Source of the DNA: a virus
Length of the DNA: 64,000 nt
Direction: 5' to 3' (one strand)
Virus record (IMG/VR): IMGVR_UViG_3300045988_177049
Span: 1-64,000 of that record
The notes beneath the pieces are model-generated. The model did not search any database, had not been told where the DNA came from, and saw only the letters and a list, made by a program, of their open reading frames with translations. The first letter of the stretch is position 1. Each line of letters begins with the position of its first letter. Both the position numbers and the translations under genes were made by a program. Below, one piece after another: positions 1 to 64,000 of this stretch.

Positions 1-54
1 TAGCGCACCTGGTTTGGGACCAGGGGGTCGTGAGTTCGAGTCTCACCATTCCGA
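1..54 (+). tRNA. Partial tRNA (3' portion), probably tRNA-Pro (anticodon TGG); the 5' end lies outside the window
   Basis: Anticodon stem cctgg/ccagg with loop ttTGGga. Variable loop gggtc. T-arm gtgag-ttcgagt-ctcac. 3' acceptor strand cattccg plus discriminator a. Confidence 0.4.
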
Positions 55-222
55 CGCATTGTAAACATACTCATGTCTACACAGACACGGGCCGGAGACG
101 GGTGGCTTAGTGTCCGATGCGAGCGTGATAACAACCGATAACACTGGTGCACAAGTGTTATCACAGGAGTTACACGGTTCCATCGGAAATTTCGCGGGTT
201 CGAGTCCCACCTGGCCCATCTT

Positions 223-296
223 TCCCAGATAGTGTAACGGCAGCACACCGGACTTTGATTCCGGGAGTCTAGGTTCGAAACCTGGTCTGGGAGCCA
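223..296 (+). tRNA. tRNA-Gln (anticodon TTG)
   Basis: Acceptor tcccaga/tctggga. Anticodon stem ccgga/tccgg with loop ctTTGat. T-arm ctagg-ttcgaaa-cctgg. Discriminator g. Encoded CCA. Confidence 0.75.
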
Positions 297-385
297 CACA
301 CCACACCATATATAAGGAGTCAACTATGCTCACCGAAACCCAAATATGAGACGTAAAAGGTACCGTTCACGACCTGAACGAACTT

Positions 386-676
386 GTGAACACACAATGT
401 ACTATTAACGTGCTTCGCACCCTTTCCACACCGCAACCCGGTATCTATATGGTTGATAGTAGAGCTTTCTCCCCAACCGCAGAAAAGCGATGGACGTACG
501 AAGAATTTATTGAATCAGGTATAACATACTCGTCAGAAGAACTCGCTACGACACTACTACTCGAATCATCGACGGTACTACGACTCTCAACGCACTCCTG
601 GAACAAAAGCGACATGCGTCACCGGGAACACCTGACTACATCAAGGCAGACGTATATATCAAAACCGCACGTTTGA
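386..676 (+). CDS. Hypothetical small protein
   Basis: 96-aa ORF between tRNA genes. No recognisable motif. Weak. Confidence 0.25.
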   Translation: MNTQCTINVLRTLSTPQPGIYMVDSRAFSPTAEKRWTYEEFIESGITYSSEELATTLLLESSTVLRLSTHSWNKSDMRHREHLTTSRQTYISKPHV

Positions 677-752
677 CATTAGATCGACTCAAGAGTGAAG
701 CCTTTACCACTCCCCGCAGACAAAACCACTACGACCCCAAAGGATACTAATC

Positions 753-1214
753 ATGCCTCATCAACCCTTGAACCTCGACTGGGAACAGTGGGATCTCGTT
801 GCAGCCGACTACGGCCTGTTCGAAGAGACTCGCCTCTGGTACGAGACCTACTGTGACGACTATAACCACAACTACCACGTGTCGCTGTGGGAAGACTACA
901 ACCACGAGGACTACCCCCATATCTCTCTGCTCGTCACCGAGGTCGAGAACATCGGTGACAGCATCTGGAAGCAGACCTCTCACGTCGTCGGTGACTCTGA
1001 GAACACCCAGATGTGGCCCGTCCTTGACCGCCTCTTCGGATCGCGTCGCACGTGGCAAGACATCATCGAAAGCTTCCGCGATTACCTCATCGCCACGGAA
1101 CCTGAGATCTATCTCCACGTGGACGATGATTTCGGGGATGAGAATTTCGATGAGGAAGACGGCTACATCTACATTGAAGAAGGTGGTGTATGGGGATACG
1201 CACCCCTAAATTGA
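753..1214 (+). CDS. Hypothetical acidic protein
   Basis: 153-aa ORF with a strongly acidic C-terminus (DDDFGDENFDEEDGYIYIEEGG). Coding-like codon usage. Confidence 0.4.
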   Translation: MPHQPLNLDWEQWDLVAADYGLFEETRLWYETYCDDYNHNYHVSLWEDYNHEDYPHISLLVTEVENIGDSIWKQTSHVVGDSENTQMWPVLDRLFGSRRTWQDIIESFRDYLIATEPEIYLHVDDDFGDENFDEEDGYIYIEEGGVWGYAPLN

Positions 1215-1260
1215 CACTACCAACCTGAGCCAAGAAACAACCCCTGTCTCTTGGCTCTTT

Positions 1261-1332
1261 TCCCAGATGGTGTAATGGCAGCACCGCAGACTCTGAATCT
1301 GCTGGTCTAGGTTCGAATCCTAGTCTGGGAGC
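1261..1332 (+). tRNA. tRNA-Gln (anticodon CTG)
   Basis: Acceptor tcccaga/tctggga. Anticodon stem gcaga/tctgc with loop ctCTGaa. T-arm ctagg-ttcgaat-cctag. Near-identical scaffold to the tRNA at 223-296. Confidence 0.75.
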
Positions 1333-1445
1333 AATTCTGCTGAAAAAGCAGAACAAATAGTTTATCTCAGTGCATCACAGATGCACCCAAAGATATACTG
1401 ATCAAGATCATCCGATCTACGTGTTACACACAAAGGAGAATAACA

Positions 1446-1958
1446 ATGGCTCGTATCAACACTCGCAACCACGGTATCGCTCTTGGCCGCCTGGCAGCAG
1501 ACCCTCGCTTCTTCGACAACTCTGACGGTTCTCGCACCGTTCGCTTCACCGTTCTGGTCGATCAGGACTTCACTGATCGCAACGGCGAACGTGGCACCGA
1601 CGCAGTGCCCGTCGAGCGCTTCATTCCCGCTGACCGCGACAATGGCGTTTTCGACATGATCCACAAGGGTGACCTTGTCGAGGTCGCTTACCGCGTCACC
1701 ACCGACTCCTACGTCGATCGCGCAGGTGAGCGCCACTTCGCCACCAAGCTCATCGTCTCTGACGTTCAGATGCTGGAGTCGCGCAAGACCACCACTGACC
1801 GTCTCGCCAAGCGCGTTGCCGCTCAGGATGCCTACAACCGCGCCGCACAGCTCGCAGCCCCCGCTGCTCCTGTTCAGGCTGCACCTCAGGCTCCCGTCTA
1901 CGACGACATGCAGTCGCCGTTCGTCGGGATCGCCGATCAGGACAATCCCCCGTTCTGA
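1446..1958 (+). CDS. ssb: Single-stranded DNA-binding protein (SSB)
   Basis: OB-fold SSB signature GRLAADPRF..DGSRTVRFTVLV at the N-terminus. Gln/Ala/Pro-rich linker. Acidic C-terminal tip ending in PPF. RBS aaggagaa upstream. Confidence 0.8.
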   Translation: MARINTRNHGIALGRLAADPRFFDNSDGSRTVRFTVLVDQDFTDRNGERGTDAVPVERFIPADRDNGVFDMIHKGDLVEVAYRVTTDSYVDRAGERHFATKLIVSDVQMLESRKTTTDRLAKRVAAQDAYNRAAQLAAPAAPVQAAPQAPVYDDMQSPFVGIADQDNPPF

Positions 1959-2080
1959 TCGACACTGATAACTGAATATCGAATCTCTTAGGTATGAAAC
2001 CCCTGTGGTACCAGCTAGACTGGTGCTACAGGGGTTTTTCATGCGAAAAGGTCTCACAACTCAATAGAAAGAGAATATCT

Positions 2081-3523
2081 ATGCACACACAAACAAAGAA
2101 GCTCGTCGGCGCAATCGGTGCAACCGCTGCTTTCACAGCGGCTCTGACCGGAGGCGTCACTGCCGTGCATCAATACGGTGAAAACGCCGCCAGCGCTGAC
2201 ACCGTAGCAGGCTTCAACGACTTCCAAAACAAGATTGCTCAAGCCAAGGCCGCAGCCGCTGACAACTCCGACCACTGCAAGATCCACACCGGAGCCTTCG
2301 ACGAACTCTCCTACACGCCTGAGCCGGGTGAGTCTGCTCATGTCAGTGGCTCATCGTTTGGTCTCATTGGCACCTCGGGAACATTCAACGCCGTTCCCGC
2401 CGACGATGGGATCGCAGCGTACAACTGTCGCTGGGCACTGACCATTAAGACGAACGCTGTCAAGTACGGCATTGATGGGGATGAACTCAAGGACGATGTG
2501 ACCGTCGCCTCGGACCCGACCTATGGCAAAGACCCCTGGCTCGTCATCAACCATGAAATGGCCCCGGCCACAGTCCACGGTCAGGTGTACTACATGAAGA
2601 ACAAGCCTGAGCTTACATACACGCTTCCATCTGGTGCACAGCTCATCGGTGAAACCGATCTCGACTTCAACGAGCCGGGTACCAAGACAGCCTCGATCGC
2701 CAAGCCTGCCACCGCTTTGAATAACGGCTGCATCGTCTGGGTCTGGAGCGTTGATCGTAACAAGCAGCCCGGTAACTGGGGTAAGTACATGGACGCAAAC
2801 TTCATCGACGGTTGGGGCGCTGAGAACGAAGTTGTCACGCTTCCCAAGCAAGAAGAGCCTGCTCCAACGCCGACTCCCACGCCGAGTGAGACGACACCTA
2901 CTCCCACCCCCACGCCTACGCCCGGTGAGACAACTCCTACGCCGAAGCCGACCCCTGCTCTGCCCGATCATGATGGTGTCACTCCCCCGGTGCCTCAGCC
3001 CACTCCCGATGAGGTAACACCGACGCCTGCACCCACACCGACTCCGGGCGAGACCACTCCCGCACCTCAGCCGACCCCGGCTCCGAGCGAGAGCGGTGAT
3101 CCGGTCGTTCCGACCCCAGAGGAAACAACTCCTGCTCCCACACCTACGCCGAAACCGAGCGAAACTACGCCTGCCCCGATCAATACCACCCCTGGTGAGA
3201 CGACTCCGGCTCCGGCTCCGTCCACTCCAGGAGATGCGACTCCTATGCCGAACGGAACTGCCCCGGCTCCGGGCGTAACCACTGAGGCTCCGTCTCCTGA
3301 CTCTCACGAAAACGGAAACAAGACTGGTGATGGGCAGGGTAATAGCAACGGTAACAACCACGCTGGGACCAAGACTCCTGCTGGATCCACCTCTGTGGAC
3401 CATCAGGGAGCGACTCTGGCTCACACGGGATCTGTAACTCTACCGTTGCTCGGTGGAGCCGCTCTCCTTCTCGCAGTCGGATCAGGTCTGGCTCTGACCA
3501 AGCGCCGCGCAATTGATGCATAA
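2081..3523 (+). CDS. Cell-wall-anchored secreted protein (LAHTG sorting signal) with a Pro/Thr-rich stalk
   Basis: Signal peptide MHTQTKKLVGAIGATAAFTAALTGG. Long PTPTPTPSETTP linker. C-terminal LAHTGS plus a hydrophobic segment plus the basic tail KRRAIDA, which is the class-E sortase LAXTG pattern. RBS agaaagag. The longer ORF-track start at 1994 is unlikely. Confidence 0.7.
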   Translation: MHTQTKKLVGAIGATAAFTAALTGGVTAVHQYGENAASADTVAGFNDFQNKIAQAKAAAADNSDHCKIHTGAFDELSYTPEPGESAHVSGSSFGLIGTSGTFNAVPADDGIAAYNCRWALTIKTNAVKYGIDGDELKDDVTVASDPTYGKDPWLVINHEMAPATVHGQVYYMKNKPELTYTLPSGAQLIGETDLDFNEPGTKTASIAKPATALNNGCIVWVWSVDRNKQPGNWGKYMDANFIDGWGAENEVVTLPKQEEPAPTPTPTPSETTPTPTPTPTPGETTPTPKPTPALPDHDGVTPPVPQPTPDEVTPTPAPTPTPGETTPAPQPTPAPSESGDPVVPTPEETTPAPTPTPKPSETTPAPINTTPGETTPAPAPSTPGDATPMPNGTAPAPGVTTEAPSPDSHENGNKTGDGQGNSNGNNHAGTKTPAGSTSVDHQGATLAHTGSVTLPLLGGAALLLAVGSGLALTKRRAIDA

Positions 3524-3547
3524 GTGTTAATTGCTCGCTGATCGCCG

Positions 3548-3599
3548 CAAAAGACCTCGTAGCTCAGGTATACTGACGCTACGGGGTCTTTTGTTTTAT
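3548..3599 (+). terminator. Intrinsic terminator hairpin
   Basis: aaaagacctcgtagc ... gctacggggtctttt followed by gttttatt. Confidence 0.6.
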
Positions 3600-3643
3600 T
3601 GCGCTACCCCGTCGCAATACTCGATCGAGAAAGAGAGCATCCC

Positions 3644-4798
3644 ATGACTCATGGAATGACACCAGCTAAGAAGCTGGGCGCAACCATCGGCGCAACAGCA
3701 GCCTTCACTATGCTTCTCGCAGGTGGAGCAATGGCAGCAGAAGATCACCTCGGCAATACGGACTGCCGGGTCCCAACCGCCGCAGACGATGCGCGTTTGT
3801 ACACGCCTGGCACGAACGCAGGCGTTGCATACGAGAACGGTCTGATCTGTGATAGTGTAGTGGATACAACTGCAACCACAAGTGCGACAGATACAGCTCC
3901 AGCAGCTCCGGCTCCAGCGACCACTGAGACTGAAACGGCTCCTGCTCCAGCAACGCCGACAACGGATCCGGCTCCCGCCACGGAGACTACTGATCCAGCG
4001 CCTGTTACACCCACTCCGGCGACAGATGAGACCGCACCTGTGACGCCTGCTCCAAGCGAGACTACACCTGCTACTCCATCTACCGAGACGCCTGGAAGCG
4101 AAAACCCCAAGCCTTCCAACGAGAGTGATTCTCCGGTAGCACCTAAGCCCGATACGAATGAAACGACGCCTGGTACACCCGGTGGGACCACTGAGGATCC
4201 AAAACCGACACCTACGCCTACTCCTGGCACAAGCGACAACGCGGGCGACAACACTGAGAGGCCAAACATCCCAACCCCAGAGGGACCACTCCCTGATCCG
4301 ACACCAACGCCTGGTGGAACCACCGAGACTCCTGCACCTACCCCGGGTGGCACAACCACTGATCCGACCACTCCCACTCCTGGTGAGGTGACTCCGGCTC
4401 CAGATGGAACCAACCCTACTCCAGCGCCTACTCCGGGTAACGAGACTACGGACCCCGCTCCGGCTCCTTCCACTGATGGAAGCACTGAGACTCCGGTTCC
4501 TGGCTCTCAAGGTGGTAACAAGGCCGATGATAAGGCTGGAGACAAGGTTGGAGACCAAAGCGGTACGGGCAACGCTGCTACCGACAATAACAAGTCCGGT
4601 ACTAAAGACGTTAACGGACAGAGCAACACTCAGTCTGTAACTCAGAACGGTTCCACGTCTGCTAACGGTTCCACCTCTGTGAACAACCAAGAGGGTCTAG
4701 CTCACACTGGAGCGGCAACTCTGCCACTGCTTGGTGGAAGCCTACTCACCCTCATAGGTGGCGCAATTCTCGCTGTGCGAAAGCGCTTCTCTCTCTAA
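3644..4798 (+). CDS. Cell-wall-anchored secreted protein (LAHTG sorting signal), Pro/Thr/Glu-rich
   Basis: Signal peptide MTHGMTPAKKLGATIGATAAFTMLLAGGAMAA. PT-rich repeats. C-terminal LAHTGA plus hydrophobic segment plus VRKRFSL. Paralogous N-terminus to the 2081-3523 protein. Confidence 0.7.
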   Translation: MTHGMTPAKKLGATIGATAAFTMLLAGGAMAAEDHLGNTDCRVPTAADDARLYTPGTNAGVAYENGLICDSVVDTTATTSATDTAPAAPAPATTETETAPAPATPTTDPAPATETTDPAPVTPTPATDETAPVTPAPSETTPATPSTETPGSENPKPSNESDSPVAPKPDTNETTPGTPGGTTEDPKPTPTPTPGTSDNAGDNTERPNIPTPEGPLPDPTPTPGGTTETPAPTPGGTTTDPTTPTPGEVTPAPDGTNPTPAPTPGNETTDPAPAPSTDGSTETPVPGSQGGNKADDKAGDKVGDQSGTGNAATDNNKSGTKDVNGQSNTQSVTQNGSTSANGSTSVNNQEGLAHTGAATLPLLGGSLLTLIGGAILAVRKRFSL

Positions 4799-4812
4799 AA
4801 AGCGCATAGAGC

Positions 4813-4858
4813 AAAGCCCCGTAGCATGGTTCACACCATTACTACGGGGCTTTGTCTT
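4813..4858 (+). terminator. Intrinsic terminator hairpin (bidirectional position)
   Basis: aaagccccgtag ... ctacggggcttt. It sits between convergent genes. Confidence 0.55.
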
Positions 4859-4896
4859 ACCACGTCGTGTCCCCTCCTGATCGACGCGGCAAGCTA

Positions 4897-5979
4897 TCAG
4901 TGCGGAAGCTGCTGCGTGAGCGGCACAGGAACCGCTACAAGAAACACGTTCTGTTGGTAGTAACCCTGATAATTCACTCGTCCACCGCATGTGGTCAATA
5001 CTAGACGACGCTCTCCCTTCGCGCTGAAATAATCAGCGGGGAACGCCTCATGCTCAGCAGTCCACATACCATTCACTCGCCATGTGGACAAAGAACCGTC
5101 AAAACCTTTCGCCCAGATCAACTCACCCTTCTTGACATCGGTTGCCATCGTGTAGAGAGCACCACGATGTTTCTTCGTCCATGCAACATGGGAAGCAATG
5201 AACGTTGTTCCTTCTCCAAAATTTGGGGTGTTCTGATCCTTCGTTCCTTGGTTCTCGGAACCAGTAGAAGAGGAAGAGGGGGTAGGAGCAGAGGTTGGTA
5301 CAGGGTCGGAGTGAACAGTCACGTTCGTCAGTACGCCTGTATCAGACTGAGTCAGAGGCGCACCATCAGAGTACCAGACACCACGATGCACATTCGTTGG
5401 CACGTGAATAGTCTGGAGGTCGCCATACTTCGATGGCTCAAACTTGTCACTGCCTTGCACTTCCATGTAGATACCGGATTCGGGGATAAACACCGATCCC
5501 GGAGCCATGCGCGCAATAGATATGGTTTGAATCCGGTGATCCTCGGTGTTGATATCCCAGGTGTTCGACCCCTGATCCGAATCCGCGTTCACAACCGGCC
5601 ACTCATGGTTGAGCATCTCGGTTGTTGCATCAACAGGCCCGTGATCCACCTGAGCATCTTGGTACGTGTCACTCGGCAAAGACAGAGTGTCTTCGATCTG
5701 CGAGTCGGTATAGGCGCGGTACACGAGGTACCCACCACCGCCCAGCAAAGCTGCAATAAGCACGCTGACAACGCTAGTCACAAGAGCGCTTCGCTTCTTG
5801 CGTGCCTTGGCCTGAGCGACTTCCGTTCCACTGCTGTGCATGATTTCATCAAAGGTCAGCAATCCAGAGCGAGGCTCCAAGTTCGGAGCATCTTCAGCTA
5901 CCGCCTCAGAAACCTCATCAGGCTCACCAGGTGGCTGAACGCCATACTGACGAGAAACGTTATCCCAGGGGCTGCTCAT
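4897..5979 (-). CDS. Sortase-family transpeptidase (class-E-like) with N-terminal membrane anchor
   Basis: N-terminal TM segment (ALVTSVVSVLIAALLGGGGYLVY). Sortase-like beta-barrel segments. Conserved TLxTC-type catalytic motif RLVLTTCGGR near the C-terminus. The adjacent genes carry LAHTG substrates. Confidence 0.55.
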   Translation of the reverse strand: MSSPWDNVSRQYGVQPPGEPDEVSEAVAEDAPNLEPRSGLLTFDEIMHSSGTEVAQAKARKKRSALVTSVVSVLIAALLGGGGYLVYRAYTDSQIEDTLSLPSDTYQDAQVDHGPVDATTEMLNHEWPVVNADSDQGSNTWDINTEDHRIQTISIARMAPGSVFIPESGIYMEVQGSDKFEPSKYGDLQTIHVPTNVHRGVWYSDGAPLTQSDTGVLTNVTVHSDPVPTSAPTPSSSSTGSENQGTKDQNTPNFGEGTTFIASHVAWTKKHRGALYTMATDVKKGELIWAKGFDGSLSTWRVNGMWTAEHEAFPADYFSAKGERRLVLTTCGGRVNYQGYYQQNVFLVAVPVPLTQQLPH

Positions 5980-7247
5980 GCCGATGCCTTCGTCTTACGG
6001 CCCTTCGAGGTAGACGCCTGAGCGATCGAGTACAGACCCTCACGGTTGAGCGAGCGCGAATACGAGGCATCGAGGTACAGAACCGGCATTGCGTCCGCTG
6101 AGTTCATCTCGGCGACCTTCGCCAGCAGCAGCGGGTAGAGCGCGTCCTTCACAGGCCCAGAGCCACCGCCAAAGACGAACACAACCTCAGTGGTAGCCCC
6201 AACGACAGAGAGCACGCGGCCAAACTGATCGGAGACAGCGCGAGCGAAGAACTCAATCTCACGAGCAACGTATGTGCGCACCTTCTCATAGAAGTTCCGC
6301 TTCAAAGGGGACGGCTCATGCTGCAAGAAATCAGCCAGTTGCTTCCGGCTAGTAAACCCGGTGTTGAACCCTTCTGCATCCATAGATTCGAGCGCACGAG
6401 TCAGAACAGTTCCGTAACCTTCACCGAACGTTGTCGAGGCGTCAGCGTTGAACTTACCGTTGGTAAAGACCGGGAAGTTCACCGTTCCTTCGCCAATGTC
6501 GATACCAATGGTGTTGCGCGCAGCCAGGACATCTTCAGCTGTGACACCATCGAGAGCAAGACCACGGGAGCGCACGTCAGCGAGCATGGCCTGCATGAGC
6601 GGCACACCCTTCTCAGTGATTGCCCACTGAGCAGAGGCACCTTCGGCCATCACAACCACGTCATCAAAGGTGATGCGAATGGTCACAGGGGTCTCAAAGT
6701 TATGGACAGTCACCAGGTGAACACCGCCCATGAACTGAGCACTGTAGCTAGTGCGGTGGCGCATGTACTCATCAATGGGCAGTGCAACAGCAACGCGCGC
6801 CTTAACATTCAACTCACTCGTTGGCAGAGCCTTGTTCTCAGCCACGTAATCACGCAGAGCCTTCGCCGCAAAGCAGCCCAGGATCAAGACCTTGGAGAGT
6901 TCTTGCTCAGCCTTCGAGCGTCGGCCCACGACATTGAACTCATCGAACGCGCCATTAGCACTCAGAGCGCGCGTACCAAACAGGTGTCGGTACGAGTTCG
7001 AGACCATCGCCGAAGAGAACGACACATCGAGGTTATTGTAAAGATCCTCGCCGCACTTCTCCTTCGCCTCATTGTCAGGGTCAGGGAGCGAATTCGGGCG
7101 CGTCATCAACGTGACACCACTTGGAAGATCAACAGTATCAACGATCGGCTTACCGGCCTTATCGGTGCGGTCGGAGCGAATCAGGCCCTTCACATAGCCG
7201 TTACCAACGTCAATACCACCCACAAGATTTTGGGTTTGAGCAGTCAT
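5976..7247 (-). CDS. parM: Actin-like segregation ATPase (ParM/Alp family)
   Basis: Phosphate-1 motif LVGGIDVGNGYVKG. Phosphate-2 motif IGIDIGEGTVNF. Adenosine motif VFVFGGGSG. Size about 420 aa. 4-nt overlap with the downstream sortase gene. Confidence 0.7.
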   Translation of the reverse strand: MTAQTQNLVGGIDVGNGYVKGLIRSDRTDKAGKPIVDTVDLPSGVTLMTRPNSLPDPDNEAKEKCGEDLYNNLDVSFSSAMVSNSYRHLFGTRALSANGAFDEFNVVGRRSKAEQELSKVLILGCFAAKALRDYVAENKALPTSELNVKARVAVALPIDEYMRHRTSYSAQFMGGVHLVTVHNFETPVTIRITFDDVVVMAEGASAQWAITEKGVPLMQAMLADVRSRGLALDGVTAEDVLAARNTIGIDIGEGTVNFPVFTNGKFNADASTTFGEGYGTVLTRALESMDAEGFNTGFTSRKQLADFLQHEPSPLKRNFYEKVRTYVAREIEFFARAVSDQFGRVLSVVGATTEVVFVFGGGSGPVKDALYPLLLAKVAEMNSADAMPVLYLDASYSRSLNREGLYSIAQASTSKGRKTKASA

Positions 7248-7277
7248 AGGGACAATCCTTTCGTTTCAGTCTTTTTA

Positions 7278-7679
7278 CTAGCGCAACGTACCGAGTACGT
7301 CTTCAACGCTCGTCTGAGCCGGGGCTTCATATGCAGGTTCCTCATGCGCAGACACAGGAACAACGGCAGGGGTAGTGGCAACCTCATCATCTGGTTCGAC
7401 CACAGATTTAATCATCTCAGGTACAGTCGCATCCTCTGCCTCATCGGTGTTCTTTGGCGGACGGCCACGACGAGGCTGTTGCACGACGGGATAACACGTC
7501 GCATCACGGTATCCGTTGCGCTCAATCGACTCTCTAATGAGTGCTCGCACTGAATTGCTCAGATCACTTTGAGCACCGATCCATGCCAGGACAGACTCAT
7601 CGGTTTCTGGAACAGAGACACGGAACCGCTTCGGCGTAGGCCGTGGAACAGACCCCATAAAACGCTTGGGCATAGACAC
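7278..7679 (-). CDS. Small DNA-binding protein, putative ParR-like adaptor/regulator of the par operon
   Basis: 133-aa protein immediately upstream of parM in the same orientation. Basic N-terminus. AT-hook-like RRGRPPK. Sits directly downstream of an inverted-repeat region. Confidence 0.35.
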   Translation of the reverse strand: MSMPKRFMGSVPRPTPKRFRVSVPETDESVLAWIGAQSDLSNSVRALIRESIERNGYRDATCYPVVQQPRRGRPPKNTDEAEDATVPEMIKSVVEPDDEVATTPAVVPVSAHEEPAYEAPAQTSVEDVLGTLR

Positions 7680-7705
7680 CCCTTTCTTCTGTGTGGACTA
7701 CACGG

Positions 7706-7826
7706 ACCAGATGGTTCTTATCTGGTCATCTGAGAACCATCATAACACCATTCGGCTCGTGTATCAAGAGAAATGGCGCTTACCCGATCACAATCAGACC
7801 AGATAAGCGCCAGATAAGAACCAACG
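7706..7826. promoter_or_regulatory. Inverted/direct repeat cluster upstream of the par operon (candidate operator or centromere-like site)
   Basis: ACCAGATggttcttATCTGGT dyad at 7706-7726. GACCAGATAAGcgcCAGATAAGAACCA at 7795-7826 gives 14-nt inverted repeats TGGTTCTTATCTGG / CCAGATAAGAACCA. Confidence 0.5.
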
Positions 7827-7830
7827 TGTA

Positions 7831-8562
7831 TCAGTGGGGTAAACGCCACGCATTGTCCACAGTGCTGAGCACTCCCCTGTGCAGGTCATCAATAGACCCA
7901 CAGTTGCACACGATGAAATCGCACCAATTGAGCAGGTGATATGTATTCATCTCCGACTCATGCGTGTCCCCACCGACGCGCTCGCCCTCGCTCTCCAACG
8001 CCTCGCCCAGAGAGTCGAGATCACCTCGCCATACGCCGATCGTGATCCCACCCAGTCGCCGCACGAGATCAAGTTCCTCATCGAAACGAACATCAGTGAG
8101 CACGACGGACTCACCGCGCGTCAGAGCCTCGTGTATATTATGCTCAGCCAACTCAGTCCATGCCGTAGATCCAAACGTTCCGCGTACGCAATCCGTTCCA
8201 AGGGTTTGCAGCAACGTTCGCACGTCAGGCACAAGATCCTTCGCCTTTTCCATACCGAGCGCGTCAACGACATAGTGATACTGAGCGAACCCACCGCCGC
8301 GTCCTAAAAGACCACCACCGACAGAGGGGATCACAGCGTCAAGCTCCACGCCAGCAGGAACTTGAACCCATACACCACGCAGCTGCATAGACATCTCCTT
8401 AAGCGGATCGGCAAACGCCATGCGCGTCCAGCCACGATCAACCAATGCCTGAGCAGCAGTATCTTTCCCTGAGCGTTTGAGACCGACAAAACCAACGAGA
8501 GGCGTTGGTTCCAACCCAGGAAGACGATGCACATTTTCAGGAAAAGACGACATGTGGGGCAA
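7831..8562 (-). CDS. P-loop nucleotide kinase (phage dNMP-kinase-like)
   Basis: Walker A GFVGLKRSGKDT near the N-terminus. Size about 240 aa. Architecture typical of phage deoxynucleoside monophosphate kinases. No search run. Confidence 0.45.
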   Translation of the reverse strand: MPHMSSFPENVHRLPGLEPTPLVGFVGLKRSGKDTAAQALVDRGWTRMAFADPLKEMSMQLRGVWVQVPAGVELDAVIPSVGGGLLGRGGGFAQYHYVVDALGMEKAKDLVPDVRTLLQTLGTDCVRGTFGSTAWTELAEHNIHEALTRGESVVLTDVRFDEELDLVRRLGGITIGVWRGDLDSLGEALESEGERVGGDTHESEMNTYHLLNWCDFIVCNCGSIDDLHRGVLSTVDNAWRLPH

Positions 8563-8705
8563 AACCTTTCGTAACGATCATTGATTCTATTGGTACATCA
8601 ACCATTCTACCACATGATCCATAAATACACGTAACCCCCGCAGTTTTCACCACGGGGGTTACGAGGTTAGTTCACAGTGTGCATCATCAGATGATCACTG
8701 TTCAC

Positions 8706-11348
8706 TCAGGCAACCTTCTCCTTGCGACGAGCAAGAACGGTTGCACCAGCGCCAGCACCAGCCAGAACCATCAAGGTACCAGCAGCGGCCAGACCAGCGG
8801 TGTTTGCACCAGCGGCCTCACCAGTGACAGCACCGCGAGGCGCGGGCTTGTTCACCTTTGCGTGCCAGTCATCGGAGTCCGAGACCTTCTTGCCGTTGTA
8901 GATCGACTTACCCTCAGCGGTAGCGGTATCGGAGTGCAGAGTGCCTTCCTCAACGCCGCTCAGGAAGCCGGTGCACGTCACAGACTGACCAACCTTCAGA
9001 GTGCCGATCTTGTCCCCAGCGACCGTAATGGTCTTAGAGGTCGTGCCGTTCGCCAGAGCAGCCTTTGACTGATCCGCCGTCTTGTCCTTCGACTCAGCCT
9101 TGTCAGCCTTGTCCTTGTTCGACTGATCTGCCTTAGCCTGATCAGCGGGGATCTCACAGGTGATGTCAGTGACGTTACCAGTGGTACCCTCGTGAGTCTT
9201 ATCGGTCAAGGTGACATCGACAAGATCAGCGTCGCCAGTGTTCTTCACGAGGAAGCCAATCTTGGTGACGTCCTTCGCAGACTTCAAGGTCAGAGCGTCA
9301 TCAGCGCTGTCACGATCGCCCTTTTCAAGACCCTCGTCGAGAGTGTACTTCTCAACGTCGATAGCGACCTTGGGGGTCAGAGTGAAGATCGGAGGCTCAT
9401 TGGTGGCCTTCATCTCGTTGTTCCAGGTCACATGACCCTTGTTGATGAGCTGCTTGGTCTCACCCTCGGTCTCGTAATCACGACGGAACTCACCGGAGAT
9501 GACGAGCTTAACTTCACCCGGCTCAGCCAGGCGGCCAGTCTTGGCGAGGAACTCAGGCTTAGCCTTCGCAGTGGTGACACCCTTTTCAAGATCATTAGTG
9601 ATCTCGAATTCCTTGGTCACGTCCTTACCCTGGAAGAAGACCTTCGGAGCACCGTCCATCTTGACGTAGGTCAGACCATCCGACCAGTCATCAACGATGG
9701 AGTACTCTTCCAGGTTGTACTGCAAGAACGGTGCAATGTGGTCGTTGACCACAGCAGAGACCTTATCGCCGGGCAGGAACGTCTTCTGATCCACGCCCTT
9801 CTGGTTGGTACGTTCGTGGTCAGCAGTCTGCCGAGCCTCAGCCTCATCAGCAGTCCACACCTTGTCGGGATCCGGGGTGACCTTGCCGGTCTCAGCGGAG
9901 TTACCCTTCAAGCAGTGATCGTGCGAGGAGGTGTAGCACGCCTGAGAATCATCGGGGATGCGGTAGTCAGCACCAGTGGCCTTCGTGTAGGTCGGAACAG
10001 ACAGGGTGTACGTACCCTGCTTCTCCATGTCCTTAACGGTGCCGGTGATCACAACCTTGCCCTCAGTGGAGCGGTCGATGGTGATATCAGCCTTAACGCG
10101 CTGACCATCGGGACCAAAGACCTGGACGCGATCAGCGTTATCAGCTTCCTTATCACCGATCGTGACATCAGCGGTGTTCACGGTATCGGTGATGGTCATC
10201 TCAGAGGAGTAACCGTTGGAGTGCGCGGTGATGTTCGCGTTGTAGAACATGTTCGCAGCCAGAACGTCCTGATCCTTGAGCTGAGAGCCGTTCTCGCCAT
10301 TCATCAAGTACTTGACGGGGTTCTTGGGGGTCACAGCCCAGGACTCAGCCTCTTCACGGTCGGCAGTGTCGATGGCCTCTTCCAAGTTACCCTGCTTGGC
10401 AACGTGGATATCGAACCAGAACTTCTTGCCCTCGCCGGTTGCGGGCCACGAAGACCAGCCGAAGTCAGCGGGAGTGAACTCAGGCGACTTGGTATCACCA
10501 TGGTTGGCGATCTGAGCCTGCTTGGTCACCGACTTGTTTCCCTCGGGACCTTCGTAGTTCAAAATGATATCGGCGTTCAGATTCTCATCCACACCCTTGT
10601 TATCCACGCGAGAGGCATGAATGATGTCGTAAACAGGATCGGTGCTACCGGCCTCGGTGACATGCGAGTCGTGGTTGGTCGTAATGTTCAGACGGTAGGT
10701 AGGCGGAACATCAAGAGTACGAGGCTCGTGGCTGTTCACCGCGACACAAACGGCTGATACAGAGTCTGCACCGTTATTGGAAGCCTTCTTGATACCCTCG
10801 TCACCCAACCATGCGGCCCATTCCTTGAACCCAGGCGCGTTCCTAGACTCTTCAAAAAAACCGCCATAGTCAATGTTATTACGCCAATAGTTCATCAGAT
10901 CGAAGAAGTGCTGCTGTCCACGAGCGGCCTCAACATTCGGATTCTCCTTGTAGAGTGCATACATAATGCCGACAACACGCGACTTAGGATTATTATCGCC
11001 ATTTGCGCGCGCACGATCACTTGCTTCATTCAATGCCTGGTCACATGCGGCCTGAACCTTCGCACCCATCTTGGTACCCTGGAGGTTCCTCTGACCCAAG
11101 AACCAATTGATCGAGTCCTGACCCCAACCTTGAGGTGATTCAGGACCATTAGGACCAACCTTGGGAGCATCGAAGAACTGGAACGTCGCGCTCAGACCAT
11201 CGACGGAGCCAGAGCTAAAACCGCCGCCGCCGACACCGCCGGTACCGCCTTCTGCAAAGGCAGCGCTGGCACCCAGCGATCCGGTAAACGCAAGCAATGC
11301 CGCAGTTGCGGCAATTCGATTGCGTGTCCGTGACTTTGCTGTCATCAT
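8706..11348 (-). CDS. Very large secreted surface protein with a C-terminal hydrophobic anchor (adhesin-like)
   Basis: Signal peptide MMTAKSRTRNRIAATAALLAFTGSLGASAAFA. 880 aa. C-terminal GAVTGEAAG..LMVLAGAGAGATVLARRKEKVA (hydrophobic segment plus basic tail; non-canonical sorting-signal-like). Confidence 0.55.
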   Translation of the reverse strand: MMTAKSRTRNRIAATAALLAFTGSLGASAAFAEGGTGGVGGGGFSSGSVDGLSATFQFFDAPKVGPNGPESPQGWGQDSINWFLGQRNLQGTKMGAKVQAACDQALNEASDRARANGDNNPKSRVVGIMYALYKENPNVEAARGQQHFFDLMNYWRNNIDYGGFFEESRNAPGFKEWAAWLGDEGIKKASNNGADSVSAVCVAVNSHEPRTLDVPPTYRLNITTNHDSHVTEAGSTDPVYDIIHASRVDNKGVDENLNADIILNYEGPEGNKSVTKQAQIANHGDTKSPEFTPADFGWSSWPATGEGKKFWFDIHVAKQGNLEEAIDTADREEAESWAVTPKNPVKYLMNGENGSQLKDQDVLAANMFYNANITAHSNGYSSEMTITDTVNTADVTIGDKEADNADRVQVFGPDGQRVKADITIDRSTEGKVVITGTVKDMEKQGTYTLSVPTYTKATGADYRIPDDSQACYTSSHDHCLKGNSAETGKVTPDPDKVWTADEAEARQTADHERTNQKGVDQKTFLPGDKVSAVVNDHIAPFLQYNLEEYSIVDDWSDGLTYVKMDGAPKVFFQGKDVTKEFEITNDLEKGVTTAKAKPEFLAKTGRLAEPGEVKLVISGEFRRDYETEGETKQLINKGHVTWNNEMKATNEPPIFTLTPKVAIDVEKYTLDEGLEKGDRDSADDALTLKSAKDVTKIGFLVKNTGDADLVDVTLTDKTHEGTTGNVTDITCEIPADQAKADQSNKDKADKAESKDKTADQSKAALANGTTSKTITVAGDKIGTLKVGQSVTCTGFLSGVEEGTLHSDTATAEGKSIYNGKKVSDSDDWHAKVNKPAPRGAVTGEAAGANTAGLAAAGTLMVLAGAGAGATVLARRKEKVA

Positions 11349-11703
11349 CTCGTCTCACTTTCTGTTAATAAAAGCCATACTCATCAGCGGGCTACGCCCA
11401 CTTCCTCTCGCGATGAGTCCTTACGATTCAACGGTTGACTACCGATCCAGGCGATGGTAGTTGCGTCCTCTGAGAGGGAGAAGACCACTAAGAACAATAG
11501 TAGCACACATACACGGATGTATGCGACGAATATATTCAATAACCAAGCAATCTCTTCATATGTGCCCGTCTATATGAGACAAGCCACATGTTACAAATAG
11601 TTTTCGTTTCTGACGCTGCACGCAGCGTCGATAAAGAAAATGAACACCCTCCCCTGGTGCTCGACCCTACTCCACTCCTTATATATAGAGAAAGAAATTC
11701 GCC

Positions 11704-11820
11704 ATGTTCATCGACTGCACTGAATGCGGAAAGCACGTTTTTGCTCACGTCTCTGATAAGACCCTCGCCTGCATGGACCTCACCGAAGCCGTGTATTGCG
11801 ATGAATGCATGGAGGACTGA
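11704..11820 (+). CDS. Small zinc-ribbon protein (38 aa)
   Basis: MFIDCTECGKHVFAHVSDKTLACMDLTEAVYCDECMED with CxxC...CxxC. Its stop overlaps the start of the next gene (ATGA). Too short for the ORF track. Confidence 0.4.
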   Translation: MFIDCTECGKHVFAHVSDKTLACMDLTEAVYCDECMED

Positions 11821-12152
11821 TGTCGTATCAACCAATTAACTCGTTTGGTCTCCTCATGCACGCCGCACCGCTCTTGTGTGCCACCGCTTTTCTGTTCTTT
11901 TTATTTGGTATTGGTCTAGCCTCATTTGTATTTAGTGACTATGCCGAGCAAAAGATCAAGGCCGAAAAAGAACGCAACCAACTTTACATCACAGCATTGC
12001 AAACCCGTATTGCCGAGCTAGAAAACAACCCGACAAAAATCGAGGTTACTATGCCGAGCGATACCACATGTCAAACTTCTCGCTCATTCACAAGTGGTGC
12101 TATTGGGGCTATCACGGCTTTAATACTCTTTGCTCAAAAGCGACGCAAGTAA
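11820..12152 (+). CDS. Small membrane protein with coiled-coil segment
   Basis: N-terminal TM (LLCATAFLFFLFGIGLASFVF). Coiled-coil KIKAEKERNQLYITALQTRIAELENN. C-terminal TM plus KRRK. Translationally coupled to the upstream zinc-ribbon ORF. Confidence 0.4.
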   Translation: MSYQPINSFGLLMHAAPLLCATAFLFFLFGIGLASFVFSDYAEQKIKAEKERNQLYITALQTRIAELENNPTKIEVTMPSDTTCQTSRSFTSGAIGAITALILFAQKRRK

Positions 12153-12194
12153 CCAACATCTCATCATTTCGTACACAAACAAAAAGGATCAATC

Positions 12195-12545
12195 ATGCGC
12201 GCTAAAAAGATTCAAACCACATTTGGACGCAAAATCTTCGAAAAAGGTTTCATTCCTAAGCATGGTCATCTCAACTCATTCTGGGAAGGTAGCAAACCGC
12301 TCTTGGAAATCGTTGACATTGATCTCGATGAACTACCCGAAGGTACCATTCTTCGAGTCAACCGCAAGGTACGTGACCAAAACCCGCTGTACTTCCGCAG
12401 GGAAACAGGTACTACTCGCGAACCATGGATACGACTTCGCAAGGAAGGCGAAACACCCCTCGACGATCACGTTGCTGTTCCCAGCACGTGGCTTGGCTTC
12501 GAACACGCCACCCAACTGATGATTATCTACATCCCCGAAAATTAA
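12195..12545 (+). CDS. Hypothetical protein
   Basis: 116-aa ORF in an AT-rich block. Plausible RBS aaaaaggatcaatc. Confidence 0.4.
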   Translation: MRAKKIQTTFGRKIFEKGFIPKHGHLNSFWEGSKPLLEIVDIDLDELPEGTILRVNRKVRDQNPLYFRRETGTTREPWIRLRKEGETPLDDHVAVPSTWLGFEHATQLMIIYIPEN

Positions 12546-12557
12546 GGAAAGTTATTA

Positions 12558-12748
12558 TGCCTACTGCACATGACCTACACACCCTGACCTGGATCTTCGT
12601 ATCTGGAGGCATCGGTTTCTTCACCGGAATCGCTGTCACGCTCTCCTACGAAGACCTGCTCGACAAGAAGCGCCGTAAGACGATCAAGAAGCTCAAGGCT
12701 CGGCTCGCCGAGGCTCAGGCTCAGAATAAGTCTGCTCAGACCAAGTAA
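12558..12748 (+). CDS. Small single-pass membrane protein (holin-like topology)
   Basis: 63 aa. TM WIFVSGGIGFFTGIAVTL followed by a highly charged tail KKRRKTIKKLKARLAEAQAQNK. A holin function is speculative. Confidence 0.35.
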
Positions 12749-12754
12749 ACCCGC

Positions 12755-12806
12755 ACCAACCCCTCCAGCGCATAGAACCCCTGTGCGTTGGAGGGGTTGG
12801 TTTATC
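12755..12806 (+). terminator. Intrinsic terminator hairpin
   Basis: accaacccctccagcgca ... tgcgttggaggggttggt followed by ttatct. Confidence 0.55.
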
Positions 12807-12830
12807 TACGTATCAACCAAAGGACTAATC

Positions 12831-13463
12831 ATGCAACTTTCGCACATGAGCGATCGTCCTGTCGATCTCAAGACTCAGATGCAAGACCTGACGCGAAACA
12901 CGACCGACATACTCCTGTTAGAAATTCCGATGATCGATAATAGCAACGAACCTTACTTCGACGTCAAACGTATCACCGATATGGATTGGGATGACGCCAC
13001 ACACGAAGTACATACAGAGTTCGTTCCAAGACATAGGCTACGTGGCCTCGATCGTACGCTCCTGACTATCCTCGTCAAGAACGATATCAAAGGGGACCTG
13101 GACACGCCGAGCAGATCAACACTGCTGTCGGTATCTGTACTCCTGGCTCATTACCACACCGAGTACCACACTCGATACATTCCGTTGGGATGGAACTTCG
13201 ATGTCATCGAAACGATCAACGGCAAGTATGCATGTGATCAACGCGAGTACCACCTCACAGGTGGCGTGGCTCTCGCTACGCTACGCTGCCTTGCCATCCA
13301 GCTCGGTGTCCAGCTCGCTATCGAGAGCAACCCACTCATCAATACCGACGTCATGGACAATTACCGCATCGACGGTATGCCAGAACACGCCGAAACGGAA
13401 TTCTTGCGCTACGGCACAGACCATCTCATGAAGCTAGTCAAGGACACTCAGCCCAGCAACTAG
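12831..13463 (+). CDS. Hypothetical protein
   Basis: 210-aa ORF. No recognisable motif. Confidence 0.4.
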   Translation: MQLSHMSDRPVDLKTQMQDLTRNTTDILLLEIPMIDNSNEPYFDVKRITDMDWDDATHEVHTEFVPRHRLRGLDRTLLTILVKNDIKGDLDTPSRSTLLSVSVLLAHYHTEYHTRYIPLGWNFDVIETINGKYACDQREYHLTGGVALATLRCLAIQLGVQLAIESNPLINTDVMDNYRIDGMPEHAETEFLRYGTDHLMKLVKDTQPSN

Positions 13464-13520
13464 CCCCATCGATCACCCCTTTGCCCAGCGCTCATGCCTG
13501 GGTGAGGGTGTGTTGTTACA

Positions 13521-13597
13521 GAGCGTCTTTCGACGCCCCGATTACCAAACCGATAGAACAATTCTCTATCCCTGTCTTAACAGAAAGAAGAACCACT
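13521..13597 (+). promoter_or_regulatory. Conserved upstream promoter/operator motif, copy 1
   Basis: GCGTCtttcGACGC dyad plus CCCGAT plus GATAGAacaattcTCTATC dyad, ending about 35 nt before the ATG at 13598. Near-identical copies lie at 14669-14750 and 16231-16302. Confidence 0.5.
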
Positions 13598-14098
13598 ATG
13601 GGAGACCGCTCCTCATTCCTCATCATCACAGACCGCCAAGAACTACCTGAGTGCCCTAGCTTCGATCTCGTCACCGGATTGTCCATGTACTCCCACTGGG
13701 GAGGTACTGTGGCAATCCTCGACGCTTTGACCACCTGTCGCGACGTGGGTTTGAACCGCGTGGATGACCCATCCTACTTCACCCGTATCCTCGCCCGTGC
13801 TTTCACGCGCGGAGACGACGGGGAACTCGGATCAGGGCTAACGCCCTTCTCCTTCCTTATGGAGCATGGCAAGCCATTGCTTGATGCGAAGCTGGAGATC
13901 CACAGCGAGATCTACTCGCACGAACAGCCCTATGTTCCTATCATTGACCTCACCGACCGCATCAGCCCCAGGTGCCCCACGCTCTACGTGGTGCCTTCCG
14001 ACTTCACCTACCGTGATATCTCGAAGCGCGACGTGGTGTACCCACTCGATAAGGACGGCCTGGACAAGGTCATTTCGCGCCTGAGCGTCATGGGCTGA
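13598..14098 (+). CDS. Hypothetical protein
   Basis: 166-aa ORF starting after conserved motif copy 1. Confidence 0.45.
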   Translation: MGDRSSFLIITDRQELPECPSFDLVTGLSMYSHWGGTVAILDALTTCRDVGLNRVDDPSYFTRILARAFTRGDDGELGSGLTPFSFLMEHGKPLLDAKLEIHSEIYSHEQPYVPIIDLTDRISPRCPTLYVVPSDFTYRDISKRDVVYPLDKDGLDKVISRLSVMG

Positions 14099-14122
14099 AA
14101 CATCGTCCGACCAACCCCATAT

Positions 14123-14160
14123 GCAACCCCCGTGACACCCTATTCACGGGGGTTGCTTCA
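14123..14160 (+). terminator. Stem-loop terminator
   Basis: gcaacccccgtga ... tcacgggggttgc. Confidence 0.5.
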
Positions 14161-14187
14161 CATCTCTATATAAAGGAGGCCCACACC

Positions 14188-14604
14188 ATGGGACTTGACA
14201 TGTTCCTCGACTACCGGCACATCGCAGATAGTATCCCCGGAAAGCCCGCGTTGAATGGACACATGTACTGGCGCAAGGCCAACGCGATCCACAAGTTCTT
14301 TGTCGATACATGCGCAGATGGCGTTGACTAGTGCCAACCAATTCAGGTCTCGATCGATGCTCTAAAAGATCTCGTCTGGCGCTGTGAGACTATTCTCATC
14401 AGTGGGCCAAATGCCGATGGGCAAAGCATCGACAAGAACATTGCCCACGATCTTCTGCCGACGTGCGACGGATTCTTCTTCGGTAGCACTGACTACGACG
14501 AGCGGTACATTGAGGATCTCAAAAAGACCGTCAAGGCCTTGAAACCCATCGTTGATCACCCGGAGCTGTACACTGATCCGATCATCTACCAGGCATCCTG
14601 GTGA
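14188..14604 (+). pseudogene. ORF of 138 codons interrupted by a single in-frame TAG (codon 48): pseudogene, sequencing error or stop-codon readthrough
   Basis: ATG at 14188 with RBS aaaggagg. TAG at 14329-14331. The same frame continues to TGA at 14602-14604 with coding-like sequence (CQPIQVSIDALKDLVWRCETILISGPNADGQ...) and no ATG or GTG start downstream of the TAG. Confidence 0.4.
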
Positions 14605-14668
14605 TATGCCACCAACCCCACGCACCCCTTTACTGAGCACTCGCTTAGCAAAGGGGTGTATTTTCTCA

Positions 14669-14750
14669 GGCCGTCTTTCGACGTCCCGATAACGGAATTG
14701 ATAGAACAATTCTCTATCCCTATCCCCTCTCTTATTCAGAAGGAACCATT
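14669..14750 (+). promoter_or_regulatory. Conserved upstream promoter/operator motif, copy 2
   Basis: CGTCtttcGACGtCCCGAT ... GATAGAacaattcTCTATCCCT, ending about 35 nt before the ATG at 14751. Confidence 0.5.
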
Positions 14751-15167
14751 ATGGAATACTCATCCGCAGACTTCCAAGGCAAGCACACGCCCATTCTCAA
14801 AGAGATCGACGAAGCAGCCTACGCGATCATCAATGATCGACCCGAGGGCATCATCCCGATGGCTGGCGGTCGCTTCACCATCGTCCGTCACGACTACATG
14901 GTCGATGATGAACTGATCTGTGAGTACCGCGTGTACTCGTACCGAACCCTCGTCGCGTTCGTGACGTTCCACCCCTACTCGGTGCGCATTCCCACGATCC
15001 GAGTATGCAAAGACGCGTTCGACCACTCGCGCACGACGACTAAGCACCTCAGTCGTCTCATCACGGCGCTGCTTGCACCGTTTGACCTCAAGCCCGACTG
15101 TGACCTGCACAAATGGTGCTCTAACTCCATGTGGTCGGTCACGAGCATCCCTGTCGCATCCATCTGA
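14751..15167 (+). CDS. Hypothetical protein
   Basis: 138-aa ORF after motif copy 2. Confidence 0.45.
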   Translation: MEYSSADFQGKHTPILKEIDEAAYAIINDRPEGIIPMAGGRFTIVRHDYMVDDELICEYRVYSYRTLVAFVTFHPYSVRIPTIRVCKDAFDHSRTTTKHLSRLITALLAPFDLKPDCDLHKWCSNSMWSVTSIPVASI

Positions 15168-15185
15168 AACGCAAAGGACACTGCC

Positions 15186-15743
15186 ATGCTCAAGCCATGG
15201 AACATGGACTGGACCTCATGCCTTGTGCGTACTCACCCAGAGGGCGAACAGGGCTTGGATCACATGCTGCTGGGGCACCGCATTGAGGTCATTAACGAAG
15301 GGTTCTTCTACCCTCAAGCTCGCGCCATTGTCGGTCGCAACGATCCAGACCGGATCAACAGCATCGTCAAAGACTTGCGGCTCAAAGCACGCACCATCGC
15401 CACGCGAGAAATGCGCGACGGTACTCCGTGTGAGATGCCGATCATGACATGGGAACACCTGAGCAATCTTGCGCGAGACACGCTCAGCACATACCCGAGC
15501 AAGCATGAAATCGAATTGTTGCTCAATCAATGCCGAGCAACGCTCGATCGTATTCAACAAGGTCACGGCGGAAGACTACACAAGGACTGGAGATTTACCC
15601 TCACGGATGACACCAAAGAGCAAGAAATCTGCTACACCATCTGGGAACTCGAACGGGTGCTCAAAGAATGGGGTCCAAGTGATGCGAAACCGCTACACTT
15701 CTACTCTCGTCAAACCCGCCGTTTCCAAGCCTACGAACTCTAA
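15186..15743 (+). CDS. Hypothetical protein
   Basis: 185-aa ORF, tightly spaced after the previous gene. Confidence 0.45.
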   Translation: MLKPWNMDWTSCLVRTHPEGEQGLDHMLLGHRIEVINEGFFYPQARAIVGRNDPDRINSIVKDLRLKARTIATREMRDGTPCEMPIMTWEHLSNLARDTLSTYPSKHEIELLLNQCRATLDRIQQGHGGRLHKDWRFTLTDDTKEQEICYTIWELERVLKEWGPSDAKPLHFYSRQTRRFQAYEL

Positions 15744-15788
15744 CAAACCCTCTCACCAACACCCCACTCTCACAGAAAAGAGACCATC

Positions 15789-16049
15789 ATGCCTCGTCGC
15801 AACAAGCGCTCCCAGATGCATAACCTCGACGACTCTTTCGCTCTGGCGACCATGGACATCATGATCGGCGACGCCTGCCCGTGCGGTCCCGGAGGCCGCG
15901 ACTGCCCGTGTTGCGGTGACGCGCCCGGCAAAGACCGTGTCGTGGCTCGCCGCATGAACAAGCGCCGCAAGCGCCAGGAGTTCCGTCGCTCGCTCCAGGG
16001 GTACTACCGCAGTGCGCGTGAGTACTACGAGTACGAGTACGCTGGATAA
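15789..16049 (+). CDS. Small Cys-rich basic protein (putative metal-binding, SEC-C-like CPCGPG..CPCCG)
   Basis: 86 aa. DACPCGPGGRDCPCCGDAPGK cluster. Arg/Lys-rich C-terminus. Confidence 0.4.
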   Translation: MPRRNKRSQMHNLDDSFALATMDIMIGDACPCGPGGRDCPCCGDAPGKDRVVARRMNKRRKRQEFRRSLQGYYRSAREYYEYEYAG

Positions 16050-16230
16050 GCGGGTGCTAAAGCGCCCCGGTTGCAGTACTGGTACAGCCTCACTGCCTTG
16101 GCTGTACTATCTCCTGTTGCTGGCAGACAATAACTGAATATGATAGACACAGTTCACAAACAAGCCCCGCTCATGCTGTTGCATGGGCGGGGTTTTCTTT
16201 TCCTACAACAATGATCTTTTTCTCTCAGCA

Positions 16231-16302
16231 ACAGAGCGTCTATCGACGCTCCGATCTTAGAATTGATCAATATCTTCTTCTCATACCAAACGGAGAAAAA
16301 CC
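16231..16302 (+). promoter_or_regulatory. Conserved upstream promoter/operator motif, copy 3 (diverged 3' half)
   Basis: GCGTCtatcGACGCtCCGAT followed by cttagaATTGATCAATatc, about 35 nt before the ATG at 16303. Confidence 0.4.
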
Positions 16303-16464
16303 ATGCGTACTCTGACTCGTTACTTCGACAAGCTCGCTGAATGGATTGACACTGACTCACTCGCTACCTCAATGCTCAGGCTATACGCCGTCAGCTTCGT
16401 TCTCCTCATCCCCATTACAGCTGTAGTTGCCCCTATCCACTACGCTGTCACGCACCTTTTCTGA
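16303..16464 (+). CDS. Small hydrophobic protein (53 aa)
   Basis: MRTLTRYFDKLAEWIDTDSLATSMLRLYAVSFVLLIPITAVVAPIHYAVTHLF. RBS cggagaaaaacc. Followed by a strong terminator. Too short for the ORF track. Confidence 0.35.
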   Translation: MRTLTRYFDKLAEWIDTDSLATSMLRLYAVSFVLLIPITAVVAPIHYAVTHLF

Positions 16465-16472
16465 TCCCACAC

Positions 16473-16531
16473 AAAAGCCCCTGCGGGTTGGTACTGCACA
16501 AGCAGTGCTACCCCGCAGGGGCTTCTTTTTT
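16473..16531. terminator. Bidirectional intrinsic terminator
   Basis: aaaagcccctgcggg ... cccgcaggggcttctttttt with a nested gtactgc/gcagtgc hairpin. It sits between convergent genes. Confidence 0.65.
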
Positions 16532-16577
16532 CACTCAACCACTCGCTTGTCTAGCTCGTGGTTAAGCAATCAGGCGA

Positions 16578-18044
16578 TCACCACAGCCACACGGTGATAA
16601 CCCACTTACGGAAGCCCTGCCAAATGGTAGTAACCCAGTGATAACGCGAGTAGACAATCGTGGTCACTTTCCGATCGGCGCTGGGCTTCTTCGGCTGAAG
16701 CTTGACAGGCTGAGCAGACTTTGCGGACTGCTCAGACTGGGCGCTCTGGTTTGCCGACTGAGAGGGAGACGGCTGCACAGGGGTAGGGGTAGGCGTTGGC
16801 TGAGTCGGCGCTGGCTTGGGCTGCACAGGGGTAGGAGTTGTAGTCGGAGCCGGGGCCGGTTTTTCTGTCTGCACAGGCGCAGGAGTGACGCTCGGCTCAG
16901 GTTGCGTGAGAGTCGGAGTCGGAGTCGGCGCAGGTGTGACAGACGGTGCCGGAGTCGGCTGGGCAGGCTCAGCAGGCTTGTCAGCCTCAGTCTTCGGCTC
17001 ATACACTCGCACATAGTCAACATACATAGTCGCGCCCGCGCCGTCAGCACTCTTGTAATCATCGGCGTACTTGGTCGCATCGACAAAGGTCTTATCAGAC
17101 CAGTTGCTCTGCTTCGCCAAGTAGCTTCCGCCCACCATTTGGTTGAGCATCAACACCAGGTTATTGTCCTTGTCAAGGAACGGGTTGTCACCCTTAATAT
17201 CGCCCATCTTCACGGTGTGCGTCAGCGTGCCGTCGAAGTAAAACTCGATCGCATTAGCAGTCTTGCGCACGCCGTAGGTATGGAACTCACTTTGCGAAGA
17301 CGCAGTGTCACCCTTCATCATGCCCTGGTGCTGGGTGGTCTTCTTCGGGTCCCCGATCCGAGGCGTGTGCACGTTGCTCATCAGGTGGGTCGGGTCATAA
17401 CCCTTGGACTCAAACACATCGATCTCGCCATTAGCGGGATATGCACCCTTGGTGCCGGTACCCCAAAACGCCGACCACGACGGACGTGCACTCGGCAGCT
17501 TGATACGCGCCTCGGCATAAAAACCTGTGCCCGGCGCGGCATACAGCACCTTGCCGTCCTTGGTTTTCGTCGTGATCATACCGGACGTGAACGGCGCATC
17601 GTAAGTCACACTGCCATGCTTGCACGTACGTGGAATCTGAGTACCGTCCCACTTCGTCTTCGTCGGCGAGTACCTAGCAGTCAGGTTCAAATACCCATCT
17701 CGCACGGAGACGTTATCTGGGCTGTCAGTGTACTGAGCTTGCGACCGTTGAGCCGGATCGAAACAACCGTACTGATAGCCCCACTTGGTCGTATCGAGCT
17801 TTGTACCGTCGAACTCATCATGGAACGTCATCTTATAGTCACGTGCAACAGCAGTGGGTAACCCGGCAGTGCTAGTGCTAGTTGTGTTCTCTGCACTGGC
17901 AGGCGCACCTGCATTTGATGCCGCACCTACAGGCGCGGCAGTTGCAGCAGAAGTCGGTAGTACCGCAACAGATGCACCCATCGCTACAGTCATCACTGCC
18001 ATAAGTGGCAAACTCAGCTTGCTGTGTTGACGAGGGATCCTCAT
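16578..18044 (-). CDS. Secreted glycoside hydrolase family 16 (beta-glucanase/laminarinase-like) with a Pro/Thr-rich C-terminal region
   Basis: Signal peptide. GH16 catalytic motif GEIDVFES (ExDxxE). DGYLNL. PT/PA-rich linker and aromatic hydrophobic C-terminus. The ATG at 18044 is preferred over the GTG at 18053. Confidence 0.7.
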   Translation of the reverse strand: MRIPRQHSKLSLPLMAVMTVAMGASVAVLPTSAATAAPVGAASNAGAPASAENTTSTSTAGLPTAVARDYKMTFHDEFDGTKLDTTKWGYQYGCFDPAQRSQAQYTDSPDNVSVRDGYLNLTARYSPTKTKWDGTQIPRTCKHGSVTYDAPFTSGMITTKTKDGKVLYAAPGTGFYAEARIKLPSARPSWSAFWGTGTKGAYPANGEIDVFESKGYDPTHLMSNVHTPRIGDPKKTTQHQGMMKGDTASSQSEFHTYGVRKTANAIEFYFDGTLTHTVKMGDIKGDNPFLDKDNNLVLMLNQMVGGSYLAKQSNWSDKTFVDATKYADDYKSADGAGATMYVDYVRVYEPKTEADKPAEPAQPTPAPSVTPAPTPTPTLTQPEPSVTPAPVQTEKPAPAPTTTPTPVQPKPAPTQPTPTPTPVQPSPSQSANQSAQSEQSAKSAQPVKLQPKKPSADRKVTTIVYSRYHWVTTIWQGFRKWVITVWLW

Positions 18045-18199
18045 AGGGACCACACCTCTCTTTCTAATCTTTCGGTTATGTCATTGATCATGATCAATGG
18101 CCTCTACGTACAGTACATACAGGCTCGTTGAATTATAACGTACTGCGCAGCCCAGCCGAAGAACAAGAAGCTGCCAAAGAGCGGACGCTCTACCTTGAT

Positions 18200-18560
18200 T
18201 ATTCGTGGTCACCAAAGCGCCATTACAGGGTCATTGTTGACCCATTATCGCGCCATCTTTGACCCACCATTGCAACAGGTTTGGAGCTGGTCAATAACGC
18301 GCCAATATAGACCCATTATGAGACCAGATAAGAACCATTCTTTGGTCACCATTGCACCACCATAATGCATGGTCATAGAAAACCCATTATTAGACCAGCA
18401 TTAGGCCAACAAAGAACCCGATAAGAACCACGTAGTACTAGTGGTCATAGAAAGCCCATTAAAAGAACATTTATTGGTCTAATAATGACCAGATAAGAAC
18501 CACACACGTACCGTGGCGTTTATCTGGTCTAATCGTGACCATATAACGGTCAATGATGAC
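18200..18560. repeat. Iteron-rich AT-rich non-coding block (candidate origin, partition or regulatory site)
   Basis: GACCAGATAAGAACCA at 18322-18337 and 18489-18504. Partial CCGATAAGAACCA at 18416-18430. Inverted TTATCTGGTC at 18521-18530. Repeated GGTCATAGAAA(a/g)CCCATTA units and multiple CCCATTAT motifs. No ORF. Confidence 0.5.
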
Positions 18561-18619
18561 CATTTTTAGGCCACCATTGCGCCACGAAATGTGCATCCAC
18601 AGGAGCAATATGACCATCA

Positions 18620-20700
18620 ATGGGCGGCGCTGACAAAGGCGCAACACCACCACCACGCAGCCTTGCTCAGGCGGTTATTACTGCCCCATCACAGCAACGC
18701 TTGACGCATGGGTTGCGGGCGCTTGTGCGCCCATTGCTCGCCCACATGCACCCCGCGAGTTGCCAGCCATTTTCTGGCACGCAGCAACTCGTGGTACAGG
18801 CCCATGTGCCTATTTTTTATTCATGCGGAGTGATACATATGCACCTCGCGATGCATCGCGAGGTGACCCAGCCTGATGCAGATTCCTGCATCAGGCCAAG
18901 CACATACTGCTGCTGCATAGACAGCAGCAAAATGTGGCGCACAGGGGTGCACACACCCCTGTTACAGTCACGTGCGTGATGCCCGTGACAGGGCTTGTGC
19001 AAGCCCTTGGTCCATGTGGCAGTGCACCACCACCAGATGAGTCCAGAGCAGGCTCTGAAAGCATGTCACGCCGCATGTGTACTACACATACGTCGCGCCA
19101 TGCTGATGCCTCATCTGGTGGACCGTTGATGGGGGCTTCGCCGACATGTTCGTCTGTGCACATAAAGACATGCACCCGGGGTGTTCAGACCCGATGGATC
19201 CCCACCGGGTACTATCCACAGCCTCATCCACACTGTGGATAAGTCTGTGTATAAAGGGTTGATACACAGACGAATAAACGTCTCTGAAACGGCCCCTAGA
19301 AGGCCGTCTCAGAGCCTGGAATTGTGTCAACGGAGCATGTACAAGCCATGCTCCTTAACGGCGTACACGGGCCTGTACCAGGCCCCACAAGACGGGAAAC
19401 AGAACAGTGTGCCAAACCTGCGCTCGCTCGGTTCGTCACCCTGTTTCGCGGCTATTGCCGCATGGCGGTACCACGGTGCCAAGCACGCTTGTCACGTGGT
19501 CACGCCTCAATCCCGTCTGATCAGGGCAAACAGGCAGGCGTGGTACCACGTCTCGGAGGCGGTACCGCCTCAACGACCCGTGGTACCACCGGGGGTGGTA
19601 CCGCCTGTTTTCCCTTTTGTTACGCCACTTTGCCCACCTTACGCTCCCTAGAGGTCGCTGGCGGTGGAGTGGGAATAAAAGGGCATAAGAGGGGCTGGCT
19701 CAGTCGTACGCAAAGCGTACTCCTTCGGTCGGCATAGCCGACAGCCCTTCGGTCGTGGTCTCGCTCCGCTTCGACCCCTCCCTCACCTCTCTACGCTATC
19801 GCTTCGAGAGGCTCTTACTGCGCCTGTTCCGCGTTGCTCCACAGGCTTGCCCTACGCACCCCCACCGGGGCTGCTCCGGGTGCCCTTCTGCGCGTCTGTT
19901 CCAGACGCTTGAAACACGACCCAGACTCCCGTCTGTGTCACCGGGTCTCGACAATGAGACCCGCGTACCACGGCGATGGACCACATGTCGTTGCTTTGCG
20001 GGGAACACCCACAAAGCAACACCTGGGTCACCGTGGGTACAGATACCCAAGAGGGTCGCCAAGGGCAAAACACCCTCTTCGGTATCCGACAAGTCACGGC
20101 CTCATTACTTCGACCCTGATAGCACCGCCTGTTGACGTAAAAAGAACCCATGTTTTTGAGGTCAGCTCAAAAACACAGGCTCAGGAAGTAGCAAACAGCC
20201 GGATCAGACAATGGCACAACCAGAGGTTGCACCGAATGTCACCACAGGTATCACAAAAGTGATGCTCATAAGAAAAGTGGTGGGGCCACTGGTGGTGCAT
20301 CCTCTGAAAATACAGAGGGTGCATCACCCATATAAATTCATGTGCCCCGCCAAACAATATTGGCATAAAACATGGAACAAGACTGTGTACACGCCGCGCT
20401 CATCGCGCCGACATGACATACGCACAAATCTTGCCATGAGGCTCATAGATCGCTCAAAAGAAAGGCTCCATTGGATGAAAACCAATGGAACAAAACCTTT
20501 CTTCATCGCACCAAAAATGCCACACAAAGGAGGGAGTCGGGTGTCCCTGCCGGAGACACCGGGGTTCTGTTCTGAATCAAAAATGATTCCTGTAATGATT
20601 TCATCAGGTGAGAGCAGCTCGCCAGGGGCGAGCCGAGCACGCTCATAGAGACATATCGTGGTTTATAAATGACCAGATAAAAACCACGAAAACACCCGAT
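18620..20700. other. About 2 kb GC-rich region without a credible ORF, densely packed with perfect palindromes/stem-loops (candidate structured RNA or protein-binding array)
   Basis: All six-frame ORFs here have aberrant Arg/Cys/His/Pro-rich composition. Palindromes include CACCTCGCGATGCATCGCGAGGTG (18842-18865), CCTGATGCAGattcCTGCATCAGG, CAGGGGTGcacaCACCCCTG, GGGCTTGtgCAAGCCC, CTCTGAAACGGCC...GGCCGTCTCAGAG, and GGCGGTACCGCC / CGTGGTACCACG (19538-19608). Confidence 0.4.
20658..20687. promoter_or_regulatory. Operator-like dyad carrying the GACCAGATAAAAACCA motif upstream of the 20720 gene
   Basis: GTGGTTTATaaatGACCAGATAAAAACCAC, about 35 nt upstream of the ATG at 20720. Confidence 0.45.
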
Positions 20701-20719
20701 GAAAAGACAGGAGTCCCGC

Positions 20720-21235
20720 ATGACTCAGACCAACGATGCCGAGAATCGGCAAATGACCGTCATGGTCATTACGGAACCAAGCACCCCAACGTTCCAATTC
20801 GGAGAAACGATTGCTGACGCAATTGGAGAAACGAAAAAGACAATCTCTTCGGCGCAGAACGAACAAGACGTTGCTATCGTGACAAACAGCCTGTACCTCA
20901 ACGGCTGGGCGCACAAGCATGGCTACAATGCCACGCTCGTCAATGACGAGGAAATGCTCACGCGCATCACAAACGAAAATATCCCCATCATCATGATGGC
21001 TCCATCCGTTGAAAACCTCGTGATCAAACGCGGAGAACTCGCGCTCCTGCCAAACGAAGAAAACATCCTCGTCGCTATCCAAAACGAACTATTACGTACA
21101 GATGACGAAGACCAACCCGTTCATGCCGGTACACTGATTACGCTGGTACTTCCACCCGAATGCGGAATGGTACAAGCGGATAGTGATCCTGACACGTACG
21201 TCAGAATGACCGGAACACCAAAACTTTCCAACTGA
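20720..21235 (+). CDS. Hypothetical protein
   Basis: 171-aa ORF with RBS gacaggag. The longer track ORF start at 20699 is unlikely. Confidence 0.45.
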   Translation: MTQTNDAENRQMTVMVITEPSTPTFQFGETIADAIGETKKTISSAQNEQDVAIVTNSLYLNGWAHKHGYNATLVNDEEMLTRITNENIPIIMMAPSVENLVIKRGELALLPNEENILVAIQNELLRTDDEDQPVHAGTLITLVLPPECGMVQADSDPDTYVRMTGTPKLSN

Positions 21236-21324
21236 GGCCCACAAAAGATCTCAAAGAACGCCCTTGATGAGGGTGATCCGACAGCCTCACCCCAACACAG
21301 ACATCATCATCAAGGAGAACACTC

Positions 21325-22464
21325 ATGATTAAGAACATTCACTTCACCAACCCGAAGCTGTGGTCCAAGAAGAACAAGATCATTGCAGCCATCGTTGCAG
21401 CAGTTCTGGTTCTGGCTAGTATCGCAGGTGCGGTTATCACCTCGCGCATCCAGCACCAGAAGGAATGCCAGGCTCGCTCCGTAGCTTTCGCTGACAAGCT
21501 GACCCAGCTGGATCAGTCCACTGCCAAGGCTCACGACGCACTTGCTACCGTCGATGAGTCCGTGAAGGAAGGCGAAGGCGCACGTCTTGCACACACTGAA
21601 GGTTTCACTCTTGCTCCCGAAGGACAGAGCGCAACCGCTGAACTGAACGACGCGATCACCAAGGCTGACGAAACCAAGACCTCTGAGGCTGCAAAGGCAC
21701 GCGCAGAAGAAGGCAAGTGCCTGAGCCAGCAGGATGTCACCGATGCAGAGGCAGCTGTCAAGGCTGTTGACGACAAGACTCAGTCGTTCGTGAATGCTCG
21801 CGACGCATACCGCCTGACCAAGGCAACCGACGAAGCAAACTCCACCATGGACGCTGCGAAGGCAAACCTTGCCGAGGCTCAGAAGAACGCAGACGAGCAA
21901 ATCAAGGCCGTTGACGACGACTCGCAGATGGCCTCTGATGGAAACGTCAAGGGTGCATACGACGCTCTGAAGAACGTCAACAACGAATCGCACTCCCTCT
22001 CAACCACTGTGACCATCTCTTCCTACGACGAGGCTGTTGCATCCATCGCAAAGGCAAAGGAGGTCGACCAGAAGGCCAACGACATCAAGAAGGATCTGGA
22101 GTCGTTGAAGAACGCTGTGAACACCTACCAGGAAGCCAAGGCTGCTGAGGCGGCTGCTGCTTCTCGCTCCGCTCAGCAGAGCGCATCCTCTAACGGTGGC
22201 TCGGCTCGCTCCTACGGTTCAACAGGAGGTTCTCAGTCGCGCTCCTACTCTAACGGTGGCGGATCTAGCTCCGGCTCCACCGGCGGATCGTCCTACTCTG
22301 GCGGTGGATCTAACTCCGGTGGTTCTAGCTCTGGATCTACTAGTAACCAAAGCCAAAGCAAGACCGGCGATGAAAGCTGGCGGCAATACGTCAAGAGCGG
22401 CAGTGAGATCAAGCCTGGACAACATTGCTACAACGTAGGCAAAGACCAATACATCTGTGCCTGA
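21325..22464 (+). CDS. Membrane-anchored coiled-coil protein with Gly/Ser-rich C-terminal region
   Basis: N-terminal TM IIAAIVAAVLVLASIAGAVI. Long Ala/Lys/Glu-rich helical region. GGSSSGSTGGSSYSGGGS repeats. C-terminal Cys pair. Confidence 0.5.
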   Translation: MIKNIHFTNPKLWSKKNKIIAAIVAAVLVLASIAGAVITSRIQHQKECQARSVAFADKLTQLDQSTAKAHDALATVDESVKEGEGARLAHTEGFTLAPEGQSATAELNDAITKADETKTSEAAKARAEEGKCLSQQDVTDAEAAVKAVDDKTQSFVNARDAYRLTKATDEANSTMDAAKANLAEAQKNADEQIKAVDDDSQMASDGNVKGAYDALKNVNNESHSLSTTVTISSYDEAVASIAKAKEVDQKANDIKKDLESLKNAVNTYQEAKAAEAAAASRSAQQSASSNGGSARSYGSTGGSQSRSYSNGGGSSSGSTGGSSYSGGGSNSGGSSSGSTSNQSQSKTGDESWRQYVKSGSEIKPGQHCYNVGKDQYICA

Positions 22465-22476
22465 TCCACATACACT

Positions 22477-22520
22477 AAAACCCCGTAGCTCGGTTCATCA
22501 CCGCGCTACGGGGTTTTGGT
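22477..22520 (+). terminator. Intrinsic terminator hairpin
   Basis: aaaaccccgtagc ... gctacggggtttt. Same CCCCGTAGC stem as the terminators at 3548 and 4813. Confidence 0.6.
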
Positions 22521-22542
22521 ATCACCGAAAGGATAAATACAC

Positions 22543-23049
22543 ATGAACAACACCATCGCATGGATACTGACAACATTTGTCATTGTGACGATCATATTGG
22601 ATCTCAGCACATTCATCCTGATGAAAACCAATAACAAAGCATATGAACAGAACGGAAACAACACTCGTAAGGGAAAAGCGTACTGGGCATATCTCGCAAT
22701 ATCGAGATCAGCTTTCGCAATAACAATTGCAGCCGTAGGGTTGATCGGATGTTTTGGCTTTCAAGCATTAGCCAATCTAATGATCCAACACAAAAACGCC
22801 GCAATTTACATCATTACAGCCTGTATATGCGTAGTTATTGCAACAGCAACCGGGTATCTAACAAAACGCGACATCAGAGAAGAACAGCAAAAATATGACG
22901 TCAATCAAGACTATGAAACACTACCGTTAGAAACTTTCATCGATCCCAAAGATGAAATAACTGTCAATAAGATCGGCCTCTGGCTACTCGTCAACATCCT
23001 CATGAGCGGCTGCATCATAACATTTGCCGTAATTCTCACACACGTATAG
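22543..23049 (+). CDS. Integral membrane protein (about 4 TM)
   Basis: 168 aa with four hydrophobic segments. AT-richer codon usage. Confidence 0.45.
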   Translation: MNNTIAWILTTFVIVTIILDLSTFILMKTNNKAYEQNGNNTRKGKAYWAYLAISRSAFAITIAAVGLIGCFGFQALANLMIQHKNAAIYIITACICVVIATATGYLTKRDIREEQQKYDVNQDYETLPLETFIDPKDEITVNKIGLWLLVNILMSGCIITFAVILTHV

Positions 23050-23085
23050 CTATGAAACTCTAACAACGAAAGGAGATATCACCGC

Positions 23086-24957
23086 ATGACTTCACAGCAA
23101 GACGCACCCCCGCTTGACATCGACGAATCCATGTTCGGCGTGAACGGCGAAGACTTGTTCAACCGTGTGCGCGAACGGATGGGCTGGACGGATCAGTACC
23201 TCAAAGAGATCAACGACCCTCACCATCCCCTGCTCAAAGACATTGACCGTATGGTCATGGCCCTAGAGATGATGCGAGCACAGGATCAAGAGATCACGAT
23301 CGTTCCAGACTTTGACACAGACGGTATTTGCGCAGGAACCATCCTGTACGCGGGCTTATGTGAAATGGGCGTGAAAACCAATCTCCACGTCCCGGACTAC
23401 CACTTGGGCCACGAGATCCAACCCTCGGTCATTGAAACTGTTATGGAGCAGTCCCCGCGCACCGCAGCCATCATCACGTGCGATGCTGGAACTAACAGTC
23501 GGGACGCACTCACCTACGCCAACCACATTGGTCTCCTCACCTTCGTGACCGACCACCATGTGGAAGAGGGTAAATCTCTTGCGCATATTCTCATCAATCC
23601 CAACCGTGGGGATGAGACATACCCGAACAAAGAGATTTGCGGAGCGCACGTTGCCTACCAGCTCGTCGAACGATACGCGTCCGTCTACCACCCGGATGCT
23701 CTCTCGTCGATCACATGGCTGAAAACCTTTGCTGGGATCGGAACAGTAGCCGACGTCATGGGTCTGGTTTATGAAAACCGAGATCTCGTGCGTGAAGCAC
23801 TCATGTTCACCCGTTTGCTCATTGCAACCCCTGAACCAAGCTACACGCCGAGAAAGAAGTCTCGCTACGAAGAACCAGATGAGTTCGATGGCCTAAGCCT
23901 CGACATTGATCGAACGCCCACTCTGCTCTCCATGCTCCGCTCTCAAAACCACCACCCGGTGTACATGCGGGCCTTCGAGGGTATGAACCTCTTGCTCCAA
24001 GCAATTGGAGCAACACATGACAGAGTGGACGAGCAACTCTACGGGTTCTCAGTGGCTCCGGCGTTCAACGCAACCCGCCGCGTGGACGGAGACTACACGA
24101 CAGGGTTCGCAGTCTTCACGGCTGACACTCGCGAAGAACAAAAGGAAGCTGCTGAACGTCTCGTTGAATACAACGAAACGCGTAAGCAGCAGGTGCGTGA
24201 GATCCTCAGCGACATCATGGACGGTGACCAACCCTGGGCACCGTACGTGTTTGTCACGGATGCCCTACCTGGGATGCTCGGTCTCATTGCGCAAAACCTC
24301 ATGCTCATGCACGCTCATCCTGTGGCAGTAGTCCATATCCATGACGACGGATCATGCTCAGGTTCCATGCGCTCCCCCACATGGTTCCCGATCATTGAGC
24401 AGCTCGCGTCTGTGGGTAATCCCAAGATGGGTGCTCAAGGCCACGAGTTCGCCTGTGGTGTTCATGCACCATCGGCATCTGATCTATGCGATGCTCTGAC
24501 CTACCTCGTGCCCAAGCAACGCGATGCAGTGATCGCTCAGCAAGGTATTCTCATCCAAGATGATCCAGCTGCTCTGACCCTTGGTCTCAGTGCAGACGCA
24601 GATGCACCCCTTGATGAGATCCAAGCGATTACGCAGTACATGGATCACGTCAAGAAACTCGCGCCGTTTGGCCATGGCTTCCCAGCCCCACCCGTCGACA
24701 TGGTGATCAACCTTGCGATGTGTTCGATCAATACCCTCGGTAACGACAACCAGCACCTCAAGATCACAACACCAGAAGGCGTCGCTCTCTTGTGGTGGAA
24801 CAGGGCGGACGCTGCACCAGGTCTCATGGAGCGGAAGAACAGCAAGGATATCAAAGACACCACGTGTCGCTTCAGGGTGACATTAGGTCTCAATACCTTT
24901 GCTGGGCATACCACGCTACAAGGGATCATCGACCACGAGGTCGAAAACATGGGGTAA
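23086..24957 (+). CDS. DHH-family phosphoesterase, RecJ-like single-strand DNA exonuclease
   Basis: Motif I PDFDTDGICAG. Motif II ITCDAG. DHH motif FVTDHHVEE. Size 623 aa. RBS aaaggagatatc. Confidence 0.6.
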   Translation: MTSQQDAPPLDIDESMFGVNGEDLFNRVRERMGWTDQYLKEINDPHHPLLKDIDRMVMALEMMRAQDQEITIVPDFDTDGICAGTILYAGLCEMGVKTNLHVPDYHLGHEIQPSVIETVMEQSPRTAAIITCDAGTNSRDALTYANHIGLLTFVTDHHVEEGKSLAHILINPNRGDETYPNKEICGAHVAYQLVERYASVYHPDALSSITWLKTFAGIGTVADVMGLVYENRDLVREALMFTRLLIATPEPSYTPRKKSRYEEPDEFDGLSLDIDRTPTLLSMLRSQNHHPVYMRAFEGMNLLLQAIGATHDRVDEQLYGFSVAPAFNATRRVDGDYTTGFAVFTADTREEQKEAAERLVEYNETRKQQVREILSDIMDGDQPWAPYVFVTDALPGMLGLIAQNLMLMHAHPVAVVHIHDDGSCSGSMRSPTWFPIIEQLASVGNPKMGAQGHEFACGVHAPSASDLCDALTYLVPKQRDAVIAQQGILIQDDPAALTLGLSADADAPLDEIQAITQYMDHVKKLAPFGHGFPAPPVDMVINLAMCSINTLGNDNQHLKITTPEGVALLWWNRADAAPGLMERKNSKDIKDTTCRFRVTLGLNTFAGHTTLQGIIDHEVENMG

Positions 24958-24976
24958 TAACCCCGCACCACATGCG

Positions 24977-25010
24977 CAAGGGGGTGGTGAAATGCCACCC
25001 CCTTGTGTAA
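24977..25010 (+). terminator. Stem-loop terminator
   Basis: caagggggtgg tgaaatg ccacccccttg. Confidence 0.5.
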
Positions 25011-25029
25011 ACCCGCAGAAAGGAACCTT

Positions 25030-25809
25030 ATGAGCAACAACCCACAGTCACACACGCAGCCAAACACAATACGTATCCTACTCACGGCTGGCGGAGCTAT
25101 TGCGGCATACGTCGTGACCATGACGGTGCTCTACGCTCTCACGCACAAAGTAGTTTTCACACTTGCGTTCACCAATGGTCTCGCAGCCACATACGTCATC
25201 ATCTGGCGGAAGCGACATGCGTCATCACCACTCATCGCGAAGATCCGCAAATCGTGGTGGAGATTATCGTTAGATACCTTAGCCGCAATACTAGAGACCA
25301 TAGCGATCTATCTGGGTGCATCGACTATCGCTCTATTAGTCAAGAACGCGATGAACGCACCATCACCGATCCAAAACATCACAGACGCGGTATCCATCGC
25401 AGCGCTTGCAACGCTGAGCATCCTCATCGTGCCAATCGGTGAAGAAGCACTGATGCGTGGGTTTGTCTATCCCGTCATGCGACAGCGATTCTCAGCACCA
25501 GTAACAATTGCACTTTCAGCGTGTCTATTCGCGCTTCTGCACGGCAACATCGTGCAGATCATCCTCACGCTACCCCTTGGGATCGCGTGCGGTTACATGT
25601 ACGAACAAACACACAGCCTGATGCAATGCATTGGGATCCACGTGCTATTCAACGCCTTCACATTTATCACGCATACTCCAACCCTCAGCACATTGCGCGT
25701 AGTAGAAGCACTAGCGACAGCTCTCATCGTTTCCGTACTGTGGGTACTGTTGATGCATCTGGATGACAGTGATATAGACAGACACAGGGTGTTCTATTCT
25801 GAAAAGTAG
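25030..25809 (+). CDS. CPBP-family intramembrane metalloprotease (CAAX protease / Abi domain)
   Basis: Multi-TM protein. Motif 1 GEEALMRGFVYP (EExxxR). Motif 2 FALLHGN (FxxxH). Motif 3 HVLFN. RBS gaaaggaacc. Confidence 0.6.
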   Translation: MSNNPQSHTQPNTIRILLTAGGAIAAYVVTMTVLYALTHKVVFTLAFTNGLAATYVIIWRKRHASSPLIAKIRKSWWRLSLDTLAAILETIAIYLGASTIALLVKNAMNAPSPIQNITDAVSIAALATLSILIVPIGEEALMRGFVYPVMRQRFSAPVTIALSACLFALLHGNIVQIILTLPLGIACGYMYEQTHSLMQCIGIHVLFNAFTFITHTPTLSTLRVVEALATALIVSVLWVLLMHLDDSDIDRHRVFYSEK

Positions 25810-25948
25810 AACAATGGGAGGTGCGCCGGTAGAGCAAGCGCCCTAACCGTCGCACCTCTCGGTCCGTACACAGTACGAACCGGGGTTGAGAGTGAAGAAA
25901 CAAAAGTTTCTCACGCCGCCTATATCAAGGCGCGAAAGGAGTTCAGCC

Positions 25949-26521
25949 ATGATCATTCAACACGGTCTCGTGTACGACAACCGGCAAAACCTCGTCGTTC
26001 CCACGCTGCCGAAGAATCTTGGTCCGTGGAATCCGCCAGCGCCTGACCAAGGTAGCGAGCCTATGGATGACACGCCGAATGCGATCATCCGCCACGTGCT
26101 TTACAGCCGCGATCCAAAACAGACGAAAGATGAACTGCTCGGTAGCTTGGCGTATTACATGATCAAAGATCGCCTACGCTACCGCCACGCGATCCTCATC
26201 CGTGAACGTGTCGTCTTCCTCAAGCGAGCACGCGTATACGCGGTAGAGTTCGTCTATGCGATGCCAGATGTCACCTCAGTTGAATACAAACTGTGGCGAG
26301 AACGGCAAGCGAACAATGGCTTCACGCGAGCTGAACTTCAAGCTCAGCGCCAAGCTGACGACGAACGATGGGCCGACTACCATTCTCTACGATGGAACCC
26401 CGCCAAGCATCGCGCTAAGAAGCGCGCACGTGCACAAGCTAAGGCTCAGACACAAATGCGCAAAACTACACGTTGCGCAGATCGTAGCTCACTGTGGCCG
26501 TTGCAGGCCCACAGCCTCTAG
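25949..26521 (+). CDS. Hypothetical protein with a basic C-terminus
   Basis: 190-aa ORF. C-terminal KHRAKKRARAQAKAQTQMRK. Confidence 0.4.
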   Translation: MIIQHGLVYDNRQNLVVPTLPKNLGPWNPPAPDQGSEPMDDTPNAIIRHVLYSRDPKQTKDELLGSLAYYMIKDRLRYRHAILIRERVVFLKRARVYAVEFVYAMPDVTSVEYKLWRERQANNGFTRAELQAQRQADDERWADYHSLRWNPAKHRAKKRARAQAKAQTQMRKTTRCADRSSLWPLQAHSL

Positions 26522-26553
26522 ACCCGAGACCCCAAGGGGCCTCTTTCGCGAAA

Positions 26554-26593
26554 AGAACAAGGGCCATCCCAAACGGGGTGGCCCTTGTTTTAT
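26554..26593 (+). terminator. Intrinsic terminator hairpin
   Basis: gaacaagggcca ... tggcccttgtt followed by ttatcat. Confidence 0.55.
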
Positions 26594-27041
26594 CATCACG
26601 TGGATCATTGTCACTACATCGCACATAAAGAAAAACGAACGGGAGCCGTCCCACCAGCTCCCGTTCGTCTGTGCATGTGCAGTCCCACATCGTCCTGAAT
26701 CTCGGTGTCCCACGAACCCGAATCAACCTGACATACAAAGCATATATGATCGGGCAACACACGGCAACAACAAATTGCAAAACTGACAACGAAGCCGTTT
26801 GTGATGTCTGACACAAACAACCCAAAATGGTCCAAAATAACGATGAAGCCCTCTGTGACATCAAACACATTTCATCACACCATACAACATGTTGATGAAA
26901 CAACATTTCATGCTCATGTGATGGCCGTCACTCCAAAAACCGATAAAAAGCCTATTGTAGCAGGTGTTGCATATATAGGGTGCTACGTGCAACACCCCCA
27001 TTTTCCCTGAGATACCAACGAAAAACAAAAAGCGTTGCACA

Positions 27042-27495
27042 AGCTGCTACACTCCAAAAACATACCTGCTACAGCACTTTTCGTTACAATTGCAACGAAA
27101 GATGTCATTTGTAGCACGCGTAGCGCGTTTTTGGCCCCATTTTGCCTAAATGCGCGTGTGTGCGCGTGTATGCGCGCGTGATACACCATGCCAAACGTCT
27201 CTGTCAAGTAACCATCTCAGGATATGAACAACTTCGCCCTCGGTATTGACAAGGGCGACCCCATCAGGTATCACGCGTGTGCGCACACGCATACGTGTAG
27301 AGACCCTTAAATACCTGCTACATTTGCTACAAAGTGGGTTTACTGGTGATATATCAATAAAAAGTGTTGTAGCAGTTTTTTAATAGAAATTATTATATAT
27401 AATAATAAACCGTTGATATACCGCCAAAAAGTCATGTAGCAGATATTTTCTAATAAATGCTACAACTGAGAAAAAACTGCTACACGCCCCTCTCA
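27042..27495. repeat. Candidate replication origin: about 9 iterons (C)TGCTACA / TGTAGCA(G) flanking an AT-rich unwinding element, plus a Pu/Py alternating tract and a GCGTGTGCGCACACGC palindrome
   Basis: Iteron copies at about 27044, 27067, 27112, 27316, 27326, 27367, 27436, 27459 and 27479. AT-rich core 27345-27425 (tatcaataaaaagtgttgtagcagttttttaatagaaattattatatataataataaa). gcgcgtgtgtgcgcgtgtatgcgcgcgtg at 27143-27180. Immediately upstream of the primase-helicase gene. Confidence 0.5.
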
Positions 27496-27543
27496 AAGGC
27501 CCGCCTGCTCCCCCGATATGAGAATAAAGCTTCGCCGAAGAAG

Positions 27544-27846
27544 CCCCACATCCACGAGAAGGCACCTGGGAGCCTCTCTACGGCCCGAACAGAGGCTGGG
27601 AGCTATGTGGGGGGGGTGCACAAATAAATGTTCGTGGCTTTAAACAGCCGTTTAGAACGTCCTATGCACATCCGACTTCATGACCACTGCTCACTGAGTC
27701 TCGTCAACATAGGACTCGAACCTCACTGACGAATCTCCCCACCCACGAGAACGCACTCAGGAGCCTCTCTGCGGCCCTGAAAGGGACAGAGAGCTATGTG
27801 GGTACCCAAACCTATTTTCATGGCTTCTAAAGCCCGTTTAGACGCG
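27544..27846. repeat. Two imperfect direct repeats of about 110 bp (27544-27659 and 27737-27846), each with internal dyad symmetry
   Basis: CCCCACaTCCACGAGAAgGCAC..GGAGCCTCTCT.CGGCCC..A..G...GAGCTATGTGGG ... TTCgTGGCTTtAAAcaGCCGTTTAGAaCG aligns at about 75% between the copies. The outer stem is CCCCACAT/ATGTGGGG. Confidence 0.5.
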
Positions 27847-28137
27847 TTAACGAACATATGAGCTATTGCACCTCACGAATACGCGCTATCGCGCGTCGAG
27901 AGGTAGTGCCCGAATACAAAAACGGGTAGCATGATTGATGCTTACCGCCGCCCGCATGAACTTGCGGAGCGGCTCGAAATGATATACGATTCCTTTGGTG
28001 TATGAAGAGACTCCGATCATCCCACATGATCAAAGTTCCACGATTTATACCCTGACATTGCGAAAGAAGGTCCCACACATGCTACTTCCCACGTACACTC
28101 TTTCCTCTGTCACCTCAACCGTAAAGGTGGGGTGGCA

Positions 28138-29883
28138 ATGACGGATAATGCAACACCGCATGACGCCCCGTCGCAAGCAACCCATCAGGCGATGATTCCA
28201 CCGATCAATCAACTGATTAGCGATGAGGTTGAACTATTCTTTGCGACCCAACATCAAGAAACGTTAAATGCGCAAGACGTGGAATTCCACCTGCTCAATC
28301 GAATTAACAACCGTTTGATCTCTGAGAATACGCAATACGGCCTTAAAGGATCGCGTGCTTACCAGACGCTACGCACACTCACTCCAGCTGTGATCGCTGG
28401 CTGTATGCTCAAGCGAAATCGAATTGTTCGCATCATGCTTTCGGAAAAAAACACCGATCCCAACTACGACGTACTCGCCGTGTACATGGACCACGGTCCA
28501 AACACCGGCATCTACGTCACCGATGAGGTCTCGATCCGAGTACTCGCCCGTGAGTACAACTTCTCAATTTCACCCAAAGAACTCGATCATGTGATCGACA
28601 TGTTGGCCGATAACGCACCTCGCGTCATGGTTAGTACCAATCGTGATCTCATCGCTGTGAACAATGGTATTTTCGACTACAAAACCAAGACATTGCTCCC
28701 ATTCACCCCTGAGATCGTCTTCACGGCAAAATCAGCGGTTAATTACAATGAGAACGCCGTCAACCCCGTTATCCATAACGACGCCGATGGCACCGACTGG
28801 GACATCGAATCCTGGATGGCTGACCTGAACGATGACCCTGAGATCGTCGCACTTTTATGGGAAATTCTCTCCGCCATCATCAGGCCAAACGTTGCCTGGG
28901 ATAAGACCGCGTGGTTCTTATCCGAGGTTGGCAACAACGGTAAAGGTACACTCCTGACCCTCATGCGCAACCTATGCGGTGAGCGTGCTTGGACGTCCAT
29001 TCCGGTCGCCGACTTTGGCAAAGACTTCCATCTCGAACCTCTCATTCGAACGAACGCTGTTCTTGTCGATGAGAACGACGTGGGCGAATATGTTGACAGA
29101 GCGGCAAACCTCAAGGCTGTCATCACTAATGATGTCATCTTGATTAACCGCAAGAACAAAACACCTATCGCCTATCAGTTCCGAGGCTTCATGGTTCAGT
29201 GTGTCAATGACACGCCTCGTTTCCGTGATAAATCTGGATCTTTGTACCGCAGGCAGCTCATCATCCCCTTTGACAAGAGCTTCACCGGGGCCGAACGCAA
29301 GTACATTAAGCAGGACTACATGCACCGCACCGAGGTGCTCGAATACGTCCTTTACCGTGTACTGAGCGGAAACTTCTACGAATTGTCTGAACCAGCAGCC
29401 GTCAAAGCAGCTTTGCATCAGTACAAGATCGAGAACGACCCCGTGCGTGCTTTTGCTGAGGAATTCCTTGATCGCGTGGTCTGGGATCTCCTTCCGTGGC
29501 GTTTCCTCTACGCGCTCTACCGAGCGTGGCTCACTAAAGATCAGCCATCTAACCCACCTCTGGGATACAACAAGTTCATCAAACATCTCACCCTAATTCT
29601 CCAGGAAGCTGTTGGTGAGGGTGAAGGTTATGGATGGTTTGTTACCCCAGCTGCTGTACGTACGAAAAACCGTATCCTCGGGGAAGAACCTTTGGCTGTG
29701 GAATACAACCTCGATCAATGGTTTGACATCCAGCCCGTAAACGGTTCGATCCGCAAGGTTGGGACACCACACAACATTCCGATCTCCACACGAGGTCTCC
29801 TACGAGCCGGTATTCGTAGTGATGATCTTTTCGACGAGATCGACGAAGACGATGAATCATCACATGACATGTTGTCCGCATGA
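28138..29883 (+). CDS. Phage/plasmid primase-helicase, P4/D5-type C-terminal SF3 NTPase
   Basis: Walker A EVGNNGKGTLLT. Family signature LKAVITNDVILINRKNKTPIAYQFRGFMVQCVNDTPRFRDKSGSLYRRQLIIPFDKSF. Located next to the candidate origin. The ATG at 28138 is preferred over the GTG at 28132. Confidence 0.7.
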   Translation: MTDNATPHDAPSQATHQAMIPPINQLISDEVELFFATQHQETLNAQDVEFHLLNRINNRLISENTQYGLKGSRAYQTLRTLTPAVIAGCMLKRNRIVRIMLSEKNTDPNYDVLAVYMDHGPNTGIYVTDEVSIRVLAREYNFSISPKELDHVIDMLADNAPRVMVSTNRDLIAVNNGIFDYKTKTLLPFTPEIVFTAKSAVNYNENAVNPVIHNDADGTDWDIESWMADLNDDPEIVALLWEILSAIIRPNVAWDKTAWFLSEVGNNGKGTLLTLMRNLCGERAWTSIPVADFGKDFHLEPLIRTNAVLVDENDVGEYVDRAANLKAVITNDVILINRKNKTPIAYQFRGFMVQCVNDTPRFRDKSGSLYRRQLIIPFDKSFTGAERKYIKQDYMHRTEVLEYVLYRVLSGNFYELSEPAAVKAALHQYKIENDPVRAFAEEFLDRVVWDLLPWRFLYALYRAWLTKDQPSNPPLGYNKFIKHLTLILQEAVGEGEGYGWFVTPAAVRTKNRILGEEPLAVEYNLDQWFDIQPVNGSIRKVGTPHNIPISTRGLLRAGIRSDDLFDEIDEDDESSHDMLSA

Positions 29884-29972
29884 TCATCACTTCGCGATGC
29901 GACCCCTGTCTCATCCACCGAGCAGGGGTCGCTCCCCTATCACACACCCACATATCCAGAAAGGCTCCCGCC

Positions 29973-30554
29973 ATGACTCTTACTCATACTCAGCAATCAG
30001 GCTACATTCGTCTCGATGACGTCTACACCGATGATGACGGCGTAGAATACACCGTTTACCAAGACACCGATGCAGAAGACCCGCGCTCATGGCTCGCCCA
30101 TGAAGAAGCCGCGTTGGTTGTCATCGATGCGGATCGACATACACAAACAGACAACATCAATGACTATGACGATAACCCTGTGATCAACGATTTTCTTCAG
30201 GCCATGGAGAAACACGACATCGATGACCCAAGCGACATCTCGACCGAATGGTTGGAAGCCTGGATTCACAACGCCAAACTAGATCACCCCTCATATGGAA
30301 TCGAGATGACAACGTGTCACACCAGCCAATCCAGCTGGTTCACCGTTATTGCTGCCGTGAAGGATGGCTACGGCTCTGCCATGGGTCACATCGACACCTT
30401 TGAGACCTGGGCACGCGGTGACGTCTGGGTTGTCTCACCCGACCACCCGGACTACGACACCCTCTGTGGTATCTACGCCGATGACCCTGAAAGTGCCGTG
30501 GAAGAGTACATCGACAATTATCGGCCCGAACAACGCCAACTCACGCTTTTCTAA
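29973..30554 (+). CDS. Hypothetical acidic protein
   Basis: 193-aa ORF with RBS aaaggctcc. Confidence 0.4.
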   Translation: MTLTHTQQSGYIRLDDVYTDDDGVEYTVYQDTDAEDPRSWLAHEEAALVVIDADRHTQTDNINDYDDNPVINDFLQAMEKHDIDDPSDISTEWLEAWIHNAKLDHPSYGIEMTTCHTSQSSWFTVIAAVKDGYGSAMGHIDTFETWARGDVWVVSPDHPDYDTLCGIYADDPESAVEEYIDNYRPEQRQLTLF

Positions 30555-30580
30555 CATTCCAACGAAAGGAGGCAGCTTCC

Positions 30581-33500
30581 ATGAAGCGGACCACCTACAA
30601 ACGCGCTAGGTTCCAATTTTGGGATATCGAGTCATTAGCCAACGTTTTCACTATCGCTCTTTTCGACCGAGAAACTCGTGCTCTCGACGTGTTCTATCTC
30701 GTTGATCGGGGAACTCCTGTTGGTGACGAACTCCGTCAGCACCCCCTTGACCACAAAGCGGTGCTTTCTGCTATCGCCAAGCGGAACCCAGCGTGGGCGA
30801 AGCTATGGAAGCCTGGTGAAATTCCCACGCTCCGGTTGCACAACCTGAGCACGTGGGAAGCGAACCACCTCTTGGCTCGCACCTTTGGACTCAGCGATGC
30901 ATCCCCTGTGAGCGACCCCGCGTCTCGCAGTACGTACCTGTCTATGTATCGCCCTGTATGTGATACAGACCCACAGTACGACCCCGAGGTCCACCCGTTC
31001 CTGTGCGGGTACAACTCGGCAAACTACGATACAACTATGCTGAGCATCTACTTGGCAAGCGTGATGGAACGGACGCAAGACCCCATCCGCAAAGCTCGTG
31101 AACTTGCTATGTTAGCATCGACAGACGAAGAAAAGCGTCGTATCGGTGAGGGTTTATTAAACACCTGCAAACTCGCTTTTGAGCGCTCGACCATTCCTGT
31201 GACAGCTGCTGAGATTCGCAGGCACAACGACATGCTGTTCGCCGATGATTACATCCGGCAAATGCCCTCGTATTTGAGGTCAACGAGTGTTTCCAAAGGT
31301 AAGGGCAGCAAGGGATCGGCATATCTCATCAGGCAAGCCATGATCCAATCGGGTCGCCATCTCGATATCGCACGTTTCAATGAGAAGCAACAACGCGTGG
31401 GTCTCAAGCGTTTGCTTGGGATGCTCGGATTTCAGATTCTCGAATCTGACCGACTGAGCAACAAAACCACCATCGAAACGATGGATGATTTGATTGAACT
31501 CATTGCATACAACGTCAGCGATGTTGTCAACCTTGCTCACCTGGCTGATCACCCGACCTATTCGGGCGGATTCGACCTCAAGCACGCCTTGATGGTCGAT
31601 TACCCCGAGACCGTGTACGACGCAGTTCGAGGCTCCAAGTCGAAGCCAGACTGCCAACCCAGCCGTGTACGATACGACAGGCTCACGCCTGATTCAACGT
31701 CGGCGAAGTTCGTTGCGCGTGTTCTTGCACCGTATGAGCGATTGAAGGACATCAAAACGGTATCCTTCATGTACCCCTCGAAGCAACGAGCGCAAGAACT
31801 GGGTATTGAGCAGTTCGATGTTCTCGAACTGGCGAAAACTTTCTTCTACGAAAGTATTGAAGACGCCAAGGCTCGCGCAGCTTTCGACGAGGTATATTCC
31901 TATTACGCGAGCATTCGTGGGAAAAACTTTAACGGATCGGACGCCTATGCATCCGACTACAGTTTCGACCCAGAATGCAACAGCGTTGACGATGATGGGG
32001 TTATCACCGCATACAAGCTCAGTGACATTCCTAAGCGACCGACGAATATTCCGTACTTTAGAAAAGATGGAACGCCGACATCGTGTTTCGCAACATTTTC
32101 GACAGGCGGAATTCACGGAGCCGAAGCAAACCTGGCCCTTTTCGAGGACCACAATGCTGAGGCTCGTGCGCTGCAAGATCTCATTGACACCCTCATTGAC
32201 ACTCTTAATGTCCGTGATCTACCCGAACCTGAGCAGGCTTTGGCGATCCGCAAGCAGATTCGCGTCACCCTGCCGAACGATCAGGTGATCCCATGGCAGC
32301 AGGTCTTGATGACGAAGTCTTCGCCCAATCCTGAGCGAGGCGCGTTCTTCAAGCCTGTGCGCAACAAGGATCTCTTCGTCATGCGTAGCGACGGGTCAAA
32401 CAAACTTGATCCCGCCTATGCGATGACATCGATCGCCAAGGCTGTTCACGAGGACTTCTCGTCGTACTACCCGCTCCTGCTCACCAACTTGTCCGCGTTC
32501 TACAACGAGGCCCTGGGTGAGGACCGTTACGGTAAGCTCTACCAGGACAAGGAACGTTTCGGTCAGTTGATGAAGGATCCTTCGATCACGGCTGAGGAAC
32601 GAGAGATGTTCGCGTCCAAGCGAAGCGGCGTCAAACTCTTGCTCAACAGTGCATCGGGCGCAGGTGATACCGAGTTCGAAGGTTCTCCCATCCGCATGAA
32701 CAACATGATCATCTCTATGCGATTGATCGGACAGTTGTTCTCGTGGATGATCGGACAGGCTCAAACCCTTGAGGGGGCACGCATCATCTCGACGAACACC
32801 GATGGTTTGTACTCAGCAGACATTGATCTGGAAACAAACAATCGCGTTCTCGATGAGCAATCTCAACGCATCCACGTCTTGATCGAACCCGAAGAACTTC
32901 TTCTCGTCTCAAAGGACTCGAATAACCGAATCGAATTGTCCCTGCCACCCGCGCAGGCAGACGGCAGCGTTCGGCCCCAGGATGCGAAGATTCTCAGTGC
33001 ATCGGGATCCTCACTGGCGTGCTGGCGCAAGCCGTCTCCGACGAACTCACTGGCACATCCAGCTGCCCTTGATCGAGCGATGGCTGTGTACTTGCGTTCT
33101 ATTGCTGTCTCCGACCCAGATGCGATTAACCGCACCGTTGATCCATCTGTGGCCTACGACATCATGAAGGCAATTGCGCATCAGAAGGACTCGGTGGAAG
33201 CTCTGCTCTTGTTCCAAAACGTGATCGCAGCCTCTCCGAGTATGCTCACGTTCCACTACGCCTGTGATCCGATCCCCGAGGGAACTGATGACAGTGCACA
33301 GACTATAAGGAACCCCAGGGCGCTCCAGCACTACAACCGTGTGTTCGTGGTGAAACCCGGTACACCTGGAGCTGTCTCCTTGGGAGCAGCAGGAGCGTGG
33401 AAGGTCAGTGCAACAACCGCTGAGTCTCGCCAAAAGCGAGGCGATGCATCTGTCGTGCGCACCGATGCCGTAGCTAACGCGATCATGATCGCAAACGGCT

Positions 33501-33802
33501 ATGCTCCTGATGCTATGACGGCTCACCGCCTCGGCATTCAGTTGGCTCCATCGGATCAAGACATCACCACGCGTAAGATTACGGGTATTGAACCCTCGTG
33601 GCACATGCTCATCGTGAACCACGATCTCATGTGTCTGAGCGAGGATCAACGCCGCGCTCTCATTGATCAACTCGATCTTGAGACCTACGCGCAGATGTTT
33701 GCGCAGTCCTTCGAGTCCAATTGGATGAACAAGATTCCAGAAGCTGAGACCAGCGATACCGATACACAAGAATCGGACAACACAGAAAGGAGCGACTCAT
33801 GA
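30581..33802 (+). CDS. Family B DNA polymerase with N-terminal 3'-5' exonuclease domain
   Basis: Exo I FWDIES. PolB motif A DFSSYYPLLL. Motif B KLLLNSASGAG (KxxxNSxYG). Motif C ISTNTDGLYS. 1073 aa. RBS gaaaggagg. Confidence 0.75.
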   Translation: MKRTTYKRARFQFWDIESLANVFTIALFDRETRALDVFYLVDRGTPVGDELRQHPLDHKAVLSAIAKRNPAWAKLWKPGEIPTLRLHNLSTWEANHLLARTFGLSDASPVSDPASRSTYLSMYRPVCDTDPQYDPEVHPFLCGYNSANYDTTMLSIYLASVMERTQDPIRKARELAMLASTDEEKRRIGEGLLNTCKLAFERSTIPVTAAEIRRHNDMLFADDYIRQMPSYLRSTSVSKGKGSKGSAYLIRQAMIQSGRHLDIARFNEKQQRVGLKRLLGMLGFQILESDRLSNKTTIETMDDLIELIAYNVSDVVNLAHLADHPTYSGGFDLKHALMVDYPETVYDAVRGSKSKPDCQPSRVRYDRLTPDSTSAKFVARVLAPYERLKDIKTVSFMYPSKQRAQELGIEQFDVLELAKTFFYESIEDAKARAAFDEVYSYYASIRGKNFNGSDAYASDYSFDPECNSVDDDGVITAYKLSDIPKRPTNIPYFRKDGTPTSCFATFSTGGIHGAEANLALFEDHNAEARALQDLIDTLIDTLNVRDLPEPEQALAIRKQIRVTLPNDQVIPWQQVLMTKSSPNPERGAFFKPVRNKDLFVMRSDGSNKLDPAYAMTSIAKAVHEDFSSYYPLLLTNLSAFYNEALGEDRYGKLYQDKERFGQLMKDPSITAEEREMFASKRSGVKLLLNSASGAGDTEFEGSPIRMNNMIISMRLIGQLFSWMIGQAQTLEGARIISTNTDGLYSADIDLETNNRVLDEQSQRIHVLIEPEELLLVSKDSNNRIELSLPPAQADGSVRPQDAKILSASGSSLACWRKPSPTNSLAHPAALDRAMAVYLRSIAVSDPDAINRTVDPSVAYDIMKAIAHQKDSVEALLLFQNVIAASPSMLTFHYACDPIPEGTDDSAQTIRNPRALQHYNRVFVVKPGTPGAVSLGAAGAWKVSATTAESRQKRGDASVVRTDAVANAIMIANGYAPDAMTAHRLGIQLAPSDQDITTRKITGIEPSWHMLIVNHDLMCLSEDQRRALIDQLDLETYAQMFAQSFESNWMNKIPEAETSDTDTQESDNTERSDS

Positions 33803-34035
33803 CCGCCCACAAACAGATGCGCGTGAAGGGTCACACCCTCATCGCAGAAGGGAAGCCTTTCACCAAGTGGGCAGATCGGATCTACCCCGAAGTCGGACCA
33901 GATGACCAAACAACCATCACCGGACGAGCCATGTGCTCGTGCGGAGCGATGTCTGATCCTCTGCCATCTGACCGTGCTCGCATCCGTTGGCACACTGCCC
34001 ATAAACAGGAAGTAATCGCCAATGGGACGCCCTGA
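33799..34035 (+). CDS. Hypothetical small protein
   Basis: 78-aa ORF overlapping the polymerase stop (ATGA). Confidence 0.4.
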   Translation: MTAHKQMRVKGHTLIAEGKPFTKWADRIYPEVGPDDQTTITGRAMCSCGAMSDPLPSDRARIRWHTAHKQEVIANGTP

Positions 34036-34315
34036 GCACTACGTTGAGGGCTACCTCGTTGACGAGTGTCGACACCGGGGGTGGTGGACTGCAAAGTTCA
34101 CTTCCCCCGGTATGCGAGGGGTTCCCGATCAGATCATCGTCACACCGGAAAGAACCTGCTTCGTCGAAACAAAAAGCGACGTCGGCTCCGTGCGGCGTCA
34201 ACAAATCAGAGTCATCACACTAATGCGCCGCGCCGGAGCACACGTCTACGTCGCTCATACCAGAGAAGATGTAGACGCTATTATCGAAGAATTATCTACA
34301 TACAACCAGATTTGA
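34022..34315 (+). CDS. VRR-NUC domain nuclease (PD-(D/E)xK)
   Basis: GVPDQIIVTPERTCFVETKSD matches the VRR-NUC D...E.K core. About 97 aa, a typical phage size. Confidence 0.55.
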   Translation: MGRPEHYVEGYLVDECRHRGWWTAKFTSPGMRGVPDQIIVTPERTCFVETKSDVGSVRRQQIRVITLMRRAGAHVYVAHTREDVDAIIEELSTYNQI

Positions 34316-34324
34316 GGTTTTTAT

Positions 34325-34660
34325 ATGACTACCGAAACAACTCATGAATCAATCATTGATCACGATGTGATCGTCTTTTCTAAGCCCAATTGCGTGCAGT
34401 GCGATCAAACCAAGCGACTGCTTGCGCGCGGCGGCATCTCGTTCCACGAGGTGAACATTGAAGACATGTCAATCAGGCTCACCGACCAGGGCTACAAGAC
34501 TCCGTATGAGTTTTGCACAACCGTTCTCGAAGCTCAGGCTGCGCCTGTCGTCATGGCTCGCGTCAGCACAGTTTCCGACGATGACCCTGAGCCGCGCTAT
34601 TGCGACTACACGTTCTGGACGGGTTTTAGGCCCGATCGCATCAAGACGATTTCGCACTGA
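34325..34660 (+). CDS. Glutaredoxin/NrdH-like redoxin
   Basis: VIVFSKPNCVQCDQTKRLL, a CxxC thioredoxin-fold motif at the N-terminus. Confidence 0.55.
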   Translation: MTTETTHESIIDHDVIVFSKPNCVQCDQTKRLLARGGISFHEVNIEDMSIRLTDQGYKTPYEFCTTVLEAQAAPVVMARVSTVSDDDPEPRYCDYTFWTGFRPDRIKTISH

Positions 34661-34676
34661 CTGATCGGACACGCAT

Positions 34677-35375
34677 ATGCATACACGTGGCCCGCTGTCA
34701 TACCAAGACGTAATCAACCGTAAAAAGCGCTTGTCCCGGTACAGCATGTTCGTGACCACCATCGACCAAGACCATAAGAACCTCTCGTTCTTTTGGCCGA
34801 ATGACCCTCTTGGCCGGGCGAACTTTACGTTTGAATGTCACCTTGCACCTTCGTCCATCACTGTGTATGGTGACCGCATTCAGACGGTAACTTTTCAATC
34901 GCAAACTGCTGACATCATGAACAGCGTCCTTATCCAGCCGAAACTCTCCTACAGTGAATGCGCGCAGTTCCTTGATATGTCTGAGCGCGAAAAGTTTGCA
35001 CTGATCTACCGATGGAACATGAAACAGTTCCTTCTCGATATCAAGCCAGCTGTGATGCGATGGGTACTTCTTAACGTCCCTGATAACATGTGGGAACCCA
35101 CCATCAAAGAGATGTTGACCCAAATTGCACACACGGTTTCTCCAGACAGAGAACAGCCACCGTTCACACAACTGTTGGACATGTTCTTTGTTATCGGAGA
35201 CATGGCCGTTCAAGGTTCGACAATTGTTTGTCCCGAGGATCAACCGCCTTTGAACATCTCACCTGAGTGGATGTGGACTTGCACAGCTCTTCGCCACGCC
35301 GCGAAGATGTATGTTCGTCACAACAATTCGCTGACCAAACAGGAGAAACGAGAGTTGAGACGTCCTCGAAAGTGA
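34677..35375 (+). CDS. Hypothetical protein
   Basis: 232-aa ORF. No recognisable motif. Confidence 0.4.
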   Translation: MHTRGPLSYQDVINRKKRLSRYSMFVTTIDQDHKNLSFFWPNDPLGRANFTFECHLAPSSITVYGDRIQTVTFQSQTADIMNSVLIQPKLSYSECAQFLDMSEREKFALIYRWNMKQFLLDIKPAVMRWVLLNVPDNMWEPTIKEMLTQIAHTVSPDREQPPFTQLLDMFFVIGDMAVQGSTIVCPEDQPPLNISPEWMWTCTALRHAAKMYVRHNNSLTKQEKRELRRPRK

Positions 35376-35580
35376 TGCAAACAGGCGATCCAAAAAAGTA
35401 TCACCCCGGCGTGCGAGCGAAAGGGGAGCCGGGGTGATACCTGGAGTATCAGCAAATGAACTGAAAGGAGAGAAGATTACAGGAGAAAAGAGCAAGGTAA
35501 AAACCTGAAACCTTCAATACCTATACTACCACACGCTATATCAAACGCACGACCACCCCAACGAAAGGAGGTCACCATCC

Positions 35581-37152
35581 ATGGCTTTCCCCACCCTCAT
35601 GGATCAGCAAGCCGCAGCCTCTCAGTTCATACAAACGAGACCCTATGCAGGCGTCTTTCTTGACATGTCAGGTGGCAAGTCACTCGCAACGCTTCATGCC
35701 TTGACGCGGATTGGCCCACGTGGTCATACACTGATCATTGCGCCGATCAAGATCGCCAGACTCTCATGGATCTCCGAGATCGAAAAATGGGGCGTTCCAG
35801 TCCGAGCACGCTCGTTGATCGTCGATGAGAAGGATCATCAACTCTCACGTAAGCAACGCTTAAAGCGTTACGCCGAGGTCTTGGATCCAGCCACCCCACC
35901 AACGTTGTGGTTCATTAACCAAGAACTCGTCTATGATCTCGTCACCTGGCTCCCGCCTCTTGATCCACGTGATCGCAAGAAGATTCCGACTCCAATCTGG
36001 CCGTTCCCAACGGTCATTATCGACGAGTCGCAGGGCTTCAAAAACCCCACGTCACGGCGGTTTAAGGCCATTCGCGCGGTACGCTCTCAGATCTCACGAA
36101 TGATCCTTCTCTCGGGCACCCCTGCTCCTAACGGTCTTGAAGACCTGTGGTCGCAGGTCTATCTGCTCGACCAAGGTCTTTCTCTTGGCTCATCGCTCAC
36201 TAACTACCGCGAGGCGTTCTTCCAATCGAACCGGCGTTTAGCAAATGGAACTCCGGTCGATTGGCAACCGCGCCCTGGTGCAAAGGAGGCGATCTACTCT
36301 CGCATCGACCATCTGGTGATGAGTGCACCGACCGTTGCACGTAAGCCCATTCCACCCATGAAGATCCACAATCTCATGGTTGACATGGATGCTGACGCGC
36401 GCGAGGCATACAAGACTCTGGCTCGAACCCTCGTTCTTGATATCGCTCAAGTTTCAGGTGTTGATCCACACGATGATCCAACGCTCAGTTCTGTCTCGGC
36501 GACCAATAAAGCGGTTCTGAGAACAAAACTCGTTCAACTTGCCTCTGGAACCATTTACCTCGATGAAAACGAGGACATGGAAACCGAGGAAGAGCTAGAT
36601 GAGTTCGGTATCCATTTGGACGTATCCATGCTTCCAGCTGCATCGCAATCGCTCACCGCCTATAACGGACGACAATACGCGATTGTTCACAGCGCAAAGC
36701 TCTTTGCCTTGCTCGATGTCATCACCCAGCAAACAAGTCCCGTCTTGGTGGCGTACTACTTCACATGCGATCGTGACATCATCTGGGCTTACCTCACAGC
36801 TCATGGCTACGATACTCGCGTCTTTGATGGTACCCGTGACATGTATGAGGCATGGAACCGGGGAGAAATCCCCGTCATGCTCATCCACCCAGCATCCGCT
36901 GGACACGGACTCAACCTTCAAGACGGCGGGCATACCTTGATCTGGTACACACTGCCATCGTCATTGGAACACTACATGCAAACGAACAAGCGCTTGCATC
37001 GAGTGGGCCAGAAACACCCAGTGGACATCTACCAGATTCTCACGCGCAAAACCATTGATGAGAAACTGCCAACAGCTCTTGGAAAGAAGGAGCAATTACA
37101 ACAGTCTCTCATCGACGCCGTGGAGAAAACTGTCGATGACATCATGTCATAA
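35581..37152 (+). CDS. SNF2-family helicase/ATPase
   Basis: Motif II IIDESQGFKNP. Motif III LLSGTPAPNGLEDLWSQVYLL. C-terminal helicase motif IHPASAGHGLNLQ. RBS gaaaggaggt. Confidence 0.7.
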   Translation: MAFPTLMDQQAAASQFIQTRPYAGVFLDMSGGKSLATLHALTRIGPRGHTLIIAPIKIARLSWISEIEKWGVPVRARSLIVDEKDHQLSRKQRLKRYAEVLDPATPPTLWFINQELVYDLVTWLPPLDPRDRKKIPTPIWPFPTVIIDESQGFKNPTSRRFKAIRAVRSQISRMILLSGTPAPNGLEDLWSQVYLLDQGLSLGSSLTNYREAFFQSNRRLANGTPVDWQPRPGAKEAIYSRIDHLVMSAPTVARKPIPPMKIHNLMVDMDADAREAYKTLARTLVLDIAQVSGVDPHDDPTLSSVSATNKAVLRTKLVQLASGTIYLDENEDMETEEELDEFGIHLDVSMLPAASQSLTAYNGRQYAIVHSAKLFALLDVITQQTSPVLVAYYFTCDRDIIWAYLTAHGYDTRVFDGTRDMYEAWNRGEIPVMLIHPASAGHGLNLQDGGHTLIWYTLPSSLEHYMQTNKRLHRVGQKHPVDIYQILTRKTIDEKLPTALGKKEQLQQSLIDAVEKTVDDIMS

Positions 37153-37174
37153 CGCACCATGCAATACACATACG

Positions 37175-37208
37175 TAACGGCCCGGATAAAAACCCGGGCC
37201 GTTACGCG
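37175..37208 (+). terminator. Stem-loop terminator
   Basis: cgtaacggcccgg ataaaaa ccgggccgttacg. Confidence 0.55.
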
Positions 37209-37244
37209 TAGTTATCAACTAGTTAAGGAGCAGAAAAGATCCTT

Positions 37245-38582
37245 ATGGAATATACTACACCACTACTCAAACAACCGCTACCTGTGCGCGTACGGCCAAC
37301 AACCCTTGATGAGGTCATTGGTCAAGACGCAGCTGTGGGTGAAGGCTCAATCATCCGCCACATGCTTGATGCATCTGCTCCACCCATGAGCGTCATCATG
37401 TACGCTCCCCCAGCAAGCGGGAAAACTACGATCGCTCGCATCATGGCTCATACAGCCGGAATTCGCTTCGTTGAACTCTCGGCAACATCGGCTAAGGTGG
37501 CTGACGTTCGCCAAACCCTCGCTGATGCCCAAAAGCATCTCCATGATGACAGCGTTCCAACGATCGTCTTTATCGACGAGATCCATCGTTTCTCTAAATC
37601 CCAGCAAGATGTTCTCTTGCCGGGAGTGGAACAAGGGGTCATTCGATTGGTAGGTGCCACCACTGAAAATCCTAGCTTCTCTGTCAACAGCGCATTGCTC
37701 TCTCGATGTGTCATCGTTTCGCTCAGCACACTAACAGAAGACGATATCTACGCTATTCTCCAGCGAGCGATCAGCCACCCAGACGGCTTACCTTGCTGTA
37801 CACCGGGCGTTGACATCCCAGATGACGTTCTCCGCGTCATCGCTATGAACGCATCAGGTGATGCTCGCCAGGCCCTCACCCTACTTGAAGCCCTCGATAC
37901 AGCCCGAGGTGACCAGATCGCAACACTCGACATGCTCACCTCTTTGGCACCTCACGCGATCCAACGCTATGACCGCGATGGAGACCAGCACTACAACATC
38001 GTCTCGGCCTTCATTAAGTCTATGAGGGGATCCGACCCCGATGCAACGCTCTATTGGCTCGCCAGACTCATTGAAGGCGGCGAAGACCCGCGATTCATCG
38101 CACGGCGCATCGTCATCCACGCAGCTGAGGACGTAGGTCTTGCTGATCCCTCGGTGCTCCCTCTGGCTGTCGCAGCACAACAATGCGTTGCACTGATTGG
38201 TATGCCAGAAGCTCGCATTCCACTTGCTGAGGCGGCGCTTGCCGTCGCAACCGCACCGAAATCAAACGCGACATATCTCGCAATTGATCGAGCGATCGAG
38301 CTTGTGCGAACCACAGGCTCATTGCCTGTACCCAAGCATTTGGCTGATGCTCACTACCAGGACGCTGAGAAGCTATACGGTAACGGTGTGAACTACAAGT
38401 ACCCGCACGACTACCCCCACCACGTCGTGCACCAAGAGTATTTCCCTGATGCACTCTGTGATACACAGCGCAGACCCCGCATCTACCATATCGCTAAGCC
38501 AGCTAGTGGACATGAGCAGATCATCGCTAAACGGCTTCAAGCTATTGATGACCTCATCAATGCAACCGATGATGCCCTGTAA
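37245..38582 (+). CDS. rarA: Replication-associated recombination protein A (RarA/MgsA AAA+ ATPase)
   Basis: Walker A MYAPPASGKTT. Walker B VFIDEIHRF. Sensor VIRLVGATTENPSFSVNSALLSRC. C-terminal MgsA helical domain. Confidence 0.8.
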   Translation: MEYTTPLLKQPLPVRVRPTTLDEVIGQDAAVGEGSIIRHMLDASAPPMSVIMYAPPASGKTTIARIMAHTAGIRFVELSATSAKVADVRQTLADAQKHLHDDSVPTIVFIDEIHRFSKSQQDVLLPGVEQGVIRLVGATTENPSFSVNSALLSRCVIVSLSTLTEDDIYAILQRAISHPDGLPCCTPGVDIPDDVLRVIAMNASGDARQALTLLEALDTARGDQIATLDMLTSLAPHAIQRYDRDGDQHYNIVSAFIKSMRGSDPDATLYWLARLIEGGEDPRFIARRIVIHAAEDVGLADPSVLPLAVAAQQCVALIGMPEARIPLAEAALAVATAPKSNATYLAIDRAIELVRTTGSLPVPKHLADAHYQDAEKLYGNGVNYKYPHDYPHHVVHQEYFPDALCDTQRRPRIYHIAKPASGHEQIIAKRLQAIDDLINATDDAL

Positions 38583-38588
38583 ATAGCA

Positions 38589-38619
38589 ATCAGCACCCGG
38601 CTTATCGCCAGGTGCTGAT
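38589..38619. terminator. Bidirectional stem-loop terminator
   Basis: atcagcacc ... ggtgctgat between convergent genes. Confidence 0.45.
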
Positions 38620-38636
38620 CGTGTTGTCCAACGTGT

Positions 38637-39125
38637 TTATGGCTGAGGAATCACGAGCGCAGAGCCTCGATAAATGAGGTGAACGTTACGAATACCATTA
38701 GCCTCAGCAAGACGGTCAACGCTCACTCCTGTTGCAGCAGAAATGCTCGACAGGGTGTCTCCATTCTGTACGACATACACCTGTTGCTCAGGCGTAGGCG
38801 CAGCAGAAGGAGACGGGGTTGGTTCTGTCTTCGTCACATGTGTCTCCACATGTGACGGAGCAGAACTAGGTTGTTTCGACGGTGTTACCACCGTATGTCC
38901 ATTTCCGGGGGCGCTATCGCGTCCCGAGGGTGACCCAGAAGAAACCTGGTGCCCCACCTCGCTCCCGTGAGGTGAGGATGTTGATGCATAGTGGGGTGCA
39001 AAATAACCCCACAGCATCATCGAGGCAACAAAGACACATGAACCGATAGCCCCTAATAGTGCAAAAATGCTATTAGGGTTGTCCTCAAAGTCTTTGTCTA
39101 TTTTCTTCTCTTGTCCACCTAGCAT
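38637..39125 (-). CDS. Membrane-anchored LysM-domain protein
   Basis: C-terminal LysM YVVQNGDTLSSISAATGVSVDRLAEANGI. N-terminal TM. Start MLGGQEKK with RBS aaaggaagg. The longer track ORF start is unlikely. Confidence 0.55.
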   Translation of the reverse strand: MLGGQEKKIDKDFEDNPNSIFALLGAIGSCVFVASMMLWGYFAPHYASTSSPHGSEVGHQVSSGSPSGRDSAPGNGHTVVTPSKQPSSAPSHVETHVTKTEPTPSPSAAPTPEQQVYVVQNGDTLSSISAATGVSVDRLAEANGIRNVHLIYRGSALVIPQP

Positions 39126-39274
39126 CGTCGCCTTCCTTTCTTCCCAAAACGTATATGAAATTCCACCACATATTAGTATACACATACCGGAAGAAAGGGA
39201 GGTGGATTATACTGGTAACACAGGATAATCCATATCCGTACCCACACATAACATATGAAAAGGAGGCCACTATT

Positions 39275-40225
39275 ATGGCTCACACTCCACGTCAAATTTC
39301 CGCATCTCAGATCCGTCCTGGAGCAACCATCATTCTCCGAGGCCAGATCAAGTATGCGCGTGTTCGCTCCCTCTTGGGGCCTGCCGACATCGAAAAGCTC
39401 AACCGGGCACGTACCAAGTCCGAACCTCTTGATGTCAACAAGCCGATCACCCGTCTTGCACTCCATCACGCTGAGGTCGTTCCCCAGGATCCGAGTGGTC
39501 ATATGACCCCCGAAGAATACTACGTCTGGGAGCGTATGTTCGAAACCGAGAATAAGCCCGAACTTGGTCGTCGCTGGAACATCGACAACAAGGGAACCGT
39601 TCTCCCGGTTCTGCTCAAGACTGTCGATGGCACTGCACGCCAGATCACCGATGACGAGATCCCGGCTTCGCCGACCTCGCTGCCCACCGAACCTGAGCGT
39701 GATCAGCTGGTCACCGTTGTCCTCAACGTCTATGACACCAAGCGAGTCAACAAGGGTATTGGCATCCAAGCGATCATCTTCAATGAAGAGCCTCGTTGGT
39801 ACACCGGATCGTCCTCGGTCAATAACACCGCTCTTGCGGCTTTGGGTATTACCCTGTCTGGCCCCATCGTCGCTCACAGTGGCGTTGTCGCAAACGAGCT
39901 TGAAACCGCTGCTCCTGCTCCGGTTGCACCCGTTGCACCGGCTGTTCCCGCCGTTCCTGCTGTTCCGCAGGCAGCGCCTCAGAACACCGTGGTTGACGCA
40001 GCTTCCGGTTTGGCGATGCCCGCACCTGTCACCCAGCCTGTTGCACCTGTTCCTGCCGCTCAGATTGCAGCGCTTGATCCCCAGGCGCTCCAGGCTCTGA
40101 ACCCGCAGGCTCTCCAGATCCTGAACGCGATTACTCAGCAGCAGTCTGGTTCGGCTTTCACCGCACCTGCTGCCCCGGCTGCTTCTGCTGAGGAAGCGGC
40201 TTCTTCCCCGTGGTCTATTGACTGA
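39275..40225 (+). CDS. Hypothetical protein with Ala/Pro/Val- and Gln-rich low-complexity C-terminus
   Basis: RBS aaaggagg. 316 aa. APAPVAPVAPAVPAVPAVP and ALDPQALQALNPQALQILN repeats. Confidence 0.45.
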   Translation: MAHTPRQISASQIRPGATIILRGQIKYARVRSLLGPADIEKLNRARTKSEPLDVNKPITRLALHHAEVVPQDPSGHMTPEEYYVWERMFETENKPELGRRWNIDNKGTVLPVLLKTVDGTARQITDDEIPASPTSLPTEPERDQLVTVVLNVYDTKRVNKGIGIQAIIFNEEPRWYTGSSSVNNTALAALGITLSGPIVAHSGVVANELETAAPAPVAPVAPAVPAVPAVPQAAPQNTVVDAASGLAMPAPVTQPVAPVPAAQIAALDPQALQALNPQALQILNAITQQQSGSAFTAPAAPAASAEEAASSPWSID

Positions 40226-40250
40226 CAGTAGTCAATAACCTCTGACCCAT

Positions 40251-40316
40251 AAACGAGACGGACGTTGTCACCGCACTGAACGCATCAGTGGATGCCGCGT
40301 CCGTCTCGTTTTTATG
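40251..40316 (+). terminator. Intrinsic terminator (long stem plus U tract)
   Basis: aaacgagacggacg ... cgtccgtctcgtttttat. Confidence 0.65.
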
Positions 40317-40345
40317 CTTAAACACCACCACGAAAGGATCTCCAT

Positions 40346-41356
40346 ATGACGATCTCTTTTGATCCACGGTTAGCCTTTCCGCACTTTTACACCAATGAGA
40401 TCATCACCAAGGTTCTTGGCCCGATGCCCATTTGGACCGTATCAAACCCAACGTCAAAAATACCCATTGACATCCGTCATTTATTGGATGGTTGCAACGG
40501 GTGTACCCACCCCGAGCCTGTTCGTGGTGCATGGGCACGTGATGAGCGCGTTCTTGTGACTCTCGACGAGTTAACGAACGGTCTACCAACAGCAGCCAAC
40601 TGTGCCATGTTCATCGACGCACCTTCACAAGGATGCGTCGTTCTCGATATCGAGAAAACATGCCCGCCTGACGAGCGTGATCGTCTTCTTGCTATTGGTG
40701 CTCTCTACGCTGAAACCTCACTATCGGGCAAAGGTTATCACCTCGTGTTGCCTCTCCCCTCGTCGTTTCCTGAGCTATCAATTGCCGCAAACAAGGCCGT
40801 TCTCAAAGGCCCGCACGGGTGGTGGGAGATTCTTCAAAGCAATCACTTTGTGACCTACACACGTAATCCGACTCCTGTGCCCGTCTCGTCTACCGTTGAC
40901 ACCGAATTATGGGATCAAGTCTGGCGAAGCGTCGCTGAACCGGTCAACAGCAAGCCTGTAGCCGCTCGCGCAGCAAACCTTGACGAAAACACTCGACCGG
41001 GTCACGAGTGGTACGACGTTGTTTTGCTCATGCTCATTCAACGCTGCCGCTTCTTTGGACGCACCCCTGAACGCTTCGATAATGATCATTCCCGTTATGA
41101 ATGGGCTTATGCGCAATACATCTACGATAAGCTCAATCAGCTTCGTCTCAGTCCAGATTCCATCGACGTGTCTCCTGACAAATCTCTTGCCATGAACACC
41201 ATTGTCATTGACGAGACAACGGCGACGTGGTTGGTCTACGACACATTGACACACTATCTCGACCATCGCGCAAAGCACGATGAAACCCGCGAGGGTATGC
41301 CCTTGCTTCTGAACCTTGCGTCTCGTGTGGTGCTCACGCGAGAAGCGGGCGAATAA
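40346..41356 (+). CDS. Putative archaeo-eukaryotic primase (PrimPol-like) domain protein
   Basis: AEP motif I CVVLDIEK (hhhDhE). Motif II SGKGYHLVLPL (sGxGxH). Low-moderate confidence without a search. Confidence 0.45.
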   Translation: MTISFDPRLAFPHFYTNEIITKVLGPMPIWTVSNPTSKIPIDIRHLLDGCNGCTHPEPVRGAWARDERVLVTLDELTNGLPTAANCAMFIDAPSQGCVVLDIEKTCPPDERDRLLAIGALYAETSLSGKGYHLVLPLPSSFPELSIAANKAVLKGPHGWWEILQSNHFVTYTRNPTPVPVSSTVDTELWDQVWRSVAEPVNSKPVAARAANLDENTRPGHEWYDVVLLMLIQRCRFFGRTPERFDNDHSRYEWAYAQYIYDKLNQLRLSPDSIDVSPDKSLAMNTIVIDETTATWLVYDTLTHYLDHRAKHDETREGMPLLLNLASRVVLTREAGE

Positions 41357-41387
41357 TCCCACCGATACCTACGAAAAGAGGCCAGCA

Positions 41388-41654
41388 ATGACCAAAACCC
41401 CGCGTTCATACGTCATCGACGTAGACGGCATCACGTCATGCTACCCGATTATTTTCACTGACGATACCCCACTGTTTGCCTCATTTGGCACCGTCATCAC
41501 CGTTGACGAGATTGAGCATATGCGTACTCAAGATGGCTGGATTGATGCATGGGGCGGGAGGCTTACGAACGAGGAAATGAAGGAATACCTCATCGACCAA
41601 CTCTCTGAGAACCGTGTCCGTGTCGTTTATAACCCCTATCGCACGCGCGTTTAA
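41388..41654 (+). CDS. Hypothetical small protein
   Basis: 88 aa with RBS aaaagagg. Confidence 0.35.
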   Translation: MTKTPRSYVIDVDGITSCYPIIFTDDTPLFASFGTVITVDEIEHMRTQDGWIDAWGGRLTNEEMKEYLIDQLSENRVRVVYNPYRTRV

Positions 41655-41673
41655 TCCACAGAAAGGACATCCC

Positions 41674-42270
41674 ATGTTACTCTCCGAGCGACCCAATAAG
41701 ACGTACATCGTTGTTGTCGAACGATACAACTCAAAGTTGGGAATTGACGAAACCAGCAGTTACACCATCGAAGCACCAACACTAGCCGAAGCGGTTATTT
41801 ACAGCGAGCCGGTTCTTCAAGGCGAGCGTATGCGAGGTAAAAACCCCGCGCGCATTCTCTCCATCCATGAGACCAAGCCTTACCCGAAGAGCTTCATGAG
41901 AGCTACCCAGGCTACCATGATTGACGTGCTCAAAGACCTTGCGATCACTCGCCCCGAAGTCATCAATGAGATCGACGAGATGTGCGAAACATTTAAGTCG
42001 TACAATGACGGCCTCAGTTTTGACGAGCAAGTACGAGACGCGGGTCATCTTCTCCTGCTTATCCCTGGGTTGGATGACGTGTACGTCGACGTTTTCAGCG
42101 ATGAAGATTATGTAGAAGTGCTCCACGATGTTCGCTCCCTTGGGAGCAATGTTGCACTTTCCACTACATGTGGCCTTCGAAACATCACATACGATCGAAA
42201 CGCAAGCGGAGCCGAGGGTCTCGCCGCACTCATGTGCGGCATTCGAGACAAGATGGAAGAAATTGCCTAA
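41674..42270 (+). CDS. Hypothetical protein
   Basis: 198 aa with RBS gaaaggacat. Confidence 0.4.
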   Translation: MLLSERPNKTYIVVVERYNSKLGIDETSSYTIEAPTLAEAVIYSEPVLQGERMRGKNPARILSIHETKPYPKSFMRATQATMIDVLKDLAITRPEVINEIDEMCETFKSYNDGLSFDEQVRDAGHLLLLIPGLDDVYVDVFSDEDYVEVLHDVRSLGSNVALSTTCGLRNITYDRNASGAEGLAALMCGIRDKMEEIA

Positions 42271-42425
42271 CGCACTTGCGTAAAAGGAAACCCCGGTACC
42301 AGAAATCCCAAATGGTACCGGGGTGACCCGAACACAATGAACAACTTGAAACGCATCAATCCGAAAGGAGTTGATACACAAATAGTATCACAACTCCGTT
42401 CGTGTACCAAAGGAAAGGAACATCA

Positions 42426-42833
42426 ATGACCAAACCTTTAAATCCTTACGTTGCATCCGTCACCATCGAAGCAGAAACTCTTGAGGACGCTGAGCGAGTA
42501 CTTGCTGAGCGGCTGGGCTACGACGAAGACTACGGCTTCCCATACACGCTTAAGTACGATGATCCACAACTCATCGGTAAAAACCCCTCTGAGGATGAAG
42601 ACATACTCAGGTATCACACATGCCATATTGAGATAGGCATCAAGGGTAACAATCGTGTCATTCGCACTCAACCGCGATTCTGGGAAAGTGTCAACCGGGA
42701 ACTCAGCAGATTTGCGCAGGCACTTAGTGAAAATACACCAATCAACATTACGGCAATCAGCGGCAATAATGGCTTAACCTTGTGCACAATCATACCTTCG
42801 GCCATTGCATGGTTAGAGGTTGTCAATGACTAA
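42426..42833 (+). CDS. Hypothetical protein
   Basis: 135 aa with RBS aaaggaaggaac. Confidence 0.4.
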   Translation: MTKPLNPYVASVTIEAETLEDAERVLAERLGYDEDYGFPYTLKYDDPQLIGKNPSEDEDILRYHTCHIEIGIKGNNRVIRTQPRFWESVNRELSRFAQALSENTPINITAISGNNGLTLCTIIPSAIAWLEVVND

Positions 42834-42918
42834 GGGCTGGATAAACGAAACCGTTGCGAGTAAGCGCTAGTTCTCAATGACTAACACCGCTTGCAACGGT
42901 TTCCTATTCACTCAAGGC

Positions 42919-43617
42919 TCACCACGTGTACCACGTTGCGACTCCGGCCCCAATAACTAGTACTGCAACATACATGGGTTCCAACCATGGTTTGCTTTGC
43001 TGATACCGCAAAACATTACCCATGATACTTCGATAGCGAGTGGACACGACAATGCGCGTCTCGCCTCGCTCAATCACTTTCCATGTGGATGGAAAAAGTG
43101 GGTAGTACCAGATCCACCCGGCCATACTCCCAGCATCGAGTAGATCATGAGTGATCATGCCCACGAGCAGCCAGATGAAACCAGGCCACACCCACGCTGT
43201 CGCTGCACCGACGCCAAGGAGCACCCAGAGCGTGTGTGTCCACCCTCTATGGTTCAGAGGTGAGGTTGCATCCGCGCGTGACTCAGGCGAGCGCAACAGC
43301 GTCCCCCAGGGCATAAAACGACCCACCAATGAATGGGGCAGGTCAATATCAGGGAGCACTGTTCCGATGATAAACAGTGGTAGCCCGATGGCAACGCTTG
43401 TTAACCATTGATCATCAGAGGGAATAAACATCTGATGGAGCCATGTGCTCCCGAGCTGCACTACCCCACTCACCGTATCTAACGCATTGCTCATCCATGA
43501 GGGTTCACCAGAATCAATCATCGCCTGAGATTGGCCTATGCTTTCACCTACGGTGACGCAGGCTCGGCCAAGTCCGAGAATCGCCAATCCACCAGCGATA
43601 TGATACGTTCCCCTCAT
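42919..43617 (-). CDS. Membrane-bound metal-dependent hydrolase (YdjM/DUF457-like)
   Basis: Multi-TM protein with NHRGWTHTL (HRGxTHS-type motif) and LPDIDLP. Confidence 0.45.
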   Translation of the reverse strand: MRGTYHIAGGLAILGLGRACVTVGESIGQSQAMIDSGEPSWMSNALDTVSGVVQLGSTWLHQMFIPSDDQWLTSVAIGLPLFIIGTVLPDIDLPHSLVGRFMPWGTLLRSPESRADATSPLNHRGWTHTLWVLLGVGAATAWVWPGFIWLLVGMITHDLLDAGSMAGWIWYYPLFPSTWKVIERGETRIVVSTRYRSIMGNVLRYQQSKPWLEPMYVAVLVIGAGVATWYTW

Positions 43618-43814
43618 TGTGCATCCTTTCGTGATATGCGTTGCATGATCACTATTATTCTACTGGAAAACCAGGGTTTTGTGCAGACTGCACAGCGGGT
43701 TTCCAAAGGCAAGCCGTACACAGTACGGCCCGAGATCTATTTGACAGAACCAGACAGCCTGACGGCGCTGCCTGGTTCTCTATTTAATTCCTTTTTATTC
43801 AGGAGGTACCCACC

Positions 43815-45062
43815 ATGAAGTTTGACGAGAATCTCGTTGACAACACTATTTTGTTGCTTGAAGCGGGTTTAGTTCCGGCCCTGATGGGCGAACCCGGTAT
43901 CGGCAAGTCATCTTTCGTCGAAGACGTTGCCCGCCGAACGAACACCACATGCTTCACCCTTCCGTGTAACTTGCTGGCTGACAAGGCTGACCTGACAGGT
44001 GCACGCCTTGTTCTCAATGAATCTACCGGAGAATGGGCGCAGAAGTTCTTCCCCCACTCCGTCATCAGCCAAGCAATTCACTACGCCGAGAACAACCCCA
44101 ATGAACAGCCGATTCTGTTCTTGGATGAAATCAACCGTACGACCTCTGATGTCACCTCGGGCACCTTGACCCTCGTGACATTGCGCCGTATCGGTGACAA
44201 GGCTCTGCCGAAGAACCTACGCATCATCGTTGCGGGCAACGACAAGGGTAACGTCACTGCTCTTGATGACGCGTCCGTTTCACGTTTCGCCATCATCAAC
44301 GTTGAGCCTGATGCCCATACCCTGATCGATGTCCTGGGAGACAACTTGCACCCGTGGGTCAAGATGGTCTTGGAGAAGCACCCGGAAACGATCTTTGTCA
44401 AGAACGTTGATGATCAGCAGGCTGTTGAAGGATCCGACGACGACGACGAAAACGCCACTGTTTCCGTCTTTGACCTTTTCGACGGATCCGAGGAAATCCG
44501 GCCTTTCGCCACCCCTCGTACCATCGATGGTGTCTCGCGCTACCTCACTGCTCTGTCGACCGAAAAGCTCATGAGTTTCATGGCAACTGCCGCAACCACT
44601 CGCGATGGACGACATGTCTCCTACCTTCAAGAAACCATTGAAGGTCTGACCGGAAACACGTCTTTCACCACGCTCCTGATGGGTGTGATCAGCGAAGAAC
44701 TGAGCAAGGGCACGACCCAGACCAACGCTCAGCGCGTGGTCAAGCCGCGTATTTACGATACCTTGAAGGCTGCCGCCACCACGAGCATCGACGACGTTAC
44801 TCAGGTCATTTCAACCATGACCGATAACGACGCATCAGGATGCCTCGTCTTTGCTCTCTACGAGCGCGATGACAACACTGTGATCATTCAGGCTCTCAAC
44901 GACCGCTTGAGCCGTCTGGAAAAGAACCACCTGAATGATCTCATCACCTTGTGGTCGTCCGGCGCGCTCAACTCCCATAACTGCCGAGTTTTCACTGGGC
45001 TGAACACTGGCTTTGCCCAAGCCATCACGCCCACTCTCGTTGCTATGGGTCTGGGCGACTGA
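43815..45062 (+). CDS. MoxR-family AAA+ ATPase
   Basis: Walker A LMGEPGIGKSSF. Walker B ILFLDEINRT (DEINR typical of MoxR). RBS aggaggtacc. Confidence 0.7.
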   Translation: MKFDENLVDNTILLLEAGLVPALMGEPGIGKSSFVEDVARRTNTTCFTLPCNLLADKADLTGARLVLNESTGEWAQKFFPHSVISQAIHYAENNPNEQPILFLDEINRTTSDVTSGTLTLVTLRRIGDKALPKNLRIIVAGNDKGNVTALDDASVSRFAIINVEPDAHTLIDVLGDNLHPWVKMVLEKHPETIFVKNVDDQQAVEGSDDDDENATVSVFDLFDGSEEIRPFATPRTIDGVSRYLTALSTEKLMSFMATAATTRDGRHVSYLQETIEGLTGNTSFTTLLMGVISEELSKGTTQTNAQRVVKPRIYDTLKAAATTSIDDVTQVISTMTDNDASGCLVFALYERDDNTVIIQALNDRLSRLEKNHLNDLITLWSSGALNSHNCRVFTGLNTGFAQAITPTLVAMGLGD

Positions 45063-45163
45063 GTCTTTTGTGCACACCGATCGTATTCGGTGTAACTGCC
45101 TTGTTCTCCGACAGTTGCACCGAATACGACACATACCCGATATATTCATAGAAAGGGGCATCA

Positions 45164-46861
45164 ATGGCTACGATCCCCGTCAGCCTCATTGGACAAAAGC
45201 CAGGTCACCTTGACCCATACACGGCAATCCCCGCTTTCATCGGCGATTGCGACCCTGTAGCAATGCTCGACGCTATGGTGACCCACACGCTCTTTGAGCC
45301 ACTGAACGCAAACCAAACGGTCGCTGTGGTTGTGAATAATCAACCGATCGACCGCGATGGTGCAAACGAGCTTCTCCTTCGATCTGTCGGTGAAGTTCTG
45401 GACCCCGTTGCTCAGGAAGTGATGAACACGCTCTTTGAGCAGGCTCTCACCAGGTGGATCCCTTCGGCATCGTCACCTGTCGATGAAGCCTTCATCACCC
45501 AGGCCGCTGCCACGTGCAAACTGCCTGACCCGAGCAAGGCTCTCTACACCACGCAATCCGACGTGATCCCGGCTGTAAAAGACGTGCTTGCGGGTAACGC
45601 TGGAACAGACCTTCTCCTGGTGTCCTTGGGATGGACCTTCCACCCACACACCGTGGGGTTCTGGTTCCGTACCAACGCTGAGTTCGATGCGTTCAAGACA
45701 TGGCTTCAAGGCGAGCTTGCCAAGATTGCGTCCAATATCAGCACCCCTGATATGCGGATGTTCCAGCAGTTCGATGCGCTCACGCTCACCGATCTGACCG
45801 AATCGCTCATCTTGCGAGCAGATGACTCACAGGCTCTGGATGAGTACTCGTTCGCACGTGTGCTCATGTGGGCGCTCATGACATGGACTCACAACAACGC
45901 TCCCCAGGCAGGCGCGCCCCAGACATGTGGCGTTCTCCCATTCAGCATCGCTGAGATGGCTTTGCCCAGGACTCTCGTTCTGGTCAACATTGAAGCTCAT
46001 GCCAGGACCTCTATGCGCAAGATCATTAACGAGTGGGAACTCATCAACAAGTCACTCCACACACCTGTGAAGCTCGTAACCCCAGGGCAGCTAAGCAAAC
46101 TCACGGCTCTCGCCCGTGCGCAGCAAAAAGCATCAGCCCAAGCTGCAAACAGCTTGTCCAACGCGCACCAGCAAAAGGGTCGTAGTGGTCGCGTGGTATT
46201 CCACAAGCGCCCAACACACCCTGTTGACATCTACAAGTCTGTCATGCGCGTGCTCACTCGTATGTCCAAGGTCAACCAATCGTTGAACTCGATTCGCAAT
46301 GTGACGACGAGTTTCGTCAGGGCCAACAGGCGTCAACCTAATGATCCGAACAAGCCAGGTAAGGTCATTTCGCGTAAATACCTACCCGACATTCACATTT
46401 ACCTTGATACGTCAGGGTCTATCTCCACCGAAAACTACGAAGATACGATCAAAATGCTCATCACTTTCGCCAAGAAAATGGGCGTTGATCTGTACTTCAC
46501 GAGCTTCTCACACATCATGTCCACTCCTGTGCGTCTTCGTATCAAAGACCGCTCGGTAAACCAGGTGTGGAAGCAGTTCGCGGCTGTGCCGAAGGTTTCC
46601 GGTGGAACCGACTACGAGCAGATTTACACCTTCATCAACGAACACCCCACTCTAAGGCGTCGTTTGAACCTGGTGATCACTGACTTTGAATGGTGGCCTG
46701 GGTCATACCACATCGATGTCCCAGAAAATCTGTACTACGTTCCGATCTCTGTTCCATCTGGGTACTACTCATCGTTGCGTAACAGCGCCATGAGCTTTGT
46801 CCGTTCGATGGAAAAGATCGATCCGAGTACGGGGTCTCGAATCCTTGGTATGACCAACTGA
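45164..46861 (+). CDS. von Willebrand factor A (VWA) domain protein, partner of MoxR
   Basis: MIDAS motif IYLDTSGSIS (DxSGS) in the C-terminal half. Large N-terminal region of unknown function. Immediately downstream of the MoxR ATPase. Confidence 0.6.
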   Translation: MATIPVSLIGQKPGHLDPYTAIPAFIGDCDPVAMLDAMVTHTLFEPLNANQTVAVVVNNQPIDRDGANELLLRSVGEVLDPVAQEVMNTLFEQALTRWIPSASSPVDEAFITQAAATCKLPDPSKALYTTQSDVIPAVKDVLAGNAGTDLLLVSLGWTFHPHTVGFWFRTNAEFDAFKTWLQGELAKIASNISTPDMRMFQQFDALTLTDLTESLILRADDSQALDEYSFARVLMWALMTWTHNNAPQAGAPQTCGVLPFSIAEMALPRTLVLVNIEAHARTSMRKIINEWELINKSLHTPVKLVTPGQLSKLTALARAQQKASAQAANSLSNAHQQKGRSGRVVFHKRPTHPVDIYKSVMRVLTRMSKVNQSLNSIRNVTTSFVRANRRQPNDPNKPGKVISRKYLPDIHIYLDTSGSISTENYEDTIKMLITFAKKMGVDLYFTSFSHIMSTPVRLRIKDRSVNQVWKQFAAVPKVSGGTDYEQIYTFINEHPTLRRRLNLVITDFEWWPGSYHIDVPENLYYVPISVPSGYYSSLRNSAMSFVRSMEKIDPSTGSRILGMTN

Positions 46862-46963
46862 TTCGAATCACACCAATCTGCTCACCCCTTCCTTCTCTGG
46901 GCTAACCACCTGGGGAAGGAAGGGCCTATTCATATCTCTTTATTCACGTGAAAGGAGGCCCCT

Positions 46964-48805
46964 ATGGGCCTGTCAAACTTTACACCCACAGACATCGGCG
47001 GCAACCCCGGCACTGGGGGATCGAACATCCCTCTATCGTCCTTGCTCGGCCCACTTCTGACAGGCGGCTCTGACATTAACGATATGCTCATTAACTACAA
47101 CGAGACGTACAAGAGCGCCACACCTGCTCTTTTCCGTGATGAGATCGTCACCCAGACCATGAGCATCATCTCGTCCTCTCGCAAGCCGAACGCTCTACTC
47201 GTCGGCCCAGCTGGGGTTGGCAAGACGGCGATCGTCGAAGAGATCGCCAGGCGCATCGCTAATAAAGAGGCTTCTGTGCCCCCGCAGCTCGCAAACACGA
47301 CGATCTACGAGCTGCCAATTGCAACTCTCGTTGCAGGCGCTGGCGTAGTCGGTGATCTGGAAAACCGCATCACCGAGATCATCAAGTTTGCACAGGATGC
47401 AAACAACGATGCACTGCTGTTCATTGATGAGATCCACCTCATTGCAGATAGCAACAACACGACCTACGCCAAGATTGCACAGATCCTCAAACCCGCTATG
47501 GCCCGAGGATACATCCGCGTGATCGCCGCAACGACCATGGGTGAAGCGAAGAAACTCGATGACGACCCGGCGTTCAAGCGCCGTTTCTCATCCGTCATCG
47601 TCGATGAACTCACCCGTGAGCAGACCCGTCAAATCCTGGACATTGTTCTGCCCGGTATGCTCACCCACTACCAGAACAAGGTCACGGTCGCCCCCGACGT
47701 CCTTGACGAAATCGTCATGACAGCCGACCGTCTCATGAGTACGGGACACCGCCCTGATACGGCGATTACGCTTCTCGACCGAGCACTGAGTCACTCCGTC
47801 ATTAGCCACCACGCGGCGATCCAGGAAGCTCTCGCTTCTGGGAACACGACGAGCGCACAGATGCTCCAGCAGATTACTCATATTCCGTTGACGGCTAAGC
47901 GACTGAACACAATCGCCATGCTTCTTGTCACCGGACAATCCCAGCCCCCACACCTTGATGTGACAGCTCTCCAAACAGAGCTATCCAGGCTCAGGGGTCA
48001 AGAAGAGGTTCTTCCCCGCATCGTCGACGCTTTGCGCAGACGCGAGCTGAACATCTTCCCGAGCACTCGCCCCACCTCATGGCTTTTCGCCGGGGCATCC
48101 GGGGTCGGCAAGTCGGAAACAGCCACGATCATCTCATCTATGGTCACTGGGCAAAAGCCCATCATCCTCAACATGGCTGAGTACCATGACTCGGCGTCGA
48201 TCAATCGCATCATCGGCTCACCAACCGGCTACGTCGGTTCGGACAGCGCCAAGGAACGACCTTTCGATACCTTGGCATCGAACCCCTACCGCGTGATCGT
48301 CCTTGATGAGTTTGAGAAGGCCGATATGTCAGTGCAGCGACTTTTCCTCTCTGCTCTGGATACCGGCGAGATCCAGATGGCAAACGGTCCAGCCGTTGAC
48401 CTCTCGCGTTGCATCGTCATTGCAACGACAAACGCTGGAAGGCAGAAACTCTCTGGCTCCCAGATGGGCTTCGGGGATCATAAGCACTCCATGAGCAAGC
48501 AGTCTTTGACCAAAGAACTCCAAAAGAGTTTTGACGCAGAGCTGCTGGGACGCTTTGATGATCTCATCGCGTTCATGCCTTTGGGTGCCGACGACTACGC
48601 ACAAATCTTGCGCGATGAATACAATCGCCAAGTAAAGCGTATTTGCGCCGAGCGCCCAGACCTGAGCTTTGATCCAATTGATGATGACACCATCGCTCAA
48701 TTGGTCGATGAGACATGGCTCGTTGACCAGGGCGCACGCCCGGCCATTCGCGCCATCCGCGCTCTGATTGAAGACATGCTGCTCGCTCAGGTAGCGAACT
48801 CATAG
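46964..48805 (+). CDS. ClpA/ClpB-like double AAA+ ATPase (short, no obvious middle domain)
   Basis: D1 Walker A LLVGPAGVGKTAI and Walker B LLFIDEIHLI. D2 Walker A LFAGASGVGKSET and Walker B VIVLDEFEKA. RBS gaaaggagg. Confidence 0.65.
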   Translation: MGLSNFTPTDIGGNPGTGGSNIPLSSLLGPLLTGGSDINDMLINYNETYKSATPALFRDEIVTQTMSIISSSRKPNALLVGPAGVGKTAIVEEIARRIANKEASVPPQLANTTIYELPIATLVAGAGVVGDLENRITEIIKFAQDANNDALLFIDEIHLIADSNNTTYAKIAQILKPAMARGYIRVIAATTMGEAKKLDDDPAFKRRFSSVIVDELTREQTRQILDIVLPGMLTHYQNKVTVAPDVLDEIVMTADRLMSTGHRPDTAITLLDRALSHSVISHHAAIQEALASGNTTSAQMLQQITHIPLTAKRLNTIAMLLVTGQSQPPHLDVTALQTELSRLRGQEEVLPRIVDALRRRELNIFPSTRPTSWLFAGASGVGKSETATIISSMVTGQKPIILNMAEYHDSASINRIIGSPTGYVGSDSAKERPFDTLASNPYRVIVLDEFEKADMSVQRLFLSALDTGEIQMANGPAVDLSRCIVIATTNAGRQKLSGSQMGFGDHKHSMSKQSLTKELQKSFDAELLGRFDDLIAFMPLGADDYAQILRDEYNRQVKRICAERPDLSFDPIDDDTIAQLVDETWLVDQGARPAIRAIRALIEDMLLAQVANS

Positions 48806-48814
48806 AGCACATAC

Positions 48815-48851
48815 GGTTCGCCCACGTGAATTCACCCCTCGTGGGCGAACC
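48815..48851 (+). terminator. Stem-loop terminator
   Basis: ggttcgcccacg ... cgtgggcgaacc. Confidence 0.55.
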
Positions 48852-48887
48852 ACCCATTCATCATCTATTTATCCAAGGAGAACAACC

Positions 48888-49544
48888 ATGTCTACCATGC
48901 GTACCGTTCAATACACCCTTCACGAAACCGATGGGTCTTTGACGACCGTCGTCGCTCACTACGGCATCCGAAATGACCGCGTCAGCGTCATGGGAGAGGT
49001 CTATTACAACCGTGAAGATGACCAAACCCCGCTTGCCAACCTTGATCCCGATAAGTGCGGGCAGGTATGCGATGAGATTAAACAGGCGTTTCCGTGGCTA
49101 GAGCCTCTCATGGAACTCCATCTTGCCGACGCTTACACAGGGGCACCGATGTACGCCCTCGATAATGGGTGGTTCTGGCTTCATGAGGATGAAGCTGATG
49201 GCCCGCTCATCACCACCGTTAGCCGTCGTCGCGCAGCCAGGTACCTTCGCACGACACCGGACATGTTAGAGGACGTTCGCACCAAGAACGACCTCGAAGT
49301 TCTGATCAACACCGCACTGGCCCCGGCGTGGAAGAAACAGATTGACGCTGCATTGGCACTCTACGATCTGTCCACCGGCCATAAGCCACAGGTCAATAAA
49401 GACCTTGAGTCTCTCCAGATCATCTACACCGATGATAAGGGATGTCTCTACACCCAACCATTGAGCGATTTGTCCGACGTAGGAACCCTCGTCAATCCTG
49501 ACGAGGACACCGATCTCACCATCGTCGGTTACACAATCGCGTAA
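48888..49544 (+). CDS. Hypothetical protein
   Basis: 218-aa ORF with RBS aaggagaac. Confidence 0.45.
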   Translation: MSTMRTVQYTLHETDGSLTTVVAHYGIRNDRVSVMGEVYYNREDDQTPLANLDPDKCGQVCDEIKQAFPWLEPLMELHLADAYTGAPMYALDNGWFWLHEDEADGPLITTVSRRRAARYLRTTPDMLEDVRTKNDLEVLINTALAPAWKKQIDAALALYDLSTGHKPQVNKDLESLQIIYTDDKGCLYTQPLSDLSDVGTLVNPDEDTDLTIVGYTIA

Positions 49545-49643
49545 CCGTCTATTCGCTCATCACACCATCGATCGGTCAGTACCGCCACTGGCCGATTGAT
49601 GGCTTATTCATACACTTATTTATATTCAGAAAGGAAGGCTTTC

Positions 49644-51527
49644 ATGCCCATCCTCTTGGAAAGCATTGATACCGCAGCCGCTCAGATCAATACCGTTGCT
49701 GAGGCGGGTAAAGCCCGCACGATCAAGGCTGTCACTCCCAAATTCTTCTCGTCCTCTCTGACCGGCCAGGGCAAGAAGCAAGGCGTGCTGAACTCTTCCG
49801 TTGTCCCCGGTTTCTACCCTATGGGTCTGAGCCGTGCAACGATGGGAAGCACCGACATTCGCTATAAGGAACGTCGCACTTCGAACAACGTCACCAGCCA
49901 CATTATCCCCATCGGCACTGTCGTTCGACGCGCCTATGAGCAGGGATACGGCTATATGAAGGTTCCCGTCCCCTCTGAGGCGAACGCATTCTCCGTGCGC
50001 TTGACGAGCGATACCGACGACTTCGATATCTACGCATCCTGCCACGTACAGGGCCTCGTCATGCGCGAGGATCGTAGCGGACGAGAAATGGTCAAGGACC
50101 TTGCCGTCTCGTACCGCACGATGCTCTACGTCGTTCCGCCCGTAAAGGACGAAGACGTTGACGACCTGGAAGCTCAGATGGACACTCTGTGCGACCAGGA
50201 TCTCGCCTCTTGCGACATCGATGATCCAGACTTCATCGACGCAAGCGACGAGGACATCATGGCTTTGGACGATGAGTCTGTCGATTCACTCGTCCTGAGC
50301 GTAGACGATGACTACCGCACTCGTGCCACCCTGCTGAACATGTCGGCGTCCAACTTCCGCAACCTCTCGTATCGCATGAGTGTCGAAGGCCAAGCCTGGG
50401 CCATTGTTGACTGGAGCTATGCTCCCGTCGAAGATTCCATCGACCTACCGTGGAACGACATCCTGTGCGCCGTAGGTATCGATCCTTCGCGCCAGAACGA
50501 GTTCCGTGACACTCTGAATCAGTTCTACGCTGATTACAGCGTCTACGAGAACATTACGTACAGTGCGCAGCGGTGGACCAGCAATGGTATCGCTGAGGAC
50601 ATCCGAGACGTTGTTGCCGCTCTTGTACCCAAGACCCGCACCTACAACGACGATCAGTTGGCTCAGATGGTCTACCAGCTTCGCTACATGGAGCAGTACA
50701 GCGTTCCACTGCCTGCCTACCGCGAAGTCTACACGGCCATCAACACACTCTGTGACCCTCAGACTGCATCGCGTCTGATGAAGCAGAACATGAACCTGCT
50801 GATGAACGAGACCTTGCACGAGCTGGGATCTCACCGCGACGAACTGGAGCGTGCACCTCAGTCGATGGCAACCACTCCGATCCAAGGCCAGCTCTCACCT
50901 CAGCAGAAGGCCGCTGTGTGCTCGACTGAGCCTCTCTCCATCACTCAGGCAGGAGCGGGCGCTGGTAAGAGCACGGTGATCCTTGCTCGTATCAACCAGC
51001 TCACGCTGTGCGGGGTCAACCCCTCGGACATCACTGTGCTGTCGTTTACGAACGCGGCGGCGGACAACATCATCAAAAAGAACCCCAACGTTCGCTCGAT
51101 GACCATTGCCCGCATGATCCATGATCTCTACATGACCTACTTCCCCACCCACGAACTCAGCTCTGTTGAAACGATCGCGAACTCTCTGGGTATCTACATG
51201 CCCGGAGACGCTTTCGCGCTTCAATTCTCTCAGCGTCTTCGTCGGTTGGAAGGTCGTGATGCACAAGGTGCCTACACCTCGCTGAACAACTTCATCGAGG
51301 CACACCTTGAGCAAACCGTTGACGCTCTGAACCTCATTAAGCAAACGTCCTTGGAACTAGAGATCATCCTCGCGTACCAGACGATTGATCGGATGCCGCT
51401 GCCTTCGGGTCTGAACATCCGCCACCTCATCATCGACGAGGTACAGGACAACTCCGTCTTTGAGTTCATCTACCTGCTCCGCCTTGTGAGCAAGCTCAAG
51501 GCATCACTTTTCATCGTGGGTAAGCAT
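49644..51527 (+). CDS. UvrD/PcrA-like SF1 helicase, exon 1 (long N-terminal extension plus motifs I, Ia and II)
   Basis: RBS aaaggaagg. Motif I ITQAGAGAGKSTVI. Motif Ia VLSFTNAAA. Motif II IIDEVQDNSVFEF. The reading frame then runs into ..SLFIVG. The exon boundary is approximate to within a few nt, because a 2-nt discrepancy in my base counting could not be resolved. Confidence 0.55.
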
Positions 51528-52582
51528 TGCTCACGTTAAACCCTACTAATTGCGGGAAACTCATGTTTTCGCGATAACGACCGCGACTATTGAGAAACCA
51601 ATAGTGCAGCAGATGAGATAACGCTCATCGGATGGTAACACCGTTATCGTCAATGACAATCCGCAGCCAGCCACCCCAACGTCAAGCCGTGGGTGGAAGG
51701 TTCATCGACTATCGAACGCGCTGACACATTATCAGCAATAAGCCATGAGTAATCCCATGGCGAAGCAAGTAGAGTAGCGACCACACACGCATCATGTGGT
51801 ACGCGAAATGATGGGCATGTTTGGTATACTCTACCTAACATGAAGATATAGTCAACCAATTCACGAAACGAGGAAACTGATGCTGTCCTCACCTGACATC
51901 AACAGACGACATTCGCTCAACACATACTTTTTCGACACCATCCATAATGAAGCACAAGCTTATTGGCTTGGTTTCTTATGGGCTGATGGATCATGGTCGA
52001 AAACCGCTCCACGGTGCAGTGGCCCCAACAGGCTCACTCTTAGCCAGAAGCTCTCAGAGATTGATCATCTCCAATTGTTTCTAAACACCCTTGAAGCGGA
52101 TTACCCCATTCGACGTGTTAACAACGGATACGGACTAGCCGTCGCCGTACACATTAACAGTCGACCTTTGTGCGTAAGCCTCGAACAATTAGGTTTTGCG
52201 CGTAAAGACCAACGTGTTCATATTCCACCGATACCATCGCATTTACTACATCACTTTGTTCGTGGATACTTTGATGGGGATGGATGTCTATCTGTCTATC
52301 AACAGACAGTTGGTAATGCCGTCATCAATAAGCAGGAATGGTCCCTCACTGGACACCCCAAATTCATCGCAAACATTCGTCAGCTTATTGAGCAAAACGT
52401 TGATGTCTCTCAACGAGTGAAGATCAAGACTTATAAACGTACCGATAAAGCTGTCACTTTACGGTACGGCAAAAAGTCCGATATCTCCGCTCTCTATGAT
52501 TACTTGTACCAAGATGCCACCGTGTATCTTGACTCAAAGTATCAACGATTCGTAGAGTTCTTCACTCGTGAGAAGAACTAGG
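51528..52582 (+). mobile_element. Putative group I intron (about 1.05 kb) interrupting the helicase gene, carrying a LAGLIDADG homing-endonuclease ORF
   Basis: Helicase motif III is split as FIVG | DASQTLYEFRSA across three different reading frames, so this is not an intein. The upstream exon ends in T and the insert ends in G, as expected for a group I intron. The HEG ORF ends 1 nt before the predicted 3' splice site. Confidence 0.5.
51880..52581 (+). CDS. LAGLIDADG homing endonuclease (two-motif, single-chain)
   Basis: Motif 1 AYWLGFLWADGSW. Motif 2 VRGYFDGDGCLSV. 233 aa. RBS acgaggaaact. Confidence 0.8.
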   Translation: MLSSPDINRRHSLNTYFFDTIHNEAQAYWLGFLWADGSWSKTAPRCSGPNRLTLSQKLSEIDHLQLFLNTLEADYPIRRVNNGYGLAVAVHINSRPLCVSLEQLGFARKDQRVHIPPIPSHLLHHFVRGYFDGDGCLSVYQQTVGNAVINKQEWSLTGHPKFIANIRQLIEQNVDVSQRVKIKTYKRTDKAVTLRYGKKSDISALYDYLYQDATVYLDSKYQRFVEFFTREKN

Positions 52583-53818
52583 GATGCTTCCCAGACGCTC
52601 TACGAGTTCCGTTCGGCAAACCCGAAGGCCCTGAATGCTCTTGAGGCATCGGGTGTCTTCACCCCCTACAAGCTGGAGACCAACTATCGGTCGAACCAAG
52701 AGGTTCTGGACATGGCTAATGTTCACCTTTTGTCCGAGATCGAAGCCAACCAGCTTGCACAGATCCGCCTTCGTGCAAACTCGCTTGTTCCTGTGACCGC
52801 GCAGTCGTTCCAAGACAAGGTTCATGTCGTCCATGAGCACTACACCTCTGATGCCAAGTTCATTGGCGACCTGCCTAAGCTGCTCTCTCAGCACACCTAC
52901 ACCTATGTTCAGGACTGCCTGAGCCGTGGTGAACAGGTGGCGTTCTTGGCCTTTACCCGCCGAGAAGCGTTCGCTGTCCAAAAGCGCTTGGAAGAGATGT
53001 TCCCAGGCCGTTCCGTCATCTCGATGATCTCGGACAGGCGTCGCGCGTCGACGTTCTTCTCGGCCTTCATCAAGATGTACTGGTCTGACATCGAGGCCGT
53101 GGATCCCGCAAACGCCGCATACGTGTTTGCAAAGGAAATCATTGCACGAGGCCCCGCCAGCAATGCCCAGGCTCAACAAGCCTTGGCAAAGATGGCGAGC
53201 GAGTGGTGGACTGAATCGGGTTCGGCCATCCAGGGATGGATCTACGAGTACCAATCCGCCATCATCACCAAGGAGACCTTCTTCGATCGCTTGAAGAAGT
53301 GCATCCTTGATTACGAAATCCGGTACAACTCGATTCGCGATGCTCTCATGCACCGCAACAACGAGGAACGCAAGATTCGTAACCTGGAAACCAACGCTGA
53401 TCTCATTGTCTCCACTGTTCATGGAGTCAAGGGTCTTGAATTTGACAACGTTGTTGTCATCTACAAGGATCAGTCCGACATGAGCGAAGAAAAGAAGAGG
53501 CTCTATTACGTCGCGTTCACGCGCGCGAAGAACTCTCTGTTCGTTCTTTCTCATGGCACCACGTTGTCCGCGCGAATCCTCAGCGACTACAACCTCATCG
53601 TTGACTCGCTGACCCAGCCCGGTTCTACAGACAATGAGGACGAGGATACCGCCACCACTGTTACAGTGGTAAACGAAGATGATGTCCCCAGCGAGGAAGA
53701 TACTCCTTGCTCGGATGCCACCGATACCGATGGCTTTGCTGCTACACGTGCTCTCGTCGCCAGCATCCAGACCGACCTTCCAGGTCTGTCTGCAACTGAC
53801 GATGAGGACGACGCGTAG
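52583..53818 (+). CDS. UvrD/PcrA-like SF1 helicase, exon 2 (motifs III-VI)
   Basis: Motif III DASQTLYEFRSA. Motif IV LETNYRSNQEVLDMAN. Motifs V/VI VSTVHGVKGLEFDNVVV and YVAFTRAKNSL. Confidence 0.55.
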   Translation, partial: DASQTLYEFRSANPKALNALEASGVFTPYKLETNYRSNQEVLDMANVHLLSEIEANQLAQIRLRANSLVPVTAQSFQDKVHVVHEHYTSDAKFIGDLPKLLSQHTYTYVQDCLSRGEQVAFLAFTRREAFAVQKRLEEMFPGRSVISMISDRRRASTFFSAFIKMYWSDIEAVDPANAAYVFAKEIIARGPASNAQAQQALAKMASEWWTESGSAIQGWIYEYQSAIITKETFFDRLKKCILDYEIRYNSIRDALMHRNNEERKIRNLETNADLIVSTVHGVKGLEFDNVVVIYKDQSDMSEEKKRLYYVAFTRAKNSLFVLSHGTTLSARILSDYNLIVDSLTQPGSTDNEDEDTATTVTVVNEDDVPSEEDTPCSDATDTDGFAATRALVASIQTDLPGLSATDDEDDA

Positions 53819-53835
53819 TCATCGTCTGTAAAATT

Positions 53836-53873
53836 GCCCCATGACTCCTGCCTCGTCGTAGGAGTCATGGGGC
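53836..53873 (+). terminator. Stem-loop terminator
   Basis: gccccatgactcct ... aggagtcatggggc. Confidence 0.55.
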
Positions 53874-53923
53874 ACCAACACCACAAAGCTCTATACTACT
53901 CTCTTTTTTTGAAAGGAGCACTC

Positions 53924-54631
53924 ATGCAAGACATTCGCCGAGGCGACATCTGGTTCATTCAACCCGCACCTGTCCCAGGAGGCGGAACTGTCGGCAACGA
54001 GATGTGGTCAGGAAGGCCGGGCGTCATCGTCAGTAACGACACCTTGAACCAACACTCTGGTGTTGTTCAGGTCGTTTACCTTACGTCAAGCGACAAGCGA
54101 CGCGCGTCTGCTACACACGTGGTCGTTCATGTGAACAACCAACGTTCCATCGCCATCTGTAACCAAGTGACGAACATTGATACATCTCGTCTGACCCAAT
54201 ACATCGGACGTGTATCATCTCTTGATCTCTACAACATCCAAAACAGCATCGCCTTCGCTCTTGGTTTAGGTGGAGCTAAACCGGGTGAAGCTCTGCATAA
54301 ATGGGAAAAGCAACTATCAGCTCATGGGATTGATCTGTTCGAGCAAGAACTCAGTCTCAACGACGATATTAACTACTCTGAGCGCATCGAAGGTTTGAAG
54401 AAAACTATTCTCCAAATCGCACGTGAGCGTGACGCCCTCGCAACAGCGATCCGAGCGCACAGCGAGCACTCGTCGATGTATCAAGAGCTAAATAAAGTTT
54501 TTGGTACACCATCGACGCCGCCAATTCAACCTACCCAGAAAAAGACCAAAAAGAAAAAGAAGAAGGTGCCAAATGGAACCCACACCCACACAGCTCAGGT
54601 ACATCAAAAGAAACGCCAGAAAAGCCGCTAG
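53924..54631 (+). CDS. MazF/PemK-like endoribonuclease toxin domain fused to an about 120-aa C-terminal helical/Lys-rich extension
   Basis: N-terminal RGDIWFIQPAP..GNEMWSGRPGVIVSND..VVQVVYLTS..VVVHV..CNQVTNIDTSRL (PemK/MazF fold pattern). C-terminal coiled-coil plus KKTKKKKKKV. No upstream antitoxin gene. RBS gaaaggagca. Confidence 0.6.
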   Translation: MQDIRRGDIWFIQPAPVPGGGTVGNEMWSGRPGVIVSNDTLNQHSGVVQVVYLTSSDKRRASATHVVVHVNNQRSIAICNQVTNIDTSRLTQYIGRVSSLDLYNIQNSIAFALGLGGAKPGEALHKWEKQLSAHGIDLFEQELSLNDDINYSERIEGLKKTILQIARERDALATAIRAHSEHSSMYQELNKVFGTPSTPPIQPTQKKTKKKKKKVPNGTHTHTAQVHQKKRQKSR

Positions 54632-55073
54632 AGACGTTCTTGCCGCATATGCTGAGCGTTCTCGTATCCCTGTCAAACCTATCGCCATTGCTCGATCAAT
54701 GGGACTGAGGGTTTTAGAAGCCCCTCTGCCCGGCTACGCCTGGGGAATGATCCTCGGTAACCTCGATGGGACGGCACACATCTATTTCGACGAGAATCTC
54801 CCACCTGTGCGTGCTCGCTATGCGTGTGCGCACGAGCTTGGTCATTACGTTGCAAACAACTGTACTCTCGAACCATGTATGGGATATCAATGCGGCAGTG
54901 ACGAACATCAAGACATGGCTGAAATCTATGCCGACACCTTTGCCAAGGAACTGCTTCTTCCCCATCCTGAGATCGACGTATGTATTGAAGATGGACTGAG
55001 CATCTTTGAGATCGCACGTACATTTGAAGTACCTGTTGGTCTCATTACGTATTCGAAGAAGCAAAAACAGTGA
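54573..55073 (+). CDS. ImmA/IrrE-family zinc metallopeptidase
   Basis: HEXXH AHELGHYV with the upstream ImmA-like region (IPVKPIAIARSMGLRVLEAP). RBS aagaaggtg. It overlaps the 3' end of the MazF-like gene by about 58 nt in another frame. Confidence 0.65.
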   Translation: MEPTPTQLRYIKRNARKAARDVLAAYAERSRIPVKPIAIARSMGLRVLEAPLPGYAWGMILGNLDGTAHIYFDENLPPVRARYACAHELGHYVANNCTLEPCMGYQCGSDEHQDMAEIYADTFAKELLLPHPEIDVCIEDGLSIFEIARTFEVPVGLITYSKKQKQ

Positions 55074-55088
55074 AAGGCGGTGACCACA

Positions 55089-55370
55089 ATGGCCTCGATT
55101 TTTGATGTATCGAAGTATATTCTGGCGCATTTTGACCAGCCGATCTCCCCACGCAAGCTCCAAAAGCTGACTTACCTTTCGCAAGGCTGGTCCCTGGCTC
55201 TAACGGATAAACCTATCTTCCCTGAAGATTTTGAAGCATGGAAGCATGGACCCATTAATCGTGAGCTATTCAACGCTCTTCAAGGAATTCATTCCATCGA
55301 TGGAACGGATGGATCGTCAACACCGTCACCAGACCGAGCCAAAAGCTTTGGTCTCAGAAACAACGAGTAA
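55089..55370 (+). CDS. Panacea-domain (DUF4065, SocA-like) putative antitoxin
   Basis: YILAHFDQPISPRKLQKLTYLSQGWSLALTDKPIFPEDFEAWKHGPI matches the DUF4065/Panacea core. A GTG at 55080 is an alternative start. Confidence 0.6.
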   Translation: MASIFDVSKYILAHFDQPISPRKLQKLTYLSQGWSLALTDKPIFPEDFEAWKHGPINRELFNALQGIHSIDGTDGSSTPSPDRAKSFGLRNNE

Positions 55371-55384
55371 AGAGGACTCATACT

Positions 55385-55846
55385 ATGCGTATTCGAAACG
55401 GTATAGTTACCACGCTCCATGCGTACAGCACTGATAGTGAGTTCACTAACGTGCTTAAAGGTCGTTACATCACCAATGTGATCAACAATAACGTCATCGT
55501 CCTTGACAATGACGTGCATCTTCACATCCAAATTAACACTTCCCATACGTTCATTCAGTACATCAACGTTTGGGGTAAGCCTGATGCACGCATCAGATCC
55601 GCTTACCTTGAACCTGATGATGAAACAACAGTGAGCCTTACTTCGTCTTCGCTCGAAACTCTACAGACGTACACATTATTCGTCGACATCAACGGTGTAG
55701 AATATCCAGTCTTCAAGATCGTTCAAAACAACGAATTGTACACGCCGGATATCTTTACAATCACCGCTTATGCCAATCAAGACGTTTATGTGGAAGCATA
55801 TGTGGATCGTTACTTACGCGGAGCACAATTTCCATATCCTTCGTAA
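55385..55846 (+). CDS. Hypothetical protein (candidate toxin partner of the Panacea-domain protein)
   Basis: 153-aa ORF in a low-GC island. No recognisable motif. Confidence 0.4.
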   Translation: MRIRNGIVTTLHAYSTDSEFTNVLKGRYITNVINNNVIVLDNDVHLHIQINTSHTFIQYINVWGKPDARIRSAYLEPDDETTVSLTSSSLETLQTYTLFVDINGVEYPVFKIVQNNELYTPDIFTITAYANQDVYVEAYVDRYLRGAQFPYPS

Positions 55847-55878
55847 ACACTTTAATCACGAAAGGCTAAGAACACATC

Positions 55879-56634
55879 ATGTATAGTTCCAACATCGCTG
55901 CATGGGTTGTTAACACACTCACTGTAGCAATAGTAGTGGGAATAGCCGCACCCCTTCTCTCTATTTACACATATGGACCCCACAATTCTGGTCGCATCAC
56001 ACGTATCTGTATATATGTCATGTCCATTACCATCATCGGTGCAACCGGCGTATACGGTTATTCCTATGCTCGCTTAGACATTGTGACAAACACTTTGATC
56101 ACGCAAGATTCCAATAGACCTGTCCAAGTTGAATGGAACAATAATCTTGGACACGCCACGTATCATCCAACCGATGCTTTAGGTCGAGCAACCGGGGCGG
56201 GCGTACATTTCAACGCATGTACGCCTGTGCGAACCCAGCAAGATGAACCTGTGAATGCTGTTGGTTTGCCTCATAGCGATGAGTGGGTCAGCGCCCCTCT
56301 CATCTCATCCCAACTATGGGCTTCAACCAACGCATCGAACATCGTTCCAATGACAAAAGAGACCCAGAGTTCACTGTATAACGTCATTGAATACGATGCT
56401 CTCAAAAGATTCATGAGCAACGCAGGAGGAAATCACCCTTTCCCACTGGATGTATGTGCTCATAAATCATTTGATTTCACATACACCATCATCCCGGTAT
56501 ATGAAGGTGACGAACTGATTCCGCGAGAGTTCATCATCGACATGTTCGCATCAGATGGATATGCCAAGCACCTCGTTGTATCCAACGGTGTGCCCGGAAA
56601 AACCATTGACTATCGCACCGGAGCTATCAACTAG
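55879..56634 (+). CDS. Hypothetical membrane-anchored protein (2 N-terminal TM)
   Basis: 251 aa. TM segments AAWVVNTLTVAIVVGIAAPLLSI and ICIYVMSITIIGATGVY. Low-GC codon usage. Confidence 0.4.
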   Translation: MYSSNIAAWVVNTLTVAIVVGIAAPLLSIYTYGPHNSGRITRICIYVMSITIIGATGVYGYSYARLDIVTNTLITQDSNRPVQVEWNNNLGHATYHPTDALGRATGAGVHFNACTPVRTQQDEPVNAVGLPHSDEWVSAPLISSQLWASTNASNIVPMTKETQSSLYNVIEYDALKRFMSNAGGNHPFPLDVCAHKSFDFTYTIIPVYEGDELIPREFIIDMFASDGYAKHLVVSNGVPGKTIDYRTGAIN

Positions 56635-56669
56635 GCGCATTTCTACTATTCATCGAAAGGATATTCACC

Positions 56670-57371
56670 ATGGCTAACATTTCTTACGCAGAAGGTGTCA
56701 TCATCTTCAAAGCACCCAACGAAGCAGCACTTGACGCGGTTGTCGAAGTCTTTAACACCGCCAGCCACTTCGGTTATGACACCACGTTCAACCCCGACGA
56801 CATCCAAGTCTCATTAGGCGACAATGGTGACATTGTTGGTGTCGTGCCCTTCTACGGCTCAGGTCGCTGGACATACGCCACCAATGCTGAGCGTATGATC
56901 CCCTGGATCAACGAAAATCTCGACTCTATCGACAAGGACACTCTCGACGCTGTGACAAACGCCTGGTTCAACGTCACGCTCACCTGGCGCGAGTACGAGT
57001 TCGGCCAGAGCTTCGTGGCAAGTGGCTGCGCCTATTACCACAAGCACGAGGGCCGAGATTTCGACACCACCACAACGGTTATTGGTGATGAGTCATCCGA
57101 TGATCTCTCCGTTTCCTCAATGGAAGACTACGGCTTCGACGCCACGTTCTACACAGATTTCAGCCGCATGGGTATCGAGAACTTCATCAATTACTTCTCG
57201 TGGAACGACCCAGATGCAATCGGTGACCTAGCCGATTACTCCATTGAGCAGCTCGCAGACGCCATGCGCGGTCACGAGCACGACGTGTTCGCTTCATTGG
57301 AGTACCTGAGCGAGGACGAAGAAGGTATCAAGGACTACCGCGAGCGTATTCTCAGTCGAGTGCGCCAGTAA
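56670..57371 (+). CDS. Hypothetical acidic protein
   Basis: 233-aa ORF with RBS gaaaggatattc. Confidence 0.45.
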   Translation: MANISYAEGVIIFKAPNEAALDAVVEVFNTASHFGYDTTFNPDDIQVSLGDNGDIVGVVPFYGSGRWTYATNAERMIPWINENLDSIDKDTLDAVTNAWFNVTLTWREYEFGQSFVASGCAYYHKHEGRDFDTTTTVIGDESSDDLSVSSMEDYGFDATFYTDFSRMGIENFINYFSWNDPDAIGDLADYSIEQLADAMRGHEHDVFASLEYLSEDEEGIKDYRERILSRVRQ

Positions 57372-57387
57372 CCGCACCTATCACACA

Positions 57388-57433
57388 AAAACAATACCCC
57401 GAGCACGGTCATGTGCCCGGGGTATTGTTTTTG
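57388..57433. terminator. Bidirectional intrinsic terminator
   Basis: aaaacaataccccg ... cggggtattgtttttgcc between convergent genes. Confidence 0.6.
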
Positions 57434-57443
57434 CCGTATGACT

Positions 57444-57782
57444 CTATTCGTCTGCATCCTCACCGTGATCATCCGATGCGGTGAGCGAACGATTCAGTGT
57501 CAGTGACGCCGAAAACTTCAAAACGTCATAATCAGGCACTCGGCCCGAGCCTGACTTCGTAAACTGCACAGCATGACCATGCTTATGCAACCGATAAAAG
57601 CGCCCGAAACCTGTCAGCATGACAGAGCCACCTGATCGAACGGTTTCAATAATCTCGTCAATGAGAGCGCCGTACACAGCTCGTACCGTCGCTATATCGA
57701 CGTGCGTCCGATGAGAGACGCGATGCAAGAGCTTCGTCTTTGTCAGGCGACCATCCTCTCGATTCCTATGTGTCGAAACCAT
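57444..57782 (-). CDS. HU/IHF-family histone-like DNA-binding protein
   Basis: TKTKLLHRVSH..IATVRAVYGALIDEIIETVRSGGSVMLTGFGRF..V..SGSGRVP...VLKFS pattern of bacterial HU. Confidence 0.7.
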   Translation of the reverse strand: MVSTHRNREDGRLTKTKLLHRVSHRTHVDIATVRAVYGALIDEIIETVRSGGSVMLTGFGRFYRLHKHGHAVQFTKSGSGRVPDYDVLKFSASLTLNRSLTASDDHGEDADE

Positions 57783-57905
57783 AACTTACCCTCGTTTCAA
57801 TCCTTCCGTTAAAACTAACGATTACATTCATACACCAGTATAACATACAGTAATAGCCCCATAAAGCTGTAAGCTCCGTGGGGCTATTACAGTGCGCTTC
57901 GAGCC

Positions 57906-58241
57906 TTAGAACCCGTAGGTAGGCGAATCCTGTGCTGCATCCATCTCAGGATCGACGTTGTGAGACTGAGTGCGCGTAACAGTCGTTGTCGTCGTCTCCG
58001 TTTTCTTACTCATCGTGCCGCGCTGCTCTTCGATGTAAGCAGCTCGCATCTGTGAGGTGATACCTGTCGCGCCAATGTTGTACATGGCCGAGGCTGCACG
58101 ATTGAGCACCCCAAGCGACGGAGCACTTTGTCGCTGACGCTCAAGACGCCTCTGTCGCTCTTGGTTCCATGCATCACGATCTTCTGGCTTCACGCCAAAA
58201 AGATCACCCATCAACCCATCATCTGTTGGAAAACCGAGCAT
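57906..58241 (-). CDS. Hypothetical protein
   Basis: 111-aa ORF. C-terminus DSPTYGF. Confidence 0.4.
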   Translation of the reverse strand: MLGFPTDDGLMGDLFGVKPEDRDAWNQERQRRLERQRQSAPSLGVLNRAASAMYNIGATGITSQMRAAYIEEQRGTMSKKTETTTTTVTRTQSHNVDPEMDAAQDSPTYGF

Positions 58242-58290
58242 TGCTCGCTCCCTTCTCTTACGTTTCTTTCACTAACCACGTGTATCAATC

Positions 58291-59952
58291 TTAACCGAGT
58301 GACGGCTCATCACCATCCTCTCGTTTAAATTGATCGGACTCACCCATCTCGAACCCATCGTCAACATCATTGAGTTCGAAATCAGTCTCAGCCGTGAATG
58401 CCGACGTCTCATGCTCGTTGTACTCCTGGTTGTCACGAGCACGGTTGTACGCATGACGACGGCGTTCCTTATCGCTCCTCATCCGCTCCGTGTGTGCATC
58501 TGCATGAGCGTTATCATGCCCTGGCGACTCGCGTGGATCAGAGTAGAACTCACCCCGCTGCCACCTGTTGTAGGTTTCCTCGGGGCTTGCGGCGAAATCC
58601 CGCATCTCCGACCTCCACTGCGAACCATACTGTTGTGCCCAGTGGCGTTCGATATCAGGATGCGCCTTCGCGACCAATTCCATTGCATGGACGAACGACG
58701 TCGAATAGACATCACGCTGGAGATCTCGACCAAAACCGTCAAACTCCATGGCTTCAAGCCCACGCTGAGCGCGACGAATCTTTTCACCCATTTGACCTGG
58801 GATCGCTTGGGTGTCGAGAGCCTTGTCTCGAACAAACCATGCCGAGCCATACGCCATCAACGTCTCATTAAGATCGACAAGGTTACCGTTCAAAGCAGCA
58901 CGTTCCATCTCACGAGCCATAGTCACGCTGAGCGACATCTCATGCTGCATATCCGACTGCGGGGGTCGCACGGTAAAGGCTCCACTGATAACAGACTCGC
59001 CCGCACGTGTCGACCACTTGCCCGACCATGTACGACCCAGCTCACCTGTTCGCGGATCAATCTGCTCGGTCATATCCATATCGACCTCGCCATGGGCCGT
59101 CTCGACAAAGCGATAGGCCCACTCAGGCTCATACGCCATACGCTGACCGACGAACATGCGACTAAGCGCACTCACGCGGTCTACATCCAACCCATCGAGC
59201 CGAACATCGTCCCAGAAACGCTCCATGAGGCGGTCATAGTTCTCTTGCACCTCAGCTGGATCGGCCCCAGGAGCGCGCATTTGCTCAAACGCTGCTTCAC
59301 TCAGGCCAATATGGGTCAGCGCAGCACTCATCTCGTTAAACGGAAGACGGTCGCCTCGCTCACTCGCCTCGATACGCTCCAAGCGACGCTTGAGCGACCA
59401 CGGCAGTTCCCCGCCGTGCTTCTCCTTATGCTCTTGGATGTCGCGGTTCACCTGCTCACGCTGGTGTTTCCGCCTGGCATTAGCCATGTCTTCAATCGCC
59501 ATACGAGCATCGCGCGTGAACGACCCTACCTGCTGACGAAAGTTCGGCGACAATAGCCACATCGTCACGCCCATACCGAGTGACTCAGCAACAGCTGACA
59601 TCGATACGCCGTCTTTGAGAGGCACCAAGGCGCTGAGCACCATCATGGACGCATACGCCTTGTGCTTACCTTTCAGATCGTTGGCGCGAGAGGCGAGATC
59701 GGCCTTGCGCCTCTCCCCTTTCAGATTCACTTGCTTCAACGCGTGTAAATACCCATCAGCGTGGCTACGCATCTCACGGCGAAGCTGTTGTCCCCAGTCC
59801 AGACGTGGAACACCTTGAACAGGGGTAGGCTCAGGCTCCGGCTCAATCACCGGATCAATGACGATCGTCTCCGTCACGTTCTCGTCAACTGCTGGCTTGC
59901 GAGGTTCTCCGCCATAGCGGGGTGCTGGAAGCTCACGGGGTGGCCGACTCAT
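58291..59952 (-). CDS. Large hypothetical protein with acidic C-terminal DFELNDVDDGFEM motif
   Basis: 553 aa. Charged, helical. The C-terminal region contains the DDGFE(L/M) motif shared with the three downstream genes. Confidence 0.5.
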   Translation of the reverse strand: MSRPPRELPAPRYGGEPRKPAVDENVTETIVIDPVIEPEPEPTPVQGVPRLDWGQQLRREMRSHADGYLHALKQVNLKGERRKADLASRANDLKGKHKAYASMMVLSALVPLKDGVSMSAVAESLGMGVTMWLLSPNFRQQVGSFTRDARMAIEDMANARRKHQREQVNRDIQEHKEKHGGELPWSLKRRLERIEASERGDRLPFNEMSAALTHIGLSEAAFEQMRAPGADPAEVQENYDRLMERFWDDVRLDGLDVDRVSALSRMFVGQRMAYEPEWAYRFVETAHGEVDMDMTEQIDPRTGELGRTWSGKWSTRAGESVISGAFTVRPPQSDMQHEMSLSVTMAREMERAALNGNLVDLNETLMAYGSAWFVRDKALDTQAIPGQMGEKIRRAQRGLEAMEFDGFGRDLQRDVYSTSFVHAMELVAKAHPDIERHWAQQYGSQWRSEMRDFAASPEETYNRWQRGEFYSDPRESPGHDNAHADAHTERMRSDKERRRHAYNRARDNQEYNEHETSAFTAETDFELNDVDDGFEMGESDQFKREDGDEPSLG

Positions 59953-59966
59953 CTCATTCTCCTTTT

Positions 59967-61130
59967 CTACAGCTCGAAACTCGCCTCGTCCCGACGCGCC
60001 TGCTGTGGAGCAGGAGCACCCATGCGACGAGTAGTCGAAGGAACACGCGGAGCAGAGCCAACCTTTATGCTGCTCCCTGGCAGTGCAGCCTGAATCGTTC
60101 CTGAAGTCTTCTGAGACTCAGGTGACGGAGCAAGAGGTCGGCCATCTACATCGCGACCCATTGACGCCATCCATTGCTTGGCAACGTCACCCACACGCAC
60201 AGGCTGACCTGGGCCGCGCTGAGCACGAACGCTTGCCGCTGGCACTGAAGCCTGGGCAGGCTGAGAACTCACATTTTCATGCTGGCTCTGCTGCATCTGA
60301 GCCATGTTCTGACGATAATATGCGCGTGCATTATTCAGATCATGGAGCTGCGCATAATCTTGCACCATCGTGTCTTTGCCATAAGGCCGAACATAGTCAT
60401 GTTCAATCTTACTGATCTCCGCCATGGCTTCATCATCGATGAGGATCCCGCTCCAGGCAGCTTCCATAGCAGCGCCATAGAGCTTGTCGCCCTGATCGTT
60501 TACGCACGGCTCTAACCATCCCGACCGCGTATAGTCGGCTTCATAGTACTGAATCTTTTCGCCAGTACGGATAGCTCCATCACGAAGCAAAGCATTAACA
60601 TGTTCATCCCTCTGTGGCTCGTTCTTATTGATCACAGTCCTGACCTTATCGGCCAATGATCCTGTCCATTCGTGGGGATCAAGACCGTAGTACTGCTTAA
60701 TTTCAGCCTCTGTAGGCTGAGGGAATCGCATATCGAGCCTGAGATCAGCGAGCTTTGCATCATCGACCTGATGAACCGCATAATACGTACGACCAAGAGA
60801 CTCGGCACCAACAGGAAGGACATACTGATCATCGGCATCTTGAATAGCGATCATGGTTGGATCATCAATGATGACACCACCCCATGTCGCCTGGGAGATC
60901 GCATCGCGCAACTCGTTATCCACACGACCTTCATACTCGTCAAGCTCCATTTCCCGCTCAAAGGCTTTCACGCCATCTCGCAACAGAGCATTCGCATATA
61001 CGTCTCGATCCGGCATGTCTTTACCGACAATCGCTGCCATAGTGCCATCGAGCGTGCTGGACCACTCGTATGGTTCAAGACCATAACGCTGCTTGATCTC
61101 ATCGTTCGTGAGATCTCGATTCATCAACAT
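59967..61130 (-). CDS. Repeat-domain protein (two tandem about 120-aa YGLEPxEW..VNALLRD domains) with a C-terminal ..EASFEL tail
   Basis: Internal duplication IKQRYGLEPYEWSSTLD...VYANALLRDG / IKQYYGLDPHEWTGSLAD...HVNALLRDG. Paralogous to the 61312-62544 protein. Confidence 0.55.
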   Translation of the reverse strand: MLMNRDLTNDEIKQRYGLEPYEWSSTLDGTMAAIVGKDMPDRDVYANALLRDGVKAFEREMELDEYEGRVDNELRDAISQATWGGVIIDDPTMIAIQDADDQYVLPVGAESLGRTYYAVHQVDDAKLADLRLDMRFPQPTEAEIKQYYGLDPHEWTGSLADKVRTVINKNEPQRDEHVNALLRDGAIRTGEKIQYYEADYTRSGWLEPCVNDQGDKLYGAAMEAAWSGILIDDEAMAEISKIEHDYVRPYGKDTMVQDYAQLHDLNNARAYYRQNMAQMQQSQHENVSSQPAQASVPAASVRAQRGPGQPVRVGDVAKQWMASMGRDVDGRPLAPSPESQKTSGTIQAALPGSSIKVGSAPRVPSTTRRMGAPAPQQARRDEASFEL

Positions 61131-61311
61131 AGTTGTCTCCTTTTCGGAAAATAGTACATGTCATCCACCTACTATTGTACCGTATAGACGGACTAATAAC
61201 GAGACGAATCCCCTGAAAACTCACACAAAACGAGCATAAAGAAGCAGGCCATGCTCAGCCCTTGATACAAGAGCATGAGCATGACCCGCTTGCGTGAGTC
61301 GCTACAGGACC

Positions 61312-62544
61312 TTACAGTTCAAAACCGCCATCGGCTTCATACGAATCCGACCTCTGTGGCGCTAACGTGTGAGACACAGACGTTGACCGTACACGAGGTG
61401 CCTGACGACCAACAGTGATACTGCTACCAGGAAGCACTGCCGCAATAGACCCCTGACGGGAACCTTGAGATGGGGTGGACGAAGATACAGGTTGACCATC
61501 AGTGTCACGCCCCATTGAGCGCGTCCATTGCTCCAAAGCATTAGCGAGCCGAACCTGCTCTTTACCATGAGCACTTCCACCTGTGATTACCGAAAAATCA
61601 GCAATTTCCTGAGCCGCTTGTCTCGATAACCCAGGCTTCTTCTCAGCATGAGACGAAACAAGCGTTGGTGCAGTCTCACGATAATACTTTCGTGCATCAT
61701 TAAGTTCACGCAACTCGTCATATTGGCGCGTCAACAATTCAGGAGCATAGGGAGTCACGTAGTTATGCTCCACCCTCTTGATAGCGTTCATCGTTTCAGC
61801 ATTGATCAAAATACCATTCTCTACGGCGTCCTTGATTGAATCACGCAGATCATAACCATAGACACAAGCATCCGCTCCCATATCATTATATGTTGCGTTC
61901 TCGGCCTCAAGCTTCTCCATACCAATCTCGAAAACAGCCACCTGATCACGCAAGAAACAGTTGACCTGATGTTCCTTATTCGGTGCGTCCTTATTGATAA
62001 TCGTCCTCACATCGACTGATGTACCCGTCCATTCATCAGGTTCAAGACCATAAATCGTCTCGATATACCAATCTGAGGGCCTTTGGTACTGCTCACGCAA
62101 AGACTGACGGTAATAAATCTGCAAGGGCTTATTGTAATAAACCTCTAAACAAGAACTGAGTAGCGATTCCCCATCACTATGAACCACGTATTCATTATCC
62201 ACATCATTGATGAACAAATAAGTTTCATCGTTGATAGAAACACCATTTTCGACAACGCGAGACACAGCATCCCGGAATTCAACGTCATCAGTGAATTCTT
62301 CGCCTGGTTCCAACGGAGTGTGCATACTTCGCTTAAAAAAGTCTGCACTGTCATACAGCAACGCATTGACCTGATCTTCTCGTGCGAGGTCATTCTTATT
62401 GATAATCGCTATCACTCGATCAGAAAGCGAACCAGCCCACTCATGAGCCTCAAGACCATAACGACTCTTGACCTCATCCTGTGGAACTGTTGCCATCCAC
62501 TCTGACATAACTGACACAGACATGATACATATTTCCTCTCTCAA
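61312..62544 (-). CDS. Repeat-domain protein paralogous to 59967-61130, with a C-terminal ..ADGGFEL tail
   Basis: VKSRYGLEAHEWAGSLSD...QVNALLYDS and IETIYGLEPDEWTGTSVD...QVNCFLRDQ repeats. Homologous C-terminus (..LPGSSI.VG...PRV.ST..FEL). Confidence 0.55.
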   Translation of the reverse strand: MREEICIMSVSVMSEWMATVPQDEVKSRYGLEAHEWAGSLSDRVIAIINKNDLAREDQVNALLYDSADFFKRSMHTPLEPGEEFTDDVEFRDAVSRVVENGVSINDETYLFINDVDNEYVVHSDGESLLSSCLEVYYNKPLQIYYRQSLREQYQRPSDWYIETIYGLEPDEWTGTSVDVRTIINKDAPNKEHQVNCFLRDQVAVFEIGMEKLEAENATYNDMGADACVYGYDLRDSIKDAVENGILINAETMNAIKRVEHNYVTPYAPELLTRQYDELRELNDARKYYRETAPTLVSSHAEKKPGLSRQAAQEIADFSVITGGSAHGKEQVRLANALEQWTRSMGRDTDGQPVSSSTPSQGSRQGSIAAVLPGSSITVGRQAPRVRSTSVSHTLAPQRSDSYEADGGFEL

Positions 62545-62667
62545 AGCGGGTTTTCAACTCATACACCAGTATATCGTACTATCTCTGCCATATTGAGATA
62601 CACCGGCTCATAAAGAGGAAGCGGGTTGCTCCAATCATGAAACAACCCGCTTCCCACGACTGATGAC

Positions 62668-63984
62668 TCACAGCTCGAAGCCATCGTCCTCACTCTCGAC
62701 AGCAACAGGCGCTGGCACCCGGTACTGAGCTGTCGTACTTCTGCTCACATGTGCCGTGCCCGTCTTCGAGCGAACAGGAACAGCCCATGACGTCGACTTG
62801 CGTCGTCCGATGGTTTCCTCTACCTCAACGCGAGCCACAGTGTCGTCCATCGCGATGACAGGAGCCTCGACTTGCGTCTCCACATCAGCCTGGAGCACCT
62901 CTCGCACGCGAGCAGGAGCAAAGCTCTCGTTCCACTTTCCTTCGAACAAACCGGCTCGCTCATGAGCCAACGTCTGCATCGTCGTGAAATCCCCACCGTA
63001 CGCCAGGCGATCCATCGGTGAGGCCAACTTTTCGATGACCTTCTCATCTTCCAAGTTGAGCATGATGCCGTTGCTATCACTGAGAGCCGTGGCAACCTTC
63101 TCGATGTTCTCAGCGTTCACGGTAACGCCCAAACCGTCGTCACCATAGAACCGAGAGAACGCCTCAACCCACTGCTCCTTCGTCGCTTGAACCGGCTTGT
63201 GATCAGCATCCAGAACAGTGTTCCACACGCCATCGTTTCCCTGAGCGATCATCTGTCCGCGCCACAAACTTCGAGCAGGCCCCATGAGCAGCTCATAACG
63301 ATGACGTGCATCTACCGGATCATGCTTGGCCTGCAAAATGCTCTGGGTCACCGGGTAGGTCAACTCCAAAACAGCTTTCAGTTCCTCGTTACGCAGCGCT
63401 CGAACGCCGCGCTGAGAGAAGGTTCCAGCAACCCCTGTACCAAACGATTTCACAGCCGTTGCGTACATGGTACCCTTCTGATCATCGCGCGTGACCTGAG
63501 TGGTCGTCAGATCCACATGTGTCTCAGGGTCATATCCGATGTACTTGGCGTAATCAAGCATCTTCTTGGGCGAACCCTTTGCTCCAGTCTCGATACATGC
63601 CTTCTCAACAGAAGCCATGTGCTCGTGAACCGACCCAAAGGAAAGCACAGCTTCACCATACTGATGACGCAGTGCATCGTGATACATCCGTGATGCAGCA
63701 GCGCTCACCTCACGGCTCGTCTCCAAGAACCGCTCACGACTAGACTCACCTTCGACGAAATCGTAGTATGCGTTGTTTGCCATCTGGTGAACCTCAGCCA
63801 TATCTTCCGCATAAAGCGAGTCATAGTGCTGAGACACCTTCACGTCCAGCGCATCATGCATCGCCAGAGGGTAGCAACCCTCGTCATCCATGCCTTGACC
63901 CAAATCAAGGAGATTCGCCTCAACACTCAGCCTCTCCATGGCTTGCTCGTGAGCAGCCCCGTGACCCAGGTTGACGACTGCCAC
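62668..63984 (-). CDS. Hypothetical protein with a C-terminal ..SEDDGFEL tail (N-terminus possibly beyond this annotation)
   Basis: 438-aa ORF ending RVPAPVAVESEDDGFEL. The ORF may continue upstream of the listed start. Confidence 0.45.
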   Translation of the reverse strand: MAVVNLGHGAAHEQAMERLSVEANLLDLGQGMDDEGCYPLAMHDALDVKVSQHYDSLYAEDMAEVHQMANNAYYDFVEGESSRERFLETSREVSAAASRMYHDALRHQYGEAVLSFGSVHEHMASVEKACIETGAKGSPKKMLDYAKYIGYDPETHVDLTTTQVTRDDQKGTMYATAVKSFGTGVAGTFSQRGVRALRNEELKAVLELTYPVTQSILQAKHDPVDARHRYELLMGPARSLWRGQMIAQGNDGVWNTVLDADHKPVQATKEQWVEAFSRFYGDDGLGVTVNAENIEKVATALSDSNGIMLNLEDEKVIEKLASPMDRLAYGGDFTTMQTLAHERAGLFEGKWNESFAPARVREVLQADVETQVEAPVIAMDDTVARVEVEETIGRRKSTSWAVPVRSKTGTAHVSRSTTAQYRVPAPVAVESEDDGFEL

Positions 63985-64000
63985 CGAGTCACCATCAAAG

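Follow-up and report, generated by a model that had tools for sequence, protein, structure and literature searches.

Results

A gene-free, hairpin-rich interval contains a strongly conserved core

Positions 19283-19997 of the window (the whole 64,000-nucleotide stretch of DNA that was analyzed) are probably the gene for a large structured noncoding RNA of 0.7 kb or more that falls outside the described RNA families; its structured flanks are specific to each lineage. A first-pass annotation had proposed one or more structured RNAs, an array of protein-binding sites, or a recombination hotspot for 18620-20700. Structured RNA appears to be the best supported of these candidates, through conservation, long-range compensatory changes, the replacement of hairpins by other hairpins, and the lack of a coding signal.

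No credible gene is present between 18054 and 20719, an interval (~2.6 kb) wider than that originally described. The features of the interval are collected in Table 1. Its right limit precedes the ATG at 20720, which was taken as the gene start because database homologues align from residue 8 of the 20699 ORF. The earlier view that 18620-20700 lacks a credible ORF was borne out: ten ORFs inside 18620-20648 gave zero Pfam matches at E≤0.1, and their amino-acid composition is implausible. Its description as GC-rich holds for the 19-20 kb bin (59%, against ~53% for the window) and fails for the 18-19 and 20-21 kb bins (~50%).

Every palindrome named by the annotation was found where it had been placed, including a perfect 24-bp example, and the operator reported near the end of the stretch was located with one mismatch to GACCAGATAAGAACCA. 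Perfect stems of at least 7 bp with loops of at most 8 nt, nested registers counted, number 31 in 18620-20700. Dinucleotide shuffles contain 1.34±1.39 (maximum 8; 0 of 200 reach 31), and equal-sized tiles from the remainder of the window contain 2.96±1.97, so the claimed excess of palindromes over shuffled sequence is real. Distinct hairpins number 6, 5, and 4 per kb in the 18-21 kb bins and at most 3 in each other kb; 18054-20719 is the hairpin hot spot of the 64-kb window.

Table 1. Coordinates of features in and around the gene-free interval.
Feature	Position	Remarks
Left limit of gene-free stretch	18054	Start of minus-strand GH16 gene
Operator/iteron region	18054-18620	Between GH16 gene start and hairpin-rich stretch
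16-mer GACCAGATAAGAACCA sites	18322-18337, 18415-18430, 18487-18502; inverted 18514-18529	
Lineage-specific hairpin array	18621-19282	Hairpins 18842-18865, 18871-18896, 18908-18929, 18941-18962, 18990-19007, 19030-19121, 19226-19240, 19243-19271
Conserved core, candidate large structured RNA (~715 nt)	19283-19997	Minus strand favoured; conservation and compensatory changes
Boundary hairpin	19283-19314	CTCTGAAACGGCC...GGCCGTCTCAGAG; on minus strand a weak T-run follows; terminator-like
Domain 1	19360-19626	Closed by long-range helix 19360-19370/19617-19626
Domain 1 helix	19390-19397/19511-19518	
Domain 1 hairpin	19404-19444	
GGTACC cluster	19464-19606	Inside Domain 1
Helix Px	19464-19473/19497-19506	
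Domain 1 helix	19524-19535/19603-19614	
c1 paired with c3	c1 19540-19551, c3 19576-19589	Encloses c2 hairpin
c2 hairpin	19556-19571	
c4	19592-19606	Predicted mostly unpaired
Domain 2	19634-19940	Closed by 19680-19684/19882-19886
Clade-variable segment	19998-20190	Hairpins 19990-20020, 20042-20086
Further hairpins	20191-20719	Including 20465-20491, terminator-like on minus strand and site of a chance-level ctRNA_p42d match (E=1)
Operator GACCAGATAAAAACCA	20671-20686	Just upstream of gene starting at 20720
Right limit of gene-free stretch	20719	Next gene begins at ATG 20720

The core (19290-19979) retains 81-85% nucleotide identity in distant relatives, where the GH16 protein is ~60% identical and the flanks are not alignable; inside each clade its identity is 90-100%. 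No other DNA at this locus is as well conserved, and the genes on either side are less constrained. The flanking array at 18621-19282 cannot be aligned with the distant clade, which carries analogous hairpins at the same place. Among nine genomes of the window's own clade, 17% of its paired columns vary versus 42% of the unpaired ones, loops varying while stems are kept, and in L088/L007 the stem of 18908-18929 has been swapped entirely for another perfect 9-bp stem. On the other side, the block 20095-20185 is homologous again between clades and ends in a hairpin (20144-20182) followed on the minus strand by TTTTT. Long-range pairing of 19942-19965 with 20095-20118 was rejected when inspection by eye gave it no compensatory support. 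No convincing conserved promoter or canonical terminator was found flanking the core in both clades.

The 16-mer GACCAGATAAGAACCA has eight sites in the window, where 0.43 are expected; those outside the operator/iteron region lie at 20671 and at 7712-7823, upstream of an actin-like (ParM/ALP) operon. The group at 18322-18529 is a putative protein-binding array, separate from the structured core.

Compensatory changes support a large two-domain fold

RNAalifold applied to 12 sequences gave 195 pairs, 20 of them with compensatory changes. With 44 distinct copies there are 175 pairs in 27 helices, and 98.5% of cells are paired. These copies represent one narrow element group (~79% mean column identity), among which 36 pairs carry changes on both sides, compared with 19.8±1.9 in shuffles that ignore relatedness (0 of 500 reach 36) and 4-11 with slid partners; the covariation score is 0.100 against 0.053. 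Because many changes are shared by descent, independent compensatory events are fewer than the cell counts suggest. The folding z-scores of the core are -8.76 and -8.18.

Covariation extends to the long-range helices 3 and 5, whose arms are 250 and 115 nt apart: pair 53-348 of helix 3 is UA in 25 copies and CG in 9, and pair 86-237 of helix 5 is GC in 27, AU in 6, and GU in 4. Helix 6 has double changes in five pairs. Constraint on the core acts on base pairing, including these distant helices, and a single-stranded molecule is required because their covarying arms stand so far apart.

The predicted fold is composed of two domains. Conservation is highest in Domain 2, where long stretches such as AAAAGGGCATAAGAGGGGCTGGCTCAGT are invariant; the hairpin of this domain at 19751-19782 occurs in three unrelated sequence versions, each still hairpin-forming. 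Tip insertions of 8, 17, and 34 nt are found in hairpins, and the boundary hairpin varies in tip length in the distant clade, with a homologue carrying 13-26-nt tip insertions. The tips of the hairpins behave like expansion segments.

GGTACC units are arms of covarying helices

The hexamer GGTACC occurs 22 times in the 64 kb (~17 expected), with five occurrences within 19467-19602. The suggestion that these units form a protein-binding array was not supported by the way they change, which is in complementary pairs, with palindromy lost in the L005 type. The hexamer is replaced in concert by TGTCCC/GGGACA in the L005-type lineage, by GTTAAC in L054, and by GTAAAC/GTTTAC in L071. In the L005 type, c1 TGTCCC is complementary to c3 GGGACA, and Px GGGACAC to GTGTCC, with the palindromic form gone. 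In L071, c1 GTAAAC is complementary to c3 GTTTAC and both differ from Px, and L016 has a c1 change with a compensating one in c3. Double changes affect 6 of 10 pairs in helix 7 and 8 of 18 in helix 10. The GGTACC dyads are arms of RNA-type helices within Domain 1 and not simple binding sites. Self-association via the palindromes does not find support in all lineages, since the L005 type has a c2 loop, UGUCCC, that lacks complementarity to c4, GGUCCC.

The core lacks coding signal and matches no known RNA family

Judged by its pattern of variation, the core encodes no protein. The 227 variable columns are distributed 80/69/78 by codon phase (p=0.64), which is no periodicity, 287 single-base gap runs were counted when summed over sequences, and 1-nt indels occur inside conserved blocks. 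A conserved coding frame, which the first-pass annotation had named as the observation that would overturn its reading, did not emerge from these data or from the Pfam search.

At gathering threshold, Rfam 15 detected only tRNAs in the whole window, at 1-1332. In 17900-21000 on both strands at E≤5, the only match was ctRNA_p42d at 20454-20502 (19.3 bits versus a gathering threshold of 50, E=1), which is at chance level. The core did not match the Rfam families GOLLD, ROOL, OLE, HEARO, raiA, tmRNA, RNase P, group I/II introns, or riboswitches, and we found no description of this RNA in the literature. A divergent or expanded tmRNA was considered and rejected: ARAGORN detected no tRNA-like domain or tag frame, and there was no Rfam match. 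ARAGORN found no tmRNA in the window or in nine loci scanned, seven of them with the RNA, although it did pick up the host's own gene in L107 and L108. On L107 the Rfam tmRNA model reaches 155.7 bits, but it finds nothing in 17900-21000, and in an nhmmer comparison the host tmRNA (L107 5761-6138) is unrelated in sequence to the core, with zero matches.

The minus strand is favoured for transcription

We favour the minus strand for the core transcript with moderate confidence. Read on the plus strand, unpaired columns are 33% T, 30% C, 20% A, and 18% G, and the invariant unpaired columns comprise 48 T, 44 C, 20 A, and 15 G; the loops are A/G-rich on the minus strand because the unpaired plus-strand columns are T/C-rich. 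In 12 of 12 sequences the minus strand has the lower minimum free energy, 11 of 16 hairpin-plus-T-run sites are on that strand, and a strand-neutral hairpin test gave 88 A.C versus 49 G.T distinct pairs, which also counts for the minus strand. For helices predicted on both strands, the wobble cells (21 G.T versus 30 A.C, with mixed intermediates) do not discriminate between the strands. The minus-strand fold has pairing and compensation numbers equivalent to those of the plus strand, and alifold energy and z-scores do not separate the strands. A canonical plus-strand terminator beside chromosomal copies had been taken as a sign of plus-strand transcription; this interpretation of the terminator was rejected when host loci identified it as the one belonging to ssrA.

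The carrier is a phage-like element that recombines beside ssrA

The core was found in 18-22 IMG/VR contigs, 54 metagenome contigs, and three contigs of an 'uncultured Actinomyces sp.' MAG, each element having a single copy, invariably in this intergenic region. The carrier would be a temperate phage-like element of ~105-120 kb from oral Schaalia/Actinomyces (the IMG/VR contigs are 105-126 kb), the term phage resting on the IMG/VR classification and the replication genes; its genes include DNA polymerase, D5-type primase, RecJ, and dNMP kinase. A search of GenBank phages and PLSDB plasmids with 18000-21000 gave no match. Scans of viral contigs with three further conserved patterns recovered the same clade only, plus three chance 18-mer matches (L045, L047, L048) that nhmmer rejected. 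In GH16 relatives that are further removed (L019-L026), both the RNA and the intergenic region itself are missing. Transposases of the rve, IS30, and IS3 types adjoin several copies, representing three IS families in varying orientation; they look like insertions into an IS-rich region and not like a sign of an IS-associated guide RNA.

The segment 19612-19940 is common to the element and to chromosomal island copies, and junction contigs place crossovers at ~19730-19790 in Domain 2. Left junctions are represented by L104 and L097, right junctions by L050, L068, L074, and L076, and a copy without inserted phage by the L086 type. From CTCCACCA onward, including the hairpin terminator right of the copy, L086-type contigs are ~82% identical over 98 nt to the ssrA 3' end plus terminator of CP046315.1, and chromosomal-type copies lie ~170 bp from the ssrA 3' end core. 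The chromosomal copy lies at one end of an island whose integration site is the 3' end of the host tmRNA gene. At the DNA level, the junction contigs indicate that Domain 2 (19612-19940) is the homology by which the element recombines into the chromosomal copy. Within the 64-kb window there is no match to the ssrA 3' end or the island tail, and an attP in the form of a copy of the host ssrA 3' end is absent. The hotspot idea of the first-pass annotation was thus partly correct, in an unforeseen way, for recombination inside this segment with a chromosomal copy beside ssrA. A scheme in which an island inserts into the RNA gene and the partial copies are its attL/attP/attR was rejected since host loci put the chromosomal copies at the ends of ssrA-integrated elements.

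Discussion

Our preferred explanation for the core is a noncoding RNA gene. With its structured flanks, the transcript or transcripts may span much of 18620-20190. The molecule that fits the covariation would be RNA and not single-stranded DNA, probably transcribed from the minus strand, in the same direction as the GH16 gene. Single-stranded DNA would fold alike. By analogy with GOLLD and ROOL, the RNA may work in trans, either as a structural RNA or as the scaffold of a ribonucleoprotein, and through its mutually complementary palindromic helices it may exchange partners or associate with itself. A more ambitious proposal, which we regard as rather unlikely, is that it is the first of a new giant-RNA class specific to Actinomycetota mobile elements: a two-domain RNA scaffold, whose GGUACC, GUUAAC, or UGUCCC/GGGACA helices swap partners or multimerise like ROOL/GOLLD cages, combined with a DNA platform for phage-island recombination beside ssrA. 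On this proposal, an RNA whose transcript took in the structured flanks as well could reach 1-2 kb, which would rank it with the largest non-ribosomal RNAs of bacteria.

The same locus might instead work as DNA, as an attP-like recombination site and/or a replication origin next to the iteron array, with hairpins forming in single-stranded or supercoiled DNA. The two junction types that mark Domain 2 as a recombination site with the chromosomal copy, the proximity of that copy to ssrA, the iteron array adjoining the core, and the strand symmetry of the pairing statistics, which is expected without selection on either RNA strand, are all consistent with it. However, a recombination site has no need of 175 conserved pairs, only of a short core with protein-binding arms, and cruciform extrusion cannot form the covarying long-range helices. 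Domain 1 (19312-19611) lies outside the chromosomal homology, yet it is equally conserved and has most of the compensatory changes. Loop composition is also strongly strand-asymmetric, and the window lacks homology to the ssrA 3' end, so that we consider a purely DNA-level element improbable.

Less probable again, and in our view very unlikely, is an array of sites for a dimeric DNA-binding protein (operator, partition, or decoy), in which the GGTACC dyads at 19464-19606 co-evolve with the specificity of the protein. Five to six similar palindromic units do occur in 150 bp, and nearly all the L054 units become GTTAAC together, as expected if one protein reads them all. Yet the L005-type units are non-palindromic while pairwise complementary (c1/c3 and the Px arms), the L016 and L071 changes are matched between c1 and c3 without following Px in L071, the units form part of a larger fold that covaries, and the clear binding-site motif of the element is a different 16-mer. 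An unrecognised protein-coding gene or genes would account for several long stop-free plus-strand frames, with 568 alignment columns lying under a stop-free frame of at least 70 codons in all 35 full-length copies. But with only 17% A on the plus strand, several overlapping frames stay open together, and when set beside the absent codon periodicity, the 1-nt indels, the lack of Pfam matches, and the implausible composition, the coding explanation is hardly credible.

The closest analogues of the core RNA, though not its relatives, are GOLLD, ROOL, and OLE. GOLLD and ROOL are large 'ornate' RNAs of phages and prophages that constitute Rfam families and have cryo-EM structures (PMC12286853). The core resembles them in size class (at least 0.6 kb), in its many covariation-supported helices and multi-helix domains, in being phage- or prophage-borne outside coding regions with one copy per element and no associated protein gene, and apparently in having self-complementary elements that could mediate RNA-RNA contacts. 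Against the description of a large ornate noncoding RNA as one of at least 500 nt with many compensated helices, the core has 175-195 pairs, 36 of them double-changed. It differs in matching neither covariance model in sequence or structure and in its host phylum, Actinomycetota, whereas GOLLD and ROOL come from Bacillota or lake metagenomes. They are frequently beside tRNA genes, unlike the core, whose nearest tRNA genes (223-1332) are ~18 kb away, and the core also provides homology for chromosomal insertion. OLE is likewise a large (~600 nt), highly conserved, intricately folded bacterial noncoding RNA, but it is chromosomal, in an operon with oap genes, in anaerobic Bacillota, and its model has no match in the core.

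Use of ssrA as an integration target and attP mimic by temperate phages and islands offers a parallel, in that a structured-RNA-like sequence serves as a recombination site, like tRNA or tmRNA targets, and chromosomal-type copies adjoin the ssrA 3' end and terminator; here, however, what is shared is 330 nt of homology between two mobile elements rather than part of a host gene. Iteron, operator, or parC-type arrays are represented at 18322-18529 and 20671. Unlike these, the core has no repeated 16-mer, and its palindromes pair together and covary as helices.

To our knowledge, only a handful of bacterial noncoding RNAs above 500 nt are known (GOLLD, ROOL, OLE, raiA-type, and a few others). 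The functions of large bacterial noncoding RNAs are mostly unsolved, and recent structures revealed unexpected RNA-only assemblies. An unrelated large RNA from a different phylum, carried by a temperate element of a bacterium common in the human mouth, would widen this set. The 44 distinct copies and natural variants (Domain 2-only copies, swapped hairpins, and concerted palindrome changes) make it tractable for structure and genetics. Overlap of a structured-RNA gene with a chromosomal insertion site is unusual and could explain why mobile elements keep such genes.

A gene-free, hairpin-rich stretch

The first-pass annotation had described 18620-20700 as GC-rich, devoid of credible ORFs and packed with palindromes. 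The lack of a credible ORF was borne out for a gap of 2.6 kb, from the GH16 gene to a plus-strand gene whose true start is 20720, not 20699, since database homologues leave the first seven residues of the 20699 ORF uncovered. All of the named palindromes were found, and 18620-20700 holds 31 perfect stems (≥7 bp, loops ≤8 nt), compared with 1.3 ± 1.4 in dinucleotide shuffles and 3.0 ± 2.0 in other tiles of the window. Distinct hairpins number 6, 5, and 4 per kb in the three bins of 18-21 kb and at most 3 in every other kb. The palindrome-rich feature is real and not due to chance. The high GC content is confined to the 19-20 kb bin, and GGTACC is not in excess window-wide (22 copies, ∼17 expected) but is clustered locally, with five copies in 136 bp. 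Two further stretches without an ORF of at least 90 aa are not hairpin-rich.

Coordinates of features in the window
Feature	Position	Strand	Remark
tRNA genes, left end	1-54, 223-296, 1261-1332		two tRNA-Gln (anticodons TTG, CTG), truncated third
Small ORF and actin-like (ALP/ParM-type) gene	5976-7679	-	16-mer cluster 7712-7823 lies upstream
16-mer GACCAGATAAGAACCA	7712-7727	-	
16-mer GACCAGATAAGAACCA	7797-7823	+	
16-mer GACCAGATAAGAACCA	18322-18529		array
16-mer GACCAGATAAGAACCA	20671-20686		
Stretch without ORF	15744-16577		834 bp, 1 perfect hairpin
Stretch without ORF	26907-28131		1225 bp, 2 perfect hairpins
GH16 gene	16578-18053	-	
Core	19283-19997		715 nt
Domain 1	19360-19626		
Domain 2	19634-19940		
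Long-range helix	19360-19370/19617-19626		
Long-range helix	19390-19397/19511-19518		
Px arms	19464-19473/19497-19506		GGCGGTACCA pairs with TGGTCACGCC
c1/c3	19540-19551/19576-19589		encloses c2
c2 hairpin	19556-19571		
Helix enclosing the whole cluster	19524-19535/19603-19614		
Hairpins followed by a T-run	20144-20182, 20465-20491	-	strong
UvrD-type helicase, N-terminal domains	49596-51539		
LAGLIDADG-domain ORF	51880-52581		between helicase halves
UvrD-type helicase, C-terminal domains	52568-53818		

Covariation in the core

A 12-sequence alignment of the core contains long invariant runs, and the differences occur as complementary pairs; RNAalifold predicts from it 195 pairs, 20 with compensatory double changes. 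For 44 distinct copies, a structure of 175 pairs in 27 helices was compared with shuffles and with slid partners. Paired cells reach 98.5% (shuffles 95.2 ± 0.1%, slid partners 41-47%), 36 pairs are changed on both sides (shuffles 19.8 ± 1.9, with none of 500 reaching 36; slid partners 4-11), and the covariation score is 0.100 (shuffles 0.053, slid partners 0.021-0.035). Double changes are present in both long-range helices, which only a single-stranded molecule could form. The hairpin at 19751-19782 exists in three unrelated sequence versions, each hairpin-forming, and insertions of 8, 17, and 34 nt fall at hairpin tips. The core folds far better than shuffles, with z-scores of -8.8 and -8.2 on the two strands.

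An array of protein-binding sites had been one candidate for the stretch. The GGTACC units are helix arms that change in complementary pairs, and a protein-binding dyad array is the weaker explanation. In the lineage typified by contig L005, c1 reads TGTCCC and c3 GGGACA in place of GGTACC, and Px has GGGACAC and GTGTCC as its arms. In other relatives, a c1 change is matched in c3 (L016), GTAAAC/GTTTAC replaces GGTACC (L071), or nearly all units are GTTAAC (L054). Two helices of the GGTACC cluster, 7 and 10, account for 14 of the 36 covarying pairs. Use of the same hexamer in different helices would be compatible with exchange of partners or with pairing between molecules; a simple kissing-loop dimer does not hold for all lineages, because the two unpaired units of the L005 type are not mutually complementary.

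A protein-coding region is likewise the weaker reading. Many plus-strand frames are open, but they overlap one another and reflect an A content of 17%. Codon phase is absent from 227 variable gap-free columns (80/69/78, p = 0.64), single-base indels occur in the core alignment, and ORFs of the stretch gave no Pfam match. Rfam 15 returned nothing on either strand at the gathering threshold or at E ≤ 5, ARAGORN detected no tmRNA in the element, and every covariance-model test of family membership failed. No description of the element turned up in the literature searched.

Wobble pairs in helices predicted on both strands do not tell plus from minus strand, and folding energies and z-scores are alike on both. 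In all 12 sequences the minus strand reaches the lower minimum free energy, and of 16 sites with a hairpin and a T-run, 11 lie on that strand, including a site at the core's left edge. Plus-strand unpaired columns are T/C-rich, so minus-strand loops are A/G-rich, a trait of known structured RNAs. A strand-neutral test, covering hairpins perfect in one genome, counted 88 distinct A.C pairs in relatives and 49 distinct G.T pairs, favoring the minus strand. We consider it fairly probable that the RNA is read from the minus strand.

Relatives, flanks and the 16-mer sites

The window belongs to a large mobile element encoding tRNA-Gln, dNMP kinase, a D5-type primase-helicase, RecJ, SNF2, a MazF toxin, a sortase, UvrD-like and ClpB-like ATPases, an actin-like segregation protein, and a family-level DNA polymerase match. 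A UvrD-type helicase is seemingly split around a LAGLIDADG-domain ORF, which suggests an intein or homing-endonuclease insertion. The gene-free region had no match in GenBank phages or PLSDB plasmids. A GH16 protein search led to 25 IMG/VR contigs of 57-253 kb (closest relatives 105-126 kb), close relatives being ∼90% identical across the entire intergenic region. In a second clade, with GH16 only ∼60% identical in protein, 19290-19979 is still 81-85% identical, whereas the flanks are unalignable. Scans with conserved patterns contributed another 54 metagenome contigs, as well as three from a MAG labelled 'uncultured Actinomyces sp.', and nhmmer recovered 35 distinct copies of full length along with naturally occurring partial variants. 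The core is the best-conserved intergenic part inside each clade (majority identity 0.9-1.0).

In the left flank (18621-19282) of nine window-clade genomes, 42% of unpaired but 17% of paired columns are variable; stems persist while loops change, and in two genomes another perfect 9-bp stem replaces the hairpin at 18908-18929. The distant clade has other sequences there with analogous hairpins, conserved stems and variable loops, and shares a long boundary hairpin of varying tip length. Right of the core, 19998-20094 is specific to each clade, and homology between clades returns at 20095-20185. With flanks structured and partly homologous, the element probably exceeds the 715-nt core, and the flanks may contain other small RNAs. 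One or two small minus-strand RNAs may diverge from the 20720 gene, where two strong hairpins precede T-runs; 20465-20491 matched a plasmid counter-transcript RNA model no better than chance (E = 1). The 16-mer has eight sites (0.43 expected) at three loci. On sequence grounds the 18322-18529 array is a true binding-site array, and the motif may be centromere-like or a global operator of the element.

Chromosomal copies at ssrA

L086-type contigs (GC 60-70%) carry only 19612-19940. On one side of it stands an IS30-family transposase; on the other, ∼170 bp lead to a terminator and then a CoA-disulfide-reductase gene. Reductase homologues assign this locus to Schaalia odontolytica, where the order is smpB, two ABC permeases, ssrA, transposase, reductase, and where ARAGORN and Rfam find a genuine tmRNA. 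The terminator and the preceding CTCCACCA align with the ssrA 3' end and terminator (∼82% over 98 nt), and the RNA profile had no match in ssrA loci lacking the island. The element is therefore neither a tmRNA nor a host housekeeping gene. Truncation was rejected for these partial copies; by gene order and alignment they occupy the right-hand end of elements that have integrated at ssrA.

The transposase (HTH_38 + rve; L086 11563-13197) abuts the RNA sequence at 19611/19612, the exact edge of the palindrome cluster, and the L054 and L071 copies have rve transposases of the IS3 type as neighbors; insertion sequences seem to be drawn to the locus. The host tmRNA gene lies ∼5 kb downstream of smpB and is an insertion hot spot. 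Comparison of the S. odontolytica locus (L107 224-9671, CP046315.1) with L086, L061, L050, and L104 showed that the DNA between ssrA and the reductase gene depends on the strain: it may be a complete phage, a transposase, a STAND-type NTPase of 1486 aa, or an island whose end is the 330-nt RNA fragment. L061 resembles what is left of a prophage after deletion.

Four junction contigs (L050, L068, L074, L076) pass from phage DNA through the RNA into the island tail, and two (L104, L097) start on the IS30 side, cross a hybrid domain 2 and continue in phage DNA to the genes right of 19944; in both kinds the sequence type switches at ∼19730-19790. A residual chance of assembly chimeras at the 330-nt repeat remains, but the reciprocal types both recur, in several samples and both phage clades. 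The junctions indicate that the elements are temperate or, at the minimum, undergo recombination with the island via domain 2. In some phages of both clades (L006, L099, L102, L062 against L086/L061; alignment columns 430-450) the hairpin GTACGC-nnn-GCGTAC (19705-19719) is swapped for the chromosomal-type GTTCGCTACGCTCTC, which cannot form it; this mosaic pattern suggests that phage and island copies often exchange sequence.

A candidate large noncoding RNA

A new large structured ncRNA gene, its DNA doubling as a recombination substrate, is the best-supported reading. Covariation, long-range helices and missing codon phase support the structured ncRNA put forward in the first-pass annotation. 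Its recombination hotspot stands insofar as domain 2 DNA recombines with the chromosomal copy; an attP or origin element acting solely as DNA is weaker than an RNA. By analogy with GOLLD, ROOL, and OLE (PMC12286853), the RNA might act in trans as a structural or RNP scaffold. Its size, covariation and phage location resemble the GOLLD/ROOL kind; unlike these, it is not adjacent to tRNA genes, which lie 18 kb away, and, unlike all three, it has no covariance-model match. As a candidate recognized from sequence, the element would join the few very large ncRNAs of bacteria and phages.

Follow-up and report, generated by a model that had tools for sequence, protein, structure and literature searches.

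The DNA analysed here (the window) comprises 64,000 nucleotides of a virus, positions 1 to 64,000 of IMG/VR record IMGVR_UViG_3300045988_177049, and carries on its + strand, at 49644-53818, a UvrD-like helicase gene that is interrupted in motif III, after the Gly codon and before the Asp codon. What is the interrupting sequence, and could a single helicase still be made across it? The initial annotation had proposed that an insert of about 1 kb, of group I type and with a LAGLIDADG endonuclease gene inside, splits the helicase in motif III, and the open reading frames, the Pfam matches and the uninterrupted homologs bear this out. On the combined evidence, we regard the insert as very probably a mobile group I intron of the IA type.

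A helicase gene in two exons

The first exon lies in an ORF spanning 49596-51539 and its likely start is the ATG at 49644, with GAAAGGAAGG directly upstream. It encodes an N-terminal extension of some 412-415 amino acids, SF1 motifs I, Ia and II, and the first half of motif III (...KASLFIVG), with matches to UvrD-helicase (PF00580) and AAA_19 (PF13245) over residues 433-642 of the ORF translation. The second exon starts with GAT GCT TCC (DAS, followed by QTLYEFRSA) and holds the remainder of motif III (DASQTLYEFRSA), the other SF1 motifs and an acidic C-terminal tail; as the initial annotation had read from the translations, the first exon thus ends in SLFIVG and the later motifs, supported by Pfam, fall in the second. 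With motifs I-VI in order and both N- and C-terminal UvrD domains, the protein is of the SF1 UvrD/Rep/PcrA-like type.

Uninterrupted homologs with a 95% identical protein read ...FIVG|DASQ..., with nothing missing at the junction, which falls exactly where it had initially been placed; only the interval proposed for the intron search, 51528-52582, began 6 nt late, as the insert occupies 51522-52582 (1061 nt). Both halves are joined in over 100 full-length homologs (1036-1060 aa, the N-terminal extension included), so they are not two naturally separate genes. The chains of GajB, Rep, UvrD/UvrD1 and PcrA align with the spliced helicase without a break over the junction; motif III is contiguous in every solved relative and the split separates adjacent residues. 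Among intron-bearing phages, the joined frame has no stop codons and the exon dN/dS is 0.01-0.09, even at dS 1.3-1.8, values that indicate strong purifying selection on the exons of a helicase gene that is in use. The G+C content is 43-48% in the insert versus 54-58% in the exons.

Could the insert be an intein, a group II intron, an insertion sequence or a chimera of the assembly? Beyond the presence of an insert, nothing speaks for any of these, and we give them practically no probability. The reading frame of exon 1 runs for 16 nt into the insert and ends in a TAA, and exon 1, the endonuclease gene and exon 2 lie in three different frames (start coordinates 0, 1 and 2 modulo 3), by which an intein is rejected, as it had been initially. 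A group II intron is rejected as the insert contains no reverse transcriptase and its sole RNA family match is to group I; no transposase was found either. Finally, dozens of assemblies made independently, from different samples, share these junctions, which argues against an assembly artefact.

Little resembles the N-terminal extension outside the family: it matches no Pfam family at E <= 0.01, a word-indexed homolog search returned in-family proteins only, and the 151 representatives found with an exhaustive phmmer search are nearly all N-terminal regions of same-family helicases. Its AlphaFold model, made from 16 sequences, has a mean pLDDT of 56. With megablast, no match to the locus was found in 50,697 phage records, and tblastn with the helicase yielded only short matches, 25-40% identical, to helicases of Bacillus and Moorella phages, so the locus has no cultured relative. 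The actinobacterial origin suggested initially is weakly supported, by a single contig of a related phage that was binned with the MAG of an uncultured Actinomyces. Between 49300 and 54000, a scan for promoters and terminators counted no more of them than in shuffled sequence, and it indicated neither a terminator between the exons nor an endonuclease-specific promoter.

The ribozyme core and its covariation

The insert begins with the predicted group I ribozyme, its initial 358 nt, and ends with the endonuclease gene. The search with RF00028 that had been proposed gave a positive answer in E-value mode, the mode needed for the recovery of the intron: the full model (1-253) matches 51501-51875 with 47.1 bits (E 1.7e-10 in a search of the region; E 7.3e-9 in the whole window, where it is the sole such match). 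At the gathering thresholds, Rfam reported only tRNAs and missed the intron, 2.9 bits short of the curated cut-off of 50. The covariance model recognises P3-P8, including the P4/P6 and P3/P7/P8 domains, and the pairings that the initial annotation had left underived, P1, P3-P9 and P10, are present with compensatory support (Table 1).

Table 1. Positions in the window of the exons, the predicted intron elements and the endonuclease gene
Feature	Position	Strand	Basis or remark
Helicase exon 1	49644..51521	+	ORF, start codon; Pfam; junction set by uninterrupted homolog L001
P1	51515..51535	+	RNAalifold; exon CGUGGGU (51515-51521) and intron AA (51522-51523) with guide UUGCUCACG (51527-51535)
Group I ribozyme core without P2	51522..51879	+	RF00028, covariation counts, MFE z-score -3.56
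P3	51541-51544 with 51812-51815	+	
P4	51551-51556 with 51660-51665	+	
P5	51561-51564 with 51653-51656	+	
Branched P5 extension	51571-51650	+	
P6	51666-51701	+	
P7	51707-51712 with 51848-51853	+	
Three hairpins (P7.1/P7.1a/P7.2) between P7 and the P3 3' strand	51721-51804	+	
P8	51817-51841	+	
P9 5' strand	51861-51866	+	UCACGA
Shine-Dalgarno GAGGA (51870-51874) and ATG (51880)	51870..51894	+	Endonuclease gene start
Homing endonuclease gene	51880..52581	+	PF14528, phrog_4645
P9 3' strand	52566..52571	+	UCGUGA; within the last endonuclease codons
Terminal G (omega G), 3' splice site	52582..52582	+	Read from sequence; G in every copy examined
P10	52583..52589	+	Exon 2 GAUGCUU with intron bases 1-7, AAGCAUU (51522-51528)
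Helicase exon 2	52583..53818	+	Pfam UvrD_C (PF13361), UvrD_C_2 (PF13538)

Of the modelled base-pair cells, 98.5% hold in a set of 20 distinct copies, and 14 pairs have changed on both sides; when the partners are slid by 1-3 columns, only 0-4 doubly changed pairs remain and 28-43% of the cells pair. We consider this the fairer control, as the sequences are related and shuffling therefore overstates the significance. A divergent copy, L157, scores 47.3 bits with RF00028 and has double changes in P3, P5, P5a-c and P6 by which 23 pairs are preserved. In a larger search, E < 1e-3 was reached by only two of the seven divergent copies. The alignment of the full core has more than 400 columns. Overall, the predicted secondary structure is backed by compensatory substitutions, with two weaker parts. 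In the window's P3, three pairs are G-C and the fourth position is a U.U, which becomes C-G only in L157. All six P9 pairs are kept in all 20 copies, with one pair (columns 358:434) A-U in 13 and G-C in 7, and, as its strands pair across the endonuclease ORF, the ORF would be looped out of P9; the P9 region nevertheless has two mutually exclusive folds, each with some compensatory support, so that the modelled 3' domain is tentative.

About 95 nt between P7 and the 3' strand of P3 form an insertion in the Rfam alignment, and two of the three hairpins there show compensatory changes. In the Michel-Westhof classification, P7.1/P7.2 helices between the 5' strand of P7 and the 3' strand of P3 define subgroup IA. 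P7.1 and P7.2 are also named among the classifying features of group I introns (PMC3984707), and by the position of its extra helices the intron is IA-like.

The splice sites have the expected form: as noted at the outset, exon 1 ends in a U (51521, the predicted 5' splice site), the insert ends in a G and the endonuclease stop codon lies 1 nt before the 3' splice site. P1 has nine base pairs, with the wobble U51521.G51529 at the cleavage site and the loop GCA. Its pairs are kept in 20/20 copies, the distal one as C-G (13), U.G (5) or U-A (2), tracking exon position -7; A-U is also seen in divergent copies. Position -1 is a U in all 20 close copies and in all 42 metagenome copies. P10 spans 7 bp here, and cognate pairings reach 6-10 bp in 15 intron/exon types versus a mean of 3.6 for non-cognate combinations. 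Intron-bearing alleles always have GGT before the intron and G at its end; empty alleles read GGG, GGC, GGT or GGA, and uninterrupted alleles have different codons at the P10 exon position. One empty allele, L127, reads GTGGGG|GATGCTTCC, the product of a splice moved 1 nt upstream, and the ligated junction of the window's gene would read GTGGGT|GATGCTTCC. On sequence alone, such a shifted junction is disfavoured because the U.G wobble would become a G-C pair, against the U.G rule.

Alleles, the endonuclease and mobility

At this one site, metagenome relatives show three states: empty, with an ORF-less intron (414-429 nt) or with an endonuclease-bearing intron (1061-1063 nt); among the close relatives in IMG/VR, these are represented by six, ten and five loci, respectively. 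A hand-made DNA pattern recovered the same intron family from 42 metagenome loci, where it occupies this site in helicases that are far more divergent; a related-locus search of IMG/VR had no result for either of the single divergent proteins, P0168 and P0178. The N-terminal extensions of the divergent intron-bearing lineages are only 25-37% identical to the window's. The ORF-less introns form the majority of the intron-bearing loci and persist in genes under purifying selection; as they would still have to splice, their ribozyme structure is maintained.

These copies weigh on the reading that the insert is a dead remnant and that the helicase is made as two separately translated polypeptides, the N-half ending ...VGKHCSR and the C-half starting at GTG 52568 or another start in the intron tail. 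Gene callers produce exactly these products, exon-1-only protein clusters have hundreds of members and an in-frame GTG lies 15 nt 5' of exon 2. No Shine-Dalgarno sequence precedes GTG 52568, however, the read-through tails of the exon 1 products vary between lineages and the split falls between residues of motif III that are adjacent in solved relatives. ORF-less copies, with no other reason to conserve the ribozyme, have kept it by compensatory changes, and P1 and P10 follow the exon sequences, which matters only if splicing happens. We find two polypeptides very unlikely.

The endonuclease ORF of the intron encodes 233 aa and stops with TAG (52579-52581), 1 nt ahead of G52582. As initially read, it is a LAGLIDADG enzyme by family: the motifs LGFLWADG (51967-51990) and VRGYFDGDG (52258-52284) both keep their acidic residues, LAGLIDADG_3 (PF14528) scores 30.2 bits versus a cut-off of 22.5 and phrog_4645 matches with E 1.1e-42; no solved relative was found among PDB sequences at E < 0.1. 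The gene is intact in all seven distinct ORF-bearing copies, with dN/dS of 0.07-0.18 indicating strong purifying selection, and orthologs of it occur in divergent introns at this site, the one in L157 being 60% identical. Its GAGGA can pair with the nearby UCCUC (51890-51894), in a hairpin that has the AUG in its loop, or, by RNAalifold, with UUCUUC (52558-52563), extending P9; by inspection, nearly all 20 copies retain the local hairpin, with A-U exchanged for G-C. The ribosome binding site is thus base-paired in either modelled fold, and translation of the endonuclease may be controlled in this way.

Strong purifying selection on the ORF could also mean that the intron splices and that the LAGLIDADG protein is kept chiefly as a maturase and not as an active homing endonuclease. 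LAGLIDADG maturases are known, with one bacterial case in the Thermotoga 23S intron (PMC3984707), and the ORF extends over the P9 3' strand and into the region of the 3' splice site. On the other hand, the ORF-less introns are commoner and persist, so splicing would need no protein in cis; the acidic residues are kept in both motifs, and the endonuclease dS, 0.52-0.70 between two phage clades, is below the 1.3-1.8 of the exons. We give a maturase extremely little weight. At synonymous sites, the endonuclease is younger than the helicase, which indicates horizontal movement. In nearest relatives, the window's exon 1 and intron differ: exon 1 is closest to L063 (98%) and the intron to L043 (97%, vs 94% for L063).

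For a mobile intron, the course of events would be as follows. The helicase would be transcribed as a single pre-mRNA, in which the ribozyme would form from the initial 358 nt of the insert, and a free guanosine would attack after U51521, offered by P1 as a U.G wobble. The released end of exon 1 would then attack after G52582, exon 2 being positioned by the 7-bp P10, and the joined message would encode a helicase of 1037 aa with motif III intact. The predicted target of the LAGLIDADG enzyme is the empty site of intron-less helicase alleles in co-infecting relatives, TTCATCGTGGGK|GAYGC..., and repair from the intron-bearing genome would copy the intron with adjoining exon bases, that is, homing; ORF-less introns would be deletion derivatives. 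Splicing might further have been co-opted to time or gate helicase production in infection, with the ribozyme kept for the benefit of the phage: the intron is an old, family-wide companion of a phage-specific helicase, its P1 and P10 are re-tuned per host allele and most copies, being ORF-less, are unable to home by themselves. We consider such co-option unlikely.

Significance and comparison with known systems

The mobile group I intron appears to be real, a clean but ordinary case of a well-known selfish element, and it leaves the current understanding of group I introns unchanged. Automatic annotation reports three separate products for the gene, an N-terminal 'helicase' (about 630 aa), an 'endonuclease' and a C-terminal 'helicase' (about 415 aa), and such helicase fragments make up large protein clusters in public databases; recognition of the intron restores a single 1037-aa gene in a lineage of uncultured phages of about 100-125 kb. 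With empty sites, ORF-bearing and deletion forms, co-varying P1 and P10 and a younger endonuclease, the site provides a natural data set on the gain, decay and loss cycle of homing elements. The LAGLIDADG enzyme, with its predicted target in helicase motif III, is a candidate for a new meganuclease specificity.

The initial annotation had considered introns in helicase genes uncommon; helicase genes of staphylococcal phages have, however, been reported to carry group I introns (PMC3706429), and within the present helicase family the intron is common. In Staphylococcus Twortvirinae phages, a phrog_4645-type endonuclease is about 30% identical to the window's over > 90% of its length, and the homolog, annotated as 'intron-encoded endonuclease', lies between the halves of a recombination/repair gene; the host gene and the insertion site differ from the window's. 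Rfam gave no group I match on one staphylococcal locus and on crAss-like loci with endonuclease homologs.

By description, the introns in the capsid gene of LittleE and the tail gene of BAKA, Cluster J mycobacteriophages, are also alike: they are group I introns from a high-G+C Gram-positive host, one with a LAGLIDADG gene and one ORF-less, and exon 1 ends in U and the intron in G (PMC3706429). Unlike the window's, they sit in virion structural genes, and the LittleE endonuclease is I-CreI-like, 177 aa long and on the opposite strand. Their splicing was demonstrated experimentally, whereas that of the window's intron is deduced from its sequence.

A close parallel in organisation comes from the T4 introns, which are known to home in trans and to sequester ribosome binding sites (PMC2988022). 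In both systems, a group I intron, here by predicted splicing, occupies a conserved motif of a phage DNA-metabolism gene and carries additional helices between P7 and the P3 3' strand, the endonuclease ORF forms the loop of a peripheral helix with its ribosome binding site in RNA structure, and related phages show ORF-bearing, ORF-defective and intron-less states. The co-conversion of flanking exon sequence in T4 (PMC2988022) we count as a further likeness. In contrast to the GIY-YIG or HNH endonucleases of T4, the window's is of the LAGLIDADG family, and its intron lacks P2, has a branched P5 extension and resides in a UvrD-like helicase gene.

The interrupted helicase gene

The initial annotation described a UvrD-like helicase gene split by a LAGLIDADG gene, with the two halves and the middle ORF in three different frames, and both the ORF listing and direct reading agree with it. 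Pfam places UvrD-helicase and AAA_19 on exon 1, UvrD_C and UvrD_C_2 on exon 2 and LAGLIDADG_3 on the ORF between them (30.2 bits, cut-off 22.5). The Walker A motif, motif Ia and DEVQD all lie in exon 1, which finishes ...KLKASLFIVG; beyond this point its frame adds five codons (KHCSR) and reaches a TAA stop at 51537-51539. The predicted ligated junction is ...CTTTTCATCGTGGGT/GATGCTTCCCAGACG... (a slash marks splice points throughout), and the conceptual spliced protein has 1037 aa. Over 100 uninterrupted proteins of 1036-1060 aa came up in a search with this protein, all with the N-terminal extension, two of them 95% identical to the query and the rest mostly 72-76%; the search also gave proteins of ~630 aa spanning exon 1 alone, whose contigs have the intron at the identical point. 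Because the uninterrupted allele of the related contig L001 reads ...TTCATCGTGGGT/GACGCAAGCCAG..., or FIVG/DASQ, the two halves are one gene, and the Gly and Asp codons flank the junction directly. As annotated, the last base of exon 1 is U and that of the insert is G, with the endonuclease stop (TAG, 52579-52581) 1 nt ahead of it; the sole correction concerns the start of the insert, which lies at 51522 and had been placed at 51528, the annotated end at 52582 being correct. The G+C content of the insert is 43-48%, compared with 54-58% in the flanks.

The interrupted gene is, judging from sequence, in use. With the exons joined in frame, the 930 nt around the intron give a dN/dS of 0.01-0.09 between intron-bearing phages; it stays low between the two clades, where dS reaches 1.3-1.8, and the joined frame has zero stop codons. 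A helicase severed between neighbouring motif III residues and working as two chains is unlikely: the solved chains of GajB, Rep, UvrD1 and PcrA align without a break across the junction, and no Shine-Dalgarno sequence precedes the in-frame GTG at 52568. The N-terminal extension, annotated as about 400 aa, is present and matches no Pfam family; its AlphaFold model is poor (pLDDT 56), beta-rich at about residues 83-164 and helical from about 235 to 402. The stem-loop upstream of the helicase was flagged by the terminator scan, yet such sites are no commoner than in shuffled sequence.

Features of the helicase region and its surroundings
Feature	Coordinates	Strand	Description
tRNA genes	1-54, 223-296, 1261-1332		two tRNA-Gln genes (anticodons UUG, CUG) and a third tRNA truncated by the window start, of which the 3' part remains
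565-aa ORF	45164-46861		upstream of helicase; HNH-endonuclease-like region (phrog_1314, residues 367-512); conserved in relatives
613-aa ORF	46964-48805		upstream of helicase; two-domain ClpB-like AAA+ ATPase; conserved in relatives
Stem-loop	49565-49602		16 bp; just 5' of helicase start; overlaps alternative TTG/ATG starts 49596, 49599
Helicase exon 1 ORF	from 49644	+	likely start ATG, preceded by GAAAGGAAGG (ORF listing and direct reading)
N-terminal extension	49644-50890		helicase residues 1-415; conserved family-wide, 151 representatives
Insert	51522-52582	+	1061 nt
Endonuclease ORF	51880-52581	+	233 aa; third frame, between exons
Helicase exon 2 ORF	52583 to stop 53816-53818	+	other frame than exon 1; reads DASQTLYEFRSANP...
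MazF/PemK-like toxin gene	53834-55073 region		directly 3' of helicase; phrog_1936, E 5e-26
153-aa ORF	55385-55846		no PHROG match

Ribozyme core and predicted splice sites

At gathering thresholds, Rfam returned nothing but tRNAs from the whole window. In E-value mode, the group I model RF00028, which the initial annotation had proposed as a check, matches 51501-51875 over its full length (1-253) with 47.1 bits, the curated cut-off being 50, and with E-values of 1.7e-10 on the region and 7.3e-9 on the whole window. The match contains the conserved P4/P6 strands (AAUUGCGGGAAA ... AAUCCGCAGCC), the J6/7-P7 segment GGUUCAUCGACUA and the J8/7-P7' segment GAAGAUAUAGUC, with two large insertions relative to the model, one in P5 and the other between P7 and the 3' strand of P3. 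From this match and its extent, the ribozyme is predicted to fill the first 358 nt of the insert, with the endonuclease gene after it. Compared with shuffled sequence, the window core has the better fold (z-score -3.56).

RNAalifold, run on mini-introns with the ORF body taken out, finds P1, P4-P6 (P5 extended and branched), P7 and P8, as well as three hairpins that separate P7 from the P3 3' strand and a long-range helix bracketing the ORF (UCACGA 51861-51866 with UCGUGA 52566-52571); P2 is absent from the structure, and P3 was placed by hand as a pseudoknot with P7 before pairs were counted. Among 20 distinct intron copies gathered from contigs and IMG/VR, 98.5% of cells pair in the modelled structure versus 28-43% when the 3' partners are slid by 1-3 columns, and 14 pairs are changed on both sides versus 0-4 in the same control, which is fairer than shuffling, as the sequences are related and a shuffle overstates significance; the count was also done on an 11-copy version. 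The doubly changed pairs sit in P1, P5a, P5c, P7.1, P7.2, P8 and P9. The distal pair of P1, formed by exon position -7 and the last guide base, is C-G in 13 copies, U.G in five and U-A in two, and the variable pair of P9 is A-U in 13 and G-C in seven. The divergent copy L157, in a helicase 57% identical to that of the window (RF00028, 47.3 bits), keeps 23 modelled pairs through two-sided changes, in P5, P5a, P5b, P5c and P6, and has C-G where the window has U.U in the fourth pair of P3. In the Michel-Westhof classification, subgroup IA is marked by helices placed between P7 and the P3 3' strand. P7.1 and P7.2 are named among intron-classifying features (PMC3984707).

At the 5' splice site, exon CGUGGGU and intron AA pair with UUGCUCACG to form P1, where U51521 makes the sole U.G pair with the U on the exon side; in P10, exon 2 GAUGCUU pairs with intron bases 1-7, AAGCAUU. 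Tried locally, a pattern joining the helicase DEVQDN codons to the group I P4 strand ~100 nt downstream matched no loci but the known intron-bearing ones; in the metagenome collection it found 42. Exon 1 ends ...GUGGGU in all 42, the intron ends in G in all 38 with exon 2 located, and nine different intron 5' segments occur, with exon 2 starts varying to match them (GAUUCUUC, GAUUGUAGC, GAUGCAAGUC, GAUCCUAGC, GAUUGCAGUC, GACUGCAGC, GACGCUUC and GAUUGUUC). The cognate P10 has 6-10 bp in 15/15 types, non-cognate combinations averaging 3.6 bp, and at the distal P1 pair C-G, U-A, U.G and A-U all occur. Such exon-intron co-variation would make sense only if the predicted splice sites are in use.

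All intron-bearing alleles read GGT/...G/GATGCTTC. Empty alleles, those of helicase genes without the intron, use GGG, GGC, GGT or GGA for the glycine and continue with various codons (..GGT/GACGCAAGCCAG in L001, ..GGG/GACAGTTCGCAG in L129 and TTCATCGTGGGG/GATGCTTCCCAG in L127). The last of these, L127 (IMGVR_UViG_3300045988_170034), has the exon flanks of intron-bearing alleles save G for T at position -1, and its junction, GTGGGG/GATGCTTCC, is the product expected if the splice site were shifted 1 nt upstream (GTGGGG/GATGC). We disfavour such a shift: it would abolish the U.G wobble, and as all four glycine codons occur in empty alleles, we take the G as ordinary third-position variation and keep the splice site after the U. 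The allele itself may be a recombinant or target-site variant, or it may mark the footprint of an intron loss.

Endonuclease and turnover of the element

The 20 copies comprise seven ORF-bearing introns of 1061-1062 nt, each with an intact 233-aa ORF, and 13 ORF-less ones of 416-425 nt (424 nt in L063); close relatives in IMG/VR show six empty sites, ten ORF-less introns and five ORF-bearing ones. ORF-less forms retain the Shine-Dalgarno sequence, the AUG, approximately the first 15 codons and the last ~38 nt of the ORF. Because the endonuclease profile (phrog_4645, E 1.1e-42) spans residues 9-227 and L157 conserves the protein sequence of the C-terminal tail, we regard these pieces as endonuclease-derived and the ORF-less introns as deletion derivatives. 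In the alignment, the deletion junction coincides with a short repeat, TCAAC (GCTCAACAC around codon 14, TATCAACGA around codon 220), which suggests that the deletion was mediated by microhomology.

The endonuclease has two LAGLIDADG motifs (LGFLWADG and RGYFDGDG) and a dN/dS of 0.07-0.18 among the seven distinct copies, and divergent introns hold orthologs of 234-238 aa at the identical 3' position. Between the two phage clades, its dS (0.52-0.70) is below half the exon value; furthermore, exon 1 of the window is nearest to L063 (98%) and its intron to L043 (97%, against 94% for L063). These differences indicate probable movement between phages after the lineages split, as homing predicts.

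Both of two mutually exclusive candidate folds pair the Shine-Dalgarno sequence GAGGA (51870-51874): a local one with UCCUC 51890-51894 and the AUG in the loop, which on inspection of the alignment is kept in almost all 20 copies, with G-C taking the place of A-U pairs, and a long-range one with UUCUUC 52558-52563, extending P9. From these models we infer that endonuclease translation may be controlled through the paired ribosome binding site; among T4 intron endonucleases, sequestered ribosome binding sites are the rule (PMC2988022). In four metagenome loci (L194, L199, L204 and L221, with introns of 1071-1138 nt), the endonuclease ORF reaches the 3' splice site without a stop and appears to run on into exon 2, and in L157 the TAG stop finishes exactly on the terminal G of the intron.

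An exhaustive search with the 412-aa N-terminal extension gave 151 cluster representatives, nearly all matched at the N-termini of proteins of 870-1460 aa or 519-601 aa. The shorter class accounts for 28 of the 150 listed 50%-identity representatives (P0136-P0258); all 28 were fetched, and 27 end directly after ...SLF[IMV]VG and a short read-through tail (KHCSR, RHCSR, RHNCPR, KQLLT and RL among them), the tail KLRLPTLNPTNCG... being translated P3-J3/4-P4 sequence. With a profile of the core, nhmmer matched all 42 metagenome loci (L185-L226, E 1e-134 to 1e-22). Since the short proteins stop at the site and the profile matches every locus, we see here what is evidently one intron family at one motif III site across a large, diverse phage helicase family, very divergent members included, whose intron-occupied genes are systematically split by gene callers.

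Genomic setting and known systems

The window corresponds to an uncultured phage's replication module and encodes a RecJ-like exonuclease, primase, DNA polymerase, helicase, clamp loader and ClpB-like ATPase, and related contigs are ~100-125 kb long. One of these was binned into an 'uncultured Actinomyces sp.' MAG, the only host hint and weak evidence for an Actinomyces host. The toxin ORF 3' of the helicase ends in a lysine-rich tail (KKTKKKKKKV) and overlaps the start of an M78-type metalloprotease ORF (ImmA/IrrE-like) by ~130 nt; the pair is kept in relatives with a shorter overlap. Between the metalloprotease and an Endonuclease_NS_2-like gene, the related contig L002 has an 81-aa SocA_Panacea-domain gene (8799-9044) and the window, in the matching slot, the unrelated 153-aa ORF; the slot looks variable.

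Overall, the helicase intron is well supported by sequence evidence, with splicing predicted; its main uses lie in correcting annotation and in offering a natural data set for studying how homing elements turn over. Our literature search found no description of this helicase motif III intron. Phage DNA-metabolism genes interrupted in conserved motifs by group I introns that carry homing endonucleases are textbook knowledge (PMC3984707, PMC2988022); group I introns have been reported in staphylococcal phage helicase genes, and a mycobacteriophage capsid intron with a LAGLIDADG gene was shown to splice (both PMC3706429). The window's endonuclease shares ~30% identity with a crAss-like phage's 'mobile intron protein' and, equally, with an 'intron-encoded endonuclease' of Staphylococcus Twortvirinae phages, the gene of which sits between the two halves of a recombination gene.
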